DNA of 64,000 nucleotides from Bacillota bacterium (GTDB taxonomy: Bacteria > Bacillota > JAAYKD01): positions 672,001 to 736,000 of the forward strand of contig OY762825.2 in NCBI GenBank assembly GCA_963666425.2, written 5' to 3'. How positions within the stretch are numbered: the stretch's first letter is position 1; the number at the start of each line of letters is the position of its first letter. A program made the position numbers and the translations under genes. The notes under the pieces were generated by a model. It saw nothing but the letters and a program-made list of their open reading frames with translations. It was not told the DNA's origin and ran no database searches. This document shows, in pieces, positions 1 through 64,000 of this stretch.

Positions 1-1316
1 TGGTCGTGATGATGCTGGCCTTGGATCTGCAGCTTGCTTTGATTTCCTTTGCCTTGATCCCTTTCATCGCCTTCTTCGTTTATTACGAACAAGGACCGCT
101 GAAAGGTCTCTGGATGAAGTACCGGCGGATCGGTTCTTCTATCACAGCGCACCTCAATGAAACGATTACCGGCATGCAGGTAATTCAGGCATTTTCCCGT
201 GAAAGAATCAATACCCATAAGTTTGCCGCACTGAATGAACGTTATCGCAAATCCTATTTGAAAGCGGTATTTGTGGAGATTTTGGCTTGGCCGGTAATCG
301 ATATCACCTGCGCCGTCGCCACCGCGTTGGTTTTTTTCTTTGGTTCCAAGCGGATCATCGCAGGGACCTTGAGTTTTGGCACCCTTTATGCCTTTTACAC
401 TTACCTGAATAAATTCTGGTCTCCCCTTTCTACCATTTCCAAATTTTACAGTCAATTGCTGTCTGCCAATGCTTCGGCGGAACGCGTTTTTGAATTTTTA
501 GATTTTTCTCCCTTAGTACAGGATCTGCCGCAGGCCATCCCCCTGCCTTCGATCCGCGGTGAAGTTGAATTTGATCATGTGACCTTTGCTTATCAGACTG
601 ACCGGCCTGTTTTGCATGATGTTTCTTTTCTGATCAAACCCGGCAGTACCGTTGCTCTGGTCGGTCCCACCGGCGCCGGTAAATCGACTATCATCAATCT
701 GATTTCACGTTTTTATGACCCCACCGCCGGTGCGGTGCGGATTGATGGTCATGATTTATGCGATGTCACACTGCAGTCTTTGCGCAGTCAACTGGGAATT
801 GTGCTGCAGGATTCCTTTATTTTTTCCGGGACGATTGGTGAAAACATACGTTATGGTAAACTGGAAGCAAGCGACGCAGAGATCGAAGCTGCGGCAAAAG
901 CCGCCAATGCGCATGGCTTTATTCAAAGAATGGAGTTGGGTTACGCTACCGTCACGGAAGAACGCGGCAACACACTCTCTACCGGCCAGCGCCAATTGAT
1001 CGCCTTTGCCAGGGCAATTCTAGCGGATCCCCGCATTTTAATCCTGGATGAAGCAACGTCCAGCATCGATACAGAAACCGAACAGTTGATTCAGAAAGCC
1101 CTGGCGACAATCCTGAAAGACCGAACTTCTTTCATAATCGCTCATCGGCTTTCCACCATTCGCAATGCCGATCTGATTATGGTGATCGATCACGGTCAAA
1201 TTCAGGAAGTCGGCACTCATCTGGCTCTGTTGCAAAATCCCGACGGACTCTATCGCCGGCTTTATGAAACGCAATATGCGCAGCAGGAAAAAATGATGTC
1301 TGATTTCATCGCTTAG
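1..1316 (+). CDS. ABC transporter fused permease/ATP-binding protein (MsbA/MdlB-like exporter), 5' end outside window
   Basis: TM helices followed by Walker A GPTGAGKS, signature LSTGQRQ, Walker B ILILDEATS and IAHRLST; frame open from the window edge. Confidence 0.9.
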   Translation, partial: VVMMLALDLQLALISFALIPFIAFFVYYEQGPLKGLWMKYRRIGSSITAHLNETITGMQVIQAFSRERINTHKFAALNERYRKSYLKAVFVEILAWPVIDITCAVATALVFFFGSKRIIAGTLSFGTLYAFYTYLNKFWSPLSTISKFYSQLLSANASAERVFEFLDFSPLVQDLPQAIPLPSIRGEVEFDHVTFAYQTDRPVLHDVSFLIKPGSTVALVGPTGAGKSTIINLISRFYDPTAGAVRIDGHDLCDVTLQSLRSQLGIVLQDSFIFSGTIGENIRYGKLEASDAEIEAAAKAANAHGFIQRMELGYATVTEERGNTLSTGQRQLIAFARAILADPRILILDEATSSIDTETEQLIQKALATILKDRTSFIIAHRLSTIRNADLIMVIDHGQIQEVGTHLALLQNPDGLYRRLYETQYAQQEKMMSDFIA

Positions 1317-1326
1317 GAGGCGCGAC

Positions 1327-2268
1327 ATGGATCTTTCTTGCCTAACTACCGTCTGGTGTCCTTTACCGGACCATGCAAGTCTCGTCATCGTGACCGATCA
1401 GCAGCAGGCTGCCCTAGCTGCCCGCTTGGCAGCAGACAATAAACCGGCTTTGGGCCGCTTTCAGCTGTTCAATTTGGATTTGGTTTGCCTGACATCCCTG
1501 GCTGAGCTGCCGCCGCTCGGTCCTGACGATCTGTTGGTAATCCTGCTTTCGGTGCAGGGATATCTGCACGGCGCCAACCGTTTATTTCCAGCCTTTCATA
1601 AACCAAAAGGCCTTGCCGCCAAATATGTGATGATTCGTCCCGATATTGATGAAGAATCTCTGGCTGCCGGACTGCGGACTCCCTTAGCACGAATTTCAGC
1701 CTTGGAAACAAACTTAAAAACGACCGCGGCCAATCAAACCATTCGGCTGACCGCGCCGGGAGGAACCGATCTCACGCTGCGTACGCGGGAATTTACAGCC
1801 TTGCCCTATCGCTTTACAGAAGAACAGGATACTGCTTATTTAACTGCCGCGGAGGTTTATACCGCCATCGAGGAGGGATCTGTCAACGGTTCTATTGTCG
1901 TTGATTTGACTGTGGGAGAATTACGCTTGCAAGGCAATTTGCTGCAGCCATTTGGCTTGGTTAGAGAACCGTTAACCATTCAAGTCAAAAATGGTTCCAT
2001 TGAGCATTTTTCCGGCGGCCTCTTTGCCTGCTTGCTGGCAGAGGAATTCAGCAAATTGAGCTGGAACTGTAAGTGTGTCGTGGAATTGGGTTATGGTCTT
2101 TCCGCGATGCAGCCAACCGGATTGATCGGAATCGATGAAAGCATTTTAGGAACCTGCCATTTTGGTATCGGTGACAATCTGTTTTATGGTGGCTGCAATA
2201 AAGCACCCATTCACTGGGATGTTGTCATCCGCAATCCTTCTTTTCAAGTCTTGTCTGGTCAGACATAA
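1327..2268 (+). CDS. M29 (thermophilic metallo-aminopeptidase)-like protein
   Basis: GTDLTL, ELGYG and DESILGTCHFGIGDN-GG-N-APIHWD C-terminal motifs; AGGAGG RBS. Confidence 0.65.
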   Translation: MDLSCLTTVWCPLPDHASLVIVTDQQQAALAARLAADNKPALGRFQLFNLDLVCLTSLAELPPLGPDDLLVILLSVQGYLHGANRLFPAFHKPKGLAAKYVMIRPDIDEESLAAGLRTPLARISALETNLKTTAANQTIRLTAPGGTDLTLRTREFTALPYRFTEEQDTAYLTAAEVYTAIEEGSVNGSIVVDLTVGELRLQGNLLQPFGLVREPLTIQVKNGSIEHFSGGLFACLLAEEFSKLSWNCKCVVELGYGLSAMQPTGLIGIDESILGTCHFGIGDNLFYGGCNKAPIHWDVVIRNPSFQVLSGQT

Positions 2269-2288
2269 AATCGAGTCCAAAGGAGAAC

Positions 2289-2894
2289 ATGATGAGCCAT
2301 TTTTTCGCTTACTTAAGCCGCATGAAATACATCAATCGCTGGAACACGATGCGCAACAGCAAAGAAGAAAATATCCAGGAACACTCTTTGCAGGTGGCCA
2401 TGATTGCGCATGCCCTTGCTTTGATCAAAAACAAATATGATCAGGCCGCGCTCGATCCGGAACGTATCACGCTGTTGGCAGTCTATCATGAGGCAAGTGA
2501 AGTAATCACAGGGGACATGGCCACACCAATCAAATACTACAACGACGAAATCAGGGATGCCTATAAAAGACTGGAGCAAATGGCCAACGAACGGCTCTTC
2601 AGGATGGTTCCCAGTGAATTCAAACAAGACTATGCTTCCCTGCTTTTTCACACGGCCGCCGATCAGGAGTCCTTGAAAATTGTTAAGTATGCGGATAAAA
2701 TCTCTGCCTATTTGAAATGCGTGGAAGAGGTAAAAGCAGGGAATCTGGAGTTCGGCAATGCCAAAGAAAGCATCCTACATGACCTGCAGCGCTTACAAGC
2801 GCCTGAAGTAGACTATTTTATGCAGCATTTTGTGCCTGGCTTCAATCTGAGTCTGGACGAACTGAATGCTGAGAACGCCGTTGACCCGCAATAA
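2289..2894 (+). CDS. yfbR: HD-domain 5'-deoxynucleotidase (YfbR family)
   Basis: SHFFAYLSRMKYINRW, ENIQEHS, HEASEVITGDMATPIKY and ADKISAYLKC motifs. Confidence 0.88.
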   Translation: MMSHFFAYLSRMKYINRWNTMRNSKEENIQEHSLQVAMIAHALALIKNKYDQAALDPERITLLAVYHEASEVITGDMATPIKYYNDEIRDAYKRLEQMANERLFRMVPSEFKQDYASLLFHTAADQESLKIVKYADKISAYLKCVEEVKAGNLEFGNAKESILHDLQRLQAPEVDYFMQHFVPGFNLSLDELNAENAVDPQ

Positions 2895-2912
2895 AATCCG
2901 ATGTCCCTATTT

Positions 2913-2967
2913 AAAAAAGCAAGTTCGTCCTCTGTTTTTTGCAGAGCATACGAACTTGCTTTTTTTT
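2913..2967. terminator. Bidirectional intrinsic terminator
   Basis: AAAAAAGCAAGTTCGT...ACGAACTTGCTTTTTT inverted repeat between convergent genes. Confidence 0.8.
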
Positions 2968-2975
2968 GATTCATT

Positions 2976-3845
2976 CTAAGCTTTCACTTTCAGCTTCAGC
3001 TCATAAATATCGTTGCGCCGCGCAGAGAGGATGGGCAGCTGCTGCCGCACCGAGCGGACTTGCGCAAAATCAATTTCCAAGGTGTGCGCCGTTGCTTCGC
3101 TGCCTGCCTGATAAAGCAAATTCCCCCAGGGGTCTACGGCAATGCTATGACCGTAGGCGACATAACAGCCATCTTCTTGCCGGGCGGGAGAGACACCAAT
3201 CGTGAAAAGCTGATTGTCCAGCGCTCTAGCCCTAAAATGCAGCTGCCAATGCGCCGGTCCTGTTGTCATATTGAAAGCGGCAGGAACGATGACCAGTTCG
3301 GCTCCCTGCAGTGCCATCAAACGAAAAAGCTCCGAAAACCGAATATCGAAGCAAATGCAGAGGCCAATTTTACCCCAGGGCGTGGGAAAAATCGTCACTT
3401 GATCGCCTGCGGTCAAAACCTCTGACTCACAGAATTTTTGGCCGCCCTGGACATCAATATCGAATAAATGCATCTTGCGGTGTCTGGCGATTTGCTTGCC
3501 CGTTTGGTCATAAACAAAGGAAGTGTTGTAGACGCGATCCGCTTCCAGTTCCGGCAGAGAGCCGGCCACGATCATCACAGCCAATTCGGCAGCCAAGGCA
3601 GACAGAGCTGTTTGGGCTTCTCCCCCCTGGTATTCACCATAGGCTCGGAAATATTGAGTGGCATAAGGACAGCAGAACATTTCCGGCAGTACCACGATTT
3701 CCGCACCGGCCTGTACTTCCTGGCGAATCAAGGCGCAGGCATGTTGAATCGTTGCCGTTTTATCGAAGCTGCTCTGCATTTGAATTAAAGCAATTTTCAG
3801 AATAGTCAACTCCTTTTTTGGCAATATGAAGAAACGCTGCTGCAT
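2976..3845 (-). CDS. Carbon-nitrogen hydrolase (omega-amidase/Nit2-like); true start probably near 3800
   Basis: Nitrilase triad motifs LPEMF, HRKMHLFD, ICFDIRF; PAAFNMTTGPAHW. Confidence 0.88.
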   Translation of the reverse strand: MQQRFFILPKKELTILKIALIQMQSSFDKTATIQHACALIRQEVQAGAEIVVLPEMFCCPYATQYFRAYGEYQGGEAQTALSALAAELAVMIVAGSLPELEADRVYNTSFVYDQTGKQIARHRKMHLFDIDVQGGQKFCESEVLTAGDQVTIFPTPWGKIGLCICFDIRFSELFRLMALQGAELVIVPAAFNMTTGPAHWQLHFRARALDNQLFTIGVSPARQEDGCYVAYGHSIAVDPWGNLLYQAGSEATAHTLEIDFAQVRSVRQQLPILSARRNDIYELKLKVKA

Positions 3846-3875
3846 GATGGGATGCAGCAGCGTTTTGCTAATTTT

Positions 3876-4760
3876 TTAAAGTAAGCCGACACCTGCCAGA
3901 ATTTTTTTCAGTTCGCTTGTTTTCGCTTCGTCCAAAGGCTGCAGCGGCATCCGCGGCTGACCGCCCTTTAGACCGATGAGATCCATTGCCTTTTTTAAAC
4001 CGGGTATACCAAAGCGGGAAGTGACGGCGGCGTTCACCGCCATGAGCTCTGCTTGTATCTCAACTGCACGGGCATGTTTTCCGTCCTGCACCGCTTGCAT
4101 TAATTCGACACAAAGATCCGGCAGCAAATTTGCTACCGCCAAGGTGCCGCCAACACCGCCCAAAGCCAGGGTGGCATAGAGGAAACTGGCTGAACCGGCA
4201 AAAACACTGAAATCAGCCGGAGTGCCGTTGATAATGTTCGTGATTTGTACGATGTCACCGCTGGAGTCTTTGACACCGGCGATATTGCAGTGCTTGGCCA
4301 AATCGCAGACCAGTGATGCCGACATATTGACACCGGCATTGCGCGGCATATTGTAAAGCATGACCGGAATGACGCAAGCATCGGCAATCGCTGTATAATG
4401 CGCTTTGAGAACATCATCTTTATAGCTGTCTTTATAATACCACGGAGTCACGACTAAAGCAGCATCCGCCCCCACATCGGCACAACTGTTGGACAGCTGA
4501 ATCGTTTCGCGGGTTGATTCACAGCCGGAACCGGCGATGATTTTTTTGTCGGAACGCAAATACTTGCGCACATAGCTGACCAATTCGACCTTTTCATCAT
4601 AGGTGAGCATAGCAAATTCGCCGTTGGAACCCAGTACGACCAGACCGGCTAATTTCGATTGATTATAAAAGTTAATGTTATGTTTTAACGCATCCCAGTC
4701 AATTTCACCTTTTGTAAATGGTGTGGCGATTGGCGCGTATATCCCTTGAAATCGGTGCAT
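3876..4760 (-). CDS. DHDPS/NAL-family aldolase (4-hydroxy-2-oxoglutarate aldolase-like)
   Basis: GSNGE motif (HOGA-like rather than the DapA GTTGE), LYNMP, Schiff-base KDSSG. Confidence 0.85.
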   Translation of the reverse strand: MHRFQGIYAPIATPFTKGEIDWDALKHNINFYNQSKLAGLVVLGSNGEFAMLTYDEKVELVSYVRKYLRSDKKIIAGSGCESTRETIQLSNSCADVGADAALVVTPWYYKDSYKDDVLKAHYTAIADACVIPVMLYNMPRNAGVNMSASLVCDLAKHCNIAGVKDSSGDIVQITNIINGTPADFSVFAGSASFLYATLALGGVGGTLAVANLLPDLCVELMQAVQDGKHARAVEIQAELMAVNAAVTSRFGIPGLKKAMDLIGLKGGQPRMPLQPLDEAKTSELKKILAGVGLL

Positions 4761-4793
4761 TCTACTCTCTTCCTTTCGGTATCTATGATCAGA

Positions 4794-5339
4794 TTAAGCT
4801 GCGGTTAATTGATCCAAGTCCTTCAAAATCATGCTCATTTCCACCTTGGAAGGATGATCATGTTCTAAAACTTGCTCGAGACGTGTGAGCACTTGTTCGA
4901 AGCTCTTTAAGGTCTCGTTGTTTTGGCTGTCATTGCCGACAGCACCCATGACGAAGTTGAGATAGTTCAGCAGACGGGTCCAAACTCTGGATAGTCTGAC
5001 ATCAGCAGTTTCGAGAGTGGAGATACGAGCCAAGACGGAACGCCGAATCGCCAGAAGTGTTTTTGCATCGGAAGTTTCCCACTTGCCATTGTTCGCTTGG
5101 CGAATGAGATGACGCAGTCCCTGCAAATCCATCACTAAGCCATTCCGATTGAGTCGCACCACATGCTTAATCCGCTGACGCTGCACAGCTACGCTGGTGA
5201 GCAAGCATGATCCGATTAAAATCACAATGGAAATGCTTAGCACACGCACCAGAAAAGAACGGCGTTGAAACTTTTCTTCAATGATTTCCCGTAATTGCTG
5301 CATCTGCTCCGCCCAGGAATTTTCTTTTAAGTTTTGCAT
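4794..5339 (-). CDS. Hypothetical protein with single N-terminal TM helix
   Basis: 181-aa ORF, hydrophobic stretch VLSISIVILIGSCLL, G-rich RBS. Confidence 0.6.
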   Translation of the reverse strand: MQNLKENSWAEQMQQLREIIEEKFQRRSFLVRVLSISIVILIGSCLLTSVAVQRQRIKHVVRLNRNGLVMDLQGLRHLIRQANNGKWETSDAKTLLAIRRSVLARISTLETADVRLSRVWTRLLNYLNFVMGAVGNDSQNNETLKSFEQVLTRLEQVLEHDHPSKVEMSMILKDLDQLTAA

Positions 5340-5517
5340 AGGATGCCCCCCTTATTACTTTATGCTTCCGCGTATATTATACCGCATTTCATAGAGAATG
5401 AAAAGACCTGTCTGATTAATTTTCTCTAAAGCTTATTTTGAAAAGAATTGCAGGAAACTCTGGTCAATGATTGCGGGAAGTGGTATAATAAATCAAATTC
5501 TTAAGGAGGTTTTATCG

Positions 5518-5976
5518 ATGAGTATTGTGAGTAAATTAAAAGAACTCGGTCTGGAAATTCCGGTTGCAGCCAAACCCCTGGCGGCTTATGCCCCTGCCGT
5601 ACGGGTTGGCAATTATGTTTATACATCCGGCCAGTTGCCGGTGATTGCCGGTAAACTGCAGTATGTCGGCAAAGTCGGCGCTGAAGTAGCACCGGAGGCC
5701 GCTTACGAAGCAGCAAAGCTCTGCGCCATCAATTGTCTGGCTGCAGTCAATACGGTAGCTGATGTCGAACAAATCGAAAAAATCGTCAAAGTCGTCGCTT
5801 TTGTCGCCAGCGCGCCTGGTTTTAATGGCCAACCCGGGGTTGCCAACGGCGCTTCCGAATTGATGGGCAAAATTCTTGCCGAAGCTGGTGTTCATGCCCG
5901 TTCAGCAGTCGGCGTAGCAGAATTGCCGCTCAATGCTCCGGTAGAAGTAGAAATGATCGTGAAATTAAAAGATTAG
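5518..5976 (+). CDS. RidA/YjgF family protein
   Basis: YTSGQLP, VANGAS, HARSAVGVAELP-NAPVEVE; AAGGAGG RBS before ATG at 5518. Confidence 0.9.
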   Translation: MSIVSKLKELGLEIPVAAKPLAAYAPAVRVGNYVYTSGQLPVIAGKLQYVGKVGAEVAPEAAYEAAKLCAINCLAAVNTVADVEQIEKIVKVVAFVASAPGFNGQPGVANGASELMGKILAEAGVHARSAVGVAELPLNAPVEVEMIVKLKD

Positions 5977-6060
5977 TTGACAGGAAACCATTAGTGCCTT
6001 ACAGCTGCTCCTTTTTAGAGAAGCAACGGTAAGGCACTGATTTTTTTGTTGTTCAGCCCA

Positions 6061-6732
6061 TCATCTGAACCGATCCATCTGCCAATCCTTAAGCGAGAAT
6101 AAATATTCCTCTGTCAAGCTGCGAATGGCTTCGGCATCCTCTTTAGAGCTTTCATCATAAACACCAATGACGCGGAATCCTGCTGCTTTCGCGGTGATCA
6201 CCGCATGCAGTGAGTCTTCGAACACCAAGGTCTCTGCCTTGGGAGTCGCCAGGATTTGATGAGCCTGATAGAAAATTTCCGGCTGATCTTTGCCGCAGCC
6301 GATCTCCGTACAGGTGATCAGCGCAGAAAAGAAATCCGTGAGACCAAATCGCTGCAGAGCATCCTCTACCAGGGGGCGATGATTGGCTGTGGCAATACAC
6401 ATCCGTACCCCTTGCTGACGCAGCTGTGTCAGCAGTTGCAGCGCGCCATCCTTTAAAGCCAATTGATTGCGGTAGGCGTCCTCGGCCATGCTGTTAATTT
6501 CCGCTAAGATCGCTTCCTGCGATTCCTCAATACCGTAAACGGTCTGCAGATACTGCAGCGTTTCCTGCATGCTCATTTTCTTAAAAGTGTCGGAAAGCTG
6601 TGGTTCCGGCACCCGTGATTTGCGCAGTAAATAGGCGCGGTCCAACTCACTCCAAAAATGCATGGAATCCAATAAGGTTCCGTCAAAATCAAAAATCGCT
6701 CCCTGAATTCTGCTCACTGATTGATCGACCAA
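6061..6732 (-). CDS. HAD-family phosphatase
   Basis: IFDFDGTLLDS motif I, GKDQPEIF, VFEDS; start trimmed from the ORF track to avoid overlap with the upstream gene. Confidence 0.85.
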   Translation of the reverse strand: MVDQSVSRIQGAIFDFDGTLLDSMHFWSELDRAYLLRKSRVPEPQLSDTFKKMSMQETLQYLQTVYGIEESQEAILAEINSMAEDAYRNQLALKDGALQLLTQLRQQGVRMCIATANHRPLVEDALQRFGLTDFFSALITCTEIGCGKDQPEIFYQAHQILATPKAETLVFEDSLHAVITAKAAGFRVIGVYDESSKEDAEAIRSLTEEYLFSLKDWQMDRFR

Positions 6733-6749
6733 CTTTCCTATTTTTCTAA

Positions 6750-7958
6750 TTAATGCAGATTGCGGAGAAATGTGAGATACGGCTTTTTTTCCAGCCATAA
6801 AACCGCCGCAGAAAATCCGAGAGAAAAAAGATAGACACTGCCAAAACGGATCAGGCTGTTGGAGTAAAATCCGGATAGACCAAATAGCTGAAAGACAACC
6901 GGCGAGACAAAGATAAAAATACCATGACTGCAATAAACCAAAACACTGGTTTCCCGCAGCCAGTGATAAACGGGGTTCTCTTTTAATTTTTCTTCTTTCA
7001 GCCACAGTAGGAGAAAAATCGCGGCTGGGATGGCAAAAAAGTAAAAATTATAGTCGCGCTGAATTTGATAATAGCGCAGGATTTGCGATTCCACGATCAT
7101 CAAAGCAAAACTGATCATAAAAATCAGGCGGGAGATCTCTTTTCTGACTCGAAAATTTTTCCAAGCCAGCAAGACGCCAATGGAGATAAACAAGGTAGCG
7201 TAAAATACACCGTTCCTTGTCGTATAAAACATCGAGATATATTGATTGACCCAGACGCGCACCGGCGGTACATAGAGCGTCATGCCATAATAAGCATCGG
7301 CAGGTGTACCTAATAAAAACAGAACGGCGCTGATGGCAATCACCCAACCAATCCGTAAGCGGCGCAGCAGCGCGTAAATAATCGCCATACCCAGCATCAA
7401 CGAAGGAAAATACCAGAGATGGTATTGATTGAAGGTGTGCACGATGTTATAGATAAAATTGGACAGCTGCGGACCGCTAAGACCGCTTTGCCACCAACCG
7501 ATCAAAGAATATTTGGCGTAATCCACGATCAGGCAGGGATAGGTGACGATTGCAAAAAAGCTGCGCATAAATTGCAGAGAACCACCCACTACACCATTGC
7601 TCATATAAACTAAGGCGATTAGACTATAAATGATAATGCTCCAGAAAAAAAACAGGATGCCCAAACGTTCGATGTAGCGCCATAAATAGCCTGCCTGCCG
7701 CCAACTTTTGGGCAACGCCGCCGGATAATGAGAAAAGAACAGATAAGCTGCGGTTAAAAAGAAGAAAGGTACCACCACACGGGCAATCCCCTGAATAATC
7801 AGAAAGTCTCCGGCTTCACTGTAGGTTCCCAAAGGGAAAGTGTGACCTGCCACAACGAGGATAGAACAGATGAATTTAGCAATATCCACTGCGTAATATT
7901 GCTGACGCTTCTGTTTTGCAGGCGGTGCCTGCGCTTGTTCATGCAAAGAGGAAATCAC
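6750..7958 (-). CDS. Acyltransferase-3 (OafA-like) membrane protein
   Basis: DIAKFICSILVVAGH, ARVVVPFFF, HLWYF, VYCSH; many TM helices. Confidence 0.8.
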   Translation of the reverse strand: MISSLHEQAQAPPAKQKRQQYYAVDIAKFICSILVVAGHTFPLGTYSEAGDFLIIQGIARVVVPFFFLTAAYLFFSHYPAALPKSWRQAGYLWRYIERLGILFFFWSIIIYSLIALVYMSNGVVGGSLQFMRSFFAIVTYPCLIVDYAKYSLIGWWQSGLSGPQLSNFIYNIVHTFNQYHLWYFPSLMLGMAIIYALLRRLRIGWVIAISAVLFLLGTPADAYYGMTLYVPPVRVWVNQYISMFYTTRNGVFYATLFISIGVLLAWKNFRVRKEISRLIFMISFALMIVESQILRYYQIQRDYNFYFFAIPAAIFLLLWLKEEKLKENPVYHWLRETSVLVYCSHGIFIFVSPVVFQLFGLSGFYSNSLIRFGSVYLFSLGFSAAVLWLEKKPYLTFLRNLH

Positions 7959-8101
7959 CTGCCTGTCTAATCTGCTGCGGCTTTCGGTCGCACGTTACGC
8001 TTTTCTATTATAAAACCACAGCCGATAAAAAGCAATGAGAACTTGTCTTTCCTGCCGTTCTTATGCTATACTGAGTATGATAAAAAAAAAGAGGTGACGA
8101 T

Positions 8102-8842
8102 ATGGCTCTGCTGCATTGCGAAATTCATTCTGAGATTTTGCAAAAACAAACCCAGTTCCGCGCGATTTTGCCGCAAACCGGCGATGATTTTCCGGTTCTT
8201 TACCTGCTGCACGGCTTAGGAGATGACAGCAGCAGTTGGACCCGCTTCACTCAGCTGGAAAGCTGGGCCAATGAATATGGTATCGCCGTGATGATGCCGG
8301 ACGCCGAACGTAGTTTTTATGCTGATATGGCTTTTGGCGGCAATTATTATACCTATATTCAAAAAGAATTTCCACAAATTTGCGAGAGTATGTTTCGAAT
8401 TGGCCGCCTACGGGAAAAACGCTTTATTGCAGGGCTCTCTATGGGTGGCTACGGCGCTGTCAAATTGGCTTTGCGTGAACCGGATCGATATCGCGTGGCT
8501 GGCAGTTTCTCCGGTGCCTTCGATATTGAATTATGCCACACGCAGGTAACTGCTCAGGAATGGCAGGCGATCTTCGGTAAACGATTTATCACCGAAACCG
8601 AGAATGACATCCACACCTTATTGAACAAGTGCGAAGATTTCGCTGCTCTGCCCCTTTTCCACCTCAGCTGCGGTTCAAAAGACGCTTTTGCTTTTTCCCA
8701 TAAATTGTTCTACAAAAATATGTTGAAATGGAAATTGATGCCGGAGTTATTTTTGGATGAAGGTTATGCTCATACCTGGCCTTATTGGAATATTTGTATT
8801 GAGCGCTTTCTGCGCTATCTGCGGGAGGAATCTATGATTTAG
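8102..8842 (+). CDS. Alpha/beta-hydrolase esterase (tributyrin esterase-like)
   Basis: VLYLLHGLGDD, nucleophile elbow GLSMGG, HTWPYW. Confidence 0.88.
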   Translation: MALLHCEIHSEILQKQTQFRAILPQTGDDFPVLYLLHGLGDDSSSWTRFTQLESWANEYGIAVMMPDAERSFYADMAFGGNYYTYIQKEFPQICESMFRIGRLREKRFIAGLSMGGYGAVKLALREPDRYRVAGSFSGAFDIELCHTQVTAQEWQAIFGKRFITETENDIHTLLNKCEDFAALPLFHLSCGSKDAFAFSHKLFYKNMLKWKLMPELFLDEGYAHTWPYWNICIERFLRYLREESMI

Positions 8843-8852
8843 CTCTTTAGCT

Positions 8853-8890
8853 AAAAACGGGAACTGTTGCCAACAACAGTTCCCGTTTTT
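8853..8890. terminator. Bidirectional intrinsic terminator
   Basis: AAAAACGGGAACTGTTG...CAACAGTTCCCGTTTTT perfect inverted repeat. Confidence 0.85.
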
Positions 8891-8927
8891 AATTTAAATG
8901 CGGATAGCTCAGCGAAGTGAGCAGCAG

Positions 8928-9662
8928 CTAGGATAATTGAAAGCAATCCATATATCTCAATTTAAAGGCATTATTGCGATGCAGCGTATCAATTTTCTCT
9001 TTTATAACAGGGTCCTGACAAACACCGGTGCGAATGTACTGATCCAAAACTTGATAAGTAAAACCCAAATTATCTTCATCGCTGAAACCGCTGAGCCCGT
9101 CGGCAGGCGTTTTTTCCACCAAAGTCTCGGGTAAATGCAATGCACGTCCAAGCTCTTTGACTTCCGCTACCGTAAAGCAAGCGAGCGGACTGAAATCTCC
9201 TGCAGCGTCTCCGTAGCGCGTAGAATAGCCGACCCAATCTTCGGATAAATTACAAGTATTGACGACGCGGCCATTATTTGACTGCGAAACAGCATACAGG
9301 GTTGTCATTCTCAATCGCGCCGGCATATTTGTAGCAGACTGCTTTGAAAATAAACCGATTTCCTCAAGAATAGCCGTTTCGAGTGCCAAATAGGCGTTGG
9401 CAATATTAATCGTATAATTTTTAATCTTCAGGTGATCAACTAGAAGCCTGGCATCCTGAATATCTTTTTGCACTCCATTGGGCATCAACACGCCAATCAC
9501 CCGCTCTGCTCCCAGTGCTTCCACGCACAGAGCAGCGACGACGGAACTGTCTTTCCCTCCGGAGATACCAATCACAGCATTAGAATCGTGCCCATTTTTC
9601 AGAAACCAAGCTTGGATCCACGACACGCAAGCGTTCTTTGCCTGCATTGCGTCAAATATCAT
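8928..9662 (-). CDS. nadE: NH3-dependent NAD(+) synthetase
   Basis: GISGGKDS PP-loop, ARLRMTTLY, GYSTRYGD, PADGL; no glutaminase domain. Confidence 0.92.
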   Translation of the reverse strand: MIFDAMQAKNACVSWIQAWFLKNGHDSNAVIGISGGKDSSVVAALCVEALGAERVIGVLMPNGVQKDIQDARLLVDHLKIKNYTINIANAYLALETAILEEIGLFSKQSATNMPARLRMTTLYAVSQSNNGRVVNTCNLSEDWVGYSTRYGDAAGDFSPLACFTVAEVKELGRALHLPETLVEKTPADGLSGFSDEDNLGFTYQVLDQYIRTGVCQDPVIKEKIDTLHRNNAFKLRYMDCFQLS

Positions 9663-9775
9663 CTGTATTTCTCCTTTTATTTTGCTGTAAAATGTGATCA
9701 ATTATCAAGTCCAATCCGAACTAGGCAGCGCGTATCCGGCAGCGGCAGGAACGGCGGCCTGATCAAAACCATTCC

Positions 9776-10375
9776 CTACAACTTCGCACCGTACAATTCG
9801 TGCGTTTTGATATAAGCCATCACAACCTCTTCCAAAGCATCCACCCGCTCAGCGCCATTGGCAATCTGCCGGCGAATCTCGGTCGCACTGATATCCAACA
9901 ATGGTAAAAAATTCAGGAAACGCAGATGGGATTGATTTTTTTGCAGGAGCGGTTCCTGCTGCAGCAAAGCAGCGCAGTCAAAACCAAGCCGCGGCATCAC
10001 CCAAATCTGAAAATTCTCTAATAACCGTTCTGCTTCGACCCACTTTGTCAGATAAGAGAAATTATCAGCTCCCGTTAAAAAAGCAAACTGCCGGTTTGGA
10101 TTTAGCTTTTGCAGAGACATCAAGCTATAATAAGTGCCGAACTGCGCCTGACTGTCGGACTCTAGGGAAGATACTTCAAAATGCTCGTCATGCTGCGCCA
10201 TCAGGCGGCACATCGCCAGACGATGTTTGGCTGCAATCAATTCCGGTTTATCATAACGATCCCCCACCGGCATAAAAATCAGCTTTTCTACCTCCGGCTC
10301 CTGCAGGATTCTGGTCGCAAAACACAAATGTGCTTTGGTAGGCGGATTAAAAGCGCCGCCATAGACGATCCACAT
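9776..10375 (-). CDS. nadD: Nicotinate-nucleotide adenylyltransferase
   Basis: YGGAFNPPTKAH (HIGH-like), TGADN, ISATEIR; adjacent to nadE. Confidence 0.88.
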   Translation of the reverse strand: MWIVYGGAFNPPTKAHLCFATRILQEPEVEKLIFMPVGDRYDKPELIAAKHRLAMCRLMAQHDEHFEVSSLESDSQAQFGTYYSLMSLQKLNPNRQFAFLTGADNFSYLTKWVEAERLLENFQIWVMPRLGFDCAALLQQEPLLQKNQSHLRFLNFLPLLDISATEIRRQIANGAERVDALEEVVMAYIKTHELYGAKL

Positions 10376-10453
10376 CAATGCACCCTCCAATTGTACAAGG
10401 CCGTTTCATCTATGAAACGGCCTTTTCATCGATCAACCGAGCCAGAGCGGTGG

Positions 10454-11626
10454 CTATTTCATCATTTCCGCAAATTTCGCAGTCGCTTTTTCGATGCTGA
10501 CTGCTTTACCCTGCGCTTGTAAGGCTTCCCCAATTAAGACGATCGCTTTCTGCAGCATTTCGGGGGTTGTGTTGCCCATATGTCCGAAACGGAAGGCTTT
10601 CCCGGCTAAACTTGCCAGTGAACCTGCAAACACCACACCTTTTTCAGCCAGATAACTGCGGAACTGAGCATCGTTCACACCTTCGGGATATAGAATGCAG
10701 CTTAAGGTTGGTGCGGCAATCTCTTCCGGAGCCAATGCTTGCATGCCATATTCGGCCAAAGCAGCACGGACCGCCTTACCGGCTTTGGCATGGCGCGCAA
10801 AACGAGCCGGCAGACCTTCTGCCATGACTAATTTCATACCGGCCTCATAGGCGTTAACCATATTCACAGCAGGTGTGGCATAATATTTACCTGGGTTTTC
10901 CATCACCGGCTGCCACATTTTGATATCGGCATAATAAGCCGGAATGGTTTCCATCGCTGCTCTGGCGGCCAGCGCCTTTGCTCCAAAAGCTAAAATCGCT
11001 AAACCCGGCGGTACCGCAATGGCTTTCTGGCTGCCGGTCAGAATAACATCAATTTTATAATCGGGATGATTCGCATAGGCTTTATCCATATCTTCTTCCA
11101 ATGCTGCGGCAGCGCAGACACCATCCAAGATAAAGAGAGCACCGCTGGCTTTGACCAAAGGAACCAGTTCTTCCAGGTTTGCTACCACACCGGTCGAGGT
11201 ATCGACATGCGTCACAGTAACGGCTTTATAATGGCCGTTCGCCAATTTGGCTTTTACCTCGGCAAGATCTACATGTTCACCCCAGGCAGATTGGATCGTA
11301 TCGGTCTGGATGCCAAAAGCTTTGGCAAGCTGCAGGAAGCGATCACCAAAATAACCATGTGATAGAACAAGAATCTTCTCACCCGGTTTGACCGTATTCA
11401 CAATTGCCATCTCCATGGCTAAGGTTCCGGAACCGCAAACCACAAAGACTTGTCCATCGCGGCAATGAAACATTTCTCTGGTCATTTTCAGTGCATTGGC
11501 ATAATTCGCCACGAATCTTGGATCGGTATGTGCATATGTTTCACCGGCCAAAGCCTCATAAACCTCATCAGAAACCGGAGTGGGTCCCGGAATCAACAAC
11601 ATTTCTTTGTTCTTGGTCATTGTCAT
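10454..11626 (-). CDS. Class V aminotransferase (alanine-glyoxylate/serine-pyruvate family)
   Basis: LIPGPT, HVDTSTG, TGSQKA-PPG, FRFGHMG. Confidence 0.88.
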   Translation of the reverse strand: MTMTKNKEMLLIPGPTPVSDEVYEALAGETYAHTDPRFVANYANALKMTREMFHCRDGQVFVVCGSGTLAMEMAIVNTVKPGEKILVLSHGYFGDRFLQLAKAFGIQTDTIQSAWGEHVDLAEVKAKLANGHYKAVTVTHVDTSTGVVANLEELVPLVKASGALFILDGVCAAAALEEDMDKAYANHPDYKIDVILTGSQKAIAVPPGLAILAFGAKALAARAAMETIPAYYADIKMWQPVMENPGKYYATPAVNMVNAYEAGMKLVMAEGLPARFARHAKAGKAVRAALAEYGMQALAPEEIAAPTLSCILYPEGVNDAQFRSYLAEKGVVFAGSLASLAGKAFRFGHMGNTTPEMLQKAIVLIGEALQAQGKAVSIEKATAKFAEMMK

Positions 11627-11697
11627 AATAAAACGCCTCCTAAATTGATTTTTATCACTTCAGAGCTGACTTTCGCTCTGCAAGTTTCAATATCCGT

Positions 11698-13095
11698 TCA
11701 ATCCTGTCCTCGGGCTGCGGCAGGATAGAGCGCCGGTTGATGACGGCGATACCAAAGTTCAGACCAGCGCAGCTGCTCTGCGCGGGATTGTTTTGCGAAT
11801 TGCGCCGCTGCGCTTGCATCGACGGGGATTCCTTGCTCTGACAGTAAATCCAGACGCGCTGTTTGCGCCGCCAATAGCAATAAGCGGCAGGTATTTTCCA
11901 GTTCCGCCAGAATTTGCACGCCATTGCAGGTCCGCATTTCTAAATAGGATAATTGCGCATGCTCTGTTTCAAGTCTGGCGATAAAATCAGCCAGGCGTTC
12001 CGGGTTCAACTGACTGCTGATTTTTGCTTGTACCAGCAAATCATCCAACAGTAAATCCGCCGGCATGATCTCCATTTTGTCAGAATCAACAGCTTGTAAA
12101 CCTTGATAACAATTACCTAAATCACGCAATGAGCTTCCGACCGAACCGCTGCGATCCTGCAGCAAGACTGCGTCCAACCAAGGGAAAACATCGTTTTCCA
12201 GATTGGTCTCCCGGCACCAAAAGATACCCGCCGCAAAAACACAAGGGTAATAGCAAATTGGTTCACAGACCGGCCAACCGGCTTGGGGCTGCAGATCTAC
12301 TAAGATGCCTTCACAAGCTGTGCTGAGGCTCTGCTCCGCTGTCTGAGTGAGCTGCCGAATCGCCAGATCCGTCGCGCCTGCCACTGTGTTGCTCAGATAA
12401 CAATCGCCATAAGCCAAGTGTTCGCTGCGCATGACCTCCTGTATCGTTTGCTGTCGGTGCGCATGAACCCGGATAAATTGCCCGGCGGCATAATCAGCCA
12501 ACCGATAGAGTTCCTCTTCAGAGAATTGCTGCAGACCATAGGCGTCCTCTTCGCACCGTGCGAAGAACAGATCGAGACGATTATACTTTAAAGCCGCCAG
12601 GCGGTCAACCCAAGCCAATAGATTCTGCAGCGTTTGGGTTCTGCCGTTAGAAAAGTGAAAGGCAGCGCTGCGCTCTGCAAAGTCCGGCCAATCGGTAACA
12701 TAACAAGTCGGCAGCGTTCGCCCGCTGAATAAAATGATCTGCCTTAACGTCTGCAGGCCAAACGCAGCGCCGACCGCATTTTTCGCACCAATATAGATCC
12801 GTTTTTGATCAATTTCCAAACGATAGCCCTGTTCATGGCGCAGCCGCGCTGCATTGCAGTCTACTACGGCAGAAAATCCTGCATCCTGCGGTAAGACCGT
12901 GCTGATCCTGACTTCAATTCCGATTTCCCGGCTGATTTCCTGCTGAAAGGCAACCGCCAAAGGCCATAAGACAGTCCGCTGTTCTTCCGGCAGCAAGAGA
13001 AAAAAAGGGGAAGGCAGCTGAGTGTCCGGACGATGCCAGATCACGGTACGCGGAGCCGGGGTGAGAGGCGGCGTGAGTTTTGGATAACGGGGCAT
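11698..13095 (-). CDS. GH20-like protein (zincin-like N-domain; catalytic barrel appears internally deleted)
   Basis: EQGYRLEI, FGLQTLRQI, DWPDFAER and LKYNRL motifs, but no H-x-G-x-DE catalytic motif. Confidence 0.6.
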   Translation of the reverse strand: MPRYPKLTPPLTPAPRTVIWHRPDTQLPSPFFLLLPEEQRTVLWPLAVAFQQEISREIGIEVRISTVLPQDAGFSAVVDCNAARLRHEQGYRLEIDQKRIYIGAKNAVGAAFGLQTLRQIILFSGRTLPTCYVTDWPDFAERSAAFHFSNGRTQTLQNLLAWVDRLAALKYNRLDLFFARCEEDAYGLQQFSEEELYRLADYAAGQFIRVHAHRQQTIQEVMRSEHLAYGDCYLSNTVAGATDLAIRQLTQTAEQSLSTACEGILVDLQPQAGWPVCEPICYYPCVFAAGIFWCRETNLENDVFPWLDAVLLQDRSGSVGSSLRDLGNCYQGLQAVDSDKMEIMPADLLLDDLLVQAKISSQLNPERLADFIARLETEHAQLSYLEMRTCNGVQILAELENTCRLLLLAAQTARLDLLSEQGIPVDASAAAQFAKQSRAEQLRWSELWYRRHQPALYPAAARGQD

Positions 13096-13341
13096 AAAAA
13101 GAACCTCCGTAATCAGAATCCATACAAATATCTTTTACTTCTCTCTTATACGTTCTCTTCCCTTCTTTCACTGCCAACCGTAGTTCTAGTTTTCTGACTC
13201 TGCCTTTTTATTACAATAAGAACCGAATTAAGACAAGTAAAAAGGAATGAGTCTCCTGAAGAGCAGACTCATTCCCCCTGCATGTTGCTTCGCAGCAGAC
13301 AAAAAGCCGCAAAGAGCGATTGACGTACCGCTTTTTAGTTT

Positions 13342-14004
13342 TTACAGTTCTTCTTTTTGCTGCTTGCGGCCGCAGACAATATTCAAATTGCCGTTGCGGC
13401 AGCGCAGTTCATCCAGGAATGCCTTACAGATGCCGGTATCCCGCAGTGTAATATGATAATGTAAATCATAGAGCGTGCCCATATTGCTTGTCTTCACTTT
13501 ATATAAATCGGCATCCGTGGTATATTTAGCAAAGATATCGTCAAAGATTCCTTCATACTCTAAATTCTCCGGGATCGTGATTTTCAGGTCTTTCTCCGCC
13601 TCCGACATTTCACCAAACTGCAGCGTAGAAAGCAGCAGCATAACCAATCCGATCACGATGCAAAATAAAATGGCCAAGGCGATATAACCCATACCGGTTG
13701 CTAAACCAATTGCCATAGCAAAGAAAATGCTGCTGATCTCTTTGGCTCCACCTGCTACGGAACGAAAGCGGACCAAACTGAACGTACCCGCGACAGCGAC
13801 TCCGGCACCGATATTACCGTTCACCATCATGATCACAAACTGCACCAGCGCAGGTAAAAGTACCAAGGTTACCACAAAACTTTTATTGTAGCGATTTTTA
13901 AACATATAGGCTGCCGCAATCGCCAGACCTAAACTCAAAGAGACTGCGGTGCAGAGGAAAAATACCGGCAGCGTAAGACTGCTTTGAACGATGCTAGCCA
14001 ACAT
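13342..14004 (-). CDS. DUF4956 membrane protein
   Basis: GNIGAGVAVAGTFSLVRFRS, LRCRNGNL; typical partner of VTC-domain proteins. Confidence 0.88.
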   Translation of the reverse strand: MLASIVQSSLTLPVFFLCTAVSLSLGLAIAAAYMFKNRYNKSFVVTLVLLPALVQFVIMMVNGNIGAGVAVAGTFSLVRFRSVAGGAKEISSIFFAMAIGLATGMGYIALAILFCIVIGLVMLLLSTLQFGEMSEAEKDLKITIPENLEYEGIFDDIFAKYTTDADLYKVKTSNMGTLYDLHYHITLRDTGICKAFLDELRCRNGNLNIVCGRKQQKEEL

Positions 14005-14725
14005 TCACTTTCACTTCTTTCTGCGAAAATTCTTGGAATAATAACTTCTGATAACAAATACCATATTTAGAAAACGAAGTGGGAAATAGATTCAGCTCAG
14101 ATAAGAGGCGGCTCAGCCAGAGCGGCGCTCCTGCGGGGATTTTGATTTCCATCAGAATCTGACCCGTCTGCAGCAGCGGTGATCCCCAATCACCTTGACT
14201 CAATTCCAATTGCGTGGAACGGGCACGGATATTTTGATCAAAGGTCAACCGCAGTTCGCTGTCCTCTTGACCAAAGAAAGCGATACGGTCATAAGCGATG
14301 AATGCTTTGGCTTTGGGTTGATAGAACTGTATAAACCAATCGATTTCACGCATGATCTGCCCCTTTTCTGCCGGATGCAGACCAGCCCGGAAATAATTAC
14401 GCGCTTCCTCCAAACTCATTTTCACTCTGCGTTTGTAAACAATGCCGTCGTATTTTTTTTTAATTTCGAGAAAAACCGGATCACCTTTTTGAGGAATTCC
14501 ATAACTGCGCAGCCGCAGTTTTTCCTTATAAATCGGTTTTTCAATAGAATTACGGATCAGCGTATATTGGTCCGTATCAAAATAAAGATTGCAGATGGTG
14601 TGCCGGCCGTAAGAATCCATCGCCATATACCCTTTGAGGCGAGCTCTCAAAGTTTCAAATTGCTGTTGATTCAAGAGATATTTCACTTCGTAGCGCTGAA
14701 ACACACTCTCTATTTGCTGTGCCAT
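13994..14725 (-). CDS. VTC-domain polyphosphate polymerase-like protein
   Basis: RYEVKY, YFDT, KEKLRLRSY, LEIKKK, RLTFD, FSKY. Confidence 0.88.
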   Translation of the reverse strand: MAQQIESVFQRYEVKYLLNQQQFETLRARLKGYMAMDSYGRHTICNLYFDTDQYTLIRNSIEKPIYKEKLRLRSYGIPQKGDPVFLEIKKKYDGIVYKRRVKMSLEEARNYFRAGLHPAEKGQIMREIDWFIQFYQPKAKAFIAYDRIAFFGQEDSELRLTFDQNIRARSTQLELSQGDWGSPLLQTGQILMEIKIPAGAPLWLSRLLSELNLFPTSFSKYGICYQKLLFQEFSQKEVKVNVG

Positions 14726-14854
14726 ACTCTTCCCTCCTCTGTTTTACTGCAGCACCTCGGCTCTATTTACTATGGCCAGCATAACGGTGTTTCCTTAAAA
14801 ACAACTGAAATCAAACTGCTATTTTATGAAAAAATCATGGCAAGCCACAAAAAG

Positions 14855-14898
14855 AAAAAGGTGACAGAATCTGCAATTGCAAATTCTGTCACCCTTTT
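14855..14898. terminator. Intrinsic terminator downstream of guaB
   Basis: GGTGACAGAAT...ATTCTGTCACC stem flanked by A and T tracts. Confidence 0.75.
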
Positions 14899-14910
14899 TG
14901 GTTTTTTTCT

Positions 14911-16430
<1,520 letters not shown>

Positions 16431-16760
16431 TCCTTTTTAATGTTGCTTTTCACAGTATTTTGTAGGTTGTGTTTTGTCAACTGATATTTCGGCAGTTCAA
16501 CTTAAAAGATCATGATAAATCATCTGTTTTGAACCAGCGAGACGCGTTTTCTCTCGCGGCTTTGCTGCGGGAGATTATTTCAGTTTACGACAAAAAAATT
16601 CAAAAGCTAAGAAAATGACACAAACAATTCATCATCCGCCTGCCAGGTTTGCTTTTTTCGTAACTGCTTTCTTATACTATCTTGCCTTGAAAGTGCTATA
16701 ATTTATAAAAAGCAGATTGCAAAGGCTGAGCATAGAAAAACACAAGGGAGGGTATACCAG

Positions 16761-17750
16761 TTGATTGAAGTAAAAGGACTGACGAAGCAATATGGCAGCC
16801 ATACTGCCGTATCGGATCTCACATTCACAGTCGATAATGGCCAGATCTATGGCTTGCTCGGACCAAACGGAGCCGGCAAAACAACTACGATGAATATCAT
16901 TACCGGCTGCCTGGCAGCGACTGCCGGTCAGGTCAGCATCGATGGTCATGATATCTTCGAAGAACCTGAGGCTGCCAAACGGTTAATCGGCTATTTACCG
17001 GAAATGCCGCCGCTTTACCAGGACATGACACCAAAAGAATATCTTGAATTTGTCGCCAGAGCCAAGGGTGTCAAAACAGCGGATTTGTCGGAGCAGTTGC
17101 TGCAAGTGATTCAAATCACCCAAATTGCCGAAGTGCAGAACAGGCTGATCAAGAATCTCTCCAAAGGTTATAAACAGCGGGTTGGAATTGCGCAAGCCCT
17201 CTTGGGCGATCCGGAAATTATCATTTTAGATGAACCAACCGTCGGTCTGGATCCGAAACAGATCATAGAAATCCGTTCCCTAATCAAAACATTAGGCAAG
17301 ACACACACGGTCATTCTCAGCAGCCACATTCTTTCGGAAGTCCGCGCGATCTGCGACTCGATTATGATCCTGTCCAATGGTAAATTGGTTGCCAGCGACA
17401 CACCGGAAAACCTGGAAAGACTTTTTGCCGGTTCTTCCACGATGGAATTGACCGTTAAGGCGAGCCGCGAAGAAGCGCAGCAGGCTTTCTTCACCGTGAG
17501 CGGACTTTCACAAATTGAGTATGCCCCTGGCAAATCAGCAGACCTTTTGGATATCACGCTTTCTTATGCCAAAGCCACTGCACCGGCGGAAGAAATCTTC
17601 TTTGCTTTTTGCAGGCTGCAGCGTCCAATTTTAAAAATGACCGAAACCCATGTCAGTCTGGAAGATATTTTCATTGAGTTGACTTCGGAAAAAGAAAACG
17701 CTCCGCAATTGCTCGAAGAAGTCAAAACAGAGAAAGGAGAGAGAGCATGA
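16761..17750 (+). CDS. ABC transporter ATP-binding protein (GldA-like)
   Basis: GPNGAGKT, LSKGYKQR, ILDEPT. Confidence 0.9.
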   Translation: MIEVKGLTKQYGSHTAVSDLTFTVDNGQIYGLLGPNGAGKTTTMNIITGCLAATAGQVSIDGHDIFEEPEAAKRLIGYLPEMPPLYQDMTPKEYLEFVARAKGVKTADLSEQLLQVIQITQIAEVQNRLIKNLSKGYKQRVGIAQALLGDPEIIILDEPTVGLDPKQIIEIRSLIKTLGKTHTVILSSHILSEVRAICDSIMILSNGKLVASDTPENLERLFAGSSTMELTVKASREEAQQAFFTVSGLSQIEYAPGKSADLLDITLSYAKATAPAEEIFFAFCRLQRPILKMTETHVSLEDIFIELTSEKENAPQLLEEVKTEKGERA

Positions 17751-18610
17751 AAGCGGTTTTTCAAAGAGAAGTAAAATCCTATTATGATGGCGTGCTTGGT
17801 TATATTTTCACTGCTTTCCTTTTACTGTTTGCCGGAATTTATACCATGGTCATCAACCTGAATGCCAGTTACACCAATTTCGAATATGTGCTTGGCAATA
17901 TGACATTTATTTTTTTAGTGATTACACCAATCCTCAGCATGAGAGTCATCGCGGAAGAAAAACGGCAGAAAACCGATCAGCTGCTTTATTCCCTGCCGAT
18001 CAGCATGACGAAAATCGTCCTGGCTAAATATCTGGCAATGTTGTTCGTTTTAGCGGTTCCCACTGTCATCATTGGTTTTTATCCCCTGATCCTCTCGTTA
18101 TACGGCTCGGTCCATCTGCTTGCTTCCTATGGTACCCTGCTTGCCTTCTTCTTACTAGGTGCCGCTCTACTGGCGATCGGACTGTTTATCTCCTCCCTGA
18201 CAGAAAATCAGGCTTTTGCAGCTGTCCTTTGTTTTCTGGTTTTATTACTCAACTATTTTCTGGCAGACTTAGTCAGCTATCTGCCCGTTACCGTCGGTGC
18301 CTCCTTTGCAGCCGCCACCGCGGCAGTGCTGCTGCTGGCAGTCATCGTCTGGTATCTGACCAAAAGCAGTCTGTCGGCGGTCTTGCTGACGGTGTTGGGG
18401 GAAGGCGCTTTGCTTCTGACGAAGATCTTCTCCTCCGCCAGTTTAGAAAATCTCCTGCCTACTCTATTAGGGAGCCTGTCCTTATTCAAACGTTTCTATG
18501 TTTTTCCCAATGGCGTTTTTGATCTGACTGCGCTGGTCTATTTTTTGATGGTCATGCTCGTTTTTGTCTTTTTGACCATACAGGCAATGGAAAAAAGGAG
18601 GTGGAGCTAA
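17747..18610 (+). CDS. ABC-2 permease (GldF-like)
   Basis: MRVIAEEK, TDQLL, AKYLA; multi-TM; overlaps the ATPase stop. Confidence 0.85.
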   Translation: MKAVFQREVKSYYDGVLGYIFTAFLLLFAGIYTMVINLNASYTNFEYVLGNMTFIFLVITPILSMRVIAEEKRQKTDQLLYSLPISMTKIVLAKYLAMLFVLAVPTVIIGFYPLILSLYGSVHLLASYGTLLAFFLLGAALLAIGLFISSLTENQAFAAVLCFLVLLLNYFLADLVSYLPVTVGASFAAATAAVLLLAVIVWYLTKSSLSAVLLTVLGEGALLLTKIFSSASLENLLPTLLGSLSLFKRFYVFPNGVFDLTALVYFLMVMLVFVFLTIQAMEKRRWS

Positions 18611-20095
18611 ATGCAGAAAAGCATAAACCGTTTTTTGCAGGATCTGAAAGCCGGCTTCCAACGCTCCACTGATCCCAAACAATTTCACAGCAAGGCCTTT
18701 CAGATCGGCAGTTACAGTGCCTCTGCTTCCTTCATCGTTATTGCCATTGCCATTGCCATTGTTCTGCTGGTCAATCGTTTACCGACCAAATACACCCAAT
18801 TGGATATGACGAGAAATCAGCTCTTCAGCCTATCTGAACAAACAGAAACGTTGGTATCCTCGTTAACCGAACCGGTAGAAATCTATCTGTTGGCCCAAAG
18901 CGGAGAAGAAGATGCCACGCTGCAGCAGCTCCTGAGCCGCTACAAGGATTTAAGCGATCAAGTCAGCGTGATGGTAAAAGATCCGGTCGCCAATCCCGGC
19001 TTCAGCAAGCAATATACGACGGCCACGGTCAGCAACAACAGTGTGATTGTAGTCAGCGGCAGCCGCAGCCAGTTTATCAGCTATGGTTCCATCTATGTCA
19101 CTGATTACAGTAATTACAGCAAAACCGGAACCTACAGCACGTCATTTGATGGAGAAAGCAGTCTGACCAGCGCTATCGATTATGTCACCAGTGAAAATCT
19201 GCCAACCATGTATCGTTTGAGCGGACATGGTGAAGCCGATTTAAGCAGCACGATGACAACAGCCATTGCCAAAGAGAATATTAATCTGGCTGATTTGAGT
19301 CTGCTGACGGTAGATGGCGTCCCGACTGATACAGCCTGCTTATTGATCTATGCACCGGCTTCCGACCTTTCCGCCGATGAGAAAACTAAAATTCTCAGTT
19401 ATCTGCAAAAAGGTGGAAATCTGATGCTTTTCACCAATTACACCGAAACCGAGATGCCAAATCTGGCTGCCGTGATGGCTTATTACGGTACGGCAGCGGT
19501 CAATGGTCTGGTTTTGGAAGCGGATGCCAATTATTTCATTCGGGGTTACAGCCATTATTTGCTGCCGAAAATCAATTATCATGAAATCACTTCCCCGCTG
19601 CAAAGCGGCGGTTATTATGTCTTGGCTCCCTACGCGCACGGAATCACAACCTTAGCCGATTTACGCAGCACACTGAGTGTGACAAAACTTTTAACGACCA
19701 CGGACAGCTCTTATGCTAAAATGGCTGGTTATCAAATGACCACCACAGATCGGGAAGCGACGGATCTGAGCGGACCTTTTGCGGTGGGGGTTGCCATCAC
19801 TGAAACCATTGACAGTGTAGAAACGCAGATTGTTTGGTATGCGACTTCCAGTCTGCTGGACGATACCGTCAACCAAACCGTATCAGGAGCAAATCAGGAT
19901 CTCTTCCTCAATTCGATCAACTGGATGTGCGGCCGGGAAGACAGCATTACCATTCACTCCAAGAGTATGACTACCGAAACCCTGACGATCCCTTCCGGCA
20001 TGAGCGCCAGGTTGAGTCTGGTCTTTATCGGGATTATCCCCCTCACCTGTCTTGCCGCCGGCGTTAGCGTGTGGCGGGAAAGGAAACGCAAATGA
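18611..20095 (+). CDS. GldG-family ABC auxiliary protein
   Basis: DMTRNQLFSLSEQT, FDGESSLTSAI, GHGE, N-DLFLNSINW; N- and C-terminal TM helices. Confidence 0.85.
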   Translation: MQKSINRFLQDLKAGFQRSTDPKQFHSKAFQIGSYSASASFIVIAIAIAIVLLVNRLPTKYTQLDMTRNQLFSLSEQTETLVSSLTEPVEIYLLAQSGEEDATLQQLLSRYKDLSDQVSVMVKDPVANPGFSKQYTTATVSNNSVIVVSGSRSQFISYGSIYVTDYSNYSKTGTYSTSFDGESSLTSAIDYVTSENLPTMYRLSGHGEADLSSTMTTAIAKENINLADLSLLTVDGVPTDTACLLIYAPASDLSADEKTKILSYLQKGGNLMLFTNYTETEMPNLAAVMAYYGTAAVNGLVLEADANYFIRGYSHYLLPKINYHEITSPLQSGGYYVLAPYAHGITTLADLRSTLSVTKLLTTTDSSYAKMAGYQMTTTDREATDLSGPFAVGVAITETIDSVETQIVWYATSSLLDDTVNQTVSGANQDLFLNSINWMCGREDSITIHSKSMTTETLTIPSGMSARLSLVFIGIIPLTCLAAGVSVWRERKRK

Positions 20096-20643
20096 GAAAT
20101 CGGAACCGCAGGCTGCTGATACTACTACTGCTGCTTTTCAGCCTGATTGGCTGCTATGAATTCGTCAGCTATCTTTCGGCAAAAAACGCCAGTGCAAGTG
20201 AGGCAGCCAAAACGATCGCCATTCTGCCGGATTTACAAGCGGAGGAAATCAGCCAGCTAATGTGGGCATACAAAGGAGAGACGGTTACCCTCCATAAATC
20301 CAATCAGACCTGGCAGGCAGCAGAAGATGCCGCTTTGACAATCGATCAAAGCTACCCGGCGGCAATGCTTGCTGCACTCACCTCACTGACAGCCTCCCGC
20401 GAATTGAGCGGCATCGAATTGACCGGTGAATACGGTTTGACTGCTCCTTCTTATGTTTATGTGATTACAACCAACGATCAGCAGGAAATCGTGCTGACGG
20501 TAGGCGACAGAAGCAGCATCAATTCGGATTATTATCTGAGCGTGAGCGGCAGCGATTCTGTGTATTTGGTCAATGACACACTGATCTCCGCTTTTTTATA
20601 CAACTTAGCCGATCTGACAACCCCCGCTGTGACGACGCCTTAA
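20092..20643 (+). CDS. DUF4340-domain protein
   Basis: N-terminal TM helix, EYGLTAP motif; usual fourth gene of gldAFG-like operons. Confidence 0.75.
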   Translation: MRNRNRRLLILLLLLFSLIGCYEFVSYLSAKNASASEAAKTIAILPDLQAEEISQLMWAYKGETVTLHKSNQTWQAAEDAALTIDQSYPAAMLAALTSLTASRELSGIELTGEYGLTAPSYVYVITTNDQQEIVLTVGDRSSINSDYYLSVSGSDSVYLVNDTLISAFLYNLADLTTPAVTTP

Positions 20644-20656
20644 TCTAGAAAAATAA

Positions 20657-20708
20657 AGCAAGCCGGAACACAGAAAACTAATTCTGCGTTCCGGCTTGCT
20701 TTATTTTT
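20657..20708. terminator. Bidirectional terminator
   Basis: AGCAAGCCGGAAC...GTTCCGGCTTGCT inverted repeat between convergent genes. Confidence 0.75.
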
Positions 20709-21447
20709 CTAGGACAGCACAGGGCGTTGCCAAACACTTACCACAAACATCACACCAACCCAGATCGGTAAATTCTGCCGCGTTCGCCAGTAATCTCGCA
20801 TTGCACTGAAATTTATCGAATCCGTTCAGCTGCAGCGCTCCGGTCGGGCATTGGGCAAGACAGACTAAACAGCTGCCGTCTCGATAGTAAAGGCAGTTTT
20901 CTTCTGCAGCAGGAGCATCCGGTTCCAGCTGAATTGCCAGCAGGATCGAACCAAACCTTCCTGCGCAGCCTTTTTTGGTAATCAGCATGCGGTTCACACC
21001 GAAACTGCCCAAACCGGCAATATAAGCTGCACTGCGATGCGACCAAGCAGAAGTCAGTGTTTTTTCGTCATAAGTATGGGTGGGCGGAATCGCAGCAGCA
21101 ACAATTCCCTGGTTTGCCAAATGCTGGATCACCGTTTGAGACACTTTTTCAATCAGGAGATTGGCATCGAGATAACTTTTCGCCCAACCGCGTGACGGTT
21201 GCTGTCCTTGCTGATTTGCTTCGGCAATCTCCTGCGCAAAGGGAACAAAGAAAGAAAGAATTGTTTCGACCGTTGGCAGAAAAAACTGCGGCGGTGCGAT
21301 CCAAGGTCCCACAATCTGCGGCAACTCGGTATATCTTGGATCCAAAGCAGACGAAAAGCCAATCAAAGGCTCACGGAAACTGGCGGCCTGCGCATCGGCA
21401 GCCACGGTGTCCCGAACTAATTGAGCCAGTTCAAGCTTCGTAGCCAT
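20701..21447 (-). CDS. Epoxyqueuosine reductase (QueG)-like 4Fe-4S protein
   Basis: WSHRSAAYIAGLG-FG, GCAGRFGS, C-x6-C-x2-C-x3-CP, CDVCGKC. Confidence 0.75.
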   Translation of the reverse strand: MATKLELAQLVRDTVAADAQAASFREPLIGFSSALDPRYTELPQIVGPWIAPPQFFLPTVETILSFFVPFAQEIAEANQQGQQPSRGWAKSYLDANLLIEKVSQTVIQHLANQGIVAAAIPPTHTYDEKTLTSAWSHRSAAYIAGLGSFGVNRMLITKKGCAGRFGSILLAIQLEPDAPAAEENCLYYRDGSCLVCLAQCPTGALQLNGFDKFQCNARLLANAAEFTDLGWCDVCGKCLATPCAVLEK

Positions 21448-21451
21448 CCCC

Positions 21452-22375
21452 TTACTCCTTGCTTTCCAGCCAAAGGTCCGCGCTGGTGGCAGCCAAAGCA
21501 CCATCGGCAACGGCAGTGACAATTTGTCTGAGCTTCTTCACTCTCAAATCACCGGCCGCATAAACACCCGGCAGCGAAGTCGCCATGGTAGCATCGTTGG
21601 CAACGATATAGTTTTTATCCATCTCCAACTGACCAACAGCGAGCTGCGTCATCGGTGTAAAGCCGACATAAACAAAGATGCCGTCGCAAGGGATCAGTTC
21701 GACAGCTCCGGTCTCAACATGCTGCACTTTTAAAGCAGTTACCTTACGCTCGCCGATGACTTCTTTGCTGACATAAGGGGTTTTGATCGTAATTTTAGGA
21801 TGATTTCTTACTCTGTCCTGCAGTACTTGCGCCGCTCTGAATTCATTGCGGCGATGCAGAATGGTGATGCTGGCTGCAAAACGGGTGAGGAACAACGCTT
21901 CTTCCAAAGCGGAATCACCGCCGCCTACCACCACGATGTGGCGGTCTTTAAAGAAAGCACCGTCACAGGTCGCACAATAGGATACGCCTAAGCCAGTGAA
22001 TTTCTCCTCGCCCGGGACATCCAGCTTTTTAGCCATGGCACCCATGGCTAAAATCACCGCTTTGGCTGCCAGGGAACTGCCGTCGGTAAAAGTGATGATC
22101 TTGGGATCCGCCTGCAGATCGACGGACGTCACTTCGTTGGTAATCATTTTGGTACCAAAGCTCAGGGCCTGCTCACTCAGGGTCTGGGTGAAGTCGGGGC
22201 CACCGATGGTTTTGATGCCAGGGTAATTTTCAATCAGGTAAGTAGTAAAAGCCTGGCCACCGGGGTAGGCTTTCTCCAGAATCACAGTTTCTTTCCCAGC
22301 CCGCCCGGCATAAAGGGCAGCCGCCATGCCGGCAGGACCGGAACCGATGATGGCAATCTCAACGGGATTCGGCAT
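21452..22375 (-). CDS. trxB: Thioredoxin reductase
   Basis: GSGPAG, SYCATCDG, GGGDSA, AAGD. Confidence 0.95.
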   Translation of the reverse strand: MPNPVEIAIIGSGPAGMAAALYAGRAGKETVILEKAYPGGQAFTTYLIENYPGIKTIGGPDFTQTLSEQALSFGTKMITNEVTSVDLQADPKIITFTDGSSLAAKAVILAMGAMAKKLDVPGEEKFTGLGVSYCATCDGAFFKDRHIVVVGGGDSALEEALFLTRFAASITILHRRNEFRAAQVLQDRVRNHPKITIKTPYVSKEVIGERKVTALKVQHVETGAVELIPCDGIFVYVGFTPMTQLAVGQLEMDKNYIVANDATMATSLPGVYAAGDLRVKKLRQIVTAVADGALAATSADLWLESKE

Positions 22376-22766
22376 TTTTCACGGACTCCTTTTCCTGTTT
22401 CTGATTTTGCTGATAATTCTCAATGGCAACCTTTAAAGCGTCGGCAGCCAGATTGGAACAATGTAATTTCACCGGCGGCAGACCGCCTAATTCTTTGGCA
22501 ACATCCGCATTGGTGATTTTAAGTGCTTCTTCCAATGTTTTGCCTTTCGCCATTTCGGTCAATTGTGAAGTGGTCGCAACCGCTGCACCGCAGCCGTAGG
22601 TTTGAAATTTGATGTCTGTAATCACATTATTCTCTACGGTCAGATAGATCCGCATAATGTCGCCGCAGGTGGCATTGCCAACCTCACCGACTCCGCTGGG
22701 GTTTTCGATTTGTCCCATGTTACGAGGATGTTGAAAATGATCCATTACTTTTTCTGTGTATTGCAT
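22359..22766 (-). CDS. iscU: Fe-S cluster scaffold protein (IscU/NifU N-domain)
   Basis: HFQHPRN, CGD, GCGAA, LPPVKLHCS. Confidence 0.93.
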   Translation of the reverse strand: MQYTEKVMDHFQHPRNMGQIENPSGVGEVGNATCGDIMRIYLTVENNVITDIKFQTYGCGAAVATTSQLTEMAKGKTLEEALKITNADVAKELGGLPPVKLHCSNLAADALKVAIENYQQNQKQEKESVKNAESR

Positions 22767-22795
22767 TATTAAAAGCTCCTTTCAGATTTTAAAAA

Positions 22796-23968
22796 TTACT
22801 TTCTTAAGTTCTCAGGGTAAATCGGTGACATTTTACGCAGGCGCTGGATAATTTCCGGCACAACCTGTAAAACAAAATCCACATCTTCTGCTGTATTTTC
22901 CCGTCCAAGAGTCAGGCGCAAAGATCCATGCGCCGTAGGATGATCGAGTCCGATTGCCAGCAGAACATGAGAGGGTTCCAGACTGCCGGAAGCACAGGCA
23001 GAACCGCTGGATGCGCAAATGCCTTTCAGATCAAGCGACAAAAGAATGGATTCGCCTTCAACATAAGCGATGCTGACATTGACATTGCTCGACAGCCGCA
23101 GGGTAGGATGACCGTTCAGCCGCACGTCAGGAATCTTGAGCAGCCCGGCAATCAGCTGATCCCGTAAAGCGGCTTCCCTGGCGTTTTCCTTTTCCATTTC
23201 GGCCACCGCAATTTCGATTGCGCTGCCTAAGCCGACAATGCCGGGGACATTCTCGGTGCCGGGACGCAGTCCCTTTTCTTGTTCTCCGCCATGCAGATGC
23301 GGCTTGATCCGCACACCGCGGCGTAAGTAAAGAGCACCTACCCCTTTGGGGCCGTAAAATTTATGAGCTGACATCGAGAGCAGATCGATATTCATTGCAT
23401 TCACATCAATCGGCAAATGTCCGACCGTCTGCACAGCGTCGACATGAAAAGTTACCTTGTGTGCTTTGCAGATAAGACCGAGCTCGGCGATTGGCTGGAT
23501 CGTGCCGATCTCGTTGTTGGCATGCATGATGCTGACCAAAATCGTATCCGGACGGATCGCTTTTTCCAAATCAGCCGGATTGACCATACCGAATTGATCA
23601 ACCGGCAGTTCGCTGATCTCATAACCGTTTTCTTTCAGCCAGGCAAAACTATTAAAAATAGCGTGGTGTTCGATCCCTGTCGTGATCAAATGTTTGCCTT
23701 TGCGGCTGGCCATCGCTTCGGCTACGCCAAGCACAGCCAGGTTATCCGCTTCGGTGCCGCCGGATGTAAAGTAAATTTCATTCGGGGTTGCTCCGATCGC
23801 TTTCGCTACTTTTACGCGCGCTTCCTCTACCAATTTTCGCGCCGCTTGGCCCACATGATGCATACTGGAGGCATTGCCATACACCTCGGTAAAAACCGGC
23901 AGCATCGCTTCCACTACGCGTGGATCAACTGCTGTCGTCGACGCATGATCCAGATAAATCGTTCTCAT
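22796..23968 (-). CDS. iscS: Cysteine desulfurase (IscS/NifS type)
   Basis: YLDHASTT, SAHKFYGPKG, SSGSACASG. Confidence 0.95.
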   Translation of the reverse strand: MRTIYLDHASTTAVDPRVVEAMLPVFTEVYGNASSMHHVGQAARKLVEEARVKVAKAIGATPNEIYFTSGGTEADNLAVLGVAEAMASRKGKHLITTGIEHHAIFNSFAWLKENGYEISELPVDQFGMVNPADLEKAIRPDTILVSIMHANNEIGTIQPIAELGLICKAHKVTFHVDAVQTVGHLPIDVNAMNIDLLSMSAHKFYGPKGVGALYLRRGVRIKPHLHGGEQEKGLRPGTENVPGIVGLGSAIEIAVAEMEKENAREAALRDQLIAGLLKIPDVRLNGHPTLRLSSNVNVSIAYVEGESILLSLDLKGICASSGSACASGSLEPSHVLLAIGLDHPTAHGSLRLTLGRENTAEDVDFVLQVVPEIIQRLRKMSPIYPENLRK

Positions 23969-24005
23969 AATATCCTCCCTTTCTAAAAAGCGATCGATGA
24001 CTTAA

Positions 24006-24434
24006 TTACTGATATTTGCCAGTCTGCAAATCATGCAAATTCATACTTTCCAGGATTTCGTTCATACCGTTCTGCAGCCGACGCCAGACAACCTGAATCA
24101 GGCAGGCTTCTTCTTTGCTGCCGCAGGAAGTAAAGCCAAGTTCCTGACTTAAACAATCGCAGGGCACAATGGGTCCTTCCAAAACCTCCAGGATCTGCCG
24201 CACTGTAATCTCTTCTGCGCTTCTAGCTAAACGATAGCCACCATAAGCACCCCGGATGCTGAGCACCAGATCGGCTTTTTTTAACTCCATGAAAATTTGC
24301 TCCAGGTACTGCTCTGAAATATGCTCATCTTCTGCTATTTGCCGCAGCGAAAGCGGATTACCACCCTCATTGCCAGCCAGAACCACCATGGCACGCAAAC
24401 CATATTCACTGCGCGTTGAAAATTTCATAAGCAC
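24006..24434 (-). CDS. Rrf2-family regulator (IscR/CymR-like) with conserved Cys
   Basis: STRSEYGLRAM, YLEQIF, RGAYGGY, Cys-rich C-terminal half; heads the iscSU operon. Confidence 0.88.
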   Translation of the reverse strand: MLMKFSTRSEYGLRAMVVLAGNEGGNPLSLRQIAEDEHISEQYLEQIFMELKKADLVLSIRGAYGGYRLARSAEEITVRQILEVLEGPIVPCDCLSQELGFTSCGSKEEACLIQVVWRRLQNGMNEILESMNLHDLQTGKYQ

Positions 24435-24448
24435 CGCCTTCTCGATAT

Positions 24449-24509
24449 CCTATCAAATTGCTAGGCTTTATTACAACCATATCCTACTCCTTTACTAGGA
24501 ATATGTCAA
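24449..24509 (-). promoter_or_regulatory. Promoter of the Rrf2-iscS-iscU-trxB operon with two CCTA-N9-TAGG operator palindromes
   Basis: Minus strand TTGACA (24504-24509)-17 bp-TAGGAT (24481-24486); palindromes at 24449-24465 and 24483-24499. Confidence 0.65.
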
Positions 24510-24651
24510 GTTCGGAATCTGATTTTTTACGATAGTTGCTGCTGCAAAATTATGTTAGCAAAATAGCAGCTCTCTTTCCTCAAAACGACAGGAAATAAAA
24601 GAATAAACCGTCTCCGAACACCTTTTTGAGCGATGTTCTGAGACGGTTTTC

Positions 24652-24894
24652 TTATTCCTCATTTTTAAAAACCAAAACGTATTCACCATTTTCCGCTAGA
24701 GTAACCACCCTTTCGATGTCCTCAAGATACATCGAGGCAACATCAAAAGGATCTTGGAAACGAACGCATACACCGCAGGAAGCGCTCAATGCCCGTGGCA
24801 CCGGCATCATCACAGCCGCAATTCCCAGTTTCATTAAACGATTCCGAAAAGACATGGCGCCAAAATGGGTGTGGAAGGTCGCTATTGTAACCAT
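24652..24894 (-). CDS. DUF3343 protein
   Basis: ATFHTHFGA, MPVPRALSASCG. Confidence 0.8.
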   Translation of the reverse strand: MVTIATFHTHFGAMSFRNRLMKLGIAAVMMPVPRALSASCGVCVRFQDPFDVASMYLEDIERVVTLAENGEYVLVFKNEE

Positions 24895-24905
24895 CTTGTC
24901 TCTCC

Positions 24906-25109
24906 CTATTGACTGATTGTCAATTCGAAATCTTCTCCTATGACTTGATAAGAGACCTGATAACCGGCACTGGCGGCAAAGCGCATGATGTTTTGCACCG
25001 GTATCATACTATCGACCAAAACCAGCAGCGGCGTACCCTGCCGAAGAGCTTGCTTTGTCATGATCACAGGTTCAGGGCAGGAGTATCCACGCGCATCCAC
25101 TTTATTCAT
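24906..25109 (-). CDS. TusA/SirA-family sulfur carrier (YedF-like)
   Basis: VDARGYSCPEP motif. Confidence 0.88.
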   Translation of the reverse strand: MNKVDARGYSCPEPVIMTKQALRQGTPLLVLVDSMIPVQNIMRFAASAGYQVSYQVIGEDFELTISQ

Positions 25110-26167
25110 CAGACTGCCTCCTTCTTCAAATTAGCCAACCCAATGGCGATTGTTACAGCAAAACCAATTCCAACCGCAATCTGACCATTGAGAGTCGGGC
25201 CGGCAGCCGAGGAAGCCAGACCGAAATTATGGCAGAACGCAGCACCAATGATCATGCCAATCACCGTAATGGCTGAATCGGAATTGCCGCTGCCGGCCAA
25301 GATCAATTGGCGCAGAGGACAGCCGCCCAACAAAGCGGAAGCGAGACCAACCAGCGCCATGCCCAAGAAATTCCATAAAGCATTATGGAAAGCAATCGGC
25401 TGCGCGTCGAAACCCAAGGTGAATTTTCCGAGGATTAAATTGCCGATCAATGCAGCCAGCAGGATGCCAACAAAACCAATCAATAAGTAAAAATCTTTAA
25501 AAAGCACTGCATCTCGGATGCCGCCAACCATACAGAGGCGTGTCTTCTGCGCCAAAGCACCGACAATCAAACCACAAATCAAAGACAGTGCAATGGGAGC
25601 CGCCATTGATCCGGGGCCAGTGCTGCTGAAAACTAAGAAAGAAGGTAAGAAAATCAGCAGAGCAAAAACCAGAATCGCCAGGATGCCCATCCAAAGGCCT
25701 TCCAATTTGGCCTGCGGATGTGATTTTCTCAAAGTAAATCCTTTTTTCAGGAAAAGTACACCTCCGAGAATACCGGCAATAAAACCAACTAAGCCAATCA
25801 CCGCATTCAAATCACCGCCGGCAATCCGCAGGACCATCCGCAAAGGACATCCTAAAAACATCAAGGCGCCAACCATGACGAAAAAGCCAAGCACAAAACG
25901 AGTGACAGGAGAAGATCCCCCTCTGGCATTGAATTCTTTGCCGGCGATCGACATGACCAGAGCGCCAAGGATTAAGCCGATGATTTCCGGCCGCGCATAT
26001 TGCACAACTGCCGCATTGTGCAGTTTCAGAGCACCGGCCGTATCGCGCAGAAAACAGGCTATACAAAAGCCCATATTCGCAGGATTGCCGAATTTCACCA
26101 AAACGACAGCAATGATGCCAATTAAAATACCGGTGACAGCCATGAACAGATTTTGTTTCCCCTTCAT
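25109..26167 (-). CDS. yedE: YedE-family selenium-metabolism-associated membrane transporter
   Basis: GNPANMGFCIACFLRD, GCPLR (twice), RLCMVGGIRD. Confidence 0.9.
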   Translation of the reverse strand: MKGKQNLFMAVTGILIGIIAVVLVKFGNPANMGFCIACFLRDTAGALKLHNAAVVQYARPEIIGLILGALVMSIAGKEFNARGGSSPVTRFVLGFFVMVGALMFLGCPLRMVLRIAGGDLNAVIGLVGFIAGILGGVLFLKKGFTLRKSHPQAKLEGLWMGILAILVFALLIFLPSFLVFSSTGPGSMAAPIALSLICGLIVGALAQKTRLCMVGGIRDAVLFKDFYLLIGFVGILLAALIGNLILGKFTLGFDAQPIAFHNALWNFLGMALVGLASALLGGCPLRQLILAGSGNSDSAITVIGMIIGAAFCHNFGLASSAAGPTLNGQIAVGIGFAVTIAIGLANLKKEAV

Positions 26168-26342
26168 TTACCTTACCTCCATTTTTTACTTTCATCAGTA
26201 TAGTACGAAATTGCAGGAAAGTAAAATACATAATTTCGATAAATTTTCATTATTTATAGATATTATCTATAAAGACTGGCTTATCAACGGATTTTCATGT
26301 ATAATAACCGCATAAAAAGACAAAGGAGGAACTCTTCTGATC

Positions 26343-27533
26343 ATGCAGCACATTTACTTTGACCAAGCCAGCAGTTCATTTCCCAAAGCGGAGGGTGTTT
26401 CTGATGCCATCAAGCACTTTCTGGATCAGGGTGCTTTTAATATTAACCGCGGCAGTTATGAAGCGGCTTATGAAATTTCACAGCTGGTCCTAGAAACCAG
26501 AGAACTGCTCGCCGATTTGTTTCATTTTGCACCGGTAAAAAATGTGATATTCACACCCGGCGTGACCTATTCCTTAAATTTTCTGATCAAAGGGCTCTTT
26601 CATACCGGTGATCATCTGATCTGTTCTTCCATGGAGCACAATGCCGTCATGCGGCCGCTGACGCAAACCGCCAAACTTGGTGTTCGCTTTGATGCAGCGT
26701 TATGTCGGCCGGATGGCAGCTTGGATCCGCAGCGGATCGAAGATCTGATCCAGCCCCAGACCAAAGCAGTCATCCTCACCGCTGCCTCCAATGTTTGCGG
26801 CAGCTTTTTGCCGCTGGCAGAAATCGGACGGATCTGCCGTCAGCATCAGCTTTGGTTTATTCTGGACAGCGCGCAGATGGCCGGTACATTTCCTTTGGAT
26901 ATGCAGGCACTGCAGATTGACGCGCTCGCTTTTCCCGGGCATAAAGGTCTCCTGGGTCCACAGGGAATTGGTGGAATGCTGATTTCCGAGGAAATCGCCC
27001 AGCTGGCTGAACCCCTGATCAGCGGTGGCACCGGCAGTGCTTCCCATTTGGAAGAGATGCCTGCCCTGCTGCCGGATCGGTTCGAAGCGGGAACCTTGAA
27101 CCTGCCCGGGATCATCGGCTTACGAGCCGCTCTGCAATATTTAGCCAAGCAGCCGGCAGCTGCTATAGCAGCAAAAGAACTCGCTCTCACAGCAGCATTT
27201 CTGCGGGGAGCCGCTGATTTACCACAGGTCCGGATCATCGGGTTACCGGGCTGCGCAAAACGTGCGCCTGTCGTCTCGCTTGATTTTTGCGGTGATGACA
27301 ATGCCCGCATCGCTTATCAATTGGAAAGTGATTTTGGCATCATGACCAGAGTTGGTTTGCACTGCGCCCCTCGCGCTCACCAAACCTTGGGGACCTTCCC
27401 ACAGGGAACCGTGCGCTTTTCTTTCGGGCAGCAGAATACAGAGGATGAAGTGAACTTTTGCTTGGCAGCACTGAAGAAAATTCTGCGCCGTCAGCCGTGT
27501 AGCAGCAGCAAAGGAGACTCCCATGCACTTTAA
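26343..27533 (+). CDS. Cysteine desulfurase-family protein (class V PLP enzyme)
   Basis: [37 protein letters not shown]. Confidence 0.88.
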
Positions 27534-28446
27534 ACAGATCGAAGCCTTTGTTCAGGTTGCTCGCGAGAAAAGCTTCTCCAAAGCCGCCAAAGCGATGTAT
27601 CTGTCTCAGCCAACCATCAGCGCCCATATCACTGCTTTGGAAGAGGAACTGCAGGCAAAATTGCTGGTGCGCTCAACAAAGGAAGTCTACCCATCGAAAG
27701 CAGGCAGAATCTTTTACCAATACGCCTTGGAAATTCTCACCCTGCGCGACAAGGCACTGCTTGAGGTGAAGAGTTATTCTACAGAACTGAAAGGTACCCT
27801 GACCATCGCTGCCTCCACCGTGCCGGCCCAGTATCTCCTGCCGGAGATCTTACCCTGCCTGGTAGGAAAATATCCGGATATCTGTTATTCTATTCTGCAG
27901 TGTGACAGCATTGAGGTGCTGCACAAAATACAGAATTCAGAAGCGGAAATCGGGCTCAGCGGTACGGCTTTTGAGAAAAATTCCTGTGTCTTCGAGCCGT
28001 TTACCAATGACCAATTGGTTTTAATCACCCCCAATACTGAGTACTACCGTTCCTTTCACGGGGTAATACCATGGGAAGAATTTAAAAAAGTGCCATTTTT
28101 GTTTCGGGAGTCCGGTTCCGGCACACGCAAGGAATCGGAGGTATTTCTCAGCTATTGCGGTATTGACGCCAAGCAATTGCATTGCTCGATTCAGCTGCAA
28201 AGCACCGAAAGCATTATTCAAGCGGTAAAAAACAACCTGGGCATTTCCATTGTCTCGGCAAGAGCCTGTCAAGACCAGCAGAAATTCGGTATGATCCTTA
28301 GCTTTCCAGTGGGAGCTCCCTGTTTGCAGCGAAGTTTTTATCTTGTTTATCATAAAAGTCGACCGCTCTCTCCGGCTGCGGAAGCCTTTCTGCGCGAGGT
28401 CAGAAAAATCTACTCCCAGCAAGAAAAAGCAACCAACGTTATTTGA
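27523..28446 (+). CDS. LysR-family regulator (selenium-metabolism-associated type)
   Basis: [28 protein letters not shown]; next to yedE/yedF. Confidence 0.88.
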
Positions 28447-28467
28447 TTTTAATATCAGAAAAAATAC

Positions 28468-28517
28468 AATCTCCCTGTGGCAGCCTGATCTGATGGCTGC
28501 CACAGGGAGATTTTTTG
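28468..28517. terminator. Intrinsic terminator
   Basis: AATCTCCCTGTGGCAGCC...GGCTGCCACAGGGAGATT followed by a T tract. Confidence 0.82.
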
Positions 28518-28568
28518 ATCTTGAGTTCAACGATTCACTCAAGCTGAAAAAGCCAATCACTTTCTCCG

Positions 28569-29420
28569 TTATTTTTGATATTTTGCGAACAATTCCCGGA
28601 AACCTTCGATCGGCTCCGAGATGTGATAGGCATGCTGATCTTCCGGGAAGACACCGGTTTTGACGTCCTTGACATACTCCTTGAATGCTTCCGTTTCCAC
28701 TTGCGCCACATTGGCGTATTTTTTTACAAATTTCGGCGTGAAGGCTTGGAATAATCCCAACATATCACCGCAAATCAGCAATTGTCCGTCTGCCGCACCG
28801 GCACCGATGCTATAGACAGGAATGGTCAGCAGTTGGCAGAGGAAAGCAGTTACTTCCGGTGGTACGGCTTCGACTAAAATAGAATAAGCTCCCGCTGCCT
28901 CGACTGCCAGAGCGTCCTCAATCACGGCTTGAGCGCTGGCAACTGTGCGTCCCTGCGCCATAAAGCCACCCAATTGTCCGGAACTCTGCGGAGTCAGACC
29001 GATATGGCCCATGACGGCAATTCCGGCATCGGCTATGGCGCGGATTCTGCTTTGGACGCGAACACCGCCCTCCAGCTTAATCGCATCGACCTGCGCTTCT
29101 TTGAGGAAGCGGCAGGCATTGTAGACAGCGTCTTCATTGGAAGTTTGATATGAGCCAAACGGCATATCGCCGATGATAAAGGTATTGGGAGCGCCACGTT
29201 TGACAGCTTGACAGTGGGACAAACAGTCTTCCATGGTAACAGGATTCGTCCCCTGGTAGCCCAAGACGATCATACCGAGCGAATCTCCCACCAGAATCAT
29301 ATCCATGCCGGCTGCTTCCTCAAAGGTTGCCATCGGATAATCATAGCAGGTCATCCAAGCAACCTGCTCGCCTTTTGCCTTCATTTTCCGAAAATCAAGC
29401 ACCGATTTTTTCTTTGCCAT
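28569..29420 (-). CDS. panB: 3-methyl-2-oxobutanoate hydroxymethyltransferase
   Basis: TCYDY, LVGDSLG, DMPFGSY, KLEGG, GHIGLTPQ, PKFVKKY. Confidence 0.95.
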   Translation of the reverse strand: MAKKKSVLDFRKMKAKGEQVAWMTCYDYPMATFEEAAGMDMILVGDSLGMIVLGYQGTNPVTMEDCLSHCQAVKRGAPNTFIIGDMPFGSYQTSNEDAVYNACRFLKEAQVDAIKLEGGVRVQSRIRAIADAGIAVMGHIGLTPQSSGQLGGFMAQGRTVASAQAVIEDALAVEAAGAYSILVEAVPPEVTAFLCQLLTIPVYSIGAGAADGQLLICGDMLGLFQAFTPKFVKKYANVAQVETEAFKEYVKDVKTGVFPEDQHAYHISEPIEGFRELFAKYQK

Positions 29421-29450
29421 TCTAAAAATTCCTCCTTCATACTTACTGAA

Positions 29451-30647
29451 CTAGACTGTCGCCTGCAAACTGGCCGTAAACGCTGCGATGCGGGCGGCTG
29501 CTTCCTGGATATTCTCCATTGAATTCGCCGTGGATAAGCGCAGATGGTCTTTGCCATAGAAACCAAAGGATTCTCCGTCCAATGCCGCTACACCGGCTTC
29601 TTTTAACAGGCGATCAGCGAATTCCGCACTGCCGATACCGGTTTTTTTCACGCTGGGAAAGACGTAAAAGGCGCTGTTCGGGATTTGGCATTCAATTCCG
29701 TCAATTTGATTGAGCGCTTTTGCCAGCCAAACGGAACGTTCCGCAAAAGCATCGCGCATCATCGTCACACTCTCCTGCGGACCACGCAGGGCTTCAATGG
29801 CAGCGATCTGACTGAACGAAGCGGCACAGCCATTGCTGTTGACCATCAGGGTAGAAAACGCTGCGGCAATATCCGCCTGCATCACGCCATAACCCAGACG
29901 CCAGCCGGTCATGGCATAGGTTTTAGAAAAACCATCCAGTAAAATGGTGCGATCCTTCATCCCTGCAACGGCTGCCGAAGACAGCGCTTGGGTTTGATCG
30001 AAAATCAGTCGGTCATAAATCTCATCACAAAGAATATAAGCTTTGGAATGATCACGGATGATTTCCACCAACTGCAGCATCCGCTCTTTACTGATCATAT
30101 GGCCGGTTGGATTGGACGGATTGTTTAAAATGACGAGTTTCGTTTTCTCATTCAGCAGCGATCTCAATTCGTCCGGGTCCGGCTGAAAAGAATTCTCAAC
30201 CAGCAGCTTTAAAGCCACCTCTTTGCCTCCGGTAAAATGAATGCAGGAGGCATAGGTTGGAAAACCGGGATTGGGGCAAATGACTTCATCGCCGGGATTG
30301 ATCAAAGCCAGCATGGTATAAAAAATGATCGGTTTGGCGCCGGGCGTCACCACGATCTCGTCCGGATTCGTTTTCACCTGCTTGTATTTCCAACAGTATT
30401 CGGCAATGGCCTGCCGCGTTTCCAGCAGTCCCTGCGCCGCGGTATAACCCGTCTTGCCCGCCGCAATCGCCTGAAACGCCGCCTGTTGTATATTCAGCGG
30501 TGTGTGAAAATTCGGCTGTCCGATTTCCAGATGGATAATATTTCGGCCCTGTGCTTCCAAAGCGGTCGCCTGGGCTAAAACCTTGTAAGCGCCTTCTCCC
30601 TGCAGCAAGGAGATACGCTGCGCCAGCGGACTATCCTGCATGAACAT
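29451..30647 (-). CDS. Class I/II PLP aminotransferase (aspartate aminotransferase-like)
   Basis: NNPSNPTG, DEIYD, GFSKTYAMTGWRLGY. Confidence 0.92.
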   Translation of the reverse strand: MFMQDSPLAQRISLLQGEGAYKVLAQATALEAQGRNIIHLEIGQPNFHTPLNIQQAAFQAIAAGKTGYTAAQGLLETRQAIAEYCWKYKQVKTNPDEIVVTPGAKPIIFYTMLALINPGDEVICPNPGFPTYASCIHFTGGKEVALKLLVENSFQPDPDELRSLLNEKTKLVILNNPSNPTGHMISKERMLQLVEIIRDHSKAYILCDEIYDRLIFDQTQALSSAAVAGMKDRTILLDGFSKTYAMTGWRLGYGVMQADIAAAFSTLMVNSNGCAASFSQIAAIEALRGPQESVTMMRDAFAERSVWLAKALNQIDGIECQIPNSAFYVFPSVKKTGIGSAEFADRLLKEAGVAALDGESFGFYGKDHLRLSTANSMENIQEAAARIAAFTASLQATV

Positions 30648-30874
30648 CCCTCCTATTCCGGTCTGATCTCGTGCAATTCGATTTGAAAAAACGGTAATGA
30701 CATGGAATCCAACACAGATAAACTAAAAATACCACCTTGCATGATAACTGTCAATAGGATATCGTCAGAAAATGTTGCGAAAACCAGAACAGCAGAAAGG
30801 AGAATGCCGGGGGGAAAACTAACTAAGAGAAGAAAGATTTACTGAGAAAAACAGCAGGGCAAGGAGATGATTCC

Positions 30875-31672
30875 ATGAAAAAAGGCATTAATGAAGTTGG
30901 TATTCCCAAGGGGTTGAGCCGCGCCGAGGAATTCGCCTGGGTATCTGCGGCCGGATTTGACGGAATCGAATTGAATTTAGAAAATCCTCTCTCCCCAACA
31001 GAAGTTGCGGAAATTCTGCAGTTATGCAGAAAACATCATTTGGAAATCATCGGCCTGGTTTCACCTCATCTGTGGCAGTACCGCCTGACCTCCAATGACT
31101 CTGCCAAACGCAAGCGGGCGCAGGAAATTGTGAAACAACTGGTCATCGACGCCAAAGCATTGCAGGCCAGCTGCATTTTGGTTGTACCCGGTATGGTGGA
31201 TGAGGAAACTTCTTACCTCGAAGCCTATGATAACGCTTTGCAGGCGCTGCGGGAATTGAAACCTTTTCTGCAGCACTACGGCGTATTTGTAGGGATTGAA
31301 AACGTTTGGAACAAATTTTTACTGTCTCCCTTGGAAATGCGGCATTTCATTGAAGAAATCGATTCGCCGCTGGTGGGAGCTTATTTTGATGTTGGCAATG
31401 CCGTGGTCAATTCCTACCCCGAATATTGGATTGAAATCCTCGATGATATGCTGCTCCGCATTCACTTGAAAGATTTTAAACGCTCTGTCGGCAACCTGGA
31501 AGGCTTTGTCGATTTATTGGAAGGGGATGTCAATTGGCCGCGGGTGATGTCTGCCCTGCGCGCCGCCACCTATGACGGTTATCTCACTGTAGAGGTCCCC
31601 TTCGCAAAATTGGCACCGCAGCATTTTTTGAACAATACCATCAGTCATCTGGAAACCATTTTCAGCATGTAA
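30875..31672 (+). CDS. Sugar phosphate isomerase/epimerase (xylose isomerase-like TIM barrel)
   Basis: GFDGIEL, ENVWNKFLLSPLE, YFDVGN, IHLKDF. Confidence 0.88.
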   Translation: MKKGINEVGIPKGLSRAEEFAWVSAAGFDGIELNLENPLSPTEVAEILQLCRKHHLEIIGLVSPHLWQYRLTSNDSAKRKRAQEIVKQLVIDAKALQASCILVVPGMVDEETSYLEAYDNALQALRELKPFLQHYGVFVGIENVWNKFLLSPLEMRHFIEEIDSPLVGAYFDVGNAVVNSYPEYWIEILDDMLLRIHLKDFKRSVGNLEGFVDLLEGDVNWPRVMSALRAATYDGYLTVEVPFAKLAPQHFLNNTISHLETIFSM

Positions 31673-31685
31673 AGGAGTATTTTGT

Positions 31686-32702
31686 ATGAGAGCAGCTTTA
31701 ATCGGTCTGGGAGCCATGGGCAGAGGTCATTTGGATAACTATCTTCGTATGCTGAAAGACAGCGGTCCGCTGCAATTGGTGGCAGTCTGTGACGTGGATC
31801 CGGCGAAATTTGAGAATTTTCAAGGGCAGCTGAATCTGGAAGGGATCGGCGACAGTCATTATGATTTCAGCCAATTTCACTGCTATCACGATCTGGATGA
31901 AATGCTGGCTAAAGAAGACTTGAAATTTGTGACGATCGCTCTGCCCACCTTTTTGCATTGTCAGACCGCAGTGAAATGCCTGCAGCGGGGCTTGCATGTT
32001 TTATGTGAGAAACCAATGGCGATGGATGCAGCGGAATGCCGCCTGATGATAGAGACGGCGCAGCGCTGCAATCAACAGCTGATGATCGGTCATTGTCTGC
32101 GCTTCTGGGGTGAATACGAATTTCTCAAACAGACGATGGAGAGCGGGATTTATGGCAAAGCGATTTCCGCCTATTTCTACCGCGGTGGTTCCACACCGAT
32201 GTGGTCGTATGAGAATTGGCTTTTAAAAGCCGACCGTGGCGGCGGCGCCGTCTACGATCAGCATGTGCATGACGTGGATATGGTGCAGTACCTCTTCGGT
32301 ATGCCGCGAGAAGTCTGCACACTCGGTCAGGTTGTCATACCCGGCAGCAATTTCGATACCGTATCGACCAATTACGATTATCCCAATCTGGTGGTCAACA
32401 GCCAGAATGACTGGACCCTGTCCGGTATTGCCTTCAGCATGGGATTCCGGGTAAATTTTGAGCACGGCACTGTTCAGATGGATCAGGACGGTCTGCACGT
32501 TGCGGCAACCGGCGAAGCCTTCCGTGAACCGGCCTATGATCATGAAAACGCTTATTACAAAGAAGTGCTTTATTTTGCCGACTGTATTCTGCATCAAAAG
32601 CAAAACAGCATCAACCCGCCGGAGGATTCATTACAAACCATTTTGCTGGTCCATGCTGAAATCGAATCTGCCAAGCACGGCGGCAAACCGGTTGCACTAT
32701 AA
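31686..32702 (+). CDS. Gfo/Idh/MocA oxidoreductase
   Basis: GLGAMG, CEKPMA, GHCLRF, GGA-YDQHVHD. Confidence 0.9.
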   Translation: MRAALIGLGAMGRGHLDNYLRMLKDSGPLQLVAVCDVDPAKFENFQGQLNLEGIGDSHYDFSQFHCYHDLDEMLAKEDLKFVTIALPTFLHCQTAVKCLQRGLHVLCEKPMAMDAAECRLMIETAQRCNQQLMIGHCLRFWGEYEFLKQTMESGIYGKAISAYFYRGGSTPMWSYENWLLKADRGGGAVYDQHVHDVDMVQYLFGMPREVCTLGQVVIPGSNFDTVSTNYDYPNLVVNSQNDWTLSGIAFSMGFRVNFEHGTVQMDQDGLHVAATGEAFREPAYDHENAYYKEVLYFADCILHQKQNSINPPEDSLQTILLVHAEIESAKHGGKPVAL

Positions 32703-32739
32703 TCCATTATTACAATTTCGGTAAGGAGTTGCCGCTTAC

Positions 32740-33231
32740 ATGAATCAAATTCGCCAGTTCGTTTTAGAAGCTTTGGAGTACGCTAACGTTGCTTACAAGA
32801 TCACCGAGCATCCGGCTGTCTATACGATAGAAGAAATGGATCGGCTGCAGATCGATCCTCAAAACGAGGTAGCAAAGAATCTTTTTCTTCGTGATGATAA
32901 AAAGCAAAGATATTTTCTGCTTGTGCTGCCAAAATACAAGCAAGTAGATTTGAATGCGATTCGAATGGCAGTAGACAGCCGACGGTTAAGCTTTGCTTCG
33001 ACAGACGATCTAGCTCATTACTTAGGTTTAAGCAAAGGTGCGGTCTCGCCTCTGGGTGTTCTCAATGATACTGAGCGAAGTGTAGAAGTCGTGTTAGATC
33101 AGGAGCTGCGCAGTTACGAACGCATCGGAGTTCATCCCAACGAGAATACAGCCACGCTTTGGCTGCGCCCGGCCGATTTGCTATTGATCATTCAACAACA
33201 TGGTAATCCGGTCAGCTACTGCCGGTTTTAA
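32740..33231 (+). CDS. YbaK/ProX (PrdX)-family aminoacyl-tRNA editing protein
   Basis: HPAVYT, KNLFLRD, GAVSPLG, GVHPNENTAT. Confidence 0.88.
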   Translation: MNQIRQFVLEALEYANVAYKITEHPAVYTIEEMDRLQIDPQNEVAKNLFLRDDKKQRYFLLVLPKYKQVDLNAIRMAVDSRRLSFASTDDLAHYLGLSKGAVSPLGVLNDTERSVEVVLDQELRSYERIGVHPNENTATLWLRPADLLLIIQQHGNPVSYCRF

Positions 33232-33416
33232 GCCGATTATTTATGTCGATATACGGTTTTTGCCAGGAGATTTCACCCGAAAAATCAATCAAATCGATGC
33301 GTGCGGAACGGTCAAGACCGTTCCCTACATTTTTCGAGTTGGTCAGATTATCAATTTATATCACTGACGAGATGCTTTTAAGAACGAAGCATACAAGTAT
33401 TTTACGAGATTACCGT

Positions 33417-33491
33417 AAAAAACCGCAGGTATCCTGCAGCGAAGCATCACCCCTCGGGGTGCAGCTAGCGGAAGGATACCGAGCGGTTTTT
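33417..33491. repeat. 75-nt imperfect long hairpin, four copies
   Basis: AAAAACCGC-GGTATCCT-...CACCCC TC GGGGTG...-AGGATACC-GCGGTTTTT; other copies at 33744-33818, 35851-35925 and 37657-37731. Confidence 0.85.
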
Positions 33492-33620
33492 GTTATGGTT
33501 AGATTACCCCGATAGGCCAATCAAATCGATGCACGCGGAACGGTCAAGACCGTTCCCTACATTTTTCGAGTTGGTCAGATTATCAATTTACATCACTGAC
33601 GAGATGCTTTTTAGAACGAA

Positions 33621-33702
33621 GCATACAAGCAGATGCAATGCATACAAACAAATGCAATGCATACAAACAAATGCAATGCATACAAACAGATGCAATGCAT
33701 AC
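33621..33702. repeat. 19-bp minisatellite (GCATACAAACAGATGCAAT)n
   Basis: Four units here, about four degenerate units at 35745-35831, three units at 37553-37615, none in the first repeat module. Confidence 0.85.
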
Positions 33703-33861
33703 GAGCTGGGGTAAAGCATACAAGCATTTTACGAGATTACCGTAAAAAACCGCAGGTAACCTACAGCGAAGCATCACCCCTCGGGGTGCAGCTAGCGAAA
33801 GGACGCCGAGCGGTTTTTGTCATGCAAAGTTGAGCCTGATAGATTGAACAAATCGATACAT

Positions 33862-34083
33862 GCGGAACGGTCAAGACCGTTCCCTACCTTGCGAGTTGGT
33901 TGAAGTAACACCGCAATGTAATGAAGCTACGCCAAAACGGGTTACGCGGAACGGTCAAGACCGTTCCCTACCTTGCGAGTTGGTTGAAGTAACACCGCAG
34001 AACGATAGAGTTACGTCAGGACGGGGTACGCGGAACGGTCAAGACCGTTCCCTACCTTGCGAGTTGGTTGAAGTAACACCGCA
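33862..34083. repeat. 84-bp-period REP-linker tandem units
   Basis: REP plus CTTGCGAGTTGGTTGAAGTAACACCGCA repeated at 33862, 33946 and 34030 with related but diverged linkers. Confidence 0.85.
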
Positions 34084-34199
34084 ATGTTGCGTGTAGGTTG
34101 AAATAACACCGCAATGTAATGAAGCTACGCCGGGAACGCAGGGACGCCAGGACTGGGCACGCGGAACGGTCAAGACCGTTCCCTCGTATATACTAATAG

Positions 34200-34432
34200 T
34201 GCCAAGGTAACTCATTTACAGGGTACAGGAAGCGAGCCAAAGCCACTCTTTAGGTATCCAAGGGGTTTGCCCTTTGTGGTATAATTTTGTCAGGCAGAGG
34301 TCAACGTACCGTTCCCTGGGAATCGTTCCTGTGATGTAGAGTGTTGCCTCTGATCTGACAGAAATCTGCGTATTGGCTGGATAGGGTAAAATCCTTGTAT
34401 TTCACGCGAGGTTGCAGCTGTCAGCGTCAGAG
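34200..34432 (+). ncRNA. Predicted IS110 bridge RNA, copy 1 (ends approximate)
   Basis: Target loop with LTG ACCGTTCCCT 34308-34317, inner hairpin and RTG ATGTAG 34334-34339 inside stem 34288-34360; donor loop with TGGCTGGAT 34374-34382 and CGAG 34407-34410. Confidence 0.82.
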
Positions 34433-34474
34433 AGATCATCCTTTGCCGCATTCCAGTTTGAGGAGTTGCTGTAA

Positions 34475-35647
34475 ATGATTACTTTTGGCGTAGACATCGG
34501 TAAATTCCGTCACCAGGCGATCGCGGTGGACGCCAGTGGTCAAGCGCTGGCTCCCTCGTTTGCATTTGAAAATTCCGAAGAGGGCTTTCAATTGTTTTTG
34601 CAGAAGGTCGCTCTTTACCAAAAGCAAGATGCAATTTGCGTCGGCATGGAAGCCACCGGTCATTACTGGCTGAATTTTTATTGTGTTTTACTCGATTTAG
34701 AAATTGAATTGCATGTGGTCAATCCCCTGCTCACCGACGCCATACGGCGCATGTCTGTCCGTAAAACCAAGACGGATACGGTGGATTGCGGTTATATCGC
34801 GGATGTGATCCGCATGGGACGTTATTCCGACGTAGCGGTACAAACGGAGGATGTCCAGAATTTACGCGAGTTATGCCGTTTCCGCTGTTCTCTGGTTGAT
34901 GAGATTGCAAAGCACAAAAACCATGTAATTGGCGTGCTGGATCATCTTTTTCCGGAATATCACAAGCTTTTTTCAGATATTTTCGGTAAAACTTCGCTGG
35001 AGTTGCTCAGCAAGTATCCGTCACCGGATGCCATTCTGAAGCTCGGCACAAAGCGGTTGGCTGATTTTTTAGCGAAGCATTCCCGCGGCAGTTTCGGTGA
35101 GGAAAAAGCGCTGGAGATCCGCAGCGCCTGCAAACACACAGTTGGGGTGAATAGAGCGAATGCTGCTCTATGCTTTGAATTACACCAAACCGTGGATCTG
35201 ATTCAATTCATTGAAGAACAGATTGACGCAATTGAGAATAAGATTGAGCAGATCTATTCCCAATGTGAATGCTATCTGGATACCATTATTGGTGTTGGAG
35301 TCACCTCGGCTGCGGTGATCTACTCGGAAATCGGCAATATTGATAATTTCGAAAATCCAAAGAAATTGGCGGCATTTGCCGGTATTGACCCTTCGATTAA
35401 GCAATCCGGTAATTTCACTTCAACGCACAACACGATGTCGAAGCGAGGCTCACCTTATCTGCGCAGAGCGCTCTGGAATGCTGCAACGGTTGCCGCGCAA
35501 AAAGATCCGGTCATGTCTGCTTTTTACCAGAAGAAACGCGACGAAGGAAAAGATTATATGACGGCAATTGGAGCTGTTACACATAAATTATGCAACATTG
35601 TTTTTGCTGTTTTAAGGGATAAAAAGCCTTATGTTCCCAGAATATAA
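34475..35647 (+). CDS. IS110-family DEDD recombinase/transposase
   Basis: GVDIGK, GMEATG, KTDTVD (DEDD RuvC-like domain); C-terminal AFAGIDP-QSG with catalytic Ser, SKRGSPYLR. Confidence 0.96.
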   Translation: MITFGVDIGKFRHQAIAVDASGQALAPSFAFENSEEGFQLFLQKVALYQKQDAICVGMEATGHYWLNFYCVLLDLEIELHVVNPLLTDAIRRMSVRKTKTDTVDCGYIADVIRMGRYSDVAVQTEDVQNLRELCRFRCSLVDEIAKHKNHVIGVLDHLFPEYHKLFSDIFGKTSLELLSKYPSPDAILKLGTKRLADFLAKHSRGSFGEEKALEIRSACKHTVGVNRANAALCFELHQTVDLIQFIEEQIDAIENKIEQIYSQCECYLDTIIGVGVTSAAVIYSEIGNIDNFENPKKLAAFAGIDPSIKQSGNFTSTHNTMSKRGSPYLRRALWNAATVAAQKDPVMSAFYQKKRDEGKDYMTAIGAVTHKLCNIVFAVLRDKKPYVPRI

Positions 35648-36007
35648 TTTTCGTTTTGCCACTTGACGTTTGATAGCTGGCTACATTTTTTGAGTTGGTC
35701 AGATTATCAATTTATATCACTGACGAGATGCTTTTAAGAACGAAGTATACAAACAGATGCAATGTCATACGAGCAAGAGCAATGCATACAAACAGATGCA
35801 ATGCATACAAACAAGAGCAATGTCATACGAGCATTTTACGAGATTACCGTAAAAAACCGCAGGCATCCTGCAGCGAAGCATCACCCCTCGGGGTGCAGCT
35901 AGCGGAAGGATACCGAGCGGTTTTTGTCATGCAGAGTTGAGCCTGATAGATTGATCAAATCGATGCGTGCGGAACGGTCAAGACCGTTCCCTCGTATATA
36001 CTAGTAG

Positions 36008-36240
36008 TGCCAAGGTAACTCATTTACAGGGTACAGGAAGCGAGCCAAAGCCACTCTTTAAGTATCCAAGGGGTTTGCCCTTTGTGGTATAATTTTGTCA
36101 GGCAGAGGTCAACGTACTGTTCCCTGGGAATCGTTCCTGTGATGTAGAGTGTTGCCTCTGATCTGACAGAAATCTGCGTATTGGCTGGATAGGGTAAAAT
36201 CCTTGTATTTCACGCGAGGTTGCAGCTGTCAGCGTCAGAG
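36008..36240 (+). ncRNA. Predicted IS110 bridge RNA, copy 2 (variant left target guide)
   Basis: Same layout as copy 1, but the LTG reads ACTGTTCCCT (36116-36125). Confidence 0.8.
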
Positions 36241-36282
36241 AGATCATCCTTTGCCGCATTCCAGTTTGAGGAGTTGCTGTAA

Positions 36283-37455
36283 ATGATTACTTTTGGCGTA
36301 GACATCGGTAAATTCCGTCACCAGGCGATCGCGGTGGACGCCAGTGGTCAAGCGCTGGCTCCCTCGTTTGCATTTGAAAATTCCGAAGAGGGCTTTCAAT
36401 TGTTTTTGCAGAAGGTCGCTTTTTACCAAAAGCAAGATGCAATTTGCGTCGGCATGGAAGCCACCGGTCATTACTGGCTGAATTTTTATTGTGTTTTACT
36501 CGATTTAGGAATTGAATTGCATGTGGTCAATCCCCTGCTCACCGACGCCATACGGCGCATGTCTGTCCGTAAAACCAAGACGGATACGGTGGATTGCGGT
36601 TATATCGCGGATGTGATCCGCATGGGACGTTATTCCGACGTAGCGGTACAAACGGAGGATGTCCAGAATTTACGCGAGTTATGCCGTTTCCGCTGTTCTC
36701 TGGTTGATGAGATTGCAAAGCACAAAAACCATGTAATTGGCGTGCTGGATCACCTTTTTCCGGAATATCACAAGCTGTTTTCAGATATTTTCGGTAAAAC
36801 TTCGCTGGAGTTGCTCAGCAAGTATCCGTCACCGGATGCCATTCTGAAGCTCGGTACAAAGCGGTTGGCTGATTTTTTAGCGAAGCATTCCCGCGGCAGT
36901 TTCGGTGAGGAAAAAGCGCTCGAGATCCGCAGCGCCTGCAGACACACTGTTGGTGTGAATAGAGCGAACGCTGCTCTATGCTTTGAATTACACCAAACCG
37001 TGGATCTGATTCAATTCATTGAAGAACAGATTGACGCAATTGAGAATAAGATTGAGCAGATCTATTCCCAATGTGAATGCTATCTGGATACCATTATTGG
37101 TGTTGGAGTCACCTCGGCTGCGGTGATCTACTCGGAAATCGGCAATATTGATAATTTCGAAAATCCAAAGAAATTGGCGGCATTTGCCGGTATTGACCCT
37201 TCGATTAAGCAATCCGGTAATTTCACTTCAACGCACAACACGATGTCGAAGCGAGGCTCACCTTATCTGCGCAGAGCGCTCTGGAATGCCGCAACGGTTG
37301 CCGCGCAAAAAGATCCGGTCATGTCTGCTTTTTACCAGAAGAAACGCGACGAAGGAAAAGATTATATGACGGCAATTGGAGCTGTTACACATAAATTATG
37401 CAACATTGTTTTCGCTGTTTTAAGGGATAAAAAGCCTTATGTTCCCAGAATATAA
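36283..37455 (+). CDS. IS110-family DEDD recombinase/transposase, copy 2
   Basis: 390 aa, three substitutions versus copy 1 (L>F, E>G, K>R), catalytic motifs intact. Confidence 0.96.
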   Translation: MITFGVDIGKFRHQAIAVDASGQALAPSFAFENSEEGFQLFLQKVAFYQKQDAICVGMEATGHYWLNFYCVLLDLGIELHVVNPLLTDAIRRMSVRKTKTDTVDCGYIADVIRMGRYSDVAVQTEDVQNLRELCRFRCSLVDEIAKHKNHVIGVLDHLFPEYHKLFSDIFGKTSLELLSKYPSPDAILKLGTKRLADFLAKHSRGSFGEEKALEIRSACRHTVGVNRANAALCFELHQTVDLIQFIEEQIDAIENKIEQIYSQCECYLDTIIGVGVTSAAVIYSEIGNIDNFENPKKLAAFAGIDPSIKQSGNFTSTHNTMSKRGSPYLRRALWNAATVAAQKDPVMSAFYQKKRDEGKDYMTAIGAVTHKLCNIVFAVLRDKKPYVPRI

Positions 37456-37743
37456 TTTTCGTTTTGCCACTTGACGTTTGATAGCTGGCTACATTTTTCG
37501 AGTTGGTCAAATTATCAATTTACATCACTGACGAGATGCTTTTAAGAACGAAGCATACAAACAGATGCAATGCATACAAACAGATGCAATGCATACAAAC
37601 AGATGCAATGCATACGAGCTGGGGTAAAGCATACAAGCATTTTACGAGATTACCGTAAAAAACCGCAGGTATCCTGCAGCGAAGCATCACCCCTCGGGGT
37701 GCAGCTAGCGAAAGGACGCCGAGCGGTTTTTGTCGTGATGGGT

Positions 37744-38517
37744 TTATACAATCGGTTTTTCCTGTGGCATCAGCCTAAGCGCCAATGCATCGCCGTTTCC
37801 ATTCGGCTGGTAATCGATGTTGGCTTTTCTAGCCTGACTACCCTGCAAATTGCGGGGAATTCGATACTGTCTGCCCTCTTTGCGAAAATTCGCCCCGGTT
37901 TGCTTAAAATGAAAAGCAACCCGATGCGCAATACACTGCTCCCGGATCTTTAAGACCCAAGCATAATCGCAGACCCGCACATCCACCCCCGACTCGCCGC
38001 CAACCACCACCTGCTGAATTTGCGGTGTCAGAAAAGGTGAAAGATCTTCCGGTCCCAGCAAAGGTTCACAAATGATCAATTTCGTGCGAATTGCAGCTTT
38101 GAGAAAAATTGGTAAACGGTACTCCACCATCTCCTGATTCTCTACCGTGCAGCCGATCGTCACATTGGCGTATCCTTCACCCCAATCGGGCGGCAGACAC
38201 TCCTGCATGCGGTGGATCCGCTTCGTGATAAAGAAAAAATTCAAGTCAGAACGCTGCCGCATCATCTGCCAGGCTTGCGGCCGCCAAGCGTCGGCATCCT
38301 CCAGAAAAAAATCAGAAGTGAAGCAGGTATAAACCGTTTCCCCGCTCGGAATCTTATATTCACCCTGGCGGTTGCGTTTGAGCGGCAAGTCAAAATAGTT
38401 GGTTTTCCGCACGAGACTGCTGTCCAGTTGATGCCGCCCATCCATCCGGTAAACATAACAATTCAGACAGCCTGCGCTGAATTTATGACAGCCGTGCCAA
38501 AGATTCCAAGACGCCAT
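37744..38517 (-). CDS. DUF5131 (phage Gp37/Gp68-like, radical SAM-like) protein
   Basis: WNLWHGCHKFSAGCLNCY (three-Cys motif), TSDFF, TKRI, EPLL, VGGESG, FKQTG. Confidence 0.88.
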   Translation of the reverse strand: MASWNLWHGCHKFSAGCLNCYVYRMDGRHQLDSSLVRKTNYFDLPLKRNRQGEYKIPSGETVYTCFTSDFFLEDADAWRPQAWQMMRQRSDLNFFFITKRIHRMQECLPPDWGEGYANVTIGCTVENQEMVEYRLPIFLKAAIRTKLIICEPLLGPEDLSPFLTPQIQQVVVGGESGVDVRVCDYAWVLKIREQCIAHRVAFHFKQTGANFRKEGRQYRIPRNLQGSQARKANIDYQPNGNGDALALRLMPQEKPIV

Positions 38518-38736
38518 CTTTGCACCTCCTGAGCAACACTTGTGATCAGACAGCCTGCGCTGAATTTATGACAACCGTGCCAAAGATTCCAAGACGCCAT
38601 CTTTGCACCTCCTGAGCAACACTTGTGACTAGACAGCCTGCGCTGAATTTATGACAGCCGTGCCAAAGATTCCAGGATGCCATCTTTGCACCTCCTGTGC
38701 AGCGCTTGTGATCAGACAGCTTGCGCCGATTTTATA
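38464..38736 (-). repeat. 83-bp tandem repeat (3 full units plus a partial) containing the RBS and first 18 codons of DUF5131
   Basis: Units start at 38464, 38547, 38630 and 38713; each full unit carries AGGAGG-TGCAAAG-ATG encoding MASWNLWHGCHKFSAGCL. Confidence 0.9.
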
Positions 38737-39622
38737 GCTTTTGTTCCCACAACTGATAACCCTGACCGGCTTTGGCCTGGTAACCGTTTTTCAGTAAATA
38801 ATCCACCACCGGATCGCGGGCATCTGCCCAGAACATCGCAGCATTATAATCATGTTTGACTACTTCCGCTTCAATCGCCGGCAAAGCCCGTTGCCAAACG
38901 GCAGGCTCCTGCGCCACCTGCCCCATAATCAAATAACCTTGATCAGCTAAATCATCTTCGTCTCCGTAAAAGGCATCGATCCAGGCCAGTGTTCTACCGT
39001 TTTCCTGATAGCGAAAGAAATGCGGCTGATCATCATAGAGGATCGCCTCTTTCATCTGATCGTTTTTACCCAGCACAATAAAATCAAAGCATACCATAAA
39101 CCCATTGGCAGCAATTGCGGCAGGATTTTTAGCCATCGCTGCCGTATAACCCGCAATCTCTTCTGCGCCGGCCGGTTCCCAGCCTCCTACCACCTCATTT
39201 GGCTGCCGGATGCCGTTTTTGATGTAAGCCTGATACTCGAATACTTTTTCAAATCCCGCTAAACCTGTAACATGCTGTGAAACGTGATTATCGGCATCGA
39301 TGCCACAGCGAGCCACTCGAAAACCTTTGCTCCTGGCAAAAGCCACGCTGTTGGCAGACATCGCTTTGCCGATGCCTTTGCCCTGCATTTCCGGTGCAAT
39401 GCGAATCCCCTGCAGCCAGCAGTTCTCCTCGTCTAAATAAGCGATGTGTGTGGTTCCCACCGGTTTGCCATCCCAAAGAGCGACAAAGGTCATTCCCTTT
39501 TCCGGATGCTGCAGCCACTCTTGCCAACTAAAAATAACATAATCGTCTTCATCTGCCACCCGCGGCAGCATTTCCTTAATCTCCGGCCAATGACACAGTT
39601 GTGCCTCTACGATTTCTAACAT
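38732..39622 (-). CDS. GNAT-family N-acetyltransferase
   Basis: IRIAPEMQGKGIGK acetyl-CoA motif A, N-VSQH-GF. Confidence 0.8.
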   Translation of the reverse strand: MLEIVEAQLCHWPEIKEMLPRVADEDDYVIFSWQEWLQHPEKGMTFVALWDGKPVGTTHIAYLDEENCWLQGIRIAPEMQGKGIGKAMSANSVAFARSKGFRVARCGIDADNHVSQHVTGLAGFEKVFEYQAYIKNGIRQPNEVVGGWEPAGAEEIAGYTAAMAKNPAAIAANGFMVCFDFIVLGKNDQMKEAILYDDQPHFFRYQENGRTLAWIDAFYGDEDDLADQGYLIMGQVAQEPAVWQRALPAIEAEVVKHDYNAAMFWADARDPVVDYLLKNGYQAKAGQGYQLWEQKL

Positions 39623-40602
39623 TCTACATCCTCTTCCTCTTGGTCCGGCTCGATTTCCTGCTCCATTTCACCCTGCCAGCCTTCTTCCAAGGCAAATTCC
39701 CGCAGTTTTCGCAAACGGTGATTCAAAGCGGATTTGCTGATACCAAGCCGCTCTCCTAATTCTTTCAAAGATAAATTTGTGTGTTCCAACCTACCCTCGG
39801 CGGCTTGGATTAAACCTGGCGACAGCCGGCTAAGCGCTCCGTGCCGTTCCAGCCAACTGATATAGGCACATTGCTGCAGCGAGGCTTCAATCACCTTATC
39901 CAGATTGGCCATTTCACAGTTGGTGGTGCGGTTGATCGCATTGCGGGTCTCCTTCAGCACGCGGGTGTTTTCATATTCCAGCATGGAATTGATGGCGCCA
40001 ATCATGGTCAGAAAATCCGAAATACAGTTGCTGTCTTTCAGATAAACCACCTGGCTGCCCTTGCGTTCGATAATATGCGGATTCAGCTCATGCTGATCCA
40101 GTAAATGGCAGAGCTGCACCGCATGCTCCGGCCAATGCGTGATTAATTCCAAATGATAGGTTTTCTTGATCGGATCACTTAAAGAACCGGTCGCCAAAAA
40201 CACCCCGCGCAAATAAGCATGCCGGCAGCAATCCCATTGAATCACCTGATCGGAAATGCTATGCGAGTTGAGCAGCATCTGTTCGTCTTTACCGAGCAGT
40301 TGCAGCAAATCCTGAACCTGCTGCGTACCATTCACCGCCACCAGATAGCTGTTGACTTTATAAAGCCGTTCTTCCTGGCGGGAATAGATTTCCGCTTTGA
40401 AGTGCATCTTCTCACTGATCAGCCGATAAATCCGATTGGCGATGCGGCCGCTCTGCGTGATGATATGCAGGGAAAGTCCCAGCGACGACAACGTCAGGGT
40501 GCCAATGGTATCGATTATCCCAGCCAGTTCCGCTTTGTAACAGCAAGGCCGAAAATCCCACTTGCTGGCCAATTCTTCTTTCACTTTGGCCGCAAAAGAC
40601 AT
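39616..40602 (-). CDS. whiA: DNA-binding protein WhiA
   Basis: MSFAAKVKEEL, YLRGVFLATGS-SDP-YHLE, NCEMANLDK, SKSALNHRLRKL. Confidence 0.93.
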   Translation of the reverse strand: MSFAAKVKEELASKWDFRPCCYKAELAGIIDTIGTLTLSSLGLSLHIITQSGRIANRIYRLISEKMHFKAEIYSRQEERLYKVNSYLVAVNGTQQVQDLLQLLGKDEQMLLNSHSISDQVIQWDCCRHAYLRGVFLATGSLSDPIKKTYHLELITHWPEHAVQLCHLLDQHELNPHIIERKGSQVVYLKDSNCISDFLTMIGAINSMLEYENTRVLKETRNAINRTTNCEMANLDKVIEASLQQCAYISWLERHGALSRLSPGLIQAAEGRLEHTNLSLKELGERLGISKSALNHRLRKLREFALEEGWQGEMEQEIEPDQEEEDVEC

Positions 40603-40613
40603 AAGATCACCTT

Positions 40614-41858
40614 CTAAACCACCGGTAAGCCACGTTTATAAACACGATTGACATGATTCATGGCAAAGTGATAGGGTAAATATTCAAGGCTCGGGGCATC
40701 CATCACGACCAAATCGGCTTGTTTGCCGGCTTCGAGACTGCCGACCCGATCCGCCATACCGATGGCATGCGCTGCATTTAATGTAGCAGCTAAAATAGCT
40801 TCCGCCGGGGTCAGCTTCAAATACAAACAGGCCAGCGACAAGACAAACTGCATGTTTTCTGTTGGTGAGGAACCGGGATTGGCGTCGGTGGAAAGCGCAA
40901 TGGCCATACCGAGTTCGATCATCCGGCGGGCTCTGGCATATTTGCCTTTGGCGAGATTAAACGAAGTGGCCGGCAGACAGACGCCAATCACCTTGGCGCG
41001 CGCCATCGCTGCCATCGCCTCATCCGTTGTCTCCAACAAGTGATCGGCAGAGATCGCCTGAATTTCCGCCGCCAAAGCGGAACCGCCGCTCACCGCCAGT
41101 TCATCGGCATGCACCTTAGCACGTAAGCCATACTGCATTCCGGCCAACAGGATGCGTTTGGAGTCGGCCGGGCTGAAAACGCCGGTTTCGCAAAACACAT
41201 CGCAGAAGCGGGCAATGCCTTGCTGAGCCACAGCGGGCAGCATTTCATTGATGACCAGATCAACATAGGCGCCTGGGTCCTGCAGATACTCCGTTGGGGT
41301 GGCATGGGCTCCCATGAAAGTCGGAACAATATCCATCGCTTGTTCCTTGCTCAATTCGAGCATCACCTGCAGCTGCAGCAGTTCATGTTCGAGATCCAAG
41401 CCGTAACCGCTTTTGATTTCCACGGTGGTAATGCCGCCCTGCAGCATCCCCTGCAGACGCTTGGCGGTCTGCAGCTTCAGTGCTTGTTTGCCGGCGGCAC
41501 GGGTTTTTGCCACACTGTTCAGGATACCGCCGCCTTGTTTGAGGATTTCCAGATAAGCTACCCCCTGCTGTTTCAAAGCCCATTCGTGCGCGCGGTCACC
41601 GGCATAGACCAAATGCGTATGCGGATCGACAAAGCCCGGCATCACGAGCCGCCCTTCGGCATCCACCACTTTTGTCTTGGCATCGGCCAAAGCCAGAATC
41701 GCCTTTTCCGTGCCGACTTCGTAGATCAAACCATCTTTGACCGCTATGGCCATGCCGGATTGAACACCTGCGTCCTGCAGCGCTTCTGCTGTAATCGGTT
41801 CGCTGCCATGTCCGGCACAGCTGACCAGCGTGCCGATATGATGTAAAATAAAGTCCAT
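40614..41858 (-). CDS. hutI: Imidazolonepropionase
   Basis: PGFVDPHTH, GGGIL, EIKSGYGL, DVFCE, HADEL, TDANPGSSP. Confidence 0.95.
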   Translation of the reverse strand: MDFILHHIGTLVSCAGHGSEPITAEALQDAGVQSGMAIAVKDGLIYEVGTEKAILALADAKTKVVDAEGRLVMPGFVDPHTHLVYAGDRAHEWALKQQGVAYLEILKQGGGILNSVAKTRAAGKQALKLQTAKRLQGMLQGGITTVEIKSGYGLDLEHELLQLQVMLELSKEQAMDIVPTFMGAHATPTEYLQDPGAYVDLVINEMLPAVAQQGIARFCDVFCETGVFSPADSKRILLAGMQYGLRAKVHADELAVSGGSALAAEIQAISADHLLETTDEAMAAMARAKVIGVCLPATSFNLAKGKYARARRMIELGMAIALSTDANPGSSPTENMQFVLSLACLYLKLTPAEAILAATLNAAHAIGMADRVGSLEAGKQADLVVMDAPSLEYLPYHFAMNHVNRVYKRGLPVV

Positions 41859-41877
41859 CTTTGCCCTCCAAAAAACG

Positions 41878-42777
41878 CTAGAAGCGGTAGACTTGTTTTT
41901 CCAATACCTGCTCCGGCTTAAAATTCTCTACCTGCAAATACCAGACCGCCGCCTCCATTAAGGCTTCCATCGGCAGCAAGCCGATGATTTCCGAACCGAC
42001 TACATTGACTCCGTAGCGGGCAGCTTCTCTTTTGACGAATTCAAAGGCATGATAAACCGATGTCTTCTTATAATCGACCAGATTCATCGAAACCTGTACT
42101 TGCTGGCGCTCTTCCAAGAGCACACCCAGCGCTTTGACATGCATAAAACCGCCGGAAGAACCGCGGATTTTTTTGGCAATGGCATTAGCAATTGCTAAAT
42201 CATCAGTTGCCAGATTGACATTGAAAGCGACCAACGGTTTGCGGGCACCGACTGCGACACAGCCGGCTGTGGGATGCATCATCTGCGGACCAAAATCCGG
42301 TTTGCGCTCCGGTTGCTTGATTTCTTCCAATAAACCTTCAAACTGACCGCGGCGGACATCCGCCAGATTTTTCCGTTCCGGTCTGGTTGCTGCATTTTCA
42401 TATAAGTAGACCGGAATCTGCAGTTCCTCAGCGATGCGTTGTCCTAAGAGATTGGCTAACTTCACACAGTCTTTCATCGTCATGCCGCTGACCGGCACAA
42501 AAGGAATCACATCGGTAGCACCCATGCGGGGATGTTCACCGGTATGTCGGCGCAGATCGATCAATTCGGCCGCTTTGCGCGTCGCCTTGAAGGCAGCTTC
42601 GAGAGCCGCTTCCGGCGTGCCGGTAAAGGTCACCACGGTACGATTATGGGAAGCATCCGATTCAGAATCCAACAATTCACAGTCCGGTGTAGAACGGATT
42701 TCATCGAGAATCGCCTCAATCACTTCAGGACGGCGTCCTTCGGAAAAATTCGGGATACATTCAACTATTTTAGCCAT
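41878..42777 (-). CDS. ftcD: Glutamate formiminotransferase
   Basis: ECIPNFSEGRR, HNRTV, GEHPRMGATDVIPF. Confidence 0.93.
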   Translation of the reverse strand: MAKIVECIPNFSEGRRPEVIEAILDEIRSTPDCELLDSESDASHNRTVVTFTGTPEAALEAAFKATRKAAELIDLRRHTGEHPRMGATDVIPFVPVSGMTMKDCVKLANLLGQRIAEELQIPVYLYENAATRPERKNLADVRRGQFEGLLEEIKQPERKPDFGPQMMHPTAGCVAVGARKPLVAFNVNLATDDLAIANAIAKKIRGSSGGFMHVKALGVLLEERQQVQVSMNLVDYKKTSVYHAFEFVKREAARYGVNVVGSEIIGLLPMEALMEAAVWYLQVENFKPEQVLEKQVYRF

Positions 42778-42783
42778 CTTCCA

Positions 42784-44325
42784 TCACTCCTGTTCGCTTG
42801 TTTCTGCATTCGCAGCCGGCTTGCCAAGCTGTTTTGCTTTGATCAGCGCCGTAATGGCCGCCAGATCTTCATACATCACGCGGTCTTTCTCCAAATAAGT
42901 CACCTTGGCGCGGATTGCCTGATAGACCGGCTGCGTACCATGTCCGAGCTGCTTTTTGCCGCGCAAATCCACGCTCTGACAACCTGCCATCAATTCCATG
43001 GAGAGAACATGGGTGGCGTTCTCCAGGATTTCGCGTGCTTTGCGGGCAGCAATCGTTCCCATCGAAACATGATCCTCCTGATTGGCTGAACTGGGGATCG
43101 AATCGACGCTGGCCGGATGCGCCAGCACCTTGTTTTCCGAAACCAGCGAAGCGGCAGAATACTGCACGATCATAAAGCCGGAGTTGACGCCGCCATTTTC
43201 GATCAAGAAAGCCGGCAGTCCGTTGGATAAAGCAGGATTCACCATGCGTTCCAAGCGGCGTTCGGAAATGTTTGCTAATTCAGACACAGCGATTCCTAAG
43301 AAATCCATAGCCAGCGCAATCGGTTCGCCATGGAAATTTCCACCGGAAATCGCCTCTTCCGTGTCGCAGAAAATCAAAGGATTATCGGTTACACTGTTGA
43401 TTTCCGTCTCAATGGCTTTTTTGACATAAGCGATGGCATCGCGGATGGCGCCGTGCACCTGCGGGATACAGCGCAGGGCATAAGCATCCTGCACTCTTGG
43501 GTGGTCATTGGCAGCGGTATATTGCGAACCCTGCAAATGGCGCAGCAAGATTGCTGCAGTTTCCATTTGCCCGGGATGCGGTCGCACCGCCTGGATGCGC
43601 GGGTCGAAGGCGCTGGGAATACCATTTAAGCTCTCCATGGTTAAGGCCGCAGCCAGATCGGCAACCCGCAGCAACTCCTCGGCATCGGCAATGGTTAAGG
43701 CAGAAATAGCTGTCATACACTGGGTGCCATTATTCAATGCGAGCCCTTCTTTGGCTTCTAGAACAATCGGCTGCAGACCGGCAGCGGCCAAGGCGGCGGC
43801 ACCGCTCATGCGCTGACCCTGGTAAATCGCCTCTCCCATGCCCAACAGAGGCAAGATCATGTGCGACAGCGGTGCTAAATCACCGCTGGAACCGAGAGAA
43901 CCTTTTTCCGGTATGATGGGATGAAGACCGGCATTGAGCGCGTCCAGCAAAGCCTGCACCGTGCTTAAGCGAATTCCGGAGTAACCCTGACTGAGGGAAT
44001 TGGCCCGTAATAGCATCATAGCCCGCACGACATCTTCCGGCAGAGGATCGCCAACCCCAACCGCGTGGCTCATGATCAGGTTTTTTTGTAAATCCTGTAT
44101 ATCTTGCGGACCGATGGGTACCGTAGCGAATTTACCGAATCCGGTGGTGATCCCATAAACAACACGCTGCTCGGCGATCATTTGATCGACCATTCGACGT
44201 GAAGTATTGATTAATTCTACCATTTCATCCGCCAGAACAACTTTCGCATGCTCACGGGCTACCCGAACGACATCATCAATGGTTAATCCTGATTTCCTTA
44301 AGTAGACAATATGCGCAGGCTCCAT
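42784..44325 (-). CDS. hutH: Histidine ammonia-lyase
   Basis: YGITTGFG, GSLGSSGDLAPL (MIO-forming), QDAYALRC, GGNFHG, NQEDHVSMG. Confidence 0.95.
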   Translation of the reverse strand: MEPAHIVYLRKSGLTIDDVVRVAREHAKVVLADEMVELINTSRRMVDQMIAEQRVVYGITTGFGKFATVPIGPQDIQDLQKNLIMSHAVGVGDPLPEDVVRAMMLLRANSLSQGYSGIRLSTVQALLDALNAGLHPIIPEKGSLGSSGDLAPLSHMILPLLGMGEAIYQGQRMSGAAALAAAGLQPIVLEAKEGLALNNGTQCMTAISALTIADAEELLRVADLAAALTMESLNGIPSAFDPRIQAVRPHPGQMETAAILLRHLQGSQYTAANDHPRVQDAYALRCIPQVHGAIRDAIAYVKKAIETEINSVTDNPLIFCDTEEAISGGNFHGEPIALAMDFLGIAVSELANISERRLERMVNPALSNGLPAFLIENGGVNSGFMIVQYSAASLVSENKVLAHPASVDSIPSSANQEDHVSMGTIAARKAREILENATHVLSMELMAGCQSVDLRGKKQLGHGTQPVYQAIRAKVTYLEKDRVMYEDLAAITALIKAKQLGKPAANAETSEQE

Positions 44326-44389
44326 ATGAAATCCTCTCCTTTACTCTTCCAGGTTTCTTTATTACCAATTCCATGTAGTCTAGTTTTTC

Positions 44390-44596
44390 CTATTGTTCCT
44401 TTTTAGGCAGTTTTTCCTGGCTGCCGTCCGGTTTGAGCACAACAATATTCTCCAACTGCGCCTCGAGATTGCTGCGGTAGGCTGCAATATATTGCTTGCG
44501 CAGCAGATCACGTTCCGCCAATTCCGCTTCTGTCAAACCTTCCGCCTTTGCTTTTTTGGCAAGTTGATTCAAACGTTCAATTTTAGTTTGTTCCAT
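44390..44596 (-). CDS. DUF896 (UPF0291/YnzC-like) protein
   Basis: IERLNQLAKKAK-EGLTEAE-ERDLLRKQYI. Confidence 0.88.
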   Translation of the reverse strand: MEQTKIERLNQLAKKAKAEGLTEAELAERDLLRKQYIAAYRSNLEAQLENIVVLKPDGSQEKLPKKEQ

Positions 44597-44612
44597 TGTG
44601 ATCGCCTCCTGT

Positions 44613-47600
44613 TTAAAATAGTGTTAATTGATCTGTTTCACTTAACTGACCCAGGCAGCCGTGCAGCCGCAGCGTTTCGATTACGGTTTTGTTGGCGCGG
44701 CTACGCACGGCGATATCTTCAATCGAGGTAAATTCACCTTCCGCTCGTGCCGCTACGATGGCGGCAGCTGCATTAGCGCCGATTCCCTGCAAGGCAGAGA
44801 GCGGCGGCAGCAGGGTGGCGTCGTCCACGATCAGCCATTCGGTGGCATCGGAACGATAAAGATCTACTTTTTCAAATTTGATTCCCCGGCACATCGCTTC
44901 CAGCGTCAGTTCCAGATGCGTCTGCATACCTTTCTCATTGGCCGTCGCTTCATTGCCTTTGCGCTTGATGTTGACAATTTCACTGCGCACGGCATTGATC
45001 CCCTTGCTAACCAGATCGGCATCATAAGTACCGGCGGCACGCACCGTAAAATAAGCGGCATAAAAAGCGGCCGGACGGTGCATTTTAAACCAGGCGATAC
45101 GAAAACCAGACAAGACATAGGCTGCCGCGTGCGCTTTGGGAAAGAGATATTGAATTTTGCGGCAGGAGGTAATATACCATTCCGGGACGTGATACTCCCG
45201 CATGATTTCTTCCTCTTCCGGTTTTAAACCCCTGCCCTTGCGCACAGCTTCCATGATCTGAAAGGCTGTCTTGTTCGCCAGCCCTTTGCCGGTTAAATAA
45301 AGCAGAATGGAATCCCGCGTGGAAATCGCTTCAGAGAGTGGCACATTCTGGTTGACAATCAATTCTCTGGCATTGCCTGCCCAGACGTCGGTGCCGTGGG
45401 AGAAGCCGGATAGCCGGATCAGATCTGAAATGTACTTCGGCTTGGCATCCATCAACATGCCGCGGGTGAAGGTTGTACCAAATTCGGGTACACCAAAGGT
45501 ACCTGTTTCGGAATCAATATCCTCCGGTTTTAAACCGAGTGTCTCCGTGCCGGTAAATAAGCCCATGGTTTCCGGATCATCCAAAGCGATCTTGCGGACA
45601 TCCAAACCGGTCAGGACCTGCAGATGGCGTAGAATCGTCGGATCATCATGCCCGAGCAGGTCGAGTTTCAGCAGATTGTCATGGATGGCTGTGTAAGTGA
45701 AATGCGTGGTGATCGTATCGACGCCGTCTTTGCCCGGCGGATGCTGCACTGCGGTAAAGTCATGAATATCCATATCATTCGGCACAATCATCAAACCGCC
45801 GGGATGCTGACCCGTTGTGCGCTTGACACCGGTACAACCCAGCGCCAAGCGATTGATTTCCGCTTTGCGCAGCGTATTGCCGGTTTTCTCCATATACTTC
45901 ATGACAAAACCGTAAGCGGTTTTCTCAGCCACAGTGGAAATCGTGCCGGCGCGGAAAACAAATTCTTTGCCGAACAATTCTTCGGTGTATTTATGCGCCT
46001 GCGCCTGATATTCACCGGAAAAATTCAAGTCGATATCCGGAATCTTATCACCGGCAAAGCCCATGAAAACTTCAAAACGGATATTGAAGCCATCCTTCAG
46101 CAAGGTTTCGCCGCATTTCGGACATGGCATATCCGGCATATCCGCACCGCAGTCATATTCTTTTTCGTGTGAGAAATCGGAATAACTGCATTTAGGACAG
46201 CGATAATGCGCCGAGAGCGGATTGACTTCTGTGATTCCGGTCAGGGTCGCCACCAAAGAAGAGCCGACCGAACCGCGCGAACCCACCAAATAACCATCTT
46301 CCATCGATTTCTTGACCAAGCGATGAGCGATGTAGTAGTTAACAGCATAACCGTAACCGATGATGCAGTCGAGTTCCCATTTGATACGATCCGCTACATT
46401 TTGCGGCAAGGGATCGCCATACATGGCATGCGCCGTCTCATAGGTAATGCGCTGCAGTTCCTCAGCCGCGCCCGGAATATTCGGTGGATAGAGCTTATGC
46501 AGCATGGGATCGAAGGCTTCGATCGCATCGGCAATCTTTTGCGTATTGCCGATCACCACTTCCAGTGCTTCCTCAGCAGGCCAATCCGGGAATTCAGCCA
46601 ACATTTCTTCTGTGGTGCGCAAATATAAGAGCGGTTTGGATTCATCCGCTTCGTAATCCTGACCAGCCTGCAAAATGTCGCGGAAGATGACATCCTCCGG
46701 TTCCAAAAAATGCACGTCTGAAGTAGCGACCACGGGTTTGCCTAATTCCTTACCGATTTCCCAAAGGGTTCGATTGATCTGCCGCAGTCCGTTTTCGTCT
46801 GCAACCTGACCATTCTGGATAGCGAAGGCATTATGACCGATTGGCATGATTTCCAGATAATCATAAAACTGCGCCAACTCTTTGGCAGTGGCTCTGGCAC
46901 GGTTGAAATCCCCTTCAAAACCATCTATCATCGCCCCATAGACTTCCCCGTAGGCACAGGCCGAACCGATCAGGAAATGCTGCCGCACTGCCTGCAGGTC
47001 CTGCCGCAGGACGCGGGGGCGCTTATAAAAGTTCTCCAGGTGCGCCTTGCTGGTCAGCTTATACATCTCTTTTAAGCCGGCTCTGTCCTTGATCAAAACC
47101 ACACAGTGATGGTATTTGCGATCTTCCAGGTGATCAATCAGGTAAATTTCACAGCCATAGATGATTTTTATGCCGTATTTTTTTGCTGCCGCCGCCGCAT
47201 CGGGATATGCTTGCAGCACACCGTGATCGGTAATGGCAATGGCTGGCTGACCAAATTCAGCTGCCCGCTTGATCAGGGCAGTCACATCACACAAGGCATC
47301 CATGCTGCTCATATTGGTATGCGCATGCAGTTCCACTCGTTTTGCTGTGGCTGTGTCGTGGCGTTTGTTGGGCGGTGCTTCGGTATCGTTGATGGCATCG
47401 GCGCTCATCGTGACTTCATTATCCTCAAAACGGTCGGCGGCTGCTTTACCGCTGACTCTAACCCAAGTCCCCACTTTTAAATCATCCATACGCTGCGGCT
47501 GCGGTTTATTGCGATTGCTCTGATAACCATTATTATTATTATTGTAATTACTGTTGGCGCTGTTCCGAATAAACGCTTTGACGGTGAGAGAATCGCTGCC

Positions 47601-48362
47601 ATCATAAAGGTCGAATTTATAAACCGTTTGACCATTGCGCAGCGCCTGTTTTTCCAAAGCAAACACCTGGCCCTGAATAGTCTGCACATAGGGGCTTTCT
47701 TCTATTTTTTTCAGAGGAACGGCGACCTCCATGATCGTCTTGCCCAGATAGTTTGCCGCCGTCGAAACGGGATGCAGGACAGCTTGACTCGCCTCTTTGC
47801 GTACTTTATCTACTTCCGCCCGGATTTCTTCATCCCGTTTACGACGGAATTCAGCGGAGGCATCACTGGCTGTCCGGTCAATTTTGGTAGCAGGCTGCCA
47901 GGGAACCTCCTCTTCGGGTGCATTGTCTTCAAAGAAAGGTTCTTCCTCCAACGCCATTGGTTCAGCTGCTGTTTCTGTATCGCTCTCGTCGATCGCAGGT
48001 AACACCGGTATGAGCAGAGCTTCCTCCGACAATGCAACCTCATCGGTCTTTCTGATCACCTGCGCTTGCTCTTCTTCTCTTGACCAGGGTGGTTCTTCGC
48101 TTTCATTTGCTAAAGGCTCCAAGCTGTCCGCATTCTGTTCTGCTTCCAGCCAGGTAATGACAATCTGCCAGCGTTGGCCGATCACCTGTTTCAGGCTGTT
48201 TTCACAGCGCTGACGCGACGGCAGATCGTTCAGCCCCTGTAAAACCAAATGCCAGCGATGCGTCTCCAGATCGACCGTCAGATGTTCTACTTCGCAAATT
48301 TGCGGTAAGGCTTCTTTCAATTGCTGACAAAACTGCAATAATTCATTGGTCTGTTCTCCCAC
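44613..48362 (-). CDS. polC: DNA polymerase III PolC-type alpha subunit lacking the DEDDh exonuclease insert
   Basis: OB fold, PHP ELHAHT, GSRGSVGSS, Zn finger, PDIDLNFS, KRTTGQHPGG, FPKAHAAAY; GTG start after AGGAGG. Confidence 0.95.
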   Translation of the reverse strand: MGEQTNELLQFCQQLKEALPQICEVEHLTVDLETHRWHLVLQGLNDLPSRQRCENSLKQVIGQRWQIVITWLEAEQNADSLEPLANESEEPPWSREEEQAQVIRKTDEVALSEEALLIPVLPAIDESDTETAAEPMALEEEPFFEDNAPEEEVPWQPATKIDRTASDASAEFRRKRDEEIRAEVDKVRKEASQAVLHPVSTAANYLGKTIMEVAVPLKKIEESPYVQTIQGQVFALEKQALRNGQTVYKFDLYDGSDSLTVKAFIRNSANSNYNNNNNGYQSNRNKPQPQRMDDLKVGTWVRVSGKAAADRFEDNEVTMSADAINDTEAPPNKRHDTATAKRVELHAHTNMSSMDALCDVTALIKRAAEFGQPAIAITDHGVLQAYPDAAAAAKKYGIKIIYGCEIYLIDHLEDRKYHHCVVLIKDRAGLKEMYKLTSKAHLENFYKRPRVLRQDLQAVRQHFLIGSACAYGEVYGAMIDGFEGDFNRARATAKELAQFYDYLEIMPIGHNAFAIQNGQVADENGLRQINRTLWEIGKELGKPVVATSDVHFLEPEDVIFRDILQAGQDYEADESKPLLYLRTTEEMLAEFPDWPAEEALEVVIGNTQKIADAIEAFDPMLHKLYPPNIPGAAEELQRITYETAHAMYGDPLPQNVADRIKWELDCIIGYGYAVNYYIAHRLVKKSMEDGYLVGSRGSVGSSLVATLTGITEVNPLSAHYRCPKCSYSDFSHEKEYDCGADMPDMPCPKCGETLLKDGFNIRFEVFMGFAGDKIPDIDLNFSGEYQAQAHKYTEELFGKEFVFRAGTISTVAEKTAYGFVMKYMEKTGNTLRKAEINRLALGCTGVKRTTGQHPGGLMIVPNDMDIHDFTAVQHPPGKDGVDTITTHFTYTAIHDNLLKLDLLGHDDPTILRHLQVLTGLDVRKIALDDPETMGLFTGTETLGLKPEDIDSETGTFGVPEFGTTFTRGMLMDAKPKYISDLIRLSGFSHGTDVWAGNARELIVNQNVPLSEAISTRDSILLYLTGKGLANKTAFQIMEAVRKGRGLKPEEEEIMREYHVPEWYITSCRKIQYLFPKAHAAAYVLSGFRIAWFKMHRPAAFYAAYFTVRAAGTYDADLVSKGINAVRSEIVNIKRKGNEATANEKGMQTHLELTLEAMCRGIKFEKVDLYRSDATEWLIVDDATLLPPLSALQGIGANAAAAIVAARAEGEFTSIEDIAVRSRANKTVIETLRLHGCLGQLSETDQLTLF

Positions 48363-48472
48363 GGCTCCACCTCCTTTTCGCTGCATTCTGCTCCGCTCAA
48401 TAAAATCGCCGCTGCAAACCTTTGAGACAGTCCTTGCTATGCACAGTTCAGCAGCGATTGCTCAAGTTTGAT

Positions 48473-49108
48473 TTATTTAGCATTCTTGGTTAAAATCTTA
48501 ATGTTAGCATCCTGGCAGGCCAATTCGACCCGTTCCATATCGCCATCAAATTTCACGATCACCCGCAGCTGCTGATCATCCTGCTCCAGCATTTGAATTG
48601 GCATCAAGCCTTCAATATTGGCACCGGCACGCACCAATTGGCGCAGCAAACGTGCCAATTCCCCTTTTTCATTGTTCAGACAAACCGTGATTCGGTTCCC
48701 TTTATAGTCCATGCCAATTGAGGTCATAAAAATTTTCATCAGGCGATTGATCGGTAGGATGCCCATAAACTGGTCCTTGGTATCATCCTGCAGCACGGGC
48801 AGAAACATCACGCGCTGCTGCGTCAGCAATTTGGCGGCCACTTCAATCACATCGGTGCCGTTAACATAAGCCACATCCGTATGCATGACATCGCTGACCA
48901 GGGCCTTTTCCAAGTCCACATCGCGCTTGACATAAATATGCTGGTAAATATCAAACATATCAACCACACCAACAAAGCGTCCGTAATTGGAAACCGGCAA
49001 GGCGCGGAAGCCGTACAAATCCATCCGTTTAAGCGTGTTCGCTAAACTGTAATCCTCCGTGACCGTGATAACTTCCTTACGATCGATCATAAAATCTCTG
49101 CAATACAT
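48473..49108 (-). CDS. CBS-pair plus ACT-domain protein (AcuB-like)
   Basis: Two CBS repeats followed by NEKGELARL-GANI ACT motif. Confidence 0.8.
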   Translation of the reverse strand: MYCRDFMIDRKEVITVTEDYSLANTLKRMDLYGFRALPVSNYGRFVGVVDMFDIYQHIYVKRDVDLEKALVSDVMHTDVAYVNGTDVIEVAAKLLTQQRVMFLPVLQDDTKDQFMGILPINRLMKIFMTSIGMDYKGNRITVCLNNEKGELARLLRQLVRAGANIEGLMPIQMLEQDDQQLRVIVKFDGDMERVELACQDANIKILTKNAK

Positions 49109-49198
49109 TTTTGTTTCCTCCTCTTTTTATTTTAGTGACATGGAATCCTCAGTTGCAGCAGCGCCGCAGACTAGACACATTGTAGATAATCTCTCTGT

Positions 49199-50581
49199 CT
49201 AGACTTCCATCGTCTGCCATTTGCCCTGCGCATAGCGCAGAACGACCAGAACAAAACGCACAAACAAATCAATGGTCATCGCCCACCAGACACCCATGAT
49301 CCCAAAACCCAGATATTTACCTAAGACATAGGAAAGCGGAATGCGCAGCAGCCACATGCCAATGGCCTGAATATACATCACCCACTTGGTGTCGCCGGCC
49401 CCTTTGAGCGCGCCGTTGATCACACCGGCCATATCGAGAGGAATCTGGCAAAATCCCATCAGCAACAAATATTTGGCGCCTAAAGCGATCACTGCCGGGT
49501 CGTCTGTCAGCAGGGAAAGCAGGAAGCGGCCGCCAAAAATCAGCATCAGCGAGGCAAACGAGCAAAACACTAATGCCCAAAGAAAAATTTCCTGAATATA
49601 GCGCTTGGTGAGATTCAGGTTTTTCGCCCCCAGGCTTTGACCGACAAAAGCGGTCGCGGCGATGGTTAAGCCAATGGACGGCATGTAGGAGATCCCTTCC
49701 GCCTGCATCCCCAGGTTATGCGCCGCCAACGGCACCGTGCCGAAGGTGACAATCAAACCCGTCATCACGATGGAAGCCATCTGCCAGAATAGATCACCGG
49801 CAGAACTGGGGATGCCGATGCGCATGATGCGTTTGATTTCTTTGAAATTCAGCGGTCCAATATCCTCTCTCTTCAGCTGCAGCTTGGAAATGGGCAGAAA
49901 AATCACGGTGAGTGCCAGAATGGCGCCGACACCCTGTCCAAAGAGAGAAGCAATGGCCGCACCGCGGATACCGAGCGCCGGAAAACCAAGGTTACCGTAG
50001 ATCAGCAGCCAGCAGCCGGCTACATTGACCAAATTGACCGCCAGAGAAACCAACATGGGGATTTTTGTATCCCCCATGCCACGCATAATGCCGCCGCTGA
50101 TCTGAATCACAGCGATCAGAGGCAGCGTGAATAAAGCAATACTCAAATACTGCAAACAGGCAGTCAGCAGCTCTCCGTCGACATTCATACTGCGTAAAAA
50201 AGGTTCGGCAAAGGCAAAACTAACCGCAGTCATCCCGGCTATGAGAATCAGAGCGCTGATCAAGCCCTGATAAGCAATTTTTCTGGCTTCTTCGATCTGT
50301 TTGGCACCCACGCAGCGGGCGACCAAAACAGTTACACCGGTGGCGATGCCGGCAAATAGCGCCCAGCTGATTTGGGTCAGACGCGAGGAAAGTCCGACTG
50401 CACCAATGGCAGTAGCTCCAAGCCTACCCACCATGGCCGTCGCTACCATGCCGACCGTCATTTGCAGCACGGAATCGATGGTCACCGGCCAGATCATGCG
50501 GAAAATATTCCGACGCAGTTGTTTCTGCGTTGGCTCTCCCGGCTGCGGCCGCGCCAGGTTAAAGACGGGCACGGGCTTCAC
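49199..50581 (-). CDS. MATE-family efflux transporter
   Basis: RGMGDTKIPM, LGIRGAAIAS, GAGDT; about 12 TM helices. Confidence 0.92.
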   Translation of the reverse strand: MKPVPVFNLARPQPGEPTQKQLRRNIFRMIWPVTIDSVLQMTVGMVATAMVGRLGATAIGAVGLSSRLTQISWALFAGIATGVTVLVARCVGAKQIEEARKIAYQGLISALILIAGMTAVSFAFAEPFLRSMNVDGELLTACLQYLSIALFTLPLIAVIQISGGIMRGMGDTKIPMLVSLAVNLVNVAGCWLLIYGNLGFPALGIRGAAIASLFGQGVGAILALTVIFLPISKLQLKREDIGPLNFKEIKRIMRIGIPSSAGDLFWQMASIVMTGLIVTFGTVPLAAHNLGMQAEGISYMPSIGLTIAATAFVGQSLGAKNLNLTKRYIQEIFLWALVFCSFASLMLIFGGRFLLSLLTDDPAVIALGAKYLLLMGFCQIPLDMAGVINGALKGAGDTKWVMYIQAIGMWLLRIPLSYVLGKYLGFGIMGVWWAMTIDLFVRFVLVVLRYAQGKWQTMEV

Positions 50582-50602
50582 CTCTCATACTTGTCATAAA
50601 AT

Positions 50603-51757
50603 TTAAATCTCACTTTCCTGATAAAGCTCCGCAAAAACAGCCGCCATGGGATAGGTTTCGCGTTTGAAATCGCGCAGATTTTTTTCAAAGGCATCGAAGA
50701 AACGGAATAGTTTCTCGGCACGGGCGCCTTCCCCCATATGACCGATGCGCCAAACCTTGCCGGCCAGGCTGCCCCAGCTGCCGCCGATCATCACACCATA
50801 CTTTTTCCAGAGCTGCCGCCGAAAACGTTCATCGTCAATACCCTGCGGCACCATGACCGCTGTCACAGTCACCGCCCGGCAATCCTGCTGTGGCATCAGT
50901 TGAAATCCGGCGCGGCTTAAGGTTTCCCGCACGGCGGAAGCAATCATGCGATGACGCGCATAAAGACCTTCTCCCTCTGCTAAAGCGCGGTTCACAGCTT
51001 CATCCAGAGCGTATAAGTCGGAAATCGGCATAGTGTAGGGAAATTCTTTGCTGCCGGAGAGCCAGCCGTTTTTCCAGATGACCAAATTCAAATAATAACC
51101 GCCGTAGGGAATTTCACGCTCCAGCATGCGCTTCCAGGCATGCTGCGAGATCGCCAGAATGGTCAGGCCGGGAGGTGCTGAGAGTGCTTTCTGCGAACCG
51201 CCAATCACGATATCAATCTGCCAATCGTCGAGTTCGATCTTTTCCCCTGCCATAGACGCAACCGCGTCCACGATGGAAATTACGCCTCTCTCACGGCAAA
51301 CCCGTGCCAGTTCTCCCACCGGATTCAACATGCCGGAAGGTGTATCACAATGCACCATGGTAGCCACTTTGATTTCCGGGTGCTCGATCAACGCCTGCCT
51401 GATTTCCTCCGCCGTGATCGCTTCGTTATAATCTTTACTGAGAAAGACAACCTTGCCGCCGCAGCCGGTGACAAAATCGGCAAACCCACGCCCAAAAAAG
51501 CCGTTATCCAAGACTAAAACCGTCTCTCCGGGCTGTACCAGATTGACCACTGCCGCTTCTAAGCCAAGGATGCCTTCGCCGTTGAGCACCAGGACATCGT
51601 TTTCCGTGTGCAGCAGTTTTTTTAATTTGCCGCATAAATTTTCGTAAAAGTCAAAGAAATCCAGATCGAGATCCGGATTGAGGATGGGTTTGGCCATCGC
51701 CAAACGTACCGCCTCGCTAACCTCAACCGGTCCGGGCGTCAGAATCATTTTATCCAT
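50603..51757 (-). CDS. Class V aminotransferase/decarboxylase-like PLP enzyme
   Basis: LTPGP, HCDTPSG, GGSQKALSAPPG, WRIGHMG. Confidence 0.85.
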   Translation of the reverse strand: MDKMILTPGPVEVSEAVRLAMAKPILNPDLDLDFFDFYENLCGKLKKLLHTENDVLVLNGEGILGLEAAVVNLVQPGETVLVLDNGFFGRGFADFVTGCGGKVVFLSKDYNEAITAEEIRQALIEHPEIKVATMVHCDTPSGMLNPVGELARVCRERGVISIVDAVASMAGEKIELDDWQIDIVIGGSQKALSAPPGLTILAISQHAWKRMLEREIPYGGYYLNLVIWKNGWLSGSKEFPYTMPISDLYALDEAVNRALAEGEGLYARHRMIASAVRETLSRAGFQLMPQQDCRAVTVTAVMVPQGIDDERFRRQLWKKYGVMIGGSWGSLAGKVWRIGHMGEGARAEKLFRFFDAFEKNLRDFKRETYPMAAVFAELYQESEI

Positions 51758-51771
51758 CGAGAAGCACCCCT

Positions 51772-52950
51772 TTATTTTAATATGTCCAGTGTAACCTGCG
51801 CCATCACCTTCGCTCCGGTTGCCAACGCGTTTTCATTGACATCGAAACGATTATGATGAATGGGATATAGACCTTTTTCGTTATCGCCGATCCCCAGGCG
51901 GTAATAAACACCCGGAATATCCCGCATAAAAAAGGAAAAATCTTCTCCGCCCATGGAGGGTTCCAGCTGTGTGATTACATGATCGCTGCCCAAGACGGCC
52001 GCAGCAGAAGCAATCAGCTGTTTGGTTAGGGTAGCATCACTGGCGGTAAGATCATATTGATCGGTATAGTCCAGCGTATAGCTCGCACCAAAAGCAGAAC
52101 AGGTAGCAGCCAGCAGTTCCTGCATCCATTTTTGGCAGTTGGCCTGCGTCGTTTTATTCAAAGTCCGTAAGGTCCCGTTGAGCACAGCCTGTTCGGCAAT
52201 CACGTTACCGCGCACACCGGCCGTCATCTGACCGATGGTCAGCACAACCGGATCGAACGGATTGGTTCTGCGGCTGACAATCTGCTGCAGTCCGCTGATG
52301 AACTGTACGGCCACCGCCAGCGCATCGATACACAGATGCGGCTGCGCCCCATGCCCGCCGCGTCCGTTGATGGTAATGGTAAAGTTATCCGGTGCTGCCA
52401 TGATCGGACCGGCCTGAGCAGCAATACTGCCGGCCGGCACATCATGCCAAACATGAGCGCCGAAAATATAGTCGACCTTAGGATTTTCCAGGACACCCGC
52501 CGCAATCATCGGCAGTGCGCCGCCGGGGCCTTCTTCGGCCGGCTGAAAAATGAACTTGACGTTGCCTTTGATTTGTTCTTTCAGCGAAGCTAAAATCATC
52601 GCCGCTCCCAACAGACTGGCTGTATGCACATCGTGTCCGCAGGCATGCATTACACCGGCTTGCTGTGACTGATAATCGGTCTCGTTCAATTCCTGGATGG
52701 GCAGCGCGTCCATATCGGCGCGTAAAGCAACGGTAGGGCCCGCGCCGCTGCCGCGCAGCAAACCGACGACGCCTGTTTTGGCTACGTTGCGCGTGACTTC
52801 CAGACCACAACCCTCTAGTGTTTCTGCGACCAGTGCCGCAGTCTTGAATTCCTGAAAACCCAGTTCCGGGTGTCTATGAATACGCCGCCGCAGTTCAATC
52901 AACCGAGGTTGAATCTGATCTGCCAGGCGAACGACTTCCTGACTTGCCAT
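51772..52950 (-). CDS. M20D-family amidohydrolase
   Basis: HPELGFQE, RADMDAL, MHACGHD, FQPAEE, GEDF. Confidence 0.92.
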   Translation of the reverse strand: MASQEVVRLADQIQPRLIELRRRIHRHPELGFQEFKTAALVAETLEGCGLEVTRNVAKTGVVGLLRGSGAGPTVALRADMDALPIQELNETDYQSQQAGVMHACGHDVHTASLLGAAMILASLKEQIKGNVKFIFQPAEEGPGGALPMIAAGVLENPKVDYIFGAHVWHDVPAGSIAAQAGPIMAAPDNFTITINGRGGHGAQPHLCIDALAVAVQFISGLQQIVSRRTNPFDPVVLTIGQMTAGVRGNVIAEQAVLNGTLRTLNKTTQANCQKWMQELLAATCSAFGASYTLDYTDQYDLTASDATLTKQLIASAAAVLGSDHVITQLEPSMGGEDFSFFMRDIPGVYYRLGIGDNEKGLYPIHHNRFDVNENALATGAKVMAQVTLDILK

Positions 52951-53215
52951 TTTTCCATGCTCCTTTTTTTATTTACCGGTTAAAAAACCAATTGCCGCCG
53001 AAGTCTTCTTTCCTGCAATCTGTTTTAGTTTCGACGCAATCAAAGCTTTCTCCTTGTACAAGCAATGAAGATTTTACCCTCTGCCGCAGCGGAAAACCCT
53101 CGATAAATTTTCGATCCCAAGCCCGGAATTGCAGCAGCAGACATTGCTCATTCCAGAAAAGTATGTCATAATAGGACACGAAAACGAGCTGAAAGAAAAG
53201 AAAGAAGGCGAACTC

Positions 53216-54781
53216 ATGCAATCTTTTTATGATGTCATTATCATCGGCGGCGGCGGCGCCGGTCTGTGCGCTGCCATTGCCGCCCGGGAACAGGGCGCTT
53301 CCGTTTTACTGATCAGCAAGACAGCACCCGGCAAGGCCAATTGTACCGCCTTTGCCGGCGGTGGCTTCAGCTTTGCCGGACCGGGCACTGCCTGGCAGAG
53401 TCACCGCGACAAAACACGCGAAATCGGCCGCCAGATCAACAACCCGGAGCTGCTCGATCTCTATTGTCAGGAAGGTCCGCTGGCGGTGCTCAACCTGCAG
53501 CAATACGGTATGCGGATGAAAGTGCATGCCAGCGGCGCGGGTGTCGGCGCTTATGCTCCCAACTCGATGGTTGGCGGGATGGGCATGACGCTGCCGCTGC
53601 TGCAGACTTGTCTGGAAAAAGGTGTGGATCTTTTAGCCGAACATACCGTTTATGAAATCCTGCTGCAGGAAGACCATGTCTGCGGTGCTGCCGTGCTCAA
53701 CCTGAGAAACGGACAAAAACAGCTGCTCCGCTGCGCCTCCTTGGTGGTAGCAACCGGTGGCGGCGGCCGCACTTATGGCCGCACCAACAATCCGCTGACC
53801 ACCACCGGTGACGGTTATCATTTGCTTTACGAGTTGGGGCTGCCTTTTCGCGATATGGAATTTGTGCAGTTTTATCCCATGGGTTTGGCGGAAGAAGCGC
53901 TGCCAATGTGGTTCATCGATTTGGGTGTGATCGACGATGTTGCTTTTACCGACCGCAGCGGCGAGGAATTCCTGAAAAACCTGCTGCTTAGTTGGGGCAT
54001 TGCTTCGGGGCGGGAAGGTAATTTGTACGCCCGCGACCGCACCTCCATTGCCATCGCTAAAAAATGGCAGGAAGGCGATGCGCCGCTGCTGCATTTGGAA
54101 AATCTCACCGATAGCCAATGGCAGCGGCGTTACCGGGGGATTCTACGCTTGAATCGGCCGGAACACGACTTTACCAAAAAGCCAATCCGCATCCGCCCGC
54201 TGGTGCATTATATGAGCGGTGGCGTGATCATCAACACGGAATGCGAAACCGGACTTGGCGGTCTCTACGCCTGCGGTGAAGTAACCGGAGGGATTGACGG
54301 CGCCAATCGGATTGGCGGCAACGCTTTGACCAATATCAGCTACTTTGGCCTGAAAGCGGGCAAAAATGCCGGCAATTACGCCAAAGAACATCAAAATCAT
54401 GTTACTGGCAGCTTGAGCAGCAAATCAGCGGCTATGACCGGCAGCAGCGGAAAATTCCAACCGGCAGATTTACGCCGTCAGCTGAATCAAGCCATGGATC
54501 GTCTGGCAGGACCCTTGCGCAGCGCAGCCGGACTGCAGGAAGCGATGGCTGTGATTGCTGATTTACAGCAGTCTCTGACTGAGGCGGCAACTACGACACC
54601 GGAACAATTGAAAGATACGATCGAGCTGCAATCGATGCTGACCACCGCAAAACTGGTGACGGCGGGCGCTTATGAGCGCAAAGAAAGCCGCGGTGTACAT
54701 TTCCGCAGCGACTATCCCAATGAAGATCCGGCTTGGCAGAAACCCATCCTGCAAAATAAAGATCAGGGGATTCTGAAATGA
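53216..54781 (+). CDS. FAD-dependent oxidoreductase of the L-aspartate oxidase/fumarate reductase flavoprotein family
   Basis: GGGGAG, ATGG-G, TTGDG, DMEFVQFYP, HYMSGG, GANRIGGNAL, RKESRGVHFRSDYP. Confidence 0.85.
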   Translation: MQSFYDVIIIGGGGAGLCAAIAAREQGASVLLISKTAPGKANCTAFAGGGFSFAGPGTAWQSHRDKTREIGRQINNPELLDLYCQEGPLAVLNLQQYGMRMKVHASGAGVGAYAPNSMVGGMGMTLPLLQTCLEKGVDLLAEHTVYEILLQEDHVCGAAVLNLRNGQKQLLRCASLVVATGGGGRTYGRTNNPLTTTGDGYHLLYELGLPFRDMEFVQFYPMGLAEEALPMWFIDLGVIDDVAFTDRSGEEFLKNLLLSWGIASGREGNLYARDRTSIAIAKKWQEGDAPLLHLENLTDSQWQRRYRGILRLNRPEHDFTKKPIRIRPLVHYMSGGVIINTECETGLGGLYACGEVTGGIDGANRIGGNALTNISYFGLKAGKNAGNYAKEHQNHVTGSLSSKSAAMTGSSGKFQPADLRRQLNQAMDRLAGPLRSAAGLQEAMAVIADLQQSLTEAATTTPEQLKDTIELQSMLTTAKLVTAGAYERKESRGVHFRSDYPNEDPAWQKPILQNKDQGILK

Positions 54782-55866
54782 AGTATACCGCTTTACTAAA
54801 AGAGATCCAACCGCTCAACCAAGCTGCCATGCAGCTGGCACAGCGTTATCAAAACAGTCTGGTCAAACCACCGGGCAGTCTGGGCAGCCTGGAAGAGATC
54901 AGCATCCGCCTGGCCGGTATAACTGGCCGCGTCAAGAACAACCTGCCGCGCAAACTGCATGTTTTGTTTGGAGCCGATAACGGCATCTATGCTGAGGGTA
55001 TCGCTTCTGCACCGCAGAATTTCACCAATCTGCTGATGACCTATTACGGCAACACCGAGAACTGCGCCATTAACCTGCTTTGCAAACAGGCGAAGGCGGA
55101 CCTTCGTTTGTTGGATATGGGCATCATCGGACCGGTAGCAAGCAGCAAGGTCCTCAACTGCAAATTAATGCAAGGAACGGCCAATTTTGCGGTCATGCCG
55201 GCGATGCCGCTGACCATTGCCGAGCGCGCCGTGGAAATCGGCTTTGAACAGGCACAATATGCTTTTGATCAGGGTTATCAACTGATTGGCAGCGGAGAGG
55301 TCGGCATCGGTAATACCTCCAGCTCTGCCGCCTGTATGATGGCTGCTTTAGATTTGACTGCCGAAGAAGCAGTCGGCCGCGGCGCCGGTTTGAGCGATGC
55401 GGCATTCGCCAACAAAAAACGTATTCTGACCGCAGCGGTGCAGCTGCATCAACCGGATCGGGAAAATTACCTCGATATTTTAGCAAAGGTTGGCGGTCTC
55501 GATTTGGCCGCGCTGACCGGTTTATTTTTAGGAGCCGCCTATTACCGCCTGCCGGTCATTGTGGACGGCTTTATTTCCCTGACTGCTGCCGTTTTAGCAG
55601 CCAAAGCAGCGCCGCCGGTGCGGGAGTATCTGTTTCCTTCCCATGCTTCTGCCGAGCCGGGCTTCCGGAAAGGCGCCGCTTACCTTGGTCTGCAGCCAAT
55701 GCTGCAGCTGAATATGCGTTTAGGAGAAGGCAGCGGCTGCCCGCTGGCCATGCAGCTGATTGATGATGCCTTACTGATCATCAACGAAATGCTCACCTTT
55801 GACAATTCTTTGCTCAATGAAGAAGATTATAAGAAGAGTCTTGGCAGCGAAATACAAAAGGACTGA
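54778..55866 (+). CDS. cobT: Nicotinate-nucleotide--DMB phosphoribosyltransferase
   Basis: KPPGSLGSLE, GEVGIGNT, GRGAG, MRLGEGSG. Confidence 0.93.
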   Translation: MKYTALLKEIQPLNQAAMQLAQRYQNSLVKPPGSLGSLEEISIRLAGITGRVKNNLPRKLHVLFGADNGIYAEGIASAPQNFTNLLMTYYGNTENCAINLLCKQAKADLRLLDMGIIGPVASSKVLNCKLMQGTANFAVMPAMPLTIAERAVEIGFEQAQYAFDQGYQLIGSGEVGIGNTSSSAACMMAALDLTAEEAVGRGAGLSDAAFANKKRILTAAVQLHQPDRENYLDILAKVGGLDLAALTGLFLGAAYYRLPVIVDGFISLTAAVLAAKAAPPVREYLFPSHASAEPGFRKGAAYLGLQPMLQLNMRLGEGSGCPLAMQLIDDALLIINEMLTFDNSLLNEEDYKKSLGSEIQKD

Positions 55867-55871
55867 GATCA

Positions 55872-56426
55872 ATGCGCATCTTACTTTGCGGCGGCAGTAA
55901 AAGTGGAAAATCCCTACAGGCACAGCGTCTCGCCGCCCGGCTTGCTCACCTAAATGCCGCTCCGCTTTATTATCTGGCTACCATGCAGCCTATGGATCGG
56001 GAAGATGAAGCCCGCATCACCCGCCATCTGCGTGAACGGCAAGGTTGGGGTTTTGAAACACTGGAATATCCTTTTGAGATTCAGCAGGCCTTAGGCGTTT
56101 GCCGTCCCGCAGCGGTCGTGATGATCGACTGCATGACGACGCTGCTGGCCAATGCTGCGTTTTTGCATTGGCCGCCGGATTGGCAAAGCGGCGATCATCT
56201 GTTTTGGCAGTGGCAGACGCTCAGTTCCGGCTTGCAGCACAGTGTGACCGTCTCCAACGATGTCTTTTCAGATGCTCACATTTTTGCCTCTGAGACCGAA
56301 CGTTATCGTGCCATGCTGGGCAAACTGCACTGCCGGATGGCAGAAGCCGCCGATCTGGTCCTGGAAGCACAGTTCGGTCAGCTGATCTGCCACAAAGGCA
56401 GCTCGCTTTGGGAGGCTTTGCGATGA
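55872..56426 (+). CDS. cobU: Adenosylcobinamide kinase/guanylyltransferase
   Basis: GGSKSGKS, YLATM, RITRH-ER, IDCMTTLLAN, VSND. Confidence 0.85.
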   Translation: MRILLCGGSKSGKSLQAQRLAARLAHLNAAPLYYLATMQPMDREDEARITRHLRERQGWGFETLEYPFEIQQALGVCRPAAVVMIDCMTTLLANAAFLHWPPDWQSGDHLFWQWQTLSSGLQHSVTVSNDVFSDAHIFASETERYRAMLGKLHCRMAEAADLVLEAQFGQLICHKGSSLWEALR

Positions 56427-57196
56427 TCAAACGCATCTGGCAGGGGTGGCTGATGAATCTTGGCATGTTCACCAATCTGCCTTTTCTGAAAAACGTCTGG
56501 CAGGAAGACGCCGCCGTCTATGTGCTGCGCTTGCTGCCGCTGACCGGCTTGTTGTTGGGCGGTCTCTGGTGGCTGCTCTACCGCGCACTGCTGCTGCTGT
56601 CTCTGCCCTTGCCGCTCGCGGCAGTACTCCTGGCGCTTTTTCCCTGGTTTGCCAGCGGTTTTCTCCATTTGGATGGATTTATGGATACCAGTGACGCGCT
56701 GCTCTCGCGGCGCGACAGAGCAGAACAGCTGCGCATCCTGAAAGATCCCCATACCGGTGCTTTTGCGGTCATTTCTCTCGCCTGTTTATTCAGTTTCCAG
56801 CTGGCAGCCGCTTTTGTTTGCCTGCAAAGTCCCTTGCCGATTTGGCTGTTTTTCTGGATTCCCTTCACCTCACGCTTACTGACAGCCATTGCGTTGCTGC
56901 GCTGCCCTGCCCTGCCCAGCAGCAGTCTGGCCGCTTTCTTTCAAAAGGGCAATGGCGCCAAGCAGGCCAATCTGCTGCTTTTATTGTTTGGTGCCAGTTT
57001 GATTCTTGCCTATTTACAAGGCGGACCACTCGCCTTACTGCTGCTGCTGCTGCAGACCTTCTTCTTCCTACTGCCCCTGCAGAATGCGGTCCGACAATTG
57101 GGCGGTATCTCCGGTGATCTCTCCGGTTATGCCCTAACATTCTGTGAGACAGGCGCTTTCTTTGGCTTCGCCTGTCTGACGCATCTATTTTACTAG
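56423..57196 (+). CDS. cobS: Cobalamin-5'-phosphate synthase
   Basis: GFLHLDGFMDTSDA, ILKDPHTGAF, GGISGD. Confidence 0.9.
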   Translation: MIKRIWQGWLMNLGMFTNLPFLKNVWQEDAAVYVLRLLPLTGLLLGGLWWLLYRALLLLSLPLPLAAVLLALFPWFASGFLHLDGFMDTSDALLSRRDRAEQLRILKDPHTGAFAVISLACLFSFQLAAAFVCLQSPLPIWLFFWIPFTSRLLTAIALLRCPALPSSSLAAFFQKGNGAKQANLLLLLFGASLILAYLQGGPLALLLLLLQTFFFLLPLQNAVRQLGGISGDLSGYALTFCETGAFFGFACLTHLFY

Positions 57197-57205
57197 GGGT
57201 GACAA

Positions 57206-57592
57206 ATGATGATCTTAATCTTTGGCGGCGCTTATCAGGGTAAATTGCAGTTTGCCTGCAGCGAATTCGGCTTACAGCCGCAGGATTGCTATACCTGCAG
57301 CGCTGCGGACACTTCTCCTGATGCTTCGATGAAAATCTGGCAGCAGCTGCACACTTTTGTTTACCAGCTGCGCCGGGAAAACACGGATCCGCTGCTTTGG
57401 TTTGAAGAGCATCAGGCTGTTTGGCAGGATAAAATCCTGATTTTTGACGACATCGGCAGCGGCATCGTGCCAACCGATGCGCTGGAACGGCAATGGCGCG
57501 AAGACAATGGCCGCTGTCTGCAGTATCTCAGCCAACAAGCAACAGAGGTATACCGTTTATTCTGCGGCTTACCGACGAGGCTGAAACCATGA
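57206..57592 (+). CDS. Short CobU-like protein
   Basis: GGAYQGK, DDIGSGIVP, RQWRE-GR, RLFCGLP. Confidence 0.8.
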   Translation: MMILIFGGAYQGKLQFACSEFGLQPQDCYTCSAADTSPDASMKIWQQLHTFVYQLRRENTDPLLWFEEHQAVWQDKILIFDDIGSGIVPTDALERQWREDNGRCLQYLSQQATEVYRLFCGLPTRLKP

Positions 57593-58212
57593 TACATACT
57601 TTTCAATTAGTCTTGCTGCGGCACGGCAAAACCGAGGCCAATCTCCGGCATATTTTCTGCGGTCAGACCGATCTGCCGTTGGCGGTAAGCGGCCGCCAAT
57701 TACTGCTGGCAGCCTCTGCCGCCGGTATTTATCCGCCAGTGGAGCAGGTTTTCTGCAGCAGTCTGCAGCGCGCTGTTGAAACTGCTGCTATTTTAGTCCC
57801 CCACCAGACCCCGCTGCTGCTGAGTGACTTGCAGGAGTATAATTTTGGTGATTATGAAGGGTTCAGCCATGATCAGCTGCAGGATCGCAGCGACTACACC
57901 GATTGGGTCAACGACGAAATCGGCGATCTCTCTCCTCCCCATGGGGAAAGCCGAACGCAGTTTATGCAGCGTGCTTTGCGGGGGATGCAGCAGATCGCTG
58001 ACACCTGTGCTGCAACCGGAACAAAAACAGCGCTCTTGGTGACACACGGCGGCATCATTGCCAGCCTGTTGCTGCGTTGGTTTCCCGGTCAGCAAAACTA
58101 CGGACAATGGCAGCCGCAACCGGGTTATGGCTACCTGCTGCAAATTACGTATGGCAAGGATGCTCCATCCGAGATGCAGGTCACGATCCTGCGCCGGATT
58201 GAACCCCACTAG
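57589..58212 (+). CDS. cobC: Histidine phosphatase, probable alpha-ribazole phosphatase
   Basis: LRHGKT, SSLQRAVET, EYNFGDYEG, VTHGG; in the cob operon. Confidence 0.75.
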   Translation: MIHTFQLVLLRHGKTEANLRHIFCGQTDLPLAVSGRQLLLAASAAGIYPPVEQVFCSSLQRAVETAAILVPHQTPLLLSDLQEYNFGDYEGFSHDQLQDRSDYTDWVNDEIGDLSPPHGESRTQFMQRALRGMQQIADTCAATGTKTALLVTHGGIIASLLLRWFPGQQNYGQWQPQPGYGYLLQITYGKDAPSEMQVTILRRIEPH

Positions 58213-58222
58213 GAGGCAGATC

Positions 58223-59155
58223 ATGCAAAAATTCCTACCGGACATTCCCGGTTCCGATGCTTGGCTTTCGCTGACCCCTTTGCAGAAGGGCTGGTCGCGT
58301 GATGAGAAATATGTCGTCACAACCAAAGAGCATCAGAAACTGCTGCTGCGCATTTCTCCGGCGGCAGAAAAGGAAGCAAAAGAAAAGGATTACCACGCAC
58401 TCAGGGCGATCCAACACCTGAATATCCGGATGAGCCGCCTGCTCGCCTTTGGTTTGCTGGAAGACGGCAGACCCTATACTCTTTTGACTTGGCTGGAAGG
58501 CAGCGATGCGGAAAGCAGATTGCCACTATTAAGTGAAAACGAACAGTATCAACTGGGCTGGCAAGCCGGAGAGGCGCTGGCGGCATTGCACAGCATCCCA
58601 GCACCTGCCAACCAGCCAGCCTGGCAGCAACGCTTTCAGCGCAAGACTGAAAGAAAACTGGAGATTTACAACAATTGCCCCATTAAAATCCCCGGTGGCG
58701 AAGCCATCATAAATTACATTACAAACAACTTCCGGTTATTGCAGAATCGTCCGCAGTGTTTCCAGCATGGAGATTACCACTGCGGCAACCTGATTGTGAC
58801 ATCCGACAACCAAATTGGTATCATTGACTTCAATCGTCTGGATTACGGCGACCCTTTCGAAGAATTCAACCGCATCACCTGGTGTGCCGCCATCAGCCCC
58901 CACTTTGCCTCGGGACGAATCGACGGATATTTTCAGGGGAAGATCCCGGCTGATTTTTTCCCCCTGCTGGCCTTCTATATCGGCAGCAATCAGCTCTCCT
59001 CCATTCCCTGGGCTATTCCTTTCGGAGAAGAACAAGTGCTAATCCTGCGGCAACAGGGAGAGGCCGTGCTGCAGAGCTACCGGCAATTCACCTGCCTCAT
59101 TCCCAGCTGGTATACTGCCGGAAATCCTGACGCAACTCAAAAAACTTCACACTGA
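58223..59155 (+). CDS. APH/choline kinase-family phosphotransferase
   Basis: KGWSRDEKY, HGDYHCGN, IIDFNR, GDPFEEF; AGGAGG RBS. Confidence 0.85.
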   Translation: MQKFLPDIPGSDAWLSLTPLQKGWSRDEKYVVTTKEHQKLLLRISPAAEKEAKEKDYHALRAIQHLNIRMSRLLAFGLLEDGRPYTLLTWLEGSDAESRLPLLSENEQYQLGWQAGEALAALHSIPAPANQPAWQQRFQRKTERKLEIYNNCPIKIPGGEAIINYITNNFRLLQNRPQCFQHGDYHCGNLIVTSDNQIGIIDFNRLDYGDPFEEFNRITWCAAISPHFASGRIDGYFQGKIPADFFPLLAFYIGSNQLSSIPWAIPFGEEQVLILRQQGEAVLQSYRQFTCLIPSWYTAGNPDATQKTSH

Positions 59156-59160
59156 CGATA

Positions 59161-59206
59161 ATGAACCCAAGCTGTTAATTCTGCGCTGCAACAGCTTGGG
59201 TTCATA
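59161..59206. terminator. Long inverted repeat (probable terminator)
   Basis: ATGAACCCAAGCTGTT...AACAGCTTGGGTTCAT 16-bp stem just after the phosphotransferase. Confidence 0.65.
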
Positions 59207-59503
59207 GCATCTGTCAGACAAAAAAGAAGCAATGCTAAGACTCTGTATGTAGTATTTCTGAAAAATGAAGCGACCACAGGAATCAGTGCTTACACTCTCC
59301 GAACCCGGAAGCTGATTAATTTATGCTGCTGTCAGTATCGCTGCTCATAAAAAACTTATAGTTTTCCTAGAGAGAATCCGGCGATAAAAAAATCTTCACC
59401 CGAACTTAAATACAGGTGAAGACTTGCGCATCCTGAACACATCGTTCACGCTTTGCACTACAAGAGGTGAAACTGCCTCGAGATTAAAGAACGTTCCACT
59501 AAC

Positions 59504-60730
59504 TCAACTTGTGCGCAACGATTTCATGAAATATCCACTCATTGTAACCAGGGAGGCAATCACGCCAAACAAACTGATAACAAGCCATGCTGGTAAGAAA
59601 TCGCCAGCAAACCCTGCTACAACCGTTCCAAGAGGACTTAATGCTGTTGATAACATGGTTCGGAATGAATAAACCCTTCCTCGCATTTCATCAGCCACTT
59701 CTCTTTGATAAATCACAGATGAACACATACCGCTGATCATTCCACCTGTTAAGCCTAAAGCATATAAGAACATGGATAAAGATAGATTCGTGCTGAATCC
59801 CAGAAACATTTGAGACATTGTCATCACCAGACAAGTACTGATCAACAGTATTCCAACTCGGTCGATCTTTTTAAGAAAGGTTATTAAAACCGAAACAATC
59901 AGTCCCGTAATACTTGCAGCAGTAGCCATGGCAGCGAAATCCCCCACTCCACCCAAACGCTCCGTTATATAGAAGGGTAAAAGCAGGTTCTTTGCTGCAC
60001 CCATGAAGTTCGCAAATGAGAAGATGAACATTAATTGCATTATCACAGTATGCTGTTTTATATATTTCAAAGCGTTTATTATATTCTTAAGTTGATATGA
60101 TTTTTCTAAGACTCGACATACTAAATATTCTTCCTTCGCTGAAACAGCAAAAAGTGATAAACAAGAACTTATATACAAAATCGCTTTTAAAAAGAATACA
60201 TAGCTGTAATTGTATTTTGCTAAAGTCAATGCAGCCAAGGTTGGGCCAAGAAGAGTTCCGGCTCTTAAAAACCCTTGCTTCATAGCATTGGCTTGTGTCA
60301 GTGACTCTTTATCAACAATATTAGGAATGATTGCTTCCGAAGCTGGCTGATAAAACGCATTCGTAGCCGAGTTGATGAAATAGTAACTCGCCAGTAAATA
60401 AACATTTGCCTGATTATCCAGTAAAAATAACCCAACACAAGCAGAAAAAACTGCATTGGCTAATTGTGACCACTGCATCACTTTTTTTCGACTAACCTGA
60501 TCCAAAACATTACCTGCAAAAGGGAGTAACAAATAAGTAGGTAAATAGCTTGCTAGGTAAGTTAAACCCGCTAACGATGTAGAACCTGTAGTCTCTCTTA
60601 ATAGCCACATCACTGCTAATGATGCAACAGATGTCCCAAGGGTGGATAGTAAATTTCCTGATAGGAAAATCAAGAACCCGTGATTTTTCCAAATGCTGAC
60701 TTTAACTTTTTCGTGTGAATCTGTATTCAT
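59504..60730 (-). CDS. MFS transporter (DHA3/macrolide-efflux-like)
   Basis: FAGNVLDQVSRKK, FYQPASEAIIPNIV, MRGRV; AT-rich coding sequence. Confidence 0.85.
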   Translation of the reverse strand: MNTDSHEKVKVSIWKNHGFLIFLSGNLLSTLGTSVASLAVMWLLRETTGSTSLAGLTYLASYLPTYLLLPFAGNVLDQVSRKKVMQWSQLANAVFSACVGLFLLDNQANVYLLASYYFINSATNAFYQPASEAIIPNIVDKESLTQANAMKQGFLRAGTLLGPTLAALTLAKYNYSYVFFLKAILYISSCLSLFAVSAKEEYLVCRVLEKSYQLKNIINALKYIKQHTVIMQLMFIFSFANFMGAAKNLLLPFYITERLGGVGDFAAMATAASITGLIVSVLITFLKKIDRVGILLISTCLVMTMSQMFLGFSTNLSLSMFLYALGLTGGMISGMCSSVIYQREVADEMRGRVYSFRTMLSTALSPLGTVVAGFAGDFLPAWLVISLFGVIASLVTMSGYFMKSLRTS

Positions 60731-60737
60731 GCGTTAC

Positions 60738-62450
60738 CTACTTTCTATAATCAGGTTGACAGTAAAATTTGTTTAATGGTCTACCACGTAAATCAATATA
60801 AAAGCCACAGATTCCTATATCCACATTTCTAGATTGTTTCTTTTGTGACCATTTAGCAGTGCCAAATACTGTTATTTCTATATCTAAAGCTTCAAATTCG
60901 TCTGGCTGGTAACAAATTAACTCGCCCCATAAGCCAACGATCTCGTTTGTAAAGCCACTACTATTTGAAAATCTAATCATAAGCGCTTTAGTACCTTCTA
61001 CTCCATACCCCGTTGGTGCTATTACAGTTCCTAAGGTTAATAAGCATTCGGACGAAGCTATATGAATTGCCGCTTCAACGTCAAGCTTTGAAAATATTCC
61101 AAGATGTGGCAACATGAAATTTGTATCGACCATTAAATAAGTTAATCCAACAGGTTCAAAAGCATCAATCAGAATTTGCGCAGTCTGCCTTTTTTGTGGT
61201 GCATGTGAAAGAGCTCCTCCGGAACCAATAATTGTATTATAACTTTCAATTGTTACCTTTTGATCATGTTCGATTAATTCATTTTGAGCAAATACTTGCT
61301 TCTTATTTGATTTAGCGATTTCAACATGATCCACAAAAGCCAACCGTAAAGCTTCTCTGCAAACACTTTGCTCCACAAGTAATTCTTCCTCTGTTACCGG
61401 CAATTTTGTTGGTCTGATGAGCTTATTGCCAATGATATCCAACATTTCTTTACGTTCTATTCGCCCAGCAGGAAGCCAACGCTGCAAATTATCATAGCCG
61501 GCTATTGTTGTTACATGCCCAATACTATAACTCATACCGTAATTTGCACTAACCGTTCGATGTAGTTTTCCATCTAGGATTGAAAATACATCCGTTGTGG
61601 CACCTCCAATGTCAATACATAGAAGATTTTTATTCTTTTGTTTAGCATAAGCAGTCAATATCTCCCCAACTGCGACTGGTGTAGGTAACATTTCAATGGA
61701 TACGACCTCTTTTAACTGAGCATATCCTGGAGCGTGCTCCATTACATGCTCAATAAATAAACTATGAATTGCATTTCGGGTTGGCTCAATGTTTTCATCC
61801 TGAAAGGTTGGCCTTAGATTTTCTACCACTTTAACAGTAAACCGATCACCAAGAAGATCGTTCACCATGTCTACCGCTTTTGATGTACCGGCATATATGA
61901 TCGGCAGCGTATATTGGTATCCAAATTTCGATTTTGGTTGAGCTGACCGTATGAAATCACACATTTCAATGAGGAATAATCCTGGTTCAGCTCCTTCAAC
62001 ACCACCTGACAACAGGATAATATCAGGTTTAAGACTCCTGAGCTTCTCTAATCTCTGAAACAGACTTCTGCCATCGTCAGCTGAAAAAACATCTAAAAGT
62101 ACCGCGCCGCCACCCAAAGCTGCTCTTTGTGCACTTATAGCTGAAATCCTACCAACATGACCACAAACGACCATTTGCAGACCTCCGCCAGCTGAACTGG
62201 TAGAAAGATACTTAGCATTAATAATGTCAAAATGGTCAATGTCACCTTGAAGTAAAGATAAGTTACACTTTTTCTCCAATTGTTCAACCGAATTCCATAC
62301 TCCAATCATTACGTCATTATATGGGTTTTCGACTGTTGTCGAAGCTTCACCATGACTCACCAAACTCCATGCTCCATCTATTTCTTGGAAGAGTAAAGCC
62401 TTGGTTGTGGTACTTCCAATATCTGTAATTAATATATATTTTATACTCAA
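60738..62450 (-). CDS. GlmL/MutL-like (glutamate mutase L) ASKHA-fold ATPase
   Basis: DIGSTTTK, SSAGGGL, PDIILLSGG, MLPTP, DIGGATTDVFS, RTVSANYGMS; TTG start after AAGGAGG. Confidence 0.8.
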   Translation of the reverse strand: MSIKYILITDIGSTTTKALLFQEIDGAWSLVSHGEASTTVENPYNDVMIGVWNSVEQLEKKCNLSLLQGDIDHFDIINAKYLSTSSAGGGLQMVVCGHVGRISAISAQRAALGGGAVLLDVFSADDGRSLFQRLEKLRSLKPDIILLSGGVEGAEPGLFLIEMCDFIRSAQPKSKFGYQYTLPIIYAGTSKAVDMVNDLLGDRFTVKVVENLRPTFQDENIEPTRNAIHSLFIEHVMEHAPGYAQLKEVVSIEMLPTPVAVGEILTAYAKQKNKNLLCIDIGGATTDVFSILDGKLHRTVSANYGMSYSIGHVTTIAGYDNLQRWLPAGRIERKEMLDIIGNKLIRPTKLPVTEEELLVEQSVCREALRLAFVDHVEIAKSNKKQVFAQNELIEHDQKVTIESYNTIIGSGGALSHAPQKRQTAQILIDAFEPVGLTYLMVDTNFMLPHLGIFSKLDVEAAIHIASSECLLTLGTVIAPTGYGVEGTKALMIRFSNSSGFTNEIVGLWGELICYQPDEFEALDIEITVFGTAKWSQKKQSRNVDIGICGFYIDLRGRPLNKFYCQPDYRK

Positions 62451-62461
62451 AGTATCCCTCC

Positions 62462-63265
62462 TTAGCTTTCCGAGTTTATTATTCTTTTTTCCCAAAACTT
62501 CCTGTGGTCTCCATAAATTATCAAGCAACCTGTAAAATACTCATTGCTTGTTGTATGGAAGATTCTGGGTAGATACCGTTTCTTTGTCCGTCGAGTGGTA
62601 ACAATTTCTCTTTGCACTAGTTGCTCCCACAGAAGCTGACTGAATATTCGGAAAGATTCGATACTTTCATTGTCATGAAAAATATTTTTTTTAGACATGG
62701 CATATGAATCAATCAATTCTTTCGGCTTAATTGTTGAACAAACCCAACTATTCCATTGTGTATCAAATTTTTCTAAGTCAAGTAATGGCATAGTGATATC
62801 TCCAGCTCTCGTGATATCATGACCCAATTGAAGCAAAACATCATACGCTTTAGCGTAACGAATGACCTTTCCTTCATTGTTTAAAGAACGCATCATCTGA
62901 CAAAAGGACGGTAGTAACAACTCTTTAAATATCCTTCGTTCTTCCAATACTCCGGAAGTTGACAGTAATACTAGAAGAACATTTTTATGATATGGTACTG
63001 AAAAGCATAACCAAGGCATAGTATCTTCGGATGCTTTTTCAACTAATACAGATCGCAAAGAATCAGGGACAGAAAAAGAATGGATCCAACCTTGCCACAA
63101 AAGGACTTGGATACCAATAAATCCGACTAACGATGAAAAAACGGTTTCTTGATTCTCCATAAAATTTTCTCTTATACCTGATAAATCGGAAGACCAAGTT
63201 TCGGAAATTCTACCAGCTAAAGTCTGTAATTCTCTTTTATCAATCACTTTAACGATCCTCCTCAA
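62462..63265 (-). CDS. Hypothetical protein
   Basis: 267-aa ORF tightly packed between its neighbours; no recognised motif. Confidence 0.6.
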   Translation of the reverse strand: MRRIVKVIDKRELQTLAGRISETWSSDLSGIRENFMENQETVFSSLVGFIGIQVLLWQGWIHSFSVPDSLRSVLVEKASEDTMPWLCFSVPYHKNVLLVLLSTSGVLEERRIFKELLLPSFCQMMRSLNNEGKVIRYAKAYDVLLQLGHDITRAGDITMPLLDLEKFDTQWNSWVCSTIKPKELIDSYAMSKKNIFHDNESIESFRIFSQLLWEQLVQREIVTTRRTKKRYLPRIFHTTSNEYFTGCLIIYGDHRKFWEKRIINSES

Positions 63266-64000
63266 AAGGTATTAATATTCGGGGGCGTATAACACCCGCT
63301 CTAAATTGGGTAGCTCCATCAATAGAGATTTCCCTTCCACAGTGTTGCCTTAAATGCATATAGGTATTCAAATCCATGATTTGGCCAAATCCTTGCATAA
63401 TTATTATGGTAAAAGGAATTTCTAACCTATGACCATGCAACTCTAGGGGGTCTTCGTGACTGAATTGATGTAAAACATCCAAGTCAATTGAACCCAATAT
63501 AAGACCTTTTGCTTCAAAAATTGCTAATTGTTCAAGAGCAGTCAAATCTACTCCACCTCTATGAAGGATCACTTTATCCTTGACTACATCCGTTATTTGC
63601 TCCCCGGTCAAATCTGTAGTGGTATTCGAACAGATCATTAATTTTCCAACGTTTTCATTACCAAATCCTATCAGCCCTTGATACTCCTCACCATAGGATT
63701 CTATTGTCACTTCACCGTCCGCTAAGATGCCTTTCACCACTCCAGTCATGTGTGCGAAGAGTTCGGTGGATTGATATAAGGGAACTAAAACAAAATAACC
63801 TTCTGTCAAAGATACTTCCCGAATCCGCCCTACAGCCGGAGATATAATAGGCGGTTTCGTGTTATGTATAAGCACTCTACCCTTATCAACAATTGTACCT
63901 TGTTTTACCGTGATACCAGTAGTAAAAGTAATTTTTGAGATTCCTAATTCTTCTGCAGAAAACCTAATTGGTTCTTTCGGACCTGAAGGCAAAGGTTCAC
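63249..64000 (-). CDS. Hypothetical protein with barrel-sandwich-hybrid-like segments, 5' end outside window
   Basis: ISPAVGRI, AHMTGVV, YQGLIGFG, GATQFRAGVIRPRI; resembles uncharacterised partners of glmL-like genes. Confidence 0.6.
   Translation of the reverse strand, partial: EPLPSGPKEPIRFSAEELGISKITFTTGITVKQGTIVDKGRVLIHNTKPPIISPAVGRIREVSLTEGYFVLVPLYQSTELFAHMTGVVKGILADGEVTIESYGEEYQGLIGFGNENVGKLMICSNTTTDLTGEQITDVVKDKVILHRGGVDLTALEQLAIFEAKGLILGSIDLDVLHQFSHEDPLELHGHRLEIPFTIIIMQGFGQIMDLNTYMHLRQHCGREISIDGATQFRAGVIRPRILIPFEEDR

What the first reader, a model, noticed from the sequence alone, without database searches (positions are those of the whole stretch)
34183..35682. Complete IS110 bridge-recombinase system whose RNA guides can be read against its own REP insertion site
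Seen: the element lies between GACCGTTCC-CT and CT-ACAT, so the empty target is ACCGTTCC[CT]ACAT. The 5' non-coding end has a stem (TGTCAG-CAGAGG-CAAC 34288-34305 with GTTG-CCTCTG-CTGACA 34343-34360). It encloses ACCGTTCCCT (34308-34317, identical to the left target plus core), a small GGAA/TTCC hairpin and ATGTAG (34334-34339, exact reverse complement of CTACAT). A second loop holds TGGCTGGAT (7/9 to the donor left arm TAGCTGGCT), an AGG/CCT hairpin and CGAG (reverse complement of donor CTCG). Established: IS110-family elements such as IS621 use a two-loop bridge RNA, a DEDD/Ser recombinase and a CT core, and IS621 targets REPs. Inference: this is an intact, reprogrammable Bacillota bridge system aimed at a different GTAG-REP, with 14 contiguous target bases covered by the guides. 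The mechanism class is known; whether this ortholog is described cannot be judged without a search.
Basis: partly seen in the sequence, partly recalled or inferred. Interest (0 to 1): 0.9.

Follow-up and report, generated by a model that had tools for sequence, protein, structure and literature searches.

The report
REP-targeting IS110 bridge-RNA insertion sequence
This is an intact IS110-family insertion sequence, present ten times in an uncultured Bacillota genome, whose non-coding end encodes a two-loop guide RNA that spells out the repeated palindrome it always inserts beside; it is a new but ordinary member of the known bridge-recombinase family.

Summary
The element is 1498 bp plus a shared CT core. 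Its ends are fixed by two empty sites in the window and by ten 99%-identical copies in the genome. All ten lie after the same GTAG-type REP hairpin, in one orientation. The 390-aa protein has both IS110 domains and passes NCBI's model for IS110 RNA-guided transposases. It keeps the DEDD and Ser-Gly residues of IS621.

None of 200,000 shuffles reproduced both.

About 150 relatives share the two-loop fold, supported by compensatory changes. Their target-loop guides track their own flanks (0 of 5000 permutations, in two independent sets). The closest relatives carry different guides aimed at different REP-like hairpins.

Corrections:
- The outer TGTCAG/CTGACA helix is not conserved. CTGACAG more likely closes the donor loop.
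- Nine of the ten copies carry ACTGTTCCCT, a U·G wobble against the common REP.
- A conserved extended -10 box sits just upstream of the target loop.

RNA expression and recombination remain untested. Verdict: a new member of a known kind, of moderate-to-low interest.

The parts
34163..34182 (+). REP hairpin GGAACGGTC-AA-GACCGTTCC. Its 3' arm (34175-34182, ACCGTTCC) is the left target.
   Evidence: 130 such hairpins in the genome; 118 are followed by CTAC and 10 by the IS; sequence.
34183..34184 (+). Left copy of the CT core.
   Evidence: Empty sites read ...GTTCC CT ACAT; all 10 copies have CT at both junctions.
34185..34474 (+). Left non-coding end (LE, 290 nt). It holds the right donor arm CGTATATAC... 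and the bridge RNA gene.
   Evidence: LE is far longer than RE, as in the IS110 group.
34189..34194 (+). TATACT, candidate -10 half of the promoter formed only across the RE-LE circle junction.
   Evidence: Lies 18 nt from TTGACG 35663-35668 when the ends are joined through one CT (coordinates). Relatives carry CT-CGTATAAT at the same place. Function is inferred from IS621.
34275..34285 (+). TGTGGTATAAT, an extended -10 box just upstream of the target-binding loop. It is a candidate internal promoter, with a predicted RNA start near 34292.
   Evidence: A TATAAT-like box 7-14 nt upstream of the stem in 71 of 76 aligned left ends, mostly preceded by TG. Not flagged by the -35-dependent scan.
34295..34305 (+). 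5' strands of the target-binding-loop stem (CAGAGG, CAAC). They pair with GTTG and CCTCTG at 34343-34352.
   Evidence: Alignment columns 43-54 with 100-109 of A2 carry many compensatory changes.
34308..34317 (+). Left target guide ACCGTTCCCT, identical to the left target plus core, so the RNA pairs with the bottom strand. It reads ACTGTTCCCT in the other 9 copies.
   Evidence: guide-flank covariation.
34318..34330 (+). Small hairpin GGGAA-TCG-TTCC(T) inside the target-binding loop.
   Evidence: Columns 70-74 with 81-85: all 5 pairs show changes on both sides, 84.7% of cells paired.
34334..34339 (+). Right target guide ATGTAG, the reverse complement of CT-ACAT.
   Evidence: The terminal AG is invariant in 76 of 76 sequences. 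Right-flank covariation.
34343..34352 (+). 3' strands of the target-binding-loop stem (GTTG, CCTCTG).
34355..34369 (+). 5' strands of the donor-binding-loop stem: CTGACAG (basal) and CTGC (inner). They pair with GCAG 34414-34417 and CTGTCAG 34418-34424.
   Evidence: A basal helix of at least 6 contiguous pairs in 72 of 76 relatives, with varied sequences. Inner helix 97.7% paired, with all 4 pairs compensatory.
34373..34382 (+). Left donor guide TTGGCTGGAT, set against the donor left arm ATAGCTGG-CT.
   Evidence: 7 of 9 identical, plus one G·T wobble; A stands opposite the first core base. ...GCTGGAT is conserved in relatives.
34383..34396 (+). Hairpin AGGG-TAAAAT-CCTT inside the donor-binding loop.
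   Evidence: Columns 141-144 with 169-172: all 4 pairs compensatory.
34406..34410 (+). Right donor guide GCGAG, set against the donor CT-CGT. CGAG matches exactly and the G pairs with T as a wobble.
   Evidence: Relatives carry AACGAG against CT-CGT(A/T).
34414..34424 (+). 3' strands of the donor-binding-loop stem (GCAG, CTGTCAG).
34475..35647 (+). IS110 recombinase gene, 390 aa.
   Evidence: The ORF is intact in all 10 copies.
35648..35680 (+). Right non-coding end (33 nt), with the -35-like TTGACG (35663-35668) and the donor left arm TAGCTGG (35674-35680).
35681..35686 (+). Right copy of the CT core (35681-35682) and the right target ACAT (35683-35686).
35991..37490 (+). Second copy of the element in the window (99% identical, guide ACTGTTCCCT), inserted at the next REP of the same array.
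33305..33330 (+). Unoccupied target site (REP hairpin + CT + ACAT). A second one lies at 33537-33562.

Best explanation
This is an intact IS110-group insertion sequence: 1498 bp plus one shared CT, with no inverted repeats and no target duplication.

Its 290-nt left end encodes a bridge RNA of roughly 130-170 nt with two internal loops.
- Target loop. [quoted passage not shown] - Donor loop. UGGCUGGAU and GCGAG pair in the same way with the joined element ends, ...TAGCTGG-CT-CGTAT...

The DEDD/Ser recombinase, bound to this RNA, would recombine the circular element with a REP at the CT that forms part of the REP's CTAC (= GTAG) motif. This explains ten same-oriented insertions at one position of one repeat family.

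Shown here: the anatomy, the family membership, the conserved fold, and guide-target covariation among relatives.

Inferred from IS621, ISCro4 and CazIS110-1: that the RNA is made, binds the protein and directs the reaction.

A conserved extended -10 box just upstream of the target loop suggests that integrated copies can transcribe the RNA. A second promoter (TTGACG, 18 nt, TATACT) would form only across the circle junction.
For: - Boundaries: two empty sites in the window and 10 copies at 99% identity, all after GAC(C/T)GTTCC-CT in one orientation.
- Protein: PF01548 at 5e-40 and PF02371 at 8e-26. NF033542 at 260 bits, above the 140 cut-off. Hits to ISCro4 and IS621 chains at 1e-19, with D7, E59, D101, D104 and S311-G312 aligned to the catalytic residues. 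Open 390-aa frames in 10 of 10 copies.
- Guides: 10 of 10 and 6 of 6 matches in the finding's copy. 0 of 200,000 shuffles gave both.
- Fold: on 76 aligned left ends, 78.5% of cells paired against 63.8% in shuffles. 25 of 29 pairs have two-sided changes. Covariation score 0.480 against 0.213 in shuffles and 0.09-0.16 with slid partners.
- Guide-flank covariation, genome set of 43 distinct loci: left 242 of 344 matches against 183.9 +/- 6.1 in permutations; right 150 of 258 against 83.4 +/- 6.8; 0 of 5000 permutations reached either.
- Guide-flank covariation, metagenome set of 35 loci: left 208 of 280 against 146.6; right 134 of 210 against 68.8; 0 of 5000.
- Closest relatives (61-64% aa identity). 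L095 has guide CCGTCCCCT at hairpin GGGACGG-AAAA-CCCGTCCC|CT|AC. L096 has guide GTCGCCCCT, with a right guide that reads CTACAAAAAA, at GTAG-GGGCGAAC-ACA-GTTCGCCC|CT|ACAAGG.
- The donor guides and the element ends are conserved while the target guides vary.
- An internal -10 box is present in 71 of 76 relatives.
- The anatomy matches the published model: the left guide pairs with the bottom strand, the right guide with the top strand, the core is included in all four pairings, and the right donor guide is shorter or discontiguous. IS621 also inserts at ...GGC|CT|AC of E. coli REPs, and its loop differs from the commonest target by one wobble-type position.
Against: - There is no direct evidence of the RNA. 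One metatranscriptome holds two contigs over 34161-34371 and 34403-34669, but contigs give neither strand nor start, one runs in from the flank, and DNA carry-over cannot be excluded.
- Minimum-free-energy folds of the left end are not better than shuffles (z = -1.5 and -1.7). RNAalifold alone recovered only 8 pairs.
- The left donor guide has a plain mismatch (A opposite C) at the first core position. The right donor guide covers only 4-5 bases.
- 3 of the 10 insertions have a mismatch in the right target (ACCT). 8 of the 9 copies with the U guide sit at C-type REPs.
- L012 matches its own left flank at only 5 of 8 positions.
- The permutation tests do not correct for shared descent of loci.
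- The ten copies occupy at least 6 distinct flank contexts, but four pairs lie in the same REP arrays. Some copies could therefore have arisen by array duplication rather than by insertion.
Confidence: 0.9

Rival explanations
1. The REP-like words in the left end are a captured fragment of the REP, or chance similarity to a palindromic target, and not an RNA guide. Under this reading the protein alone recognises the REP hairpin.
For: The target is a palindrome, so REP-like words can also pair within the left end: the MFE folds pair the guide region internally. A 2026 preprint, seen only as a search listing and abstract start (10.64898/2026.03.19.712850), reports that target structure adds specificity for ISPpu10.
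Against: The same two positions of a conserved fold carry different words in relatives, and those words match each relative's own flanks. 0 of 5000 permutations reached this in two sets. L095 and L096 show the same pattern at close range. 0 of 200,000 shuffles gave both words.
Confidence: 0.03
2. It is a genuine bridge-RNA element that no longer moves. Under this reading the ten copies spread by duplication of REP arrays, and the system is a relic.
For: Four pairs of copies lie 1.7-2.3 kb apart in the same REP arrays with similar flanks. No circle junction or polymorphic empty site specific to an occupied locus was seen. The 34182->35681 joint in runs X1 and X3 has only 21 matching letters on its shorter side, so it is indistinguishable from the 118 other empty REPs.
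Against: There are at least 6 different flank contexts, including a second contig. The copies are 99% identical, with 10 of 10 intact ORFs and catalytic residues in place. Guides and ends are intact in all copies.
Confidence: 0.1
3. The functional RNA is not one two-loop molecule. Instead, separate target-loop and donor-loop RNAs, or a mixture, act as reported for CazIS110-1.
For: In CazIS110-1 a 77-nt target-loop-only RNA made up 90.4% of the RNAs bound to the protein. Here CTGACAG can pair either upstream (TGTCAG) or downstream (CTGTCAG), so two folds compete.
Against: In that same study the full-length RNA was required for both excision and integration. Nothing in the sequence marks a processing site.
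Confidence: 0.25

Closest known systems
IS621 of Escherichia coli (IS110 group; bridge RNA, Durrant et al. 2024, Hiraizumi et al. 2024)
   Same: The domain pair is the same, as are the DEDD and Ser-Gly residues, the CT core and the long left end that encodes a two-loop RNA. The four guide segments have the same layout. Both insert at the CT of the CTAC (GTAG) motif at the foot of a REP: ATCAGGC|CT|AC in IS621, ACCGTTCC|CT|ACAT here. In both, one wobble-type difference separates the loop from the commonest target.
   Different: The proteins are only distantly related: phmmer 1.7e-19, mainly over the C-terminal domain; 390 aa here against 326 aa. The guides are longer here (8+2 and 2+4, against 7+2 and 2+2). 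The left end is 290 nt against 191 nt. A conserved extended -10 box lies just upstream of the target loop, where IS621 has a 5' stem-loop. The host phylum and the REP family differ.
CazIS110-1 of Caloranaerobacter azorensis (bioRxiv 10.1101/2025.10.25.684509)
   Same: A Bacillota IS110 element with 10 genomic copies and a two-loop bRNA of about 170 nt, shown to be active in vivo and in vitro.
   Different: Tissierellales relatives in my set are about 47% identical to this protein, and their guides aim at Shine-Dalgarno-like sites, not REPs.
ISPpu9 / ISPpu10 of Pseudomonas putida (IS110 family, REP-targeting)
   Same: IS110-family elements found in several copies, all inserted into REP sequences (abstracts seen).
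   Different: They are proteobacterial elements with other REPs. ISPpu9 carries an extra small-RNA gene downstream of the transposase. No sequence comparison was made here.
IS1111 group / seekRNA elements
   Same: The same recombinase family and RNA-guided targeting.
   Different: In those elements the guide RNA lies in a long right end, with subterminal inverted repeats. Here the right end is 33 nt and the RNA lies in the left end.

Membership tests
IS110 family, IS110 group (bridge recombinase system) | [quoted passage not shown] | tested here: met
   PF01548 over residues 5-160 (5.2e-40) and PF02371 over 268-352 (8.2e-26). NF033542 at 260.2 bits against a cut-off of 140.
IS110 family, IS110 group (bridge recombinase system) | Catalytic D, E, D, D and Ser(-Gly) residues | tested here: met
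   D7, E59, D101, D104 and S311-G312 align with ISCro4 and IS621 motifs in phmmer alignments. The IS621 residues are named.
IS110 family, IS110 group (bridge recombinase system) | No terminal inverted repeats or target duplication; one CT core at each junction; site-specific insertion | tested here: met
   Empty sites compared with occupied sites. 10 of 10 copies lie at the same REP position and in the same orientation.
IS110 family, IS110 group (bridge recombinase system) | Left non-coding end much longer than the right end | tested here: met
   290 nt against 33 nt. The criterion is stated.
IS110 family, IS110 group (bridge recombinase system) | Two-loop structured RNA encoded in the left end | tested here: met
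   Stems and loop hairpins are supported by compensatory changes in 76 sequences, as is the donor-loop basal stem. No Rfam family matched.
IS110 family, IS110 group (bridge recombinase system) | Target-loop guides complementary to the target and covarying with it | tested here: met
   Own copy matches at 10 of 10 and 6 of 6 positions. Permutation tests gave 0 of 5000 in two sets. Close relatives have other guides and other targets.
IS110 family, IS110 group (bridge recombinase system) | Donor-loop guides complementary to the joined element ends | tested here: met
   Left donor guide: 7 of 9 identical plus one wobble. Right donor guide: 4 exact plus one wobble. Both guides and both ends are conserved across relatives. 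There is a mismatch at the first core base.
IS110 family, IS110 group (bridge recombinase system) | Promoter rebuilt across the circle junction | tested here: inconclusive
   TTGACG, 18 nt, TATACT by inspection. Relatives have TATAAT at the same place. No expression data.
IS110 family, IS110 group (bridge recombinase system) | RNA is expressed, binds the recombinase and directs recombination | not testable with these tools
   The only data are metatranscriptome contigs of unknown strand.
REP / RAYT repeat system (the target) | Short imperfect palindrome preceded by GTAG, in more than 100 extragenic copies, often in arrays | tested here: met
   130 hairpins; 128 carry CTAC or the IS on one side; they are clustered in arrays.
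REP / RAYT repeat system (the target) | A REP-associated tyrosine transposase gene flanked by REPs | tested here: inconclusive
   The ORF at G000:C1:533030-533401 lies between two REPs. It scores 28.6 bits on PF01797 (cut-off 23) but 69.4 bits on NF047646, below that model's cut-off of 80. The two flanking REPs are in the same orientation, not inverted.

The most novel reading that the evidence does not exclude
In this Bacillota clade the bridge RNA may be transcribed from a conserved extended -10 promoter placed right at the target loop, so integrated copies would make it without first circularising. That would be a different answer to the IS621 'chicken-and-egg' problem. The same scaffold has been re-aimed repeatedly between two kinds of abundant sites that share ...CC|CT: the 5' edge of Shine-Dalgarno sequences (most relatives) and the GTAG foot of REP hairpins (this element, L095, L096, L023/L024, L033). 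The C/U difference between the copies in this genome would then be guide evolution caught in progress. The U guide can pair with both REP alleles (A, or G by wobble), and the C guide with only the major allele.
Probability: 0.35. Interest if true: 0.5.

Novelty: new member of a known kind. Interest (0 to 1): 0.35.

Why it matters
The mechanism has been established since 2024. Bridge RNAs have been predicted for most IS110 elements and mined at very large scale, so this element adds no new principle.

Its value is as a clean natural example:
- ten intact copies;
- about 118 unoccupied cognate sites in the same genome;
- a natural guide polymorphism next to a matching target polymorphism;
- close relatives whose guides have shifted to other REP families.

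Together these make a compact test set for guide-target rules, wobble tolerance and REP targeting outside Proteobacteria. The 8+2+4 recognition length is slightly longer than that of IS621, which is of some interest when choosing orthologues for genome engineering.

Tried and rejected
- Rfam 15 scan of 33000-38000 at E <= 1 found no bridge-RNA family, only two chance hits.
- MFE folding of the left end gave z-scores of -1.5 and -1.7 and paired the guides internally, so it is not informative.
- RNAalifold on the MAFFT alignment returned only 8 pairs. I therefore tested a hand-written structure.
- The sigma-70 scan found no + strand promoter in 34100-35800. It needs a -35 match and so misses extended -10 promoters.
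Columns 36-39 with 114-117 are mostly unpaired in relatives.
- Sequencing runs. One RNA library (X12, share 0.19) holds two contigs over parts of the left end and the start of the CDS. X20 holds 34691-34828 only. Both are contigs and cannot show strand, ends or level.
- The joint 34182->35681 in X1 and X3 (21 letters on its shorter side) cannot be told apart from other empty REPs and is no evidence of excision. The joint 34671->35519 in X1 (side 20) was not followed up.
- No part without cover is interpreted.
- I considered a seekRNA / IS1111 arrangement and rejected it, because the right end is only 33 nt.
- I did not fold the protein or predict a complex. Family membership was already clear, and no binding claim rests on such a job.
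The 74-92% identical proteins could therefore not be placed on DNA.
I could not see the tables of Durrant 2024, the orthologue screen preprint 10.1101/2025.05.14.653916 (search listing only), or the mining preprint. These may list this orthologue or close ones.
- No ISfinder search was possible.
- Searches for prior description were. None named this element or a Bacillota REP-targeting IS110. This covers only the held library.

Rows dropped before counts:
- Genome set. Of 80 loci, 5 were left out before alignment (L043, L061, L067, L078, L091: short or disrupted upstream). 22 lacked a unique LE/RE match or had an odd RE. 10 had flanks that were too short, and 1 was a duplicate.
- Metagenome set. 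Of 80 loci, 5 were left out of my table (L116, L134, L158, L168, L171) and 2 had under 200 nt upstream. 33 of the remaining 73 lacked a unique LE/RE, among them L095, which I read by eye. 5 had short flanks or short guides.
Full report
**What is in the sequence**

The left flank ends ...GGAACGGTCAAGACCGTTCC. It is followed by CT and then CGTATATAC... The right end reads ...TTGATAGCTGG, CT, ACATTTTT.

The same hairpin followed directly by CTACATTTTTCGAG occurs uninterrupted at 33305-33330 and 33537-33562. The element is therefore 1498 bp plus one shared CT, and the empty site is ACCGTTCC-CT-ACAT.

A second copy, 99% identical, lies at 35991-37490 at the next hairpin of the same array.

The whole genome has 3.2 Mb in 18 contigs, and the window is C1:672001-736000. 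It holds 10 full copies and one 83-bp left-end fragment. All 10 copies lie in one orientation after GAC(C/T)GTTCC-CT and before CT-AC(A/C)T. Eight left targets read ACCGTTCC and two read ACTGTTCC. Seven right targets read ACAT and three read ACCT. The copies occupy at least six different flank contexts. Four pairs lie within the same repeat arrays.

**The protein**

The 390-aa ORF (34475-35647) carries PF01548 (DEDD_Tnp_IS110, 5e-40) and PF02371 (Transposase_20, 8e-26). It passes NCBI's equivalog model NF033542, 'IS110 family RNA-guided transposase', at 260 bits against a cut-off of 140.

Its only solved relatives are ISCro4 (9t56) and IS621 (8wt6), at about 1e-19. In those alignments GVD7IG, ME59ATG, KTD101TVD104 and QS311G312 fall on the motifs that hold IS621 D11, E60, D102, D105 and S241-G242.

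All ten genomic copies have open 390-aa frames.

In a 5.8-billion-protein collection, the relatives at 92% and at 74-79% identity come only from unnamed metagenome or Logan contigs. The first protein with an NCBI name is 49% identical.

**The RNA**

The coordinates in the left end are as follows:
- CAGAGG-T-CAAC at 34295-34305, pairing with GTTG-CCTCTG at 34343-34352;
- ACCGTTCCCT at 34308-34317, identical to the left target plus core;
- a GGGAA/TTCC hairpin at 34318-34330;
- ATGTAG at 34334-34339, the reverse complement of CTACAT.

This is the published layout: the left target guide has the sense of the top strand, the right target guide is antisense to it, and both include the core.

In 200,000 shuffles of the left end the 10-mer arose 25 times. 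The 10-mer together with the 6-mer never arose.

The second loop holds:
- TTGGCTGGAT (34373-34382), against the donor arm ATAGCTGG-CT: 7 of 9 identical, one G·T wobble, and A opposite the first core base;
- an AGGG/CCTT hairpin;
- GCGAG (34406-34410), against CT-CGT.

**Comparative test**

I fetched 80 relatives from one-genome-per-species contigs. The best is 64% identical and the rest are 51% or less; nearly all are Bacillota by their titles. I fetched 80 more from metagenomes (best 64% and 61%).

The 150-nt stretch upstream of the genes aligns well (A2, 76 sequences). The stems and the donor-loop words ...GAGCTGGAT and ...AACGAGG are conserved. The two target-loop segments are hypervariable, apart from an invariant CT-binding end.

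I tested a hand-specified structure on A2:
- 78.5% of cells form standard pairs, against 63.8% in shuffles and 44-50% with slid partners.
- 25 of 29 pairs show changes on both sides.
- The covariation score is 0.480, against 0.213 in shuffles.

For loci with unambiguous ends I compared guides with flanks.
- Genome set, 43 distinct loci: 242 of 344 left positions match (permuted mean 183.9 +/- 6.1) and 150 of 258 right positions match (83.4 +/- 6.8). 0 of 5000 permutations reached either value.
- Metagenome set, 35 loci: 208 of 280 left (146.6) and 134 of 210 right (68.8). Again 0 of 5000.

These tests do not correct for shared ancestry.

The nearest relatives make the point directly:
- L095 has guide CCGTCCCCT and sits at GGGACGG-AAAA-CCCGTCCC|CT|AC.
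- L096 has guide GTCGCCCCT, and its right guide reads CTACAAAAAA. It sits at GTAG-GGGCGAAC-ACA-GTTCGCCC|CT|ACAAGG.

Homologues with different targets therefore have different loop sequences.

One counter-example is L012 (64% identical), which matches its left flank at only 5 of 8 positions. Its guide resembles that of L096, so this may be an off-target insertion.

- The outer TGTCAG/CTGACA helix is not conserved. In 72 of 76 sequences, the segment after the target-loop stem pairs with the segment after the donor-loop inner stem, as a helix of 6 or more contiguous pairs with varied sequence. In this element that pairing is CTGACAG 34355-34361 with CTGTCAG 34418-34424.
- 71 of 76 left ends have a TATAAT-like box 7-14 nt upstream of the target-loop stem, mostly with the TG of an extended -10.
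- A junction promoter is also plausible: TTGACG at 35663-35668, 18 nt through the CT, then TATACT at 34189-34194.
- Nine of the ten copies carry ACTGTTCCCT. DNA runs and the one RNA run show the same T at 34310. The U guide pairs perfectly with the minor REP allele and by U·G wobble with the major one. IS621 shows the same habit: its loop encodes ATCGGGCCTAC while its commonest target is ATCAGGCCTAC.

**The target**

The hairpin GGAAC(G/A)GTC-AA-GAC(C/T)GTTCC occurs 130 times in the genome. 118 copies are followed by CTAC and 10 by the element. Read on the other strand this is GTAG plus a palindrome, the REP signature.

A 158-aa HUH/Y1 protein is encoded at C1:533030-533401, between two such REPs. 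It matches PF01797 above its cut-off. It matches the REP-associated tyrosine transposase model NF047646 at 69 bits, below that model's cut-off of 80.

The CT core is the CT of CTAC. This is the same position at which IS621 enters E. coli REPs.

**Host**

RecA is 98% identical to a protein named 'Negativicutes bacterium' (MAG). It is 86% identical to one named 'Bacillota bacterium', and 73-79% identical to Peptococcaceae and Desulfotomaculum proteins. 'Bacillota' holds.

**What is not shown**

Expression is not shown. A metatranscriptome holds two contigs over parts of the left end, but contigs give no strand, start or level, and DNA carry-over is possible. Activity, RNA binding and reprogrammability are inferred from IS621, ISCro4 and CazIS110-1.

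**Novelty**

Bridge RNAs were predicted for 85.7% of ISfinder IS110-group elements in 2024. In 2026 they were mined from 181,180 IS110-adjacent intergenic sequences. REP targeting by IS110 elements has been known since 2003-2006, according to the reference list seen. This is a new, uncharacterised orthologue of a known kind.

My searches found no description of it, nor of a Bacillota REP-targeting IS110. Supplements and ISfinder could not be consulted.

Noticed in passing
L013-L091 and L097-L174 (left flanks of relatives): Most distant relatives (about 45-50% aa identity) have left target guides ending ...(C/T)CTCCT. Read on the other strand, their left flank is AGGAGG, a spacer, then a start codon. 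44 of 68 such flanks have an ORF of at least 60 aa starting 8-19 nt from the core. That clade seems to insert at the 5' edge of Shine-Dalgarno sites of outward-facing genes. One library search found no paper that says so.
   Followed up: partly
window 33240-37750: The REPs sit in a long non-coding composite repeat region. It contains 84-bp-spaced units (33864, 33948, 34032), units of about 230 bp with a GC-rich hairpin (...CCGCAGGTATCCTGCAGCGAAGCATCACCCCTCGGGGTGCAG...), and tandem 16-17-nt repeats (GCAATGCATACAAACA...). Other arrays in the genome have a 184-bp spacing (C1:578113-579893).
   Followed up: no
G000:C1:533030-533401 (- strand), locus L094: A candidate REP-associated tyrosine transposase (158 aa from the first Met, HVHAI and YIDENP motifs), flanked by two REPs in the same orientation. 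The upstream in-frame stretch is a PRSPFLV repeat. Two further Y1_Tnp matches with 247-aa frames lie at C8:4493-4825 and C1:435734-436066.
   Followed up: partly
G000:C1:1593457-1593539 (locus L011): An 83-bp fragment, 86% identical to element positions 7-87, on the opposite strand beside the copy at 1591867-1593366. It may be a remnant left end.
   Followed up: no
window 34428-34434 and relatives (A2, 3' of the donor loop): A second CAGAG(A/G)G word follows the donor loop in this element and in most relatives (e.g. GTAGAGAGG, TCAGAGG). In many relatives the next 10-15 nt are complementary to the 5' strand of the target-loop stem (e.g. CTTTATCTGT with ACAGATAGAG). This suggests an alternative fold near the ribosome-binding site.
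   Followed up: no
G000:C1:92799-94298 (- strand copy): This copy has GCAA instead of GCAG in the 3' strand of the donor-loop inner stem, which breaks one C-G pair.
   Followed up: no
L023/L024 and L033: Relatives at about 46-47% identity also aim at REP-like hairpins: GGGAACGTAATACGTTTCCC|CT|ACAG, and ...GCGGTTCCC|CT. REP targeting therefore occurs more than once in the clade.
   Followed up: partly
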